Positions 1 to 32,000 of a DNA stretch of 32,000 nucleotides are shown piece after piece. Every line of letters begins with the position of its first letter. Within the stretch, counting starts at the first letter, position 1. The position numbers and the translations under genes were made by a program. The notes beneath the pieces were generated by a model. It was not told the origin of the DNA, did no database searches, and saw only the letters and a list, made by a program, of their open reading frames with translations. The DNA is from Pseudodesulfovibrio piezophilus C1TLV30 (lineage in GTDB: Bacteria > Desulfobacterota > Desulfovibrionia > Desulfovibrionales > Desulfovibrionaceae), in the NCBI RefSeq assembly GCF_000341895.1, contig NC_020409.1:2820001-2852000 (forward strand). The letters run 5' to 3'.

Positions 1-1
1 G

Positions 2-424
2 TTGGCGGTGTCAGGGCGACCTATTTATGCGGAATGTGGCGGCTTTATGGTTCTATGTGATTTCCTGGAGTATGGCGGACACACCTTCCCTATGACAGGG
101 GTCTTTCCTGTGGGGACCACATTTTGCGAGCGGCCACAAGGTTTGGGGTATACAGAAGCCGTTTCAATCAGGGAAACTCCTTTCTATTCTGAAGGAGCGG
201 TGGTCCGAGGACATGAATTTCATTATTCCGTCTGCCTCGATCATGCATCTAAAGAGCTTGATTTTACAATGAAAATGCTCCGAGGCAAGGGGATTTTAGA
301 AAGCCAAGACGGACTCCTTTATCAAAAGACGCTTGCGGGGTATAATCATACCCATGCTCTGGCCGTTCCTGATTGGGCACCTCGTTTTGTTGCAGCGGCC
401 CAAAGCGGAAAGGAGCTTTCTTGA
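2..424 (+). CDS. cbiA: cobyrinate a,c-diamide synthase (CbiA/CobB family), C-terminal glutamine amidotransferase domain; the 5' end lies outside the window
   Basis: The ORF is open from the window edge. The translation has the CobB/CbiA amidotransferase signature IYAECGGFMVL (nucleophile Cys) and GHEFHYS. Stop at 422-424. Confidence 0.8.
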   Translation: MAVSGRPIYAECGGFMVLCDFLEYGGHTFPMTGVFPVGTTFCERPQGLGYTEAVSIRETPFYSEGAVVRGHEFHYSVCLDHASKELDFTMKMLRGKGILESQDGLLYQKTLAGYNHTHALAVPDWAPRFVAAAQSGKELS

Positions 425-438
425 AAGACCTGTCATGA

Positions 439-2754
439 ATGAAAAGTGAGAATATGGAATATTTCAAAAAACTATACGAAAAACGAGGTGGACAGGGCGC
501 TCCGGCTCCTTCTTTTACCACAGATTGGCCGTGGCTGATCCTTTATGGAGCGTGCGTCTATTTGGTCGTTTTCTTTTTCAGATTCGGGTTTGCCGACCGG
601 TGGGATGCCTCTGAATTATGGGTCAATGGGGAACGGATTCTTGCTACCCATGATGCCTATTTCTGGTTGGCAAAAGCCAAGGGCATAGGGAGTCTTGCCG
701 GGTATCCGCTTGCTCAGGCCGCCCACTTCATACACTCTGTCACTGGTGTGGGACTGGGAACGCTCGGCTTTTGGGCCCCCGCTTTCATGGGAGCTTGTGT
801 CGGAGTTATCTGTTTCCTGTGGGGCTGGCTTATCAGCGGCAAACAGGGCGGTATCATTGCGGGTGTCATTGGGAGTCTCACTCCTGGCTTCTTCTATAGA
901 AGCCGTTTGGGATACTTTGATACGGATATGTTCACGCTGCTTATGCCCATGTTCGTTGCATGGCTTTTGGCCGTATGGTCCTTGAATCATACTCGGTTTT
1001 CCTGGGACTGGGAAGGAGGCGCAGAAGAGAACTCTCGACAAAGCCGCATGAAGTTCGGGTTGTGGCAGGCTTTCTCCTTTGGTGTTCTCACCCGATTCTG
1101 TCTTGTCTGGCATATTGATATCGCAAATGTCTGTGTTTTATATTTCCTTTTCACCACCGTCTATGTGTTAGTTCGTGGAGAAAAAGGGCAGAGGACACAC
1201 GCTATTCATGAGTTGGGCATCTTTATGCTGGCTGCTTTTCCGGGAGCGGCGTACGGGCAGCTCTGGCTTTTCCCTTCATTGTATGCGCCGTTTACCCATC
1301 TTTTCCAGGTGACGCCGTTTATTTATTCAACAATTATGGGAATTGGCTTCGCTCTTCTTTATCTGATTGCTGTGAACATTGGTCGTTCCAGAAACTCGTC
1401 CTGGGTCAAAAATCCGATACTCTGTGGTGCCATTTTTTTGGTGTTGATCTATTTGGTGAATCTTATTGTTGCACCCTTCCCAGCCATTTTTGAAAAACTT
1501 GCAGGATACCTGACTCCCACAGCCCCGCATGGGGAGGCAAGTGGGACGGAAGCCCTTGGTCCGATTTATCCGTCCATTGTCCAGAGCATCATAGAGGCAA
1601 AAAGAGTTGCGCTTTCAATTATTCTTGAGAGAGGGTTGTTTGAAGCATGGCTTGGAGGGCTTGCGTTATTGATGACTGTGGGCGTTGTCATTGTCCGTCC
1701 TGTTGCAGTCTTTTTATTGCCGTTGATCGTGTTACATCTTGCCAGTGTCAAGCTGGGGGTCCGGTTCTCCATGTTTGGCGGTGCTGCGTTGAGTGTTTGC
1801 TTTGGCGTTGGGGTTTACTGGATTTCTAAGAAGGCTTTTTCCGGTTTGCCTCTCAAAAAATGGTTCATCCTTGGTTCCCAATGCCTGGTTGCCGCGCTTT
1901 TTCTCTGGTTTATTCATGGGCGGTATTCAAAGATTCCGCTCACCCCTGTTATCCCTGCTCTTCATGCGGAAGCGCTGGTTGAGTTGGCGGCGCATTCCTC
2001 GCCGGATTCCGTGGTCTGGACCTGGTGGGACTGGGGCTATGCCACACAATACTATGCAGGGCGCAATACTGTTGCAGATGGTGGTAAACACGCCGGGCGG
2101 GATGTTTATCCACTGGCGTTTGCCTTGACGACAGACTCCCCGAAAAAAGCCAATGGCATGATAGCTTTCAGTTCCCAATATCCTGGCGAGGGCCGTGATT
2201 GGGTCGGGCTGTATCCTGCCCGTCAGTGGGATTCCATTCCCCGGTCAAAGTTGTCGGAAACTCTTGATGAGCAGATATCCAAGGAAACGTATCCGGCGCG
2301 GCCGGGCCAATTTCTGGTTGTGACCTGGAAAGACATCAGAATAGCGCAATGGATTACCTATTTCGGGAATTGGAATCTTCAAACAGGGACAACGAAGCAG
2401 GCCGCCATCGGCAGTTATGATCCGGGAAAGCTTGGGGTCAATGTGCAACGCGGAGCCATCATGACCCGAAACGGGAATGGTGGTTTGGTTCGGGATATCG
2501 CTGTTCTTGGGTCTGGTGCTGTTGAGAGAAAGGAATACTTCATGAATAGCATGTCGCCAAGACTGCTTCCTGTCAAAAGGCATCTCCTTGTCAATAGTGT
2601 CTCCAAACAGTGCGTCCTCATGGATAGGCTTGCTTACAGAAGCATGTTGACCCGCCTGTTGATCGGTGATCCTGACGACCCGGAGATTAGCAAATATTTC
2701 AAATTAGTCGTGGATAAATTGCCCTTTGCAAGAATCTACGAAGTCATACAATAA
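439..2754 (+). CDS. pglB: STT3/PglB-type oligosaccharyltransferase (N-linked protein glycosylation)
   Basis: 771-aa ORF. The N-terminal ~480 aa contain many hydrophobic spans and are followed by a soluble C-terminal domain. WWDWG (nt 2023-2037, aa 529-533) corresponds to the WWDYG motif. THDAYFW (D72, nt 652-654) and YFDTDMF (D161/D163, nt 919-927) match the acidic EL1 and DxD catalytic loops of PglB/STT3/AglB. The start is uncertain (ATG 439 or ATG 454) and neither has a strong SD. Confidence 0.85.
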   Translation: MKSENMEYFKKLYEKRGGQGAPAPSFTTDWPWLILYGACVYLVVFFFRFGFADRWDASELWVNGERILATHDAYFWLAKAKGIGSLAGYPLAQAAHFIHSVTGVGLGTLGFWAPAFMGACVGVICFLWGWLISGKQGGIIAGVIGSLTPGFFYRSRLGYFDTDMFTLLMPMFVAWLLAVWSLNHTRFSWDWEGGAEENSRQSRMKFGLWQAFSFGVLTRFCLVWHIDIANVCVLYFLFTTVYVLVRGEKGQRTHAIHELGIFMLAAFPGAAYGQLWLFPSLYAPFTHLFQVTPFIYSTIMGIGFALLYLIAVNIGRSRNSSWVKNPILCGAIFLVLIYLVNLIVAPFPAIFEKLAGYLTPTAPHGEASGTEALGPIYPSIVQSIIEAKRVALSIILERGLFEAWLGGLALLMTVGVVIVRPVAVFLLPLIVLHLASVKLGVRFSMFGGAALSVCFGVGVYWISKKAFSGLPLKKWFILGSQCLVAALFLWFIHGRYSKIPLTPVIPALHAEALVELAAHSSPDSVVWTWWDWGYATQYYAGRNTVADGGKHAGRDVYPLAFALTTDSPKKANGMIAFSSQYPGEGRDWVGLYPARQWDSIPRSKLSETLDEQISKETYPARPGQFLVVTWKDIRIAQWITYFGNWNLQTGTTKQAAIGSYDPGKLGVNVQRGAIMTRNGNGGLVRDIAVLGSGAVERKEYFMNSMSPRLLPVKRHLLVNSVSKQCVLMDRLAYRSMLTRLLIGDPDDPEISKYFKLVVDKLPFARIYEVIQ

Positions 2755-2768
2755 CAAAGAGAGTACAT

Positions 2769-3899
2769 ATGACCATTCCGTTTATCGATTTGAAAGCACA
2801 GTACAAGCTCGTCGATGAAGCCGTCAAAAAAGGAATCGACGGCGTGCTTGAGCATGGTGCCTATGTCATGGGACCGGAGATAGGTGCCCTGGAAAGTCAT
2901 CTTGCATCGTTTTCCGATGTCAAACATGGCGTTGGCTGCGGCTCTGGTACAGATGCCTTGATTATGGCTCTGATGGCCTTGGGAATTGGACCTGGGGATG
3001 CTGTTTTCACCACTCCTTTCACTTTCATGGCGACTGCCGAGGCAATCGCTCTTCTGGGAGCAACACCTGTTTTTGTCGATATTGATCCCATTACTTTCAA
3101 TATCGATCCCGATGATCTGAGAAAAAAAATTGGTGAGATCAAGGACAAACGCAAGGATCTCAAGCCCAAAGGAGTTATCTCCGTAGACCTTTTCGGTCAG
3201 CCTGCTGATTATGATCGAATCGAGCCTCTGGCCCATAATAACGGACTTTTTCTCATTGTTGATGCGGCCCAGTCCTTTGGAGCAACGTATCAGGGCAAAC
3301 CCGTGTGCTCCTTTGGTGATGTCGCATGCACTTCCTTCTTCCCGGCCAAGCCCCTCGGTTGTTATGGCGATGGAGGGATGGTCTTTGCCCAGAATGACGA
3401 ATTGCATAAGCTGCTCGTTTCTGTTCGTGTCCATGGCATGGGTGAGGATAAGTACGAGAACGTCAGGCTTGGTATCAACGGCCGTCTTGACTCCATGCAG
3501 GCTGCAGTGCTTCTTGCCAAGTTCGAGATATTCCCGGATGAGGTCATCAAACGGCAGCAGGTTGCAGCGCGTTACGGGGCATTGTTGAACGATGTGGACG
3601 GCCTGACAACACCCAGCGTTCCAGAAGGGAATACCTCTGTCTGGGCGCAGTATTCCGTGCTGGCGACTGACAGCGACCACCGAGAAGAGCTCATGGGAAA
3701 ACTCAAGGAAAACAATATCCCGTGCGTTATTTATTATCCCAAGGCATTGCACCTTCAGAAGGCATTTGCCAATCTTGGACATGTCATGGGAGATTTCCCG
3801 GTATGCGAGAATATATCCTCGCGCATCTTCAGTTTGCCGATGTATCCTTACCTCAAAGCCGAGGATCAGGAGACCATTGCTTCGGTTCTCAAAGGATAA
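2769..3899 (+). CDS. DegT/DnrJ/EryC1/StrS family PLP-dependent sugar aminotransferase (PglE-like)
   Basis: 376-aa ORF starting 14 nt after the pglB stop. The N-terminus (IPFIDLKAQY...HGAYVMGPEI..LE) and GSGTDAL, VDAAQSFG and FSFFPAKPLG (PLP-lysine region) are typical of the family. Confidence 0.9.
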   Translation: MTIPFIDLKAQYKLVDEAVKKGIDGVLEHGAYVMGPEIGALESHLASFSDVKHGVGCGSGTDALIMALMALGIGPGDAVFTTPFTFMATAEAIALLGATPVFVDIDPITFNIDPDDLRKKIGEIKDKRKDLKPKGVISVDLFGQPADYDRIEPLAHNNGLFLIVDAAQSFGATYQGKPVCSFGDVACTSFFPAKPLGCYGDGGMVFAQNDELHKLLVSVRVHGMGEDKYENVRLGINGRLDSMQAAVLLAKFEIFPDEVIKRQQVAARYGALLNDVDGLTTPSVPEGNTSVWAQYSVLATDSDHREELMGKLKENNIPCVIYYPKALHLQKAFANLGHVMGDFPVCENISSRIFSLPMYPYLKAEDQETIASVLKG

Positions 3900-4226
3900 A
3901 TGATGGCAGCAGGGCGTCGTGCGGTTATGCTTCGGGTTTTGAAGCCCATTATGGCGGGATTGGCTCTTGCGTATCTGGTGACAGGGTTTATTGACAAGCC
4001 CACACCTGTCCACTTTCAGCCTGAGAACCCATATGCTTCAAAACAGGAAGAAATCGCAGAGCCGCTTGCAGATACCGTGATTGACAAGAACATCATGAAG
4101 CTGGGGTCACCATTGTCCGTACCGGCTCAGAGAGTGCCGTCGGAAAATCCTCTGGCTCCGTTGGAGATCATGGACGGGGAGATCGGGGCATCGGTTGACA
4201 CGCAGAGCCGCTTGCAGATACCGTGA
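3900..4226 (+). CDS. small N-terminally membrane-anchored hypothetical protein, prematurely terminated by a frameshifting tandem duplication
   Basis: The ATG abuts the DegT stop (TAAATG). A hydrophobic anchor (VLKPIMAGLALAYLVTGF) is present. The reading frame runs through repeat copy A and hits TGA 24 nt into copy B because the repeat period (146) is not a multiple of 3. Confidence 0.55.
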   Translation: MMAAGRRAVMLRVLKPIMAGLALAYLVTGFIDKPTPVHFQPENPYASKQEEIAEPLADTVIDKNIMKLGSPLSVPAQRVPSENPLAPLEIMDGEIGASVDTQSRLQIP

Positions 4227-4346
4227 TTGACAAGAACATCATGAAGCTGGGGTCACCATTGTCCGTACCGGCTCAGAGAGTGCCGTCGGAAAATCCTCTG
4301 GCTCCGTTGGAGATCATGGACGGGGAGATCGGGGCATCAATTGACC
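4055..4346. repeat. 146-bp direct tandem duplication (2 copies: 4055-4200 and 4201-4346)
   Basis: Base-by-base comparison shows the first 138 nt are identical, followed by GG vs AA, 5 identical nt, then A vs C at the last position. Confidence 0.95.
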
Positions 4347-4414
4347 GTATCGTCTCTGATAATGCGACTCCCAGCGTCAGAATTGAGATCAGGGAAAATC
4401 AGCAATCACCATAA
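4223..4414 (+). pseudogene. 3' remnant of the same small gene, displaced into another frame by the duplication
   Basis: It translates to IDKNIMKLGSPLSVPAQRVPSENPLAPLEIMDGEIGAS, identical to residues in ORF 3900-4226, then continues IDRIVSDNATPSVRIEIRENQQSP. Only a GTG start is available and there is no RBS. Deleting one 146-bp copy fuses both pieces into a single 122-aa ORF. Confidence 0.5.
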
Positions 4415-6420
4415 CGGACTCTCTGTTCCAGAAAGTCTTCCAAACCACGAATCGCCTCATGGTCTTCAAAGAGCCTGAGGCGATTTTTTTGTATCTGCCC
4501 ACGCAGACGTGCCCTGAACGCTGCATCCGTGCCGCATCGAACAGCAAGGTCTACATAGGCTTCAAAAGAGTCTGCCTTGGCCTCGGGTATATCAAGCATG
4601 GACAGGACTCCGGCAGTATGACGTCCTCGCATCAATCCCTGTGGCCAGGTGATGATGGGAAGCCCACAATTGGCAGCTTCCATTGCCGTATTGAACCCGG
4701 ACCACTCGATGGAATCAAGAAAGACGTTACAGAGACAATTGAGTGCATGATATGCCTTGGGCGCTTGATGAGGTAACATGACGAGAGAGTGGGTTGCATC
4801 AAGACCGAATTCCGCAAAGGTTCTGGTCATTCGTTCCAGGAAACGTCTGTTAAGCACATCGGCCTGGGCATCTTGGAGAAATACGAATCGGCAGTCGGGG
4901 ACGCGTTCAGCAATGAGGGGATAGAGCCGGTCGTATTGCGGAAGATATTTATACAGGGATTGGGGGCAGAAGTAGAGAAGAGCGTCGTCCGGGAGGCCGA
5001 ATGAGGCTCTCTTAAACTCAGGTGGGCCATGGCGAAGTGGAGTGTAATGGATGCCAATATGAGGCAATTGTACCAGTTCTTCGGTGTAATTCGATTTCCC
5101 ATCGGCTGGTTCCATCAGTTCGTTGCTGAGGAAAACATCCATGGTCGGTAATCCAGTGGTCATGGGGTGTCCAAGGGAGACGCATTGGACCGGTGCAAGG
5201 CGAAGTCCTGCGAGCTTCGCACATGTCGGGTCCATTCCGATATCCGGGTAGATGAGTACATCAAGCTGGTCTTCCACGATACTTTGGCAAAGTTTTTCGA
5301 AGTTGCCGGACTCATGAGTCAATCCTTGCAACAGGGCTTTGGCTTCCTCTGTGCATCGATCGTTTTTAATTCCGGTGTAGTAGCCGAAAACATCAAATTT
5401 GCGCCGATCAAGATGGTGGACCCAGCCACGGGTTGGGATTTTCCAGACGGAGTGTTCACACATGAATCCGGTGGCGATGCCGACTCGTATTTTCCCGCTT
5501 ATTTTTCTTGTTTCGGCACGCTGTGTATAATGAGGAAAAGCTGTCGCCATGATGCGGCTGACAAGCGCACCGTATTGTCTTTGAAGATCCCGGTCATTCT
5601 TGCCTTGATAGGTCAAATAGAAAGGCTGGTTTGCACCGACCATGGCTGCGGCTTCGCGGATTTGTTCAGGGGAATCGAGGGTCAAGCGTTTATCAAGTTC
5701 TGTGAGCGCCTGAGCATAGGCGTTGCGTGAGCGTCGAACCGCATCTTCACTGTTATAGAACATGTCAAGATGGGCAAAACAGCCTCCCCAAAGTGGTGCG
5801 ATGGCTGCAGGGGCGAGTGCGTGAGCTGAGGAAAAATAATGATGAGCGAGTTGCATGTCTCCGCGTGCCTGCCAAGCATTGCCGAGATTGTACAGAGTAT
5901 CCAGTGAAGAGGGATCAAGCTCAAGGGCTTTTTCGAGCGTGGCTATTGCCTCTTTCGGTCTTTTGGCGGCCTTGAGAGTGACACCAAGGTTATTGAGCGT
6001 TTCCGGGGTAGGCGGAGCAGCTTCCAAGGCTTTTTGAAACCAGTCGAGAGCGAGGGGCTGGTTTCCTGTGGCCAGGAAGACACTGCCAAGGCCATCCATG
6101 GCAGTTGCTGATGTTGGTTCGATCTTGAGAGCGTGCTTGTGCCACCGCAACGCTTCGAGATAATTCCCTTGGGCCAGACAGACGTTTCCCAGTCCATTCC
6201 ACGCTTCAGTCTCCTCGGGCATGAGTCGGGTTGCGAGTCGGTACGCGGTCAAGGCTTCAGGCAGGTGGTGCATTTGGAAAAGAGCCATGCCGAGGTAGAG
6301 TGCAGCCTCTGCGTATGGAGGGTCATTTTCCAGAGCCTGACGGTATAACGCGATCGCTATTTCCAGTTCACCTGATTGGTGATGACGTGCAGCAAGAGTG
6401 AATAACTTCATGGCATTCAT
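4399..6420 (-). CDS. TPR-repeat protein fused to a GT41 (O-GlcNAc transferase / SPINDLY-like) glycosyltransferase domain
   Basis: 673-aa ORF. The N-terminal ~200 aa are TPR repeats (AEAALYLGMAL.., WNGLGNV.., LNNLGVTL.., LYNLGNAW). The C-terminal part has the bacterial OGT-like pattern (APVQCVSLGHPMTTGLPTMDVFLSNELMEP...YTEELVQLP, and a later CLCNVFLDS..WSGFNTAMEAANCGLPIIT). Its 3' end overlaps the convergent small ORF by 16 nt. Confidence 0.8.
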   Translation of the reverse strand: MNAMKLFTLAARHHQSGELEIAIALYRQALENDPPYAEAALYLGMALFQMHHLPEALTAYRLATRLMPEETEAWNGLGNVCLAQGNYLEALRWHKHALKIEPTSATAMDGLGSVFLATGNQPLALDWFQKALEAAPPTPETLNNLGVTLKAAKRPKEAIATLEKALELDPSSLDTLYNLGNAWQARGDMQLAHHYFSSAHALAPAAIAPLWGGCFAHLDMFYNSEDAVRRSRNAYAQALTELDKRLTLDSPEQIREAAAMVGANQPFYLTYQGKNDRDLQRQYGALVSRIMATAFPHYTQRAETRKISGKIRVGIATGFMCEHSVWKIPTRGWVHHLDRRKFDVFGYYTGIKNDRCTEEAKALLQGLTHESGNFEKLCQSIVEDQLDVLIYPDIGMDPTCAKLAGLRLAPVQCVSLGHPMTTGLPTMDVFLSNELMEPADGKSNYTEELVQLPHIGIHYTPLRHGPPEFKRASFGLPDDALLYFCPQSLYKYLPQYDRLYPLIAERVPDCRFVFLQDAQADVLNRRFLERMTRTFAEFGLDATHSLVMLPHQAPKAYHALNCLCNVFLDSIEWSGFNTAMEAANCGLPIITWPQGLMRGRHTAGVLSMLDIPEAKADSFEAYVDLAVRCGTDAAFRARLRGQIQKNRLRLFEDHEAIRGLEDFLEQRVRYGDC

Positions 6421-6548
6421 GATAAAGAGCTTAGCCTAAGAGTCGGGCAAAGGTAAACTGATGCATTTGCAACCCGAGCACGGCTCTGGTACATGGAGAA
6501 ACCAAATTGATATAAAGCCGGGCATGGTCTGGCTCAAAGGAGTTATTC

Positions 6549-7046
6549 ATGATTAAAATGGAAACCAGCATGGGAGAGTTCGTCATTGAACTCGATTTCG
6601 AGAAAGCACCCAAGAGTGCCGCAAACTTTCAACAGTACGTTGAAGAAGGCTTTTACGATGGGTTGATCTTTCACCGCGTCATCAATGGCTTTATGGTCCA
6701 GGGCGGTGGAATGGATGAGAACATGAATGAAAAGCAGAGCCGTGAACCCATTGAGAACGAAGCCAACAATGGATTGAAGAATGAATGCTACACCTTGGCC
6801 ATGGCTCGGACCATGGACCCGCATTCCGCTTCCTCCCAGTTCTTTATTAACGTCAAGGATAATGGATTCCTGAATTTTTCCAGTGAAACTTCACAGGGAT
6901 GGGGCTATGCCGTTTTCGGCAAGGTCGTCAAGGGCACGGAGGTTGTTGATGAGATCAAGGGTGTGCCCACTGGTCGGAACGGCTTTCATGATGATGTTCC
7001 GGTCGAGCCTGTTTTTATTACCAAAGCGACAGTGGTCGAAGAATAG
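6549..7046 (+). CDS. ppiB: cyclophilin-type peptidyl-prolyl cis-trans isomerase (cytoplasmic, no signal peptide)
   Basis: 165 aa with FHRVINGFMVQGGG and SQFFIN motifs. GGAG lies 7-10 nt upstream of the ATG. Confidence 0.92.
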   Translation: MIKMETSMGEFVIELDFEKAPKSAANFQQYVEEGFYDGLIFHRVINGFMVQGGGMDENMNEKQSREPIENEANNGLKNECYTLAMARTMDPHSASSQFFINVKDNGFLNFSSETSQGWGYAVFGKVVKGTEVVDEIKGVPTGRNGFHDDVPVEPVFITKATVVEE

Positions 7047-7065
7047 ATTCACTCGAAATGTCTTG

Positions 7066-7100
7066 AAAAGACCCGGCACATCACTGTGCCGGGTCTTTCT
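7066..7100. terminator. rho-independent terminator after ppiB (A-run/T-run on both sides, possibly bidirectional)
   Basis: aaaa-GACCCGGCACA-tcac-TGTGCCGGGTC-tttct. Perfect 11-bp stem. Confidence 0.85.
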
Positions 7101-7140
7101 TATGCAAAGCTTCCATCTGAGTCTTGGCTGATATAAGGCA

Positions 7141-7176
7141 AAAGAAAAGGGCTGCCCTGTCTGGAACAGCCCCTTG
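7141..7176 (-). terminator. rho-independent terminator after livF
   Basis: On the minus strand: GGGGCTG..(loop)..CAGCCC followed by TTTTCTTTT, about 20 nt past the livF stop. Confidence 0.65.
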
Positions 7177-7198
7177 TGAGAGTTTCGTTTGTGGATAC

Positions 7199-7936
7199 CT
7201 AGCCGCCCAGATAGGCTTTCTTGACTTCCGGATCTTCCATGAGTTTGTCAGAGGGTCCTTCTGCCACGATTTCTCCAGTATCTATGACGTAGCCACGGTG
7301 GGCAAACTTCAGAGCAAGGTTGGCGTTCTGCTCAATGAGCAGAATTGTCATGCCTTCCTCATTCAGTTCTTTGAGGGCGCGAAACATATCGTACATGAGC
7401 AGGGGAGCAAGTCCCATGGAAGGCTCATCGAGCATGATGATCTTGCAGCCGGACATCAGTGCGCGCCCAAGAGCGAGCATCTGTTGTTCGCCACCGGACA
7501 AGGACTCGGCGCGCTGTTTTTTCCGTTCATCCAACCGGGGAAAGAGCGTGTAGACTCGTTTGTAATCCCGATTAATCTCATCCATACCCTCTTTTCGGGC
7601 ATAGGTCGCGATTTTGAGGTTCTCCTCAACGGTCAGGTTGCCGAAAATATGGCGCCCTTCCGGGACCAGCGCCATATGCAGATTGGCCACGATTTTATCC
7701 GGAGCCATGCCAAGAATAGATTGTCCCTTGAAGAGAATGTCACCCTTGATGACCTTGGGAGCTTCGGGCGGAGGAAGTTGGGCAATGGACATCAGGGTTG
7801 TGGATTTGCCTGCTCCATTGGCTCCTATGAGCGTGACGATTTCACCTTCGCCCACTGTGAAGTTGATCCCGTGCAGGGCTTCGATATTGCCGTACTTGAC
7901 GTACAAATCCTTGATTTCAATAAGTGGAGTACTCAT
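7199..7936 (-). CDS. livF: branched-chain amino acid ABC transporter ATP-binding protein LivF
   Basis: Walker A GANGAGKST, signature LSGGEQQML, Walker B IIMLDEPS. The start was reset to MSTPLIEIKDLYV; its ATG overlaps the livG stop (ATGA). The 37 codons upstream in the ORF track are Arg/His-rich and look like noise. Confidence 0.9.
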   Translation of the reverse strand: MSTPLIEIKDLYVKYGNIEALHGINFTVGEGEIVTLIGANGAGKSTTLMSIAQLPPPEAPKVIKGDILFKGQSILGMAPDKIVANLHMALVPEGRHIFGNLTVEENLKIATYARKEGMDEINRDYKRVYTLFPRLDERKKQRAESLSGGEQQMLALGRALMSGCKIIMLDEPSMGLAPLLMYDMFRALKELNEEGMTILLIEQNANLALKFAHRGYVIDTGEIVAEGPSDKLMEDPEVKKAYLGG

Positions 7937-8700
7937 ATATTGTCGTCTCCAAGATAGGCCTTGATGACGGCCGGGTTGGACTGAATGTCTTCTGGAGTGC
8001 CTTCCGCAATGGTGGAACCGAAGTCGATGACCTTGATCCACTGACATAGGCTGGTCACGACTTTCATCTGATGTTCGATCATGAAGATGGTGATGTCGAA
8101 GTTCTCGTGAATCCAGTGGACGAGTTTGATGAGGTCTTCAACATCTGCTGAGTTCAGCCCAGCAGCAGGCTCATCAAGCAGCAGCAGCTTTGGCCTGATG
8201 GACATGGCACGGGCTATCTCAACCCGGCGTTGCAAGCCATACGGCAGGTTTTTGGGGAATTCCTGAGCATATTCCGTCAGACTCATGGCTCCGAGCAGCT
8301 CTTCGGCTATTTCGAGAATCCGCGCTTCACGCTGGCGGTATTTTTTACCCCGGAGGATCGAATCGAGAACCGAGTAGCCCATACGGTAGTGCTGGGCTAT
8401 TCTGATGTTGTCGAGAACGGTCATGTCGTGCCAGAGGCGAATGTTCTGGAAGGTTCTGGCAACGCCAAGGGAGGTGACCTGATGTGGTTTGAGCCCTGCT
8501 GTCAGTGATCCGTCCAGCGTGATGGTTCCTTCCGTTGGTTGGTAGAAGCCGGATATCAGGTTGAAGATAGTAGTCTTGCCTGCTCCGTTGGGACCGATCA
8601 GCCCCATGAGTTCGCCGCCTTTCATATCTATACTGAACTCGGAAACGGCCTGAAGGCCGCCAAACCGCTGGGTCAATCCGTCTATTTTGAGAAGTGACAT
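7933..8700 (-). CDS. livG: branched-chain amino acid ABC transporter ATP-binding protein LivG
   Basis: Walker A GPNGAGKTT, LPYGLQRRVEIARA, LLLLDEPAAG. The start was reset to MSLLKIDGLTQRFGG (ATG at 8698-8700), 10 nt after the livM stop. Confidence 0.9.
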   Translation of the reverse strand: MSLLKIDGLTQRFGGLQAVSEFSIDMKGGELMGLIGPNGAGKTTIFNLISGFYQPTEGTITLDGSLTAGLKPHQVTSLGVARTFQNIRLWHDMTVLDNIRIAQHYRMGYSVLDSILRGKKYRQREARILEIAEELLGAMSLTEYAQEFPKNLPYGLQRRVEIARAMSIRPKLLLLDEPAAGLNSADVEDLIKLVHWIHENFDITIFMIEHQMKVVTSLCQWIKVIDFGSTIAEGTPEDIQSNPAVIKAYLGDDNI

Positions 8701-8710
8701 GACGGACCCC

Positions 8711-9781
8711 CTATTTGAACGTGTAGTATTTTTTGAGTTTCGGGAAGACATCGGACAATTCTTTGTTGCCCATGATGCCTTCTGGCCTGAACTGCATGAC
8801 AAGGACCAGGAGCAGGGGGATCATCACCCATTTGATGACTCCTGCGGAAGGTTCCCAATCCGGGAAGACCCAGGTTGCCGGTGCCAGCAGAAAGTCCATG
8901 AGAGCCTGAGATCTGAGCAGCTCCATGAGGGCTGTGAAAACCACTGCCGAAATAACTGCTCCGGACAAGGACCCCATGCCGCCGAGATAAACCATGACCA
9001 TGGCTTCGGTGGACTTGAGGATATTGAAGGATTGTGGATTAACGTAGCCGACGATATGGGCAAAGAGGCCTCCCGCGCATCCGGCGAGACCTGCTGAGAT
9101 CATGAAGTTGATTGTTTTGATCTTGTTGGTGTTCACGGACATGATTTCAGCCGCCACTTCATCCTGACAGATTGCGTTCACGCCTTTTCCGTAAGTGGAT
9201 GTGATGAATCGGCGTATCACCCAGATGGTGAAGATGGTGAATGTGATGACCCAGAAGAGCATCCATGGGCCGTTCAGCGTGTCTTTCATCGCCCAGACTG
9301 TGCTTTTCATTCCCTGAAAACCTCGGGAACCGCCAATCCAGTCAATGTTTTCGATGCCTGAGATAACCATGTAATTCACCGCAATGGTGATGATTGCCAG
9401 ATAGTCATCACGGGTTTTGAAGGATGGGATGGCAACAAGGATGCTGCACAAGGCCGCCATGACACCACCGATGAGGATTATGAGAGGAAAGACCAGAAAC
9501 GCCAGTGAAGCCGGAAGCATGGGGTCACCCAGCTTGTCACCGAAGAAGGCTACGGAGAGGACTGAAGACACATAGGCCCCCACACACATGAAAGCGGCGT
9601 GACCACAGGTGAATTCACCCATGTTGCCGTTGACTAGATTCAGACTTGTGGACATCATGATGTTGATACCAACGAACATGATGACTGCCTGAATGTAGTT
9701 TCCGATAATGCCGAACTGTGCCAGGGTCAGTAAGACGACGGCACAGGCCAGGATCAGAACATTGAGAGAGTATTTCTGCAT
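8711..9781 (-). CDS. livM: branched-chain amino acid ABC transporter permease LivM
   Basis: Polytopic membrane protein with LivM-type sequence. ATG at 9779-9781 is preceded by GGGAGA. The TTG at 9796 in the ORF track is less likely. Confidence 0.85.
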   Translation of the reverse strand: MQKYSLNVLILACAVVLLTLAQFGIIGNYIQAVIMFVGINIMMSTSLNLVNGNMGEFTCGHAAFMCVGAYVSSVLSVAFFGDKLGDPMLPASLAFLVFPLIILIGGVMAALCSILVAIPSFKTRDDYLAIITIAVNYMVISGIENIDWIGGSRGFQGMKSTVWAMKDTLNGPWMLFWVITFTIFTIWVIRRFITSTYGKGVNAICQDEVAAEIMSVNTNKIKTINFMISAGLAGCAGGLFAHIVGYVNPQSFNILKSTEAMVMVYLGGMGSLSGAVISAVVFTALMELLRSQALMDFLLAPATWVFPDWEPSAGVIKWVMIPLLLVLVMQFRPEGIMGNKELSDVFPKLKKYYTFK

Positions 9782-9796
9782 TTCCGTGTCTCCCAA

Positions 9797-10708
9797 CTAG
9801 ATCTTGGTGGACTGTGGCATACCGAACAGTCCTGTGGGTTTGAGCCACAAAATAATGAGCAGGATGGTGAAGGCAAAGAGGTCTCGATATGTTGACGGGA
9901 AAACCGTCACGACACCGACTTCGATGAAGCCAAGCAGGAATCCACCGTAAAACGCGCCGCGAATATCTCCAATACCGCCGACAACTGCTGCGATAAATGC
10001 CTTCCAGCCGATCAGCATCCCCATGAAGGGTTCGAGAATCGGGTAGGACATGGCAAAGAGCAGCCCTGCCAGTCCCGCGAAAGCAGACCCTAGGACGAAT
10101 GTGAAGACGATGATGGAATCGATGGGAATACCCATGAGCGGGATAGCGAATTTGTCGTAGGAAATACCGCGCATGGCCATGCCTATTTTCGTTCTGGTCA
10201 CGATGAAATTCAGGATGGCAAAGACAGCGACTGCCGCGACAATGACAATGACCTTGAGGTTGGTAATGGTGACGCCACCGAAATGCCAGATGGATTTTTC
10301 GATCAGTTCAGGAAACTTGAGGCGGCTTGCTCCGAGGACGGCAAGGTTGGAGTATTCGAGAATCAAGCCACACATAAGGGCGGTAATAACCACGTAAAGG
10401 CGGTGTGCTCCTTTGCGTCGAAGAGGTCGATAAGCGATCCGTTCAAGGGTGACACCGACACATGCCGTCAGGGCCATGGTCAGGGGGACGGCACATATGA
10501 ATGTCATGATAGGTGAAAGCCCCAGGGCTGGGCCGAGCATGAAACCTGAGACAAAAAAAGCGATATACGCGCCCACCATGAAGATGTCGCCATGGGCGAA
10601 GTTAATCAGGCGCAAAACACCATACACGAGGGTGTACCCCAGTGCGATGAGCGCGTAAAAACTTCCCCACTGCAGGGCGTTGAGTATATTTTGGATAATG
10701 AAGTCCAC
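9797..10708 (-). CDS. livH: branched-chain amino acid ABC transporter permease LivH
   Basis: Contains LNALQWGSFYALIALGYTLVYG..INFAHGD, typical of LivH. The preferred start is GTG at 10706-10708, preceded by AGGAAG with a 6-nt spacer, giving 303 aa, similar in N-terminal length to E. coli LivH as I recall it. The alternative ATG at 10771 has no SD and abuts the hairpin T-run. Confidence 0.8.
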   Translation of the reverse strand: MDFIIQNILNALQWGSFYALIALGYTLVYGVLRLINFAHGDIFMVGAYIAFFVSGFMLGPALGLSPIMTFICAVPLTMALTACVGVTLERIAYRPLRRKGAHRLYVVITALMCGLILEYSNLAVLGASRLKFPELIEKSIWHFGGVTITNLKVIVIVAAVAVFAILNFIVTRTKIGMAMRGISYDKFAIPLMGIPIDSIIVFTFVLGSAFAGLAGLLFAMSYPILEPFMGMLIGWKAFIAAVVGGIGDIRGAFYGGFLLGFIEVGVVTVFPSTYRDLFAFTILLIILWLKPTGLFGMPQSTKI

Positions 10709-10778
10709 TGCGGTTCTTCCTTGAAATATCTTTTTGATATCGAGCCATCCGTTGGCTGGACTGGCCGTCATGGTTATC

Positions 10779-10810
10779 AAAAGGGCGGAGGCCTCATGGT
10801 CCCCGCCCTG
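10779..10810 (-). terminator. intra-operon hairpin / partial terminator between livJ and livH
   Basis: On the minus strand: GGGCGGGG-(9-nt loop)-CCTCCGCCC followed by TTTTGA, 22 nt after the livJ stop. Confidence 0.5.
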
Positions 10811-10831
10811 TTTTCATTCGTTGTCAGCAGG

Positions 10832-12016
10832 TTATGGGCAGACGGATTCTTCGAAAACGAATTCACCCTGGTCGCTGATCTTGACGACGACCGCGCACTT
10901 GATCGGATCGCCCTGTGCATCAAACTTTGAGGAACCGGTGATACCGTCAAAGGACTTGATGGCGGCCAGGCCGTCGCGAACGAGTTTGCGCATTTCTACA
11001 GGATCAGAAGCAACCTTGCCTGCATTCTTGATGGCCTCAACCATGATTCCGATGGAATCCCAGGTCAGGGCTGCATAGTCGGCAGGGGTTGTGCCATAGG
11101 CTTTTTCGTAGCGGTCAATAAAGACCTTGGTGGCACCCTTGGCTCCGGCGGCGGCATAGTGAGTGGAGAAGTAGTTGCCGTAGCACTGTTCACCGCAGAG
11201 CTTGATCAGATCGGGAGTACCCCAGGCATCGGAACCCATGAAGGGGCCTTTGTAGCCGAGGTCACGAGCCTGCTGGACTATCAGTGCGACCTGATTGTAG
11301 TTGTCCGGCACGAAAATGAAGTCTGGGTTGGCTTTCACGATAGTGGTCAACTGAGCAGAAAAATCCTGATCTTTGGTGCCGTGAGATTCAAAGGCAACGA
11401 CCGGGCCGAGACCTTTGGCTTCCCAGGAAGCTTTGAATATTTCAGCCAGCCCCTTGGAGTAGTCATTGGAAACGTCAAAGAGGACAGCCGAGGTCTTTGC
11501 ATCGAACTTCTTGGCGGCAAAGTCTGCAACGACCGGACCCTGGAATGGGTCAAGGAAGGCTGCACGGAAGACCCAGGGGCGATCCAGAGTCGTGCTGGGA
11601 TTGGTGGACCAGGGGGAAATCATGGGGACACGGTTGTCGTTGCAGGTTCCACCGGCTGGTACTGCCTGTTTGGATGAGTTGGGACCAATGATGGCGATGA
11701 CATTTTCCTGATCGATGAGCTTCAGAGCCACGTTGGTTGCGGATTCCGCTTTGGACTCGTTGTCCATGTAGACGAATTCCAGGGGGTATTTCTTGCCGCC
11801 AACTTCCAGTCCACCAGATGCGTTGATGTCCTTGAGGTACATCTCCGCTGCATTCTTGGAACCTTCACCAACCTCCGGAATATCACCGGTCAGGGGCAGG
11901 TTGAAGCCGATCTTGATGGTCTGGGCCTTTTCTTCGCCGCAACCGGCGAGCAGGAAGGCGGAGCATACGAGCATGAGGGTCAAAGCACCCACGCTTTTCA
12001 GAAAAACTTTCATCAT
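10832..12016 (-). CDS. livJ: branched-chain amino acid ABC transporter substrate-binding lipoprotein (LivJ/LivK family, type 1 periplasmic binding fold)
   Basis: 394 aa with a signal peptide and lipobox (FLLAGC). IKIGFNLPLTGD..., IIGPNSS and other features are typical of Leu/Ile/Val-binding proteins. It is the first gene of the liv operon. Confidence 0.85.
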   Translation of the reverse strand: MMKVFLKSVGALTLMLVCSAFLLAGCGEEKAQTIKIGFNLPLTGDIPEVGEGSKNAAEMYLKDINASGGLEVGGKKYPLEFVYMDNESKAESATNVALKLIDQENVIAIIGPNSSKQAVPAGGTCNDNRVPMISPWSTNPSTTLDRPWVFRAAFLDPFQGPVVADFAAKKFDAKTSAVLFDVSNDYSKGLAEIFKASWEAKGLGPVVAFESHGTKDQDFSAQLTTIVKANPDFIFVPDNYNQVALIVQQARDLGYKGPFMGSDAWGTPDLIKLCGEQCYGNYFSTHYAAAGAKGATKVFIDRYEKAYGTTPADYAALTWDSIGIMVEAIKNAGKVASDPVEMRKLVRDGLAAIKSFDGITGSSKFDAQGDPIKCAVVVKISDQGEFVFEESVCP

Positions 12017-12264
12017 TTCCTCCTCTCATAGGAATTACAGTAACCAGTTGTGTGAACAAGCCCGATTCATACACAAAATTCAGAGTAGAGAAAAGGGGTT
12101 TTCCATAATACATTTTTGCAAATGGTCCAGTATCTATGAATTAATTTCGTATTATCGGGGAAATGTCAGTGGAATCGTCGCGAAATTTTCTTTTTACGCA
12201 TTTTTTTATTACCATAAATGTCATATTAAGAGCGGAGCATGTTTTATAATTCTTAGAGAAATGC

Positions 12265-12293
12265 AAAAAAAAGACCCGCCGAAAAGGCAGGTC
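12265..12293 (-). terminator. rho-independent terminator after cysC
   Basis: On the minus strand: GACCTGCC-ttttc-GGCGGGTC (one G-U pair) followed by eight T, 24 nt past the stop. Confidence 0.8.
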
Positions 12294-12316
12294 GAGGCTT
12301 CGTGTTCAGGAGATCC

Positions 12317-12913
12317 CTATAGCATAATCTTATCTTCCAGATAGGCCATAACGTTGTCGACGCATTCCTCAAGACTTTGTCGATCAGAGTCCAGATAGAG
12401 GTCCGGATTTTCCGGTGCTTCATATGGAGCTGAAATTCCCGTGTAGTTCTTGATTTTCCCTTCCCGCGCGAGCTTGTAGTAGCCTTTGACGTCGCGCGAT
12501 TCACAGACCTCTACCGGACAATCCACATGAATGAGGTGGAAATCACCTTCGGAGTGGAGGGCGCGAAGTGCTTTTTGTACCTCATGGCGGGGAGTGATGA
12601 ACGCACAGAGACAGAGGGTTCCGGCGTCCATGAAAAGTTTGGTCATTTCGCCGATACGTCGAATGTTCTCTGCACGGTCCTTTCGGGAGAAGCTCAGGTC
12701 ACCACAAAGACCATGGCGGACGTTGTCGCCATCAAAGGTATAGACATTTCGGCCCTGGTCGAAGAGTCTTTTTTCAACGGCATGGGCAATGGTGGACTTG
12801 CCTGCGCCGGAAAGACCGGTAAACCAGAGGGTCACCGCGCGATGTCCATTTCTCTTTTCTCTTTCCAGTCGGCCTATTTCTCCGCGAAATTGCCTATTAT
12901 GCCTCGGTGTCAT
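12317..12913 (-). CDS. cysC: adenylylsulfate (APS) kinase
   Basis: LWFTGLSGAGKST (P-loop), FDGDNVRHGLCGDL.FS..DR.ENIRR and AFI(T/S)P are a close pattern match to CysC. The start was reset to MTPRHN (ATG 12911-12913), 1 nt after the fadD stop at 12915-12917. Confidence 0.9.
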   Translation of the reverse strand: MTPRHNRQFRGEIGRLEREKRNGHRAVTLWFTGLSGAGKSTIAHAVEKRLFDQGRNVYTFDGDNVRHGLCGDLSFSRKDRAENIRRIGEMTKLFMDAGTLCLCAFITPRHEVQKALRALHSEGDFHLIHVDCPVEVCESRDVKGYYKLAREGKIKNYTGISAPYEAPENPDLYLDSDRQSLEECVDNVMAYLEDKIML

Positions 12914-12914
12914 G

Positions 12915-14627
12915 TTACTTCCGTCTCCTGGACCGCTTGCTTTTCTGCGTATCGATCTTGGCAATTTCTTCTTCACGAAGTGCGCGACGAAGGACTTTAC
13001 CGACCATGGTTTTGGGGAGATCTGTTCGGAACTCAACGCGCCTCGGGACTTTATAATTGGCAAGTTTTTCCCGACAATAGGCTATGACGTCACTTCGGGA
13101 GAGGTTTTCGCCCTTTGCGAGGACAACGAAAACTTTGACTATCTCGCCGCGCGCCTCATGGGGGATGCCGACACTGACCGCCTCTTCGATTTTGGGGTGC
13201 GAATGCAGGACTTCATCTATTTCACGGGGGTATATATTGTACCCTCCTGATATAATGAGGTCTTTTTTGCGATCGACGATAAAAAAGTATCCTTCTTCAT
13301 CCATATAGGCAATGTCACCAGTGTAAAGCCAGCCATTTCTGAGGACGTCAGCTGTGGCGTCAGGACGATTGTAATACCCCTTCATGACCTGAGGGCCGCG
13401 AATGACGAGCTCTCCCCGTTTGCCGGGTTCAAGGGGATCACCTCCCACGTCCATATCCACGACTTTGGCGTCTGTGTCGGGAAAGGGAAGTCCTATGGAG
13501 CCGTTCTTGCGAACCCCTTCAATGGGGTTGAAGTGTGTTACGGGTGACGCTTCGGTCAATCCATAGCCTTCTGAAAGTGCCGTCCCGGTAACTTTGGCAA
13601 ACTGTTCCATGTATTCTACGGGCATGGGAGCCGAGCCGGAGACACAACAATTGATGGAGGAGAGGTCGTATTTTTCGACATCGCGTTGTTGAAGGAGTGA
13701 AATATACAGGGAGGGGGCACCAGGAAAGACAGTGGGTTTTAACTTCTGAATGCCCTTGAGGACATCCATGGGAACATATCGAGGAAACGGAGCCAGGGTC
13801 GCTCCCATACTGGTGGGCCATGTCAGGCACGTGGTCAAACCATATATATGGAAATAGGGCAGAATGCCGAGAAATGTTTCCTTCTGCTGCCCGAGGGTAT
13901 GCATCATGGATTGACATTGTTGCAGGTTCGCCCCCAGATTGAAGTGGGTCAAAACGCAGCCCTTGGCAACTCCTGTCGTTCCTCCCGTATACTGCAGGAG
14001 GGCTGTGTCCTCTGGCGAAAGTCGATCCTCCGTGAACTTGTCACGGCCTTTGGTCAGTGTTTTGAAAGGGATGACTGATTTGTCGTCATAGGGGATTTTC
14101 GGGGCTGTTCCCTTTTTCATTGCCTGGAACTTGTAGAGCCAATTGAGTGGGAATTTCAGCCCCTCACCGATCGTGGTGACAAAGAATTTTTCGACATTGA
14201 TTGAGTCGCGAAGCTTTTCAAGTTTGGGCCAAAGCAAATCCAGAGTTATACAGAAACGGACTCCGGCGTCATTGAATTGATGGACTATTTCCGTTTCCAT
14301 ATAGAGCGGGTTTGTCATGACGCCGATACCGCCGCACCGGGTCACTCCCCAGAAAGCGATAATGGTCTGGGGGAGGTTGGGAAGCATCATTGCAACCCGA
14401 TCCCCTTTGCGTAGCCCGGCAGCCTTGAGCCCTGCTGCAAATATTTCGCTTTGGGCCTTGAGTTTGGCATAGGATATTGACCAATTCTTGAATACGATGG
14501 CCGTTCTGTTGGGCCATTTGTGTGCGGCGCGATCAAGAAAACGGAAAAGCGGAATCCGTTCGTAATCAATGTTTGGCGGAACAACCGGATCGTATGATTT
14601 CAACCAGGGACGGGCTATGGGCTCCAT
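12915..14627 (-). CDS. fadD: long-chain fatty acid--CoA ligase (AMP-forming acyl-CoA synthetase, FadD-like)
   Basis: AMP-binding motif LQYTGGTTGVAKG, plus GYGLTE, YTGD and PKTMVGKVLRR. The start was reset to MEPIARPWLKSY (ATG 14625-14627) with AGGA 6 nt upstream. The C-terminal tail is basic (KSKRSRRRK). Confidence 0.88.
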   Translation of the reverse strand: MEPIARPWLKSYDPVVPPNIDYERIPLFRFLDRAAHKWPNRTAIVFKNWSISYAKLKAQSEIFAAGLKAAGLRKGDRVAMMLPNLPQTIIAFWGVTRCGGIGVMTNPLYMETEIVHQFNDAGVRFCITLDLLWPKLEKLRDSINVEKFFVTTIGEGLKFPLNWLYKFQAMKKGTAPKIPYDDKSVIPFKTLTKGRDKFTEDRLSPEDTALLQYTGGTTGVAKGCVLTHFNLGANLQQCQSMMHTLGQQKETFLGILPYFHIYGLTTCLTWPTSMGATLAPFPRYVPMDVLKGIQKLKPTVFPGAPSLYISLLQQRDVEKYDLSSINCCVSGSAPMPVEYMEQFAKVTGTALSEGYGLTEASPVTHFNPIEGVRKNGSIGLPFPDTDAKVVDMDVGGDPLEPGKRGELVIRGPQVMKGYYNRPDATADVLRNGWLYTGDIAYMDEEGYFFIVDRKKDLIISGGYNIYPREIDEVLHSHPKIEEAVSVGIPHEARGEIVKVFVVLAKGENLSRSDVIAYCREKLANYKVPRRVEFRTDLPKTMVGKVLRRALREEEIAKIDTQKSKRSRRRK

Positions 14628-14851
14628 GAAGGGTCCTTTCAAAAGTATTGGGTCAGAAAAAATGTCGGGGAGACCGTATAATAGCCTGTCCATGCGGTCA
14701 ACAAGGCTGTTTAAAACTCGGTGCAATCACATTTTTTTGACGGTCATTTCTCTGAGAGTGTTCTTTTAAGGAAAAGTTTTTTTACGAATAGTCTTATTTT
14801 AAAGAGCGTTGCACCCAATTGTCTTCATGGAAGACAGAGGAGATTAGCTCT

Positions 14852-14867
14852 TGGCAGGTATATTGCA
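14852..14867 (+). promoter_or_regulatory. candidate sigma54 (-24/-12) promoter facing the wHTH regulator and neuB-like genes
   Basis: TGGCAG-gtata-TTGCA with exact GG-N10-GC spacing. A perfect palindrome GTCTTC-atg-GAAGAC (14821-14835) lies 16 nt upstream. Confidence 0.5.
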
Positions 14868-15052
14868 AAATATTTTCTTGAGTCAAAGGTGTGGAAATCG
14901 TTGCCCACTGTCTAAAGTAAAATGCAGAAAGGCCGATCATTCACTGTGTCAACAATTTCTCCGTTTGTAGGAAAAACGGTTTCCTCAACGAGTGAAAGGT
15001 TGAAATGTATTGTGAATAGGCCAGTTGACAGGGTTGCAGTGCGCGACTAGGG

Positions 15053-15061
15053 TGATATAAT
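15053..15061 (+). promoter_or_regulatory. candidate extended -10 sigma70 promoter (TGaTATAAT)
   Basis: TGATATAAT sits 62 nt upstream of the ATG at 15123. The nearest TTGACA (15025-15030) is 25 nt away, too far to act as a -35 box. Confidence 0.4.
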
Positions 15062-15122
15062 CAGCACTGAAGCACGTCAAAAATCAAGATGAATCATTGA
15101 CCGAGCGAATGGACGAGAGTGA

Positions 15123-15770
15123 ATGTCAGAACCAGCTGCACATGGAATCAAAGGAATGTTGATCACGGACGGGCTTTACCTGAAACCGAGCAAGTCGACC
15201 CGGGTGCTCGCCATTCTGGAGGCATTGACTCGTGACTCGAATCTGTCCCAGTTCGAGTTGGGGAGACGCCTCAACCTGTCTGGGGCCATGGTCAACCAAT
15301 ATCTCAAGCAGCTTCAGGAAGGCGGGCTGGTCGAATTTCTTCCCGTCAACGGGAAAAGCTACCATTACACTCTGACCGATAAGGGAAAACAGGTCCGACG
15401 TGACATGTTTTCCGACTATTCTTCCGAGACAATCCGACTTTATACCACTATCAAGGATTTCGTCTTGGAGAATCTGCGGGGACTGCTTGATGAAGGCAAG
15501 ACCCGGCTGGCTCTTTTTGGGGCTTCAGAAACCTGTGAAGTGGTTTTGTCAGCATTGCGCGACACCAAATTTCAAATAATGATTTTGCTGGACAATGATC
15601 CCAAAAAACAGGGACAGTTGTTCAATGGGCATGTGGTTTCGGCTCCTCAGGTTATGGAGCAGGTCGACTGTGACGCAGTGGTCATCACCTCATTCGGCAA
15701 GCAAGCCGAGATATATGAGCAACTCAAGCCGTACTCAGAAAAGCGCGGATTCCAAATCGTGAGATTTTGA
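15123..15770 (+). CDS. winged-helix (MarR/ArsR-like) DNA-binding domain fused to a C-terminal Rossmann-like domain (Rex / NeuD-N-terminal-like); putative regulator
   Basis: The N-terminal HTH is LSQFELGRRLNLSGAMVNQYLKQLQEGGLVE. The C-terminal LALFGASETCEVV...ILLDNDPKKQGQLFNGHVVSAP..DAVVITS resembles the nucleotide-binding fold pattern of Rex and NeuD-type proteins. Its stop is 2 nt before the next ATG. Confidence 0.7.
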   Translation: MSEPAAHGIKGMLITDGLYLKPSKSTRVLAILEALTRDSNLSQFELGRRLNLSGAMVNQYLKQLQEGGLVEFLPVNGKSYHYTLTDKGKQVRRDMFSDYSSETIRLYTTIKDFVLENLRGLLDEGKTRLALFGASETCEVVLSALRDTKFQIMILLDNDPKKQGQLFNGHVVSAPQVMEQVDCDAVVITSFGKQAEIYEQLKPYSEKRGFQIVRF

Positions 15771-15772
15771 TT

Positions 15773-16864
15773 ATGAAACAAATCAAGTCCATACAGTTGC
15801 CATCCGGCATCTTCATCGGCCAGGGATTTCCCTGTTTTATTGTGGCTGAAATAGGGAACAACCATCAGGGCGAATTCAAGATCGCCAAGGAGATGGTTGA
15901 CAAGGCTGCTGCAGCCGGAGTTCAGGCTGTCAAATTTCAGAAACGTGACATGGAAGCCTTGCTGACCCGTGAAGGACGCGCTGCGCCCTATACTGGCTGC
16001 AACAGCTTCGGACCGACCTACGGGGAGCATCGGAATGCGCTTGAGTTGTCCATTGATCAAATGGCCGAACTCAAGGCATACAGTGAATCTCTTGGATTGG
16101 TCTTTTTTGCCTCAGCCTGGGATGACCCGAGCCTCAAGCAGATTCTCGGGCTCGACGTTGATTTGCTCAAGATATGTTCGGCTGACCTGGTGAATGTTCC
16201 CCTTGTCCGCAAGTATGCGGCTGCCAAGGTGCCAATCATCCTTTCAACAGGCATGAGCTCTCTTGAAGATATTGATGTCGCCCTGTCTGAGATTCGGGCT
16301 TATCATGATGATGTCATTCTGTTGCATTGCAATTCGTCATACCCTTGCCCCGAAGACCAGATCGGCCTGCCTGTCATGGATGCTTTGTCCGAGCGGTACG
16401 GATTGCCTATTGGCTACTCAGGGCATGAACAGGGCCTGGGGCCGAGTGTCGGTGCCGCCGCTCTTGGCGCATGTGTGGTCGAGCGTCATTTCACCTTGGA
16501 TAAATCCTTGAAAGGGACTGATCATCAAGCTTCTCTTGAGCCACATGAGTTATCGCAGATGGTGACCATGATTCGCGAAGTGGAGCGAGCCATGTGCGTC
16601 AAAGGCAAAAAAGTTTTTCCGGAAGAGCAGGCAGCAGCCAAAAAGTTACGCAAATGCATTGTGTTTTCGCGAGATCTCCCCGCCGGGCATATTTTGGCTG
16701 AGGCTGATTTGACCACTCGCAGTCCGCGGGTGGGTGTGTCTCCAGTTCATTGGGATGAAGTGGTCGGTGCGACTCTCAAGAAATCAGTCAAACAGGAAGA
16801 ACCATTGCAATGGGAAACTCTCAACGTGGCGGAAAATGATTGCGCCGATGCAGCGACCTCATAA
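15773..16864 (+). CDS. neuB: NeuB-family nonulosonic (sialic/legionaminic/pseudaminic-type) acid synthase with C-terminal SAF domain
   Basis: CFIVAEIGNNHQGEFKIAKEMV..AVKFQKR, IGYSGHE, ERHFTLDK..KG(T)DH.ASLEP, and a C-terminal SAF/antifreeze-like segment (CIVFSRDLPAGHILAEADLT). ATG at 15773; the TTG at 15767 in the ORF track is less likely. Confidence 0.88.
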   Translation: MKQIKSIQLPSGIFIGQGFPCFIVAEIGNNHQGEFKIAKEMVDKAAAAGVQAVKFQKRDMEALLTREGRAAPYTGCNSFGPTYGEHRNALELSIDQMAELKAYSESLGLVFFASAWDDPSLKQILGLDVDLLKICSADLVNVPLVRKYAAAKVPIILSTGMSSLEDIDVALSEIRAYHDDVILLHCNSSYPCPEDQIGLPVMDALSERYGLPIGYSGHEQGLGPSVGAAALGACVVERHFTLDKSLKGTDHQASLEPHELSQMVTMIREVERAMCVKGKKVFPEEQAAAKKLRKCIVFSRDLPAGHILAEADLTTRSPRVGVSPVHWDEVVGATLKKSVKQEEPLQWETLNVAENDCADAATS

Positions 16865-16887
16865 GCATCTTGAAAGTAAATGAATGA

Positions 16888-16925
16888 GAGTGCCGTTTCG
16901 CCCTGGCGAAACGGCACTCCTTTTT
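16888..16925 (+). terminator. rho-independent terminator after the neuB-like gene
   Basis: GAGTGCCGTTTCGCC..GGCGAAACGGCACTC (15-nt arms) followed by TTTTT. Confidence 0.9.
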
Positions 16926-17033
16926 GTGTGACACCATGCCGACTTTTCGAGAAAAGTTGAAAAAATCATTCATTGGGTATCCTGTGGGTGCTATGAGATA
17001 TGGGCGGAAGACACTATGCGCCAAGGAGGCAAT

Positions 17034-17990
17034 ATGAGTCAGCAGGATATCCTACTGGAAACCGGGACAAACGAATTGGAAATCATAGAGTTTTTTATCC
17101 ATGAGGAAACCGAACGTGGACTGGTCACGCATTATTTTGGCGTTAATGTTGCCAAGGTTCTCGAAGTTGTGGAAGCTCCGGACGGATTGACCGGGTCTGA
17201 AGCGGCTGTTCATCCGAGTTTTTTGGGAACCATTCCGCTGCGAGATCTTATTCTTCCGGTGGTGGATTTGAGCGTCTGGCTGGATTTGCATCGGGCCGAG
17301 GATTTGAACGAACCGATTATTGTGACTGAATTCAACGCCATGATAACCGGTTTTCTGGTCTCAGGCGTTACCCAGATTCACCGCGTCAATTGGGCTGAAG
17401 TCGAACCGCCGAGCAAATATTTTTCCAGTATGGATTCCAACTGCATAACCGGAACCATCAAGATCAATGATCGTTTTGTCCTGATGCTTGACCTTGAACA
17501 AGTCCTTGCTGATCTTGATGAATCGGGTTCCACTCAGGCAAATCTCAGCGATATTGTTTCTGATGAGCGCTATCACGCAATGATAGCGGATGATTCAACC
17601 TCTGTGCGCGAATTGCTCCGAACGAATTTTACCAATGCCAATTTTGAAGTCACCTTGGCGTATGATGGAGCGGAGGCGTGGGCGAAACTCGAAGCGATCA
17701 AGGCTCAATCTCAGAAAGAGGACCGTTCTCCGCTCGATTATTTGGATGTGGTTGTCTCTGATGTGGAAATGCCACAGATGGATGGATATACGCTCACGAG
17801 AAAAATCAAGGAAGACCCTATACTCAAAGTACTCCCGGTGACCTTGTTTTCGTCCTTGATATCCAAGTCCGTTTTACATAAAGGCAAGGCCGTTATGGCA
17901 GACGCGCAGGTGACAAAGCCCGAGTTTAATGGATTGACCGCCAAGGTCATTGATCTGATTGAGAGCTGGCGAGAGAAAATACAGGGATAA
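17034..17990 (+). CDS. cheV: chemotaxis coupling protein CheV (CheW domain + receiver domain)
   Basis: The N-terminal CheW-like part is LETGTNELEIIEFFI...YFGVNVAKVLEV. The C-terminal REC part is ADDS...VVVSDVEMPQMDGYTL..K. AAGGAGG lies 4 nt before the ATG at 17034. Confidence 0.85.
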   Translation: MSQQDILLETGTNELEIIEFFIHEETERGLVTHYFGVNVAKVLEVVEAPDGLTGSEAAVHPSFLGTIPLRDLILPVVDLSVWLDLHRAEDLNEPIIVTEFNAMITGFLVSGVTQIHRVNWAEVEPPSKYFSSMDSNCITGTIKINDRFVLMLDLEQVLADLDESGSTQANLSDIVSDERYHAMIADDSTSVRELLRTNFTNANFEVTLAYDGAEAWAKLEAIKAQSQKEDRSPLDYLDVVVSDVEMPQMDGYTLTRKIKEDPILKVLPVTLFSSLISKSVLHKGKAVMADAQVTKPEFNGLTAKVIDLIESWREKIQG

Positions 17991-18016
17991 TGCTCATCTG
18001 TTCTGGTCGAACTAGA

Positions 18017-18058
18017 GACCAGAGCCGAGATGGGGAGACGACGGTTTCGGCTCTGGTC
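18017..18058. terminator. 12-bp stem hairpin between convergent cheV and the DUF2325 gene (no clear U-tract)
   Basis: GACCAGAGCCGA-(18-nt loop)-TCGGCTCTGGTC. Confidence 0.45.
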
Positions 18059-18090
18059 CCTTAGAGGGGCTGGAAATATGAACTGCAGTC

Positions 18091-18372
18091 CTAAGTGGTT
18101 GCTTCGCCTATACAATCACGCAGGGAGCTGACGCCACAGGAGTGACGCATGATCACAGGAACACCGGTTCCGCGCAGAGCAGCAAGAACGTCCTTGCGAG
18201 CTTTGTGGGAAACCTTGTTGGTGAAGAGGACGACGAAGTCGACATTCCCCAAGGAGCCGGATATCTTTCGCTCCTTTCCTGTGTAGCATTTTAGTTTGAC
18301 TCCATTCTTTTTGGCTTCATTCATGTAGTCTCGTTTCAACCTGTCCATTCCGCCTACTAATGCTGCGCACAT
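18091..18372 (-). CDS. DUF2325-family small protein
   Basis: MCAALVGGMDRLKRDY...VDFVVLFTNKVSHKA...PVIM.HS fits my recollection of the DUF2325 pattern. The start was reset to ATG 18370-18372 with GAGGG upstream. Confidence 0.7.
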   Translation of the reverse strand: MCAALVGGMDRLKRDYMNEAKKNGVKLKCYTGKERKISGSLGNVDFVVLFTNKVSHKARKDVLAALRGTGVPVIMRHSCGVSSLRDCIGEATT

Positions 18373-18438
18373 AGTTCCCTCTTCTTTGTTGAGATTGAAA
18401 ATCGTTATCAATCAATATGAGGAACAGACGGCGTTGTC

Positions 18439-18469
18439 AACCAGGAAAAGCGTTCCTGGTTGTTTTTTT
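18439..18469 (+). terminator. hairpin + T7 run oriented for the plus strand, between two minus-strand genes
   Basis: AACCAGGAA-aagcg-TTCCTGGTT-g-TTTTTTT. The minus-strand reading has no U-tract after the stem. Confidence 0.5.
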
Positions 18470-18478
18470 CTCAAATTG

Positions 18479-19063
18479 TTATCGTTTTGTCTTCAATGTG
18501 TCCCGCAGGGCTTTTCCGTCATGCCATGCCTTGCCTTTTTGTTCTCCAACTGACCAGTAAATATTGTCCGGCATGGAAAGGAGTAATGGCCGGACTTTGG
18601 TTATGTCCGGATACCCATCTGTCATGAAACGGTCTTCAGTCCAGGTGCCTTTGACTTCTCCGAGGAAGAGAGAATGGGTCTCCAGGTCAACGTGTTTGAA
18701 TAATTCAAGCTCTATTGATATCGGGCAATCCTCGATCAATGGGGCGTTGGCAAGAGAGCCGAAATGGACTTTGAAAACAGTTGATTTGTCGGTGCGGTTT
18801 CCAGATGCGAGGCCGACGTAGTCAGTTTCGTTCACCATATCAACTGAAGGGAAATTGATGCTGAACTGTCCTGTTTCCAGAATAGCCCTATGGGTTGCGT
18901 GCTTGGCATTGACGCCAATACCCATGAGGCAGGGTGTGTGAGTAAACCGACTGACCCAGGCCAGAGCCATGAAGTTGGGTTTTCCGTCAAGCATGCTTCC
19001 GACAATGGTCTGCGGGGCTGGGAGCACATACGGATCCGTGCCTATGTTCATTCTTTCGTGCAT
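18479..19063 (-). CDS. flavin reductase-like (FMN-binding split-barrel) domain protein
   Basis: 194 aa. P.TIVGSMLDGKPNFMALAWVS....P.LMGIGVN..H.T...I..TG.FSIN is typical of the flavin reductase-like domain family. AAGGAG lies 6 nt before the ATG. Confidence 0.75.
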   Translation of the reverse strand: MHERMNIGTDPYVLPAPQTIVGSMLDGKPNFMALAWVSRFTHTPCLMGIGVNAKHATHRAILETGQFSINFPSVDMVNETDYVGLASGNRTDKSTVFKVHFGSLANAPLIEDCPISIELELFKHVDLETHSLFLGEVKGTWTEDRFMTDGYPDITKVRPLLLSMPDNIYWSVGEQKGKAWHDGKALRDTLKTKR

Positions 19064-19095
19064 ATTTTTCTCCTTGGTTGCAAGTGATTAGATTG

Positions 19096-19111
19096 TTGTT
19101 TGTACATACAA
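19096..19111. promoter_or_regulatory. operator box 1 (TTGTTTGTACATACAA), upstream of the flavin reductase gene
   Basis: 16-nt sequence identical to 19600-19615. The core is the palindrome TGTACA with near-symmetric flanks. It ends 33 nt upstream of the start codon at 19063. Confidence 0.6.
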
Positions 19112-19142
19112 GTTTTATGACTTTGAGAAACAGTGAAAGACT

Positions 19143-19589
19143 TCACCGAGAGAACTCGCCGAGGTTTTCCAGTTGCTGATTTGCCTGGTCTATGAGCGAG
19201 GTCAGTTCATGTCCTTTTTCGGTGCCGAGAACTTTGGAATATTGGTCATGCAATGTTTTCCAGGCGTTTTCAATGGCAGGGGTCAACTCTGCTCCCTCAC
19301 GAGTCGGGTATATTCGAACAATTTTTCCTTTTTGTTCGCGCTCTATGAACCCATTGTATACCAACTTGTCAGCGAACCGGGTCAGGGTCGATGGGGCAAG
19401 GGCGAGGTGCTCACTCAATTCCTTTTGGGTTATTCCTGGCTGTTCATTAATGAGTACCATCATGAATGCGTGAGAAGGTGAAAGGCCGGTTCCTTTGAAA
19501 GCCATGTCCGCCATTTTGCCTATATTTCGTGCAAGGCTGTTGGCGGTAAAATACAGACAGTTGTGGAGATATCGTGAAGCAGTTGTCAT
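19143..19589 (-). CDS. MarR family transcriptional regulator
   Basis: 148 aa with the winged-helix core PGITQKELSEHLALAPSTLTRFADKLVYNGFIEREQKGKIV.IYPT..G. Confidence 0.88.
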   Translation of the reverse strand: MTTASRYLHNCLYFTANSLARNIGKMADMAFKGTGLSPSHAFMMVLINEQPGITQKELSEHLALAPSTLTRFADKLVYNGFIEREQKGKIVRIYPTREGAELTPAIENAWKTLHDQYSKVLGTEKGHELTSLIDQANQQLENLGEFSR

Positions 19590-19599
19590 GAGATGTCCT

Positions 19600-19615
19600 T
19601 TGTTTGTACATACAA
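19600..19615. promoter_or_regulatory. operator box 2 (TTGTTTGTACATACAA), in the marR promoter
   Basis: Identical 16-mer, 11 nt upstream of the marR ATG. On the minus strand it follows a TTGACA (19636-19641) and a TATATT/ATATTT-like -10, so it covers the -10/+1 region. Confidence 0.6.
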
Positions 19616-19620
19616 ATATA

Positions 19621-19920
19621 ATGAATGTTGTCTTCTGTCAAGAGCGGGTGAGGGTGCTTTGGAGGGGGAATGGGAAGAGGGATGAAGGTGTTCTGTGTGG
19701 AGTTGTGAGAAAGAATATCGGAAGACATTTGAGAAAGTGATGCCTTTTGTGAACGAAAAAGTTGGGGAGGCAGGGGAGGTGATTACAGGTCTCATTGTCA
19801 TGGTGAAGAGGGGAGTGGGTGGGCTTTCAGGGTGCTGTCTGTCGCTTGGGCAGAAGGCTGTTGCTCTGTGTATTCAAGGAAAGGGCATCGGGACCGGAGT
19901 GATTTCTGTGATGTGATCAG
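19621..19920 (-). other. 300-nt non-coding spacer with extreme strand asymmetry (C-rich, G-poor on the transcribed minus strand); rut-like / Rho-dependent termination candidate
   Basis: My hand count on the plus strand is about 118 G vs about 33 C in 300 nt. The spacer lies directly downstream of the beta-helix gene stop (19924) and upstream of the marR promoter. Confidence 0.4.
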
Positions 19921-19923
19921 GGG

Positions 19924-21228
19924 TTATTGCTCAACCGGTTCCCATGAACCGCTTTCCGGGGCTATTTCAGGCAAAGCACAGGGTTTTGCATCAACAACCC
20001 GGTTTCCCATTCCTTTATCGACCAGGAGCGGGGCGGCCCCGATGATGACGTTGACATTACCGCCTAGAAAAATCTGTCCTTTGATAGGGGTGAAATCGTT
20101 AAGTTCAGTCCATGCGAAGGTATTGGTCTCTCCCCTGAGAGATTCAAAGGAATGACAGTATATGGCGTAGCGTCCCTCCCCTCGGACTCTATTATTGGCA
20201 AAGAATCCCCGGGAGCCGGTTTGAACAATGCCACGCGCTTGAGACCCGCCGCCCATGATAATATCGTTGCAGGTTATAACCATATCGTTCGCATAGAGGA
20301 GCATGCCTGTGGAGGCTTTTCCTCGGACTTCAATTCTATTGCCACTCATTGTCATTCTATTATTCTTGCTGAAGTTGGCTCCGCCGCTTGTGTCAAAGTA
20401 CCACCCGGCTACAATGCCATTCGGCCCGTACTTGTGAGGAAATGGAATCCCATCTTCCGGGGTCGTAATACGATTTTTATCTATGGTGATAGAGCCTTCC
20501 CCCTTGGGACCGATGACATTGTCCAGAACTTCGATGCCATTTCGGGCGGCTTCGTTAATGATATTGTTTGTGATGCTGATCTGGGCGGCCCAGGTCCAAT
20601 CTATCATGATGCCGTATCCAGCCACGGTATCCGGGTTGTCTGTGTCCATGGAAAAACGGTTGTTGACTATTTTGATGGTCCCGAGAGCTGCCCGCTTGAG
20701 ACGTTTGCTTCTGTTGTCGAGTCGGTTACCAACGACAATCCCGGCTTGGAAAGAGAGAGTCTCCCCTCCCGTCCATTTGACATTGATTTGTTGTGGTTTG
20801 ACATTGCTCACCGTACAGCCTCGAACATCAAGGCCTCCCACATGAGGAAAGTGAAGTGGGGTTCCCTTGGCACCGTCAAAGTGAATGGAATGAATCGCGA
20901 TGAGTGGCCCTTTGCCGGAAGGCGGCGCTCCTTTGACGGGGAGGGGGGAATAGAAACTCCAATACCCACCGGAGAGCGTGGTCGTTGGTTCGCCCTGAGA
21001 ATCCTTCTCGCCTCGGATGCGGACATTTTTGGTGATTTTGATTCTGCCATCCGTGCCGAGGTCAAAATCCCCCTGCAACACAATAGTCCCCCCCCCGTCC
21101 ACCGCTTTTTGGATATTGGCGATATCCTGTTCCGGGTTACCGGTCCCGACTATTGTTTCTTCGGCAAGGGCCGGATAGGCGGTGAGCAAACAGATGAACG
21201 CAAGTATAATAACAGCACGGCAGGGCAT
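19924..21228 (-). CDS. secreted right-handed parallel beta-helix repeat protein (function unknown)
   Basis: Signal peptide MPCRAVIILAFICLLTAYPALA|EE. There are recurring PbH1-like turns (VNNRF, ITNNII, IDKNRI, SGNRI, ANNRV, GGNVNV). GGAGG lies 4 nt before the ATG. Confidence 0.75.
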   Translation of the reverse strand: MPCRAVIILAFICLLTAYPALAEETIVGTGNPEQDIANIQKAVDGGGTIVLQGDFDLGTDGRIKITKNVRIRGEKDSQGEPTTTLSGGYWSFYSPLPVKGAPPSGKGPLIAIHSIHFDGAKGTPLHFPHVGGLDVRGCTVSNVKPQQINVKWTGGETLSFQAGIVVGNRLDNRSKRLKRAALGTIKIVNNRFSMDTDNPDTVAGYGIMIDWTWAAQISITNNIINEAARNGIEVLDNVIGPKGEGSITIDKNRITTPEDGIPFPHKYGPNGIVAGWYFDTSGGANFSKNNRMTMSGNRIEVRGKASTGMLLYANDMVITCNDIIMGGGSQARGIVQTGSRGFFANNRVRGEGRYAIYCHSFESLRGETNTFAWTELNDFTPIKGQIFLGGNVNVIIGAAPLLVDKGMGNRVVDAKPCALPEIAPESGSWEPVEQ

Positions 21229-21248
21229 GAGGCCTCCGATTATAGGTG

Positions 21249-21266
21249 AAATTCTTCGAAGAATTT
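21249..21266. promoter_or_regulatory. perfect 18-bp palindrome AAATTCTTCGAAGAATTT upstream of the beta-helix gene
   Basis: Perfect dyad located 21-38 nt upstream of the start codon at 21228. Confidence 0.4.
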
Positions 21267-21416
21267 ACATCCTTCCGAGCAGATATTCAAGATCGGGACT
21301 GTTCATTTTTCTTTCTACTCTGCAAATGCGTGTACTTGAAGGAGGCTTTTCCCATCGCCTCATCCCTCCCTCGTCATCTTCCCCTTGCATTGGACAAGAC
21401 AGGACTTGGGGCGAAC

Positions 21417-21968
21417 TCAATATCCTCGATGACGAGGGATTGTTGTGCCCTCGGTGGCAAAGCTTTGTGCTTGCATGTTGAGCCTGTCCTGCTCGTGGAC
21501 TGCGGTGACCACTGCTTGGCAAATTGCTTCCTTTGAGGTGTTCCCCCGATGGATATCCGCAACGAGTTTTTTCAATGTCGCGGCCATATGGGGTTGTTCG
21601 GCCCATAAAGGGTAGTGTGCCCAATACTCTGCGGCCATGTCCATTTTATTGAGATGTGCTGCTGCATATCCCGCATGAAGATATGCGTCAGGTATTTCTT
21701 TGTGTTCCAGGCAGGTGTCGAGGACCAGAAGCGCATCTTTGTCTCTGCCCAGCCGAGTATAGCATATGCCGGCCATGACGAGGTGTGAGGGGCGAAGCCC
21801 CTGTCTTTGACTCTCCTTGGCGGCGCGGAGAGCATCAAACGCCTGGGCTGCGATGGCAAAGTATTTCCTGGCTTGATCTGAGCTGTTTCTCATTTCCGCA
21901 GCACGGGCGCGGGTGAAATTCTTTTCCGCTTTTCGGGAAGCAGGAACTAAACCGGAGAATATCGACAT
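21417..21968 (-). CDS. hypothetical protein, alpha-helical / TPR-like
   Basis: 183 aa from ATG 21966-21968. It has helical repeat-like segments (ARKYFAIAAQAFDAL..., AGICYTRLGRDKDALLVLDTCLE, AYLHAGYAAAHLNKMDMAAEYW). No strong RBS and no recognisable catalytic motif. Confidence 0.5.
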   Translation of the reverse strand: MSIFSGLVPASRKAEKNFTRARAAEMRNSSDQARKYFAIAAQAFDALRAAKESQRQGLRPSHLVMAGICYTRLGRDKDALLVLDTCLEHKEIPDAYLHAGYAAAHLNKMDMAAEYWAHYPLWAEQPHMAATLKKLVADIHRGNTSKEAICQAVVTAVHEQDRLNMQAQSFATEGTTIPRHRGY

Positions 21969-22044
21969 GTCCAACCGTATCGTTTTTCAGTACGGAGATC
22001 GAGAGAGAATGACACAAAACAGGTGAAAAAGGGGCTTGGGATAC

Positions 22045-22071
22045 AAAAAGGCCGGGCAAAAATGCCCGGCC
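22045..22071 (-). terminator. rho-independent terminator after groEL
   Basis: On the minus strand: GGCCGGGCA-tttt-TGCCCGGCC followed by TTTTT. Confidence 0.9.
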
Positions 22072-22097
22072 TTTGCCTGTTTTCCAAAACGCTGAGG

Positions 22098-23699
<1,602 letters not shown>

Positions 23700-23721
23700 C
23701 TATGAAGTCAGGTTGTAAGGA

Positions 23722-23982
23722 TTAAGCGAACACGCCCAGAATGTCATCTTCACGCATGATGATCAGCTCTTCTCCGTCCATGGAGAACTCGCTGCCTGCG
23801 TATTTGGCAAACAGGACGGTATCTCCGGCCTTGACGGTCTGGCACTCGGGGCCGGCTGCCAAGACTTCTCCACCCTGCGGTTTTTCCTTGGCGGAATCCG
23901 GGATGTAGATGCCTCCGGCGGTCTTTTCCTCTTCTTCCTTCCTCTTGACGATGACGCGGTCGTTCAACGGTTTCAAAGCCAT
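23722..23982 (-). CDS. groES: co-chaperonin GroES (atypical: short, roof-hairpin region deleted)
   Basis: 86 aa: [36 protein letters not shown]...G....VK.GD.VLF.KYAG.E....[12 protein letters not shown]. It lies 34 nt upstream of groEL. Confidence 0.9.
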
Positions 23983-24032
23983 CTGATATCTCCTTTATGA
24001 TGAAAATAGTACCGCCCTGAGGCGGCGCATTC

Positions 24033-24079
24033 GTGTTGACTGCGCACAGAGATAAGACCCTGGTATCGTGTGTCAACAC
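24033..24079. promoter_or_regulatory. inverted repeat GTGTTGAC-N31-GTCAACAC in the divergent groES/otsA control region
   Basis: 8-bp perfect arms. Each arm contains a TTGAC(T/A) -35-like hexamer pointing toward otsA (plus strand) or groES (minus strand). Confidence 0.35.
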
Positions 24080-24196
24080 TCCTGTGCAATATTTTTCCAC
24101 TGACGTCACAGAGGCCGGCTTGTCATATATGGCGAAGACCTGTAACAAAGAGAGCATGAAGAAAGATAATTTCGAGATGGTGGAGGAGGAAAAATA

Positions 24197-25669
24197 ATGC
24201 AACCCGGACAGCAGCGGTTGGTGGTGGTTTCAAACCGGCTTCCCGCCGCAATCAAAAGGGATGGTGACGGCTGGACAGTCAAGGCAGGGGCCGGAGGGCT
24301 CGTCACGGCACTGGCTCCGGTTCTCAAGAACAGGGGAGGGGTCTGGATAGGTTGGGCAGGGAATTCGGACCCGGAAATGGATGTTGATTCGCTGTTGGAA
24401 GATTTTTCTTCGAGTGCCGGTTATGACCTGTACACCGTGCCCCTGACAAAAAAGGAAGTGGATGGGTATTACTTTGGTTTTTCCAACGAGATCATCTGGC
24501 CCCTGTTTCATGATCTTCAGACTCGGTGCCGATTTCACCCGATGTATTGGCGGATGTTTTTGGATGTGAATTTCAAGTTTGCCGAATTGGTGGCGCGTAA
24601 AACGACCTCTGATGATTATATATGGATTCAGGACTATCATCTCATGCATCAGGCTTTTTTCCTGAAATCCATGGGGGTCAAAAGGAATCTGGGTTTTTTC
24701 CTGCATATTCCGTTTCCCACTCCGGATATCTTTATGAAGTTGCCGTGGCGGTGGAAGGTTATTCAGGCTCTGACAGAATTCGATCTGGTAGGGTTTCAAA
24801 CCATGCAGGACAGAAAAAATTTCACTGAATGCCTGCGGCGTCTTATGCCTGAGACACGTGTTGTCGGTCGTGGAGCCGTGGTTTCAGTAGATATGGGGAA
24901 TCGACAATTTCGTTTGGGGGCTTTCCCTATATCGATAGATTTCAATCAGTTTTCAGAGCTGGCGGAACAGCCGGAAGTCGTCGAAGAATCTTTCAAGATC
25001 AAGGAGGCTTTGCGGCATCGCAAGATAATTCTCGGTGTTGACCGTCTTGATTATACCAAAGGCATTCCTGAGCGTATCCGTTCCATCCAGACATTGCTTC
25101 GCCGTTATCCCGAGTTGATAGGACGGATCAATTTTGTCCAGATAGCCGTACCCAGTCGCGAGGAAGTGGATGAATACAAGGAACTCCGCATTGAAATCGA
25201 ACAACTGGTGGGGCGAGTCAACGGGGAATTCTCTTTTCCCGGTTGGGTGCCGGTACACTATCATTACAAGAGTTTTCCCCCGGAAGAGCTTGTCGCTTAT
25301 TACAGTGCGGCGGATATAGCGCTGGTCACTCCCTTGCGTGATGGAATGAATCTGGTCGCCAAGGAGTATTGCGCCTGCAATGTCAATGAAGATGGTGTTC
25401 TTGTCCTGAGTGAATTTGCCGGGGCTGCCGCACAGCTCCAGAAAGACGCCTATCTGGTCAACCCGTATGATATGGAAGGTATTGCCAAGGCTCTTAATCG
25501 GGCTTTTCACTGGGACAAGGAAGAACGGCGCGGGCATATGGCCAATCTGCGGGATAATATTCGCAAGAACAATATCTACTGGTGGGTTGATTCCTTTCTG
25601 AATGCGGGGATAGCCAAGTCTTTGGGTGATTTTCCGGAAGTGGACACCCTTCAGTTTGAGCGCGGGTAA
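24197..25669 (+). CDS. otsA: alpha,alpha-trehalose-phosphate synthase (GT20)
   Basis: 490 aa with LVVVSNRLP...GGLVTAL....[22 protein letters not shown] and [22 protein letters not shown] before the ATG at 24197. Confidence 0.92.
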
Positions 25670-25717
25670 TGGGGAGCCGGATTTGAAGAGTTTCGGGTTT
25701 TGCTATAGTCTTGTCTC

Positions 25718-25951
25718 ATGCTTGTGCTCAAATGTGCGGCGTGCCGTCGCAAACTCTGGAAGTATTACAAGAAAGGGCAGGGAGAGGTGCACCGTTGCCA
25801 CAAAGATCGCATTCACAAGGTTTTTACCTTGATAGAAAGGGATGGGAAGGTGTTCTGTTCCTGCGGGAAGGCCGTGGGGATTGACCGTGGCCTTTTTTAC
25901 ACAATGGACAAAAAGGCGTTCACATACAAGGGAACCAAGACAAACAGTTAG
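25718..25951 (+). CDS. small Cys-rich (zinc-ribbon-like) hypothetical protein
   Basis: 77 aa with CAAC...(H)C(H)...CSC spacing and lysine-rich composition. No convincing SD. Its 3' end overlaps the convergent GGDEF gene by 4 nt. Confidence 0.4.
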   Translation: MLVLKCAACRRKLWKYYKKGQGEVHRCHKDRIHKVFTLIERDGKVFCSCGKAVGIDRGLFYTMDKKAFTYKGTKTNS

Positions 25952-26868
25952 GCGTTTTCCTGTTTGTCATAGAAAGCAAAATTGTTCTTTCCTTTCCGTT
26001 TGACCTGATACATGGCCTTGTCTGCCGCGTCCATGATCGACTCTACACTTTCGCCATCTGTGGGATACAGGGCTATGCCGATGGAGGCCCCTGTATTCAC
26101 GCGATCGCCTTCAATGACATAATGTGTGCGCAGGCGTTCCACCAGTTGTCCGGCCAGGGCTGCAGCCATGCTTCTGTCGGCTCGGGGCAGGATAACGATG
26201 AATTCATCTCCACCTTGCCGATAAGTGACGCCGTGTTGTGCGACGACGTGGTTCATGCGTCGTGCAGCCCGCACCAGTAAGGTGTCCCCGGCCTTGTGCC
26301 CGAGATTGTCGTTGACTTCCTTGAAACCATCAAGGTCAATGAAGACTATAGCCACTTTGGTATCAGTGTCTTCGGCGTCAGTGAGTTCCTTGGGCAGGGC
26401 TTCTTCAAGGGCGAGTCTGTTGCGCAGCCCGGTCAGAGTATCCCGATAGGCGAGCTGCATGGTACATTTATCCTGTTCCGGGTCATGGACCGTACAGAAA
26501 TAGGCATTGTGGTCTGGGGAGAAAATAACGTTCCAGTTGAGCTTCAGGTATTTTTCATTCTTGCACATGAATCTGAAGGAAAAGGATGTGGAGCCGATGT
26601 CTGAAGTGATGAGTTGCTGCATGTCGGCAAGAACACGTTCCCGATCGTCAAAGTGGATATGTTCCATGAGGTAATTTCCCTGAAGATCCTCTCGGGAAAT
26701 GCCTGTCACTCCTTCCCAATGAGTATTGACGTCTTCGAATTGTCCATCAATGGAGATGACGGCACACATGTCGGGAGAAAGAGACAACCATGCATACCGC
26801 TCGACGTAGAAGAGTCTTTGGAGCAGATAAGGGTCGAAATCTTCTTCGAAGAACAGGTTCATATCCAT
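25948..26868 (-). CDS. PAS domain-containing diguanylate cyclase (GGDEF)
   Basis: The C-terminal part is DTLTGLRNR...FIDLDGFKEVND..GH.AGD......YRQGGDEF, with the GGDEF motif intact. I saw no RxxD I-site 5 residues upstream of GGDEF. The N-terminal part is PAS-like. The start was reset to ATG 26866-26868 (or 26860-26862). Confidence 0.85.
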   Translation of the reverse strand: MDMNLFFEEDFDPYLLQRLFYVERYAWLSLSPDMCAVISIDGQFEDVNTHWEGVTGISREDLQGNYLMEHIHFDDRERVLADMQQLITSDIGSTSFSFRFMCKNEKYLKLNWNVIFSPDHNAYFCTVHDPEQDKCTMQLAYRDTLTGLRNRLALEEALPKELTDAEDTDTKVAIVFIDLDGFKEVNDNLGHKAGDTLLVRAARRMNHVVAQHGVTYRQGGDEFIVILPRADRSMAAALAGQLVERLRTHYVIEGDRVNTGASIGIALYPTDGESVESIMDAADKAMYQVKRKGKNNFAFYDKQENA

Positions 26869-27044
26869 GGTCTCCGATACCGTTTTTCGGTATTTTACAC
26901 CAGAAGAAATTTTGATAGTTGACAAAAATGTCACGCAAGGGAGGCTTGAAAGCACACTCTCCCAAACAATGCCCGCCCTATAATAGGGATATTGCTCTGT
27001 ATCAGTCTGATATGTCGAGAAGAGGAGAAGGAGGAAATAATGGT

Positions 27045-27512
27045 ATGAAACAATGGCTTCGACTTGTATTCATTCTTGTGGGTATCTTGTCTTGGGGACC
27101 GTATACGGCGGCGGCTGACGGTATATGTACAACCATTCCGTGGGGTGAGAAACTCTCAGCGGTGCAGAATCTTACCTATTCCGGCACAGCTTCGGGGATT
27201 TTGTATTACACTGTTACCAGAGTCGAGACCTGTGGCCTGTCCAGGCTTGAGGGGAGTCGTGTCACCTACGGATTTCGTCATGAACGTCTGTACTCGACCC
27301 TTGTTGAGATCGACAGGACAGATGACCTGCGCAAGATTGTTTCTTTATTTGTAGAAACCTACGGACTGCCTGAGACCAGGCTGGAAGACGGGTGGGATGT
27401 TTCCCTCTGGGAGAATGACGATCTCAGGATCAAGCTCAAAAGCCAGTATGCAACAGGTCGGGTCAAGATTGGCATGTACTATAAGCCCTTGATGCTAAAA
27501 GGCGAGCACTGA
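27045..27512 (+). CDS. secreted hypothetical protein
   Basis: 155 aa from ATG 27045 (GGAGG 10 nt upstream). Signal peptide MKQWLRLVFILVGILSWGPYTAAA|DG. No recognisable domain. Confidence 0.6.
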   Translation: MKQWLRLVFILVGILSWGPYTAAADGICTTIPWGEKLSAVQNLTYSGTASGILYYTVTRVETCGLSRLEGSRVTYGFRHERLYSTLVEIDRTDDLRKIVSLFVETYGLPETRLEDGWDVSLWENDDLRIKLKSQYATGRVKIGMYYKPLMLKGEH

Positions 27513-27519
27513 TTGTAGG

Positions 27520-28059
27520 TTACAATACTCGGCGCGCACCGAGAAAGCGTTTGTGCCAATAGCTGTTGAGCAGAGGGGATTCCATGACCCGCTTTCCTGA
27601 GCTGGGAGAGTGGACAAATGTTCTCCTGTCAGTGACTATCCCGACGTGTAGTCCCTTTTTGCCTTTGTCCACCTGATAAAAAATCAGGTCACCGGGGCGG
27701 ATGTCGGTATATTTGACAGTCTGCCCCCAGCCGAATTGTTGCCATGACAGACGGGGTATTCTGATACCGTGTTGGCGAAAGACGAAATAGACGAAGCCGG
27801 AACAGTCAAATCCTGTACTCGGACTGGTTCCACCCCATTTGTACGGCGCTCCGATAAGGCTCCTCGCAGTCCGAATAATTGGTGCAGCCTTGGTGGGGAC
27901 CGTTCTTGAAGCCGTGGAGACTTCGGCCTGATGTGCTCCGGGCGGGGTATACTTTTTTTGGGCGGCGCATCCCCCGGCCAACAGCAACACAAGCATCAGG
28001 CAAGCCGTGGAGAATATGCCTGTATGGTGCTTGTGTCGCTGGGCAGAGATACGGGACAT
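27520..28059 (-). CDS. NlpC/P60 (C40) family peptidoglycan endopeptidase, probable lipoprotein
   Basis: Signal/lipobox-like LLLAGGC. Catalytic pattern YKWGG.....FDCSGFV, then PGDLIF... and HVGIV.....FVHS. Confidence 0.88.
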   Translation of the reverse strand: MSRISAQRHKHHTGIFSTACLMLVLLLAGGCAAQKKYTPPGAHQAEVSTASRTVPTKAAPIIRTARSLIGAPYKWGGTSPSTGFDCSGFVYFVFRQHGIRIPRLSWQQFGWGQTVKYTDIRPGDLIFYQVDKGKKGLHVGIVTDRRTFVHSPSSGKRVMESPLLNSYWHKRFLGARRVL

Positions 28060-28068
28060 TCGGCTCTC

Positions 28069-28620
28069 TTATCGTACTCGGATAAAAGATTTGACGCCGC
28101 GAGTGCCGGGCACTGACTTGGCATGGGCGATGGCTTCATCCCGTTCCTTTTCCGTCCCAACAAGCCCGAGCATGATGATTTTGCACTGCACTATCTCGAC
28201 ATCAATATTGGTGGACCAGATGTCCTTGTCTCCGACCAGTTTGTTCTTGAGCTTGGCCGCAATATCCATGGTGTCCATTGTTCCGCAAAGATCATCTTCC
28301 CGCTTGGGCAAAAAATAGGTGGTGACGGTTTTGACGCCTTTCACTCCCTTGGCAATGGAGACAGCCTTGTCCACCTGGGCATGGCTGTCATATTCGCCAA
28401 CCAGATAGACATTGCCTTCGTAGCTGTATGCGTCAAAGTCGAGGAATTTGATGGTATCATCTTTCAGAAACTGTTCTTCAATGAGAAAGGATATTTTTCT
28501 GTCGCTGGTGTAGGTGCCGACATTGCGTTCTTCCACGGCTACATCGTATACGGCGCACCCGCCGATAAACTGGACTGCCAACATGATCAATGTGAATGAC
28601 AAGAATACGGAGCGTCTCAT
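28069..28620 (-). CDS. BON domain-containing lipoprotein (OsmY/YraP-like)
   Basis: 183 aa from ATG 28618-28620 (GGGGGA upstream). Lipobox FIGGC. It has two BON-like units (...GNVYLVGEYDSHAQVDKAVSIAKGVKGVK.V and ...KIIMLGLVGTEKERDEAIAHAKSVPGTRGVKSFI). The longer ORF-track start would overlap rluC. Confidence 0.8.
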   Translation of the reverse strand: MRRSVFLSFTLIMLAVQFIGGCAVYDVAVEERNVGTYTSDRKISFLIEEQFLKDDTIKFLDFDAYSYEGNVYLVGEYDSHAQVDKAVSIAKGVKGVKTVTTYFLPKREDDLCGTMDTMDIAAKLKNKLVGDKDIWSTNIDVEIVQCKIIMLGLVGTEKERDEAIAHAKSVPGTRGVKSFIRVR

Positions 28621-28685
28621 GAATTCCCCCTGAGAATTTCTAGGTAATGTCTTTGTATCGGTTTTGCGCACTGGGAGCAACTTCA

Positions 28686-29582
28686 TTAGGCAAGCAGAGC
28701 GAGCGCTGATTGCAACATGGTATCGGGAATCGACCATGGCCCTGTCCATGGAGGAGCCAGGCTGAAGTCATGCCCGTCGATCCGCATGCTGTAGCAATGC
28801 AGTCGCATGGTTCGGTGCTGGTTCTTTTCGCCATATTTATGGTCGCCCACCACAGGATGATTCCGTGAGGCGAGTTGGACCCGAATCTGGTGTGTTCTGC
28901 CTGTGAGCAGACGGACCGCAAGCAGGGTGTGGCGTTGCGTCTGGGTGAGGGCGACGACTCGTGCTAGTGCAGCCTTTCCGGAACCGACCCTGACTTTTTC
29001 CTTCCCTGGGCTCCCCTGCTTTTCCACTTTGTCTTCCAGTATCATTTCTCCGGAGTGAGGCCATTGACCTTCGACCCAGGTCAGGTACAGTTTTGCGACG
29101 TCTCCCGCCGCGAAACTGTCATTGAGTCGCCGTAGGGTGCAATACTCTTTGGCAGCCAGCAACAACCCAGAGGTGCCCTTGTCCAATCTGTGTGCCAGGG
29201 TGGGCATGAAATCCGCATCGGCAAACATAGCGGTGAGTCGGCCTGTGACGGAGTCTTTCACTTTATCACCTCCGTGAACAGCCAATCCCGCAGGTTTTGC
29301 AATGGCCATAATATGAGCATCCTCATGGATGATATCCAAACCGCCCTTGGCAGCCACGGCTGATTCAGCACCTGGAGTATACGGTGGGATGCGAACTATT
29401 TGTCCCGATTCAATGCGGTCAAAAGGTTTTTTCCGCCCTTTGTTCACACGTACCTGTCCCTTGCGAATCCATCGCTGGATGGCAGAACGTGGGACATCTC
29501 CGGTCAGGCGGCGTTCGAGAAACTGTAGGAGCTTTTGTCCTGATTCAGCCTTTGAGACTGTGATGAATTGGACTTCCGGCAT
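28686..29582 (-). CDS. rluC: RluA-family 23S rRNA pseudouridine synthase with N-terminal S4 domain (RluC-like)
   Basis: The S4-like part is GQKLLQFLERRL..VPRSAIQRWIRKGQVRVNKGRKKP...I..GQIVRIPP. The catalytic motif is HRLDKGTSGLLLAAK. HQIRVQLA is also present. Confidence 0.85.
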   Translation of the reverse strand: MPEVQFITVSKAESGQKLLQFLERRLTGDVPRSAIQRWIRKGQVRVNKGRKKPFDRIESGQIVRIPPYTPGAESAVAAKGGLDIIHEDAHIMAIAKPAGLAVHGGDKVKDSVTGRLTAMFADADFMPTLAHRLDKGTSGLLLAAKEYCTLRRLNDSFAAGDVAKLYLTWVEGQWPHSGEMILEDKVEKQGSPGKEKVRVGSGKAALARVVALTQTQRHTLLAVRLLTGRTHQIRVQLASRNHPVVGDHKYGEKNQHRTMRLHCYSMRIDGHDFSLAPPWTGPWSIPDTMLQSALALLA

Positions 29583-29723
29583 GGTCTTCCGATTTGCAAA
29601 TGGTTGAAGTCTTTCGGAGTGGGTCTGTGATGTCTTTCCTATGGCATGCTCCCGACAGCATCAATCGGGTGGCTGTTGTCGGCATATACCGTGTTCCGGG
29701 CCTGTATGACAAGGATCCTGTCC

Positions 29724-31028
29724 TTATTGCATCAAACCGGGGACAAAGGTCACTATGCCGGGGAAAAGCATGATCAGGGCTGCGCACAGACAGTAGGCAA
29801 GCATAAAGTATGTCACACCTTTGAAGACATCGGTCATGGGGACGTCTTTGGCCATGGAAGCAACAATGAAAAGATTGACCCCCACAGGTGGAGTTATGGC
29901 CCCCAGGGTGGTAACGACGGTGATAAGAACGCCGAACCACAGGGGATCATAGCCCATGGCCGTGACCACGGGAAAGAAGATCGGGATAGTGACCAGAAGC
30001 AGGGCCAGGGCATCCATGACCATGCCGCCGATAACATAAATCAGGCAAATGATCAGGATAATGACCATGGGCGGTATGGGGAGGGCCGCCACAGCACTGG
30101 CCGCCTCGAAGGGGAGTCTGGTAATGGCCAGAAAACGGCCGAAGATGACTGCGCCGAAAATGATGACCATGATCATGCATGAAATCTTGAGGGAATCGTT
30201 TACCGCCAGCCAGAATTTCCTGAATGTCATCTTTCCGGAAAGAGTGGCAATGATGAGAGCGAGTGCTGCTCCGGCCGCTCCTGCTTCGGTGGGGGTGAAA
30301 AATCCGAGAAACAGGCCTCCCATGACCAGAATGAACAGAATGATCATTTCGATGGAGCCGGGCAGAGAGGCCAGCTTTTCCTTGAATGTGGTCTTGGGAC
30401 CGGCCGGCCCCCAATCCGGATGTTTGCGGCACAGGAACCAGACTGTTCCCATGAAGAGTGCTGTGAGGAGGACGCCCGGAACAATACTGCCCATGAAGAG
30501 TTGGGCGATGGATTGGCTTGTCTGCAATCCGATGATGATCAAGACGACCGATGGGGGGATGATGACGCCCAGCGTTGCACCTGCTGCCACAGCGCCTGTG
30601 GACAGGATGGAATTGTACTTGAATTTTTTCATCTCCGGCAGAGCCACGGTGGACATGGTTGCCGCTGTCGCGGAATTGGACCCGCATATGGCGGCGAACC
30701 CGGCGCAGGCGAGAATGGTGGTCATGGCCAGTCCGCCCCTGATTTCTCCCATCCATGCATAGGCAGATTTGTAGAGCCGTTCATTGACCCCGGAGTGAAA
30801 GCATATCTGGCCCATGAGGATGAAGAGTGGAATGACTGTCAGGCCGTATCGGGAAAAGACATTCCAGAGTTCTGTACCGAGCATGCCGGTGGCGGCATTC
30901 CAGTTGAGAACAGAGGCAAATCCGCCGAATCCGATGATGGCCATGGCAAAGGCAACCGGGATTCTGAACAGAAAAATGACCGCAAGGAGGAGAAGAGTGC
31001 CGACGATTCCGGAGGTAATCGGGTCCAT
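29724..31028 (-). CDS. dctM: TRAP transporter large permease subunit (DctM)
   Basis: 434-aa polytopic protein from MDPITSGIVG. Its ATG shares one base with the dctQ stop (TAATG). The upstream 59 codons in the ORF track lie inside dctQ. Confidence 0.88.
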   Translation of the reverse strand: MDPITSGIVGTLLLLAVIFLFRIPVAFAMAIIGFGGFASVLNWNAATGMLGTELWNVFSRYGLTVIPLFILMGQICFHSGVNERLYKSAYAWMGEIRGGLAMTTILACAGFAAICGSNSATAATMSTVALPEMKKFKYNSILSTGAVAAGATLGVIIPPSVVLIIIGLQTSQSIAQLFMGSIVPGVLLTALFMGTVWFLCRKHPDWGPAGPKTTFKEKLASLPGSIEMIILFILVMGGLFLGFFTPTEAGAAGAALALIIATLSGKMTFRKFWLAVNDSLKISCMIMVIIFGAVIFGRFLAITRLPFEAASAVAALPIPPMVIILIICLIYVIGGMVMDALALLLVTIPIFFPVVTAMGYDPLWFGVLITVVTTLGAITPPVGVNLFIVASMAKDVPMTDVFKGVTYFMLAYCLCAALIMLFPGIVTFVPGLMQ

Positions 31029-31516
31029 TACTGTACCTTCCGTGCTGTCAGGATTTTGAGAGTGTCCACACACAGAACGAATGACAGGGCGAAGCATCCG
31101 GTCGCAGTGGCAAAAACAAAAGGATGATAAATGATCTGGAGTGTCTCGGAGAGTTCTCCTGTTTGTACCAAAAATGCCGCCCATTTTGTGGTTTCTAGTC
31201 CACAAAAGATGAAGAAAAGGCAGGAAATGAGACTGGTTAGGGCGTCAGTCATGCGTTGGACAGCCTGGGGAAAGCGATTCAGGAGCAGGCCGACCGCAAT
31301 ATGTGATTTTTGTCGTTGGGAAAAGGCGAGTGAAAAGGCAGCGACAACAGCACCCATGAAGCCCATGAGTTCAAATGTCCCTTGAATAGGTGCCCACATT
31401 GCACGAAAGACCATGTTGGCACATGCCAGAAGCATCATGCATACGAGGAAAACGCCTGCGAGAAAAGTCAGAGCCTTGGCAAGACACTCGCTCAGCCGGT
31501 CAAGTCTGTCTATCAT
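31028..31516 (-). CDS. dctQ: TRAP transporter small permease subunit (DctQ)
   Basis: 162 aa with four hydrophobic spans, positioned between dctP and dctM. Confidence 0.8.
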   Translation of the reverse strand: MIDRLDRLSECLAKALTFLAGVFLVCMMLLACANMVFRAMWAPIQGTFELMGFMGAVVAAFSLAFSQRQKSHIAVGLLLNRFPQAVQRMTDALTSLISCLFFIFCGLETTKWAAFLVQTGELSETLQIIYHPFVFATATGCFALSFVLCVDTLKILTARKVQ

Positions 31517-31564
31517 GATATGAAGAAACGCCCCCCAGCAAGTGAGGGGCCTTGGATTGAATGG

Positions 31565-32000
31565 TTATTTGCCGATTTCGGCTTCATGCTTGGCCTTCAT
31601 CGCCAGCATGTCAGCCAGAATGGTTTCGGCATCAAGTCCAGCCTTGGCAGCAGCGGTTTTCCATGACTCGACAAGCCCGGCACTTTTGGTCTTGATTTCA
31701 TCGTGTTCAGCATCGGTGAGCGTGAAGACTTCAACCTGATACTTTTGTTTGCCCCATGCCAGGGCTTCGTTTGTATAGTTGTCCAGGTAGTGTCCGGTCC
31801 ATTGCGCCTGTTCCCGCCCCATATCGTCGAGAACCTTTTTGACATCAGTCGGGAGGGTTTCCCACCGGGCTTTGTTCATGATGATGGCAAAAGGATAGAC
31901 GGGCAGGTTGGTTATGGTTTCAAATCGGCAGGTTTCGGCAAAATTCATGTCCTTGAGAACATCGAACGAGGAAACCAATCCCTTGACCACGCCTTTTTGC
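31565..32000 (-). CDS. dctP: TRAP transporter substrate-binding protein (DctP family), C-terminal part; the 5' end lies outside the window
   Basis: The frame is open to the window edge. The sequence ...PVYPFAIIMNKARWETLP.DVKKVL.. fits the C-terminal half of DctP-type binding proteins, and gene order is P-Q-M. Confidence 0.75.
   Translation of the reverse strand, partial: QKGVVKGLVSSFDVLKDMNFAETCRFETITNLPVYPFAIIMNKARWETLPTDVKKVLDDMGREQAQWTGHYLDNYTNEALAWGKQKYQVEVFTLTDAEHDEIKTKSAGLVESWKTAAAKAGLDAETILADMLAMKAKHEAEIGK

Follow-up and report, generated by a model that had tools for sequence, protein, structure and literature searches.

The small gene described here lies in a 32-kb stretch of DNA (32,000 nt; referred to as the window) from Pseudodesulfovibrio (formerly Desulfovibrio) piezophilus C1TLV30, which is DSM 21447 and has a chromosome of 3,646,098 bp. 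The PglB and DegT proteins of the window are exact matches to CCH49865.1 and CCH49866.1 of this strain. Matches to PF21436 and PF01041 identify the two genes upstream, and the small gene is located directly downstream of pglB-degT, as the initial annotation had stated. No base separates the TAA stop codon of degT from the small gene's ATG, so that the two genes are probably translationally coupled. At the other end, a hairpin resembling an intrinsic terminator starts 35 nt past the stop codon of the small gene, which makes it the last gene of a plus-strand operon, (cbiA)-pglB-degT-small gene. This hairpin is contained in the 3′ end of a convergent gene, whose product has TPR repeats and an O-GlcNAc-transferase-like GT41 domain. 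The TPR-GT41 gene is found between the small gene and a cyclophilin gene only in the window, in two closely related metagenome contigs (L001 and L002) and in two further loci (L009 and L013), and is absent from the remaining related loci. An Rfam scan of positions 3000-6000 returned nothing relevant. The coordinates of all features are summarized in Table 1.

Table 1. Features of the small-gene locus, with positions counted from the first base of the window.
Feature	Position	Strand	Evidence or remarks
pglB, STT3-type oligosaccharyltransferase (CCH49865.1)	439-2754	+	PF21436, E 1.8e-35; WWDWG motif
degT-family sugar aminotransferase (CCH49866.1)	2769-3899	+	DegT/DnrJ/EryC1, PF01041, E 4.6e-106
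Small gene, restored	3900-4414	+	single-copy product of 122 aa
Truncated 5′ ORF, 108 aa	3900-4226	+	predicted membrane anchor, conserved core, unit region
Copy A of the 146-nt unit	4055-4200	+	TRF, direct comparison, alignment with single-copy L001 and L002
Last 8 nt of copy A, GGTTGACA	4193-4200	+	contains all three differences; novel junction with copy B
Copy B of the 146-nt unit	4201-4346	+	3′ end (…CATCAATTGACC followed by GTATCG) identical to single-copy relatives; taken as the ancestral state
Stranded 3′ part of the gene, 63-aa ORF	4223-4414	+	native frame of copy B; annotated as WP_041720380.1, hypothetical protein
Convergent gene, TPR repeats and GT41 glycosyltransferase domain	4399-6420	-	3′ end shares 16 nt with the end of the small gene
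Hairpin resembling an intrinsic terminator, then U7	4449-4490	+	inverted repeat; -20.8 kcal/mol, z -4.9

Tandem Repeats Finder (TRF) detected only one array in the whole 32-kb window, at 4055-4345, with a period of 146, 2.0 copies, 98% matches, 0 indels and a score of 568. A base-by-base comparison of 4055-4200 with 4201-4346 gave 3 mismatches, at unit positions 139, 140 and 146 (copy A/copy B: G/A, G/A and A/C), while the first 138 nt are identical. The two methods agree with each other and with the tandem duplication of 146 bp reported in the initial annotation, whose factual statements all checked out. The repeat is not extendable into the bases flanking 4055-4346 (direct comparison), and a perfect repeat of 138 nt in 32 kb cannot be the result of chance. 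At the novel join between the copies, GGTTGACA is directly followed by CGCAGAG, and the junction sequence of the two-copy allele is CATCGGTTGACACGCAGAGCC. For comparison, the one-copy path runs from ...GAAGAAATCGCAGAG through a single unit to ...ATTGACCGTATCG, and the sequence entered from the one unit in the one-copy allele, after the left flank and the unit, is GACCGTATCG.

The duplication divides the small gene into two ORFs. The first one ends with 8 out-of-frame residues (TQSRLQIP) and a TGA at 4224-4226, and the rest of the gene is left in the ORF at 4223-4414; the frameshift described earlier is reproduced in both respects by ORF analysis. In the genome annotation the first ORF corresponds to CCH49867.1 / WP_015415910.1, a hypothetical protein of 107 aa that is counted from the second ATG. 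The second ORF has no membrane anchor, and contains an SDNAT sequon and a conserved VRxEx tail. When either copy is removed in silico, a 369-nt ORF of 122 aa is obtained, and the earlier claim that loss of one copy gives an uninterrupted gene holds for both copies. The 63-aa ORF begins with a GTG that shares bases with the stop codon of the truncated ORF (GTGA, 4223-4226). This overlap could in principle lead to coupled re-initiation, giving an anchorless tail peptide, but it is probably accidental. The 146-nt unit is present in two copies only and no short repeat tracts are present in or near the small gene, so the locus is not a simple-sequence-repeat contingency locus, in which units of 1-9 nt occur in many copies and the copy number sets the frame.

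The 90%-identity cluster of the truncated protein also contains a 122-aa protein (P0063), which is letter-for-letter the product obtained by deletion of copy A. P0063 is encoded on two JGI metagenome contigs, L001 and L002 (samples 3300009848 and 3300009849, respectively), which have the same gene order as the window and, in alignment with it, a single copy of the unit each. Over 9,268 aligned nt, in a comparison covering 1-9414 of the window, each contig has 19 differences to the window (~0.2%; ~99.8% identical), most of which are synonymous, including both of those within the small gene. L001 and L002 also differ from one another. Since the differences are mostly synonymous and the contigs are unlike each other, L001 and L002 come from natural, very close relatives of C1TLV30 and not from re-assemblies of the same culture. 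The two JGI samples hold distinct strains and thereby cover a natural population of P. piezophilus-like organisms.

Besides P0063, a protein search found 60 further homologues (P0002-P0061; 106-197 aa), each with one unit region and aligned with 18 invariant columns. All homologues with a source name are from Pseudodesulfovibrio or Desulfovibrionaceae. In the 21 orthologous loci, TRF detected no comparable repeat (0 of 21), and the truncated allele is found in no other assembly, so the duplication shows no independent recurrence in this set. For the truncated product the reference genome is the sole record, and the intact form is present on two contigs. Because L001 and L002, about 60 orthologues and 21 loci are all single-copy, the single-copy 122-aa form is ancestral, and the duplication is a derived and very young change that no other record has shown so far. 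A comparison of orthologues had been suggested in the initial annotation as a way to find the ancestral form, and it gives a clear answer: the product of L001 and L002 is exact, and all orthologues have the same architecture.

The close relatives also give the polarity of the three differences. L001 and L002 read ...GGGGCATCAATTGACC followed by GTATCG, which is the end of copy B (AA...C). Because the single-copy relatives carry the bases of copy B, all three differences are derived and belong to copy A, where they fall within the final 8 nt, directly ahead of the novel junction. The change of two adjacent bases, GG in copy A vs AA in copy B, amounts to one synonymous and one conservative (V/I) substitution in the native frame. 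The probability that three random differences all land in those 8 of 146 positions is ~1.3e-4, and that of any cluster of three spanning ≤8 nt is ~0.006. Probably, the three differences either arose during the joining or are errors introduced there, and they give no indication of age. The earlier suggestion that the copies are "not simply seconds old" is therefore not upheld, in view of the clustering at the junction, its low probability and the ancestral state of copy B.

The same data bear on a reading in which the duplication is older, the copies diverge under selection, and the two ORFs work as a functional split gene. The mild nature of the two adjacent differences in the native frame (one synonymous, one V/I) and the overlap of the GTG start of the second ORF with the stop codon of the first would be in line with it. 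However, the differences sit together at the junction and only copy A shows derived bases, the other 138 nt are identical between the copies, strains of ~99.8% identity do not have the duplication, and the two-copy arrangement is absent from all sampled relatives. Moreover, the 63-aa piece is without the membrane anchor, which is highly conserved in the family. A functional split gene is thus extremely improbable.

By inspection, the only direct repeat flanking the unit is ATCG at 4053-4056 / 4349-4352, and this microhomology would predict a 150-nt in-frame duplication, so that its register is wrong for the observed 146 nt. In a search of the window, no template for the junction sequence was found within 3 mismatches. 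The AA-to-GG change makes a second ATCGG 9 nt after the first (by inspection), and TTGACA is present also at 4080-4085. Local template switching is conceivable as the source of the three changes, but this is speculation.

The position of the mismatches also fits an assembly or finishing artefact, in which two contigs or reads overlapping by ~146 nt were abutted and not merged. The differences would then be miscalled bases in the final 8 nt of the left piece, where quality is low, and the genome would carry one copy and an intact 122-aa gene. Every mismatch (139, 140 and 146 in the unit numbering of copy A) falls within the 8 nt that precede the join, the right copy is ancestral, and clean tandem duplications are usually error-free at the junction, whereas three changes in 8 nt are also what a low-quality contig or read end would give. 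The duplicated allele is found nowhere else, and the close relatives are all intact. The finishing history of the genome is relevant as well. The sister genome, from the same centre and period, was assembled by Newbler from 19x 454 reads, required 1,038 PCR gap closures in Consed, and was assessed for quality with ~1000x of 36-bp Illumina reads (PMC3587943); many gap closures are probable for the C1TLV30 genome too, and its genome paper (PMC3559428) comes without sequencing or finishing methods.

On the other side, an assembly showing two copies normally needs reads across the junction, and a check with ~1000x Illumina reads as in the sister genome (PMC3587943) would tend to expose an unsupported join, since quality mapping, if done in the same way, would show a zero-coverage hole at a false junction. 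A perfect overlap of 138 nt is readily found and merged by overlap-based finishing tools, tandem repeats are more often collapsed than created by assemblers, and reads of 454 length would span all 292 nt. Furthermore, the supposed errors are substitutions only, while the tails of 454 or Sanger reads typically give indels too. On the evidence from both sides, an artefact is the main rival reading, possible but less likely than a real duplication.

Sequence data from the same strain were also available. The Logan assemblies of two runs, SRR1344817 and SRR1344821, match the window at 100% identity; judging from the accession range and PMC10533852, these runs probably belong to the RNA-seq project PRJNA251861, which is listed in that paper. 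None of the same-strain Logan contigs spans the repeat, and one of them (L005) ends inside degT. Another contig, L003 (SRR1344821), corresponds at positions 1-878 to 3201-4078 of the window with 100% identity, and at positions 879-1660 to the region of a MoaD/ThiS gene (CCH47375.1) ~2,500 genes away, with the join lying 24 nt inside copy A. We rejected this contig as a real rearrangement of the locus, because it jumps into a distant gene; L003 is a chimeric transcript contig and is silent on copy number. No Logan contig was returned for the 63-aa ORF or the GT41 protein by exact look-up. The junction, with N at the three variable positions, had 0 matches in JGI metagenome contigs, but a control pattern from inside the unit, which is present in L001 and L002, also had 0 matches, so the JGI collection searched lacks relevant samples and the negative result for the junction is uninformative.

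The small gene belongs to a narrow family, with 24 matching clusters among 1.84 billion representatives and no match to any Pfam or NCBIfam model. Alignments show an invariant core, KP..AG..A..T..D.P..V.F..NP followed by N..KLGS..S. The order dsrAB-dsrD-cbiA-[pglB]-degT-small gene-cyclophilin is conserved in 19 distinct loci, and the small gene always stands directly after degT. The product of the window shares with this DegT-coupled family the N-terminal anchor, the invariant core and the place directly after degT. AlphaFold2, run with a 58-sequence alignment, gave a confident helix at residues 4-31 (block-mean pLDDT 81-95 over residues 1-30), and the remainder is of low confidence, with almost all of residues 96-119 at pLDDT <50. 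According to this model, the small protein is predicted to be membrane-anchored and disordered, and four basic residues before the helix suggest an N-in/C-out topology. The pglB gene is missing between cbiA and degT in six loci (L007, L017, L018, L022, L023 and L024), in which the rest of the locus is conserved; this pglB-less group of Pseudodesulfovibrio includes P. nedwellii and P. sediminis. In the loci that have pglB, this gene is far more divergent (49-55% identity, with the gene at 439-2754 of the window as reference) than degT (73-82%) and the cyclophilin gene (80-90%).

The C-terminal tails of the family are rich in sequons. In the tails of 60 homologues there are 72 N-x-T motifs, nearly all of them N-A-T or N-G-T, vs 9.4 ± 2.9 expected from shuffled tails, and N-x-S is depleted (3 vs 9.1 expected). 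Among loci L006-L024, a tail sequon is found in 12 of 13 loci with an adjacent pglB vs 1 of 6 without it (Fisher p = 0.003, in a test that ignores phylogeny). In the small protein of the window, SDNAT is located at residues 104-108, inside the stretch of low pLDDT (96-119), and this tail is exactly what the frameshift removes from the anchored product. Desulfovibrio PglBs glycosylate minimal N-x-T sites including RDNAT, while the acceptor sequon of Campylobacter PglB is D/E-x-N-x-S/T (PMC4894442). From these sequence features, we infer that the small protein is a candidate native acceptor of PglB. Since the gene persists in genomes without an adjacent pglB, PglB is not needed for its core function. 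A further-reaching version, in which the protein is a dedicated PglB acceptor displayed in the periplasm and its glycosylated tail is switched off by a genuinely reversible duplication, is very unlikely; if true, a free-living sulfate reducer from the deep sea would have an N-glycoprotein subject to phase variation.

With moderate confidence, we favour a recent spontaneous duplication that truncates the protein and could be reverted by repeat deletion. In this process, a 146-bp tandem duplication, specific to the lineage or culture of C1TLV30, would have arisen inside a small conserved gene. As 146 is not a multiple of 3, the native frame would be lost at the junction and a stop codon reached 26 nt further on. 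The resulting product of 108 aa would keep the N-terminal membrane anchor and the conserved core, but the anchored product would lose a 22-aa C-terminal tail with the SDNAT sequon and the conserved VRxEx motif, and the remaining 63 codons would be left anchorless; loss of function is the presumed consequence. Illegitimate joining would have made the junction, and the same event would account for the three base changes in the preceding 8 nt, perhaps templated nearby (the ATCGG 9 nt upstream and the TTGACA at 4080-4085). The perfect direct repeat of 138 nt would allow one copy to be lost by recombination or slippage. The allele left behind would be exactly the ancestral one of 122 aa, and the lesion is in principle revertible. 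Such a loss would be expected fairly often, at roughly 1e-5 to 1e-3 per generation in view of how tandem repeats are generally deleted in bacteria.

Being revertible is not the same as being an evolved switch. In an evolved reversible ON/OFF (phase-variation) switch, a one-copy ON state and a two-copy OFF state would toggle at high frequency. The duplication does lie inside an ORF and shifts its frame, its precise loss restores the exact wild-type protein in silico, the gene context (surface and glycosylation genes) is one in which phase variation is common, and cap3A provides a precedent, as it is described in PMC11163986. But the duplication is present in 0 of 21 orthologous loci and the truncated allele in no other assembly, no direct repeats flank the unit, the sole microhomology (ATCG) would give a 150-bp in-frame duplication, and the three extra changes at the junction are unlike the product of recurring slippage. 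Moreover, although reversion can occur often, the duplication would seldom arise anew. We found nothing in support of an evolved ON/OFF switch, which is quite unlikely, and the duplication, if real, is a one-off mutation. The initial annotation had left three options, namely a reversible switch, a very recent pseudogenisation and an artefact. The last two are kept, while the switch finds no support from recurrence or flanking repeats. What remains is a recent, strain-specific duplication that makes a pseudogene of the small gene, in a revertible but unprogrammed way, or a finishing artefact.

In either case, one conserved gene, divided by the duplication or by a join error, accounts for both WP_015415910.1 and WP_041720380.1, which are its halves, and users of the genome, including those who work with per-gene RNA-seq counts, should treat both ORFs as one disrupted locus. 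If the duplication is real and present in the cells, the type strain would be a naturally occurring knock-down of this gene, which all relatives have in intact form, and would be usable for the study of its function. The duplication itself is an ordinary phenomenon, an instance of a known mutation type whose chief use is the correction of annotation. Of greater interest is the sequon-rich protein coupled to pglB-degT, as a candidate native substrate for studies of N-glycosylation in sulfate reducers. It is like PglB acceptors in being a predicted anchored and disordered polypeptide, with homologue tails packed with N-A-T/N-G-T and a gene directly after pglB-degT, and unlike the known ones in that its acceptor role is putative and its gene persists without an adjacent pglB.

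The closest known system for a reversible duplication is cap3A of Streptococcus pneumoniae, in which reversible tandem duplications cause phase variation of the capsule (Waite et al. 2001, as reported in PMC11163986). As in cap3A, according to that report, a tandem duplication inside an ORF corresponds to the OFF state and precise loss of a copy to the ON state; here the frame-abolishing intragenic duplication is observed, and the loss of a copy, made in silico, yields the natural protein P0063. However, cap3A is described there with many independent duplications, arising at measurable frequency, and with both states coexisting in cultures, whereas P. piezophilus has one allele in one genome record, no recurrence in relatives, and extra changes at the junction. 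The arrangement is also like an uncollapsed contig-end overlap of the 454/Sanger era, with adjacent copies and mismatches at the extreme end of the left copy, but such overlaps are normally removed by overlap-aware finishing and short-read mapping, as in the sister genome (PMC3587943). Apart from the three substitutions clustered within 8 nt of the junction, which are the only oddity, the locus is like an ordinary spontaneous duplication or pseudogene in a cultured isolate: a near-perfect repeat limited to one strain, with no long flanking repeats and with the gene intact in the closest relatives.
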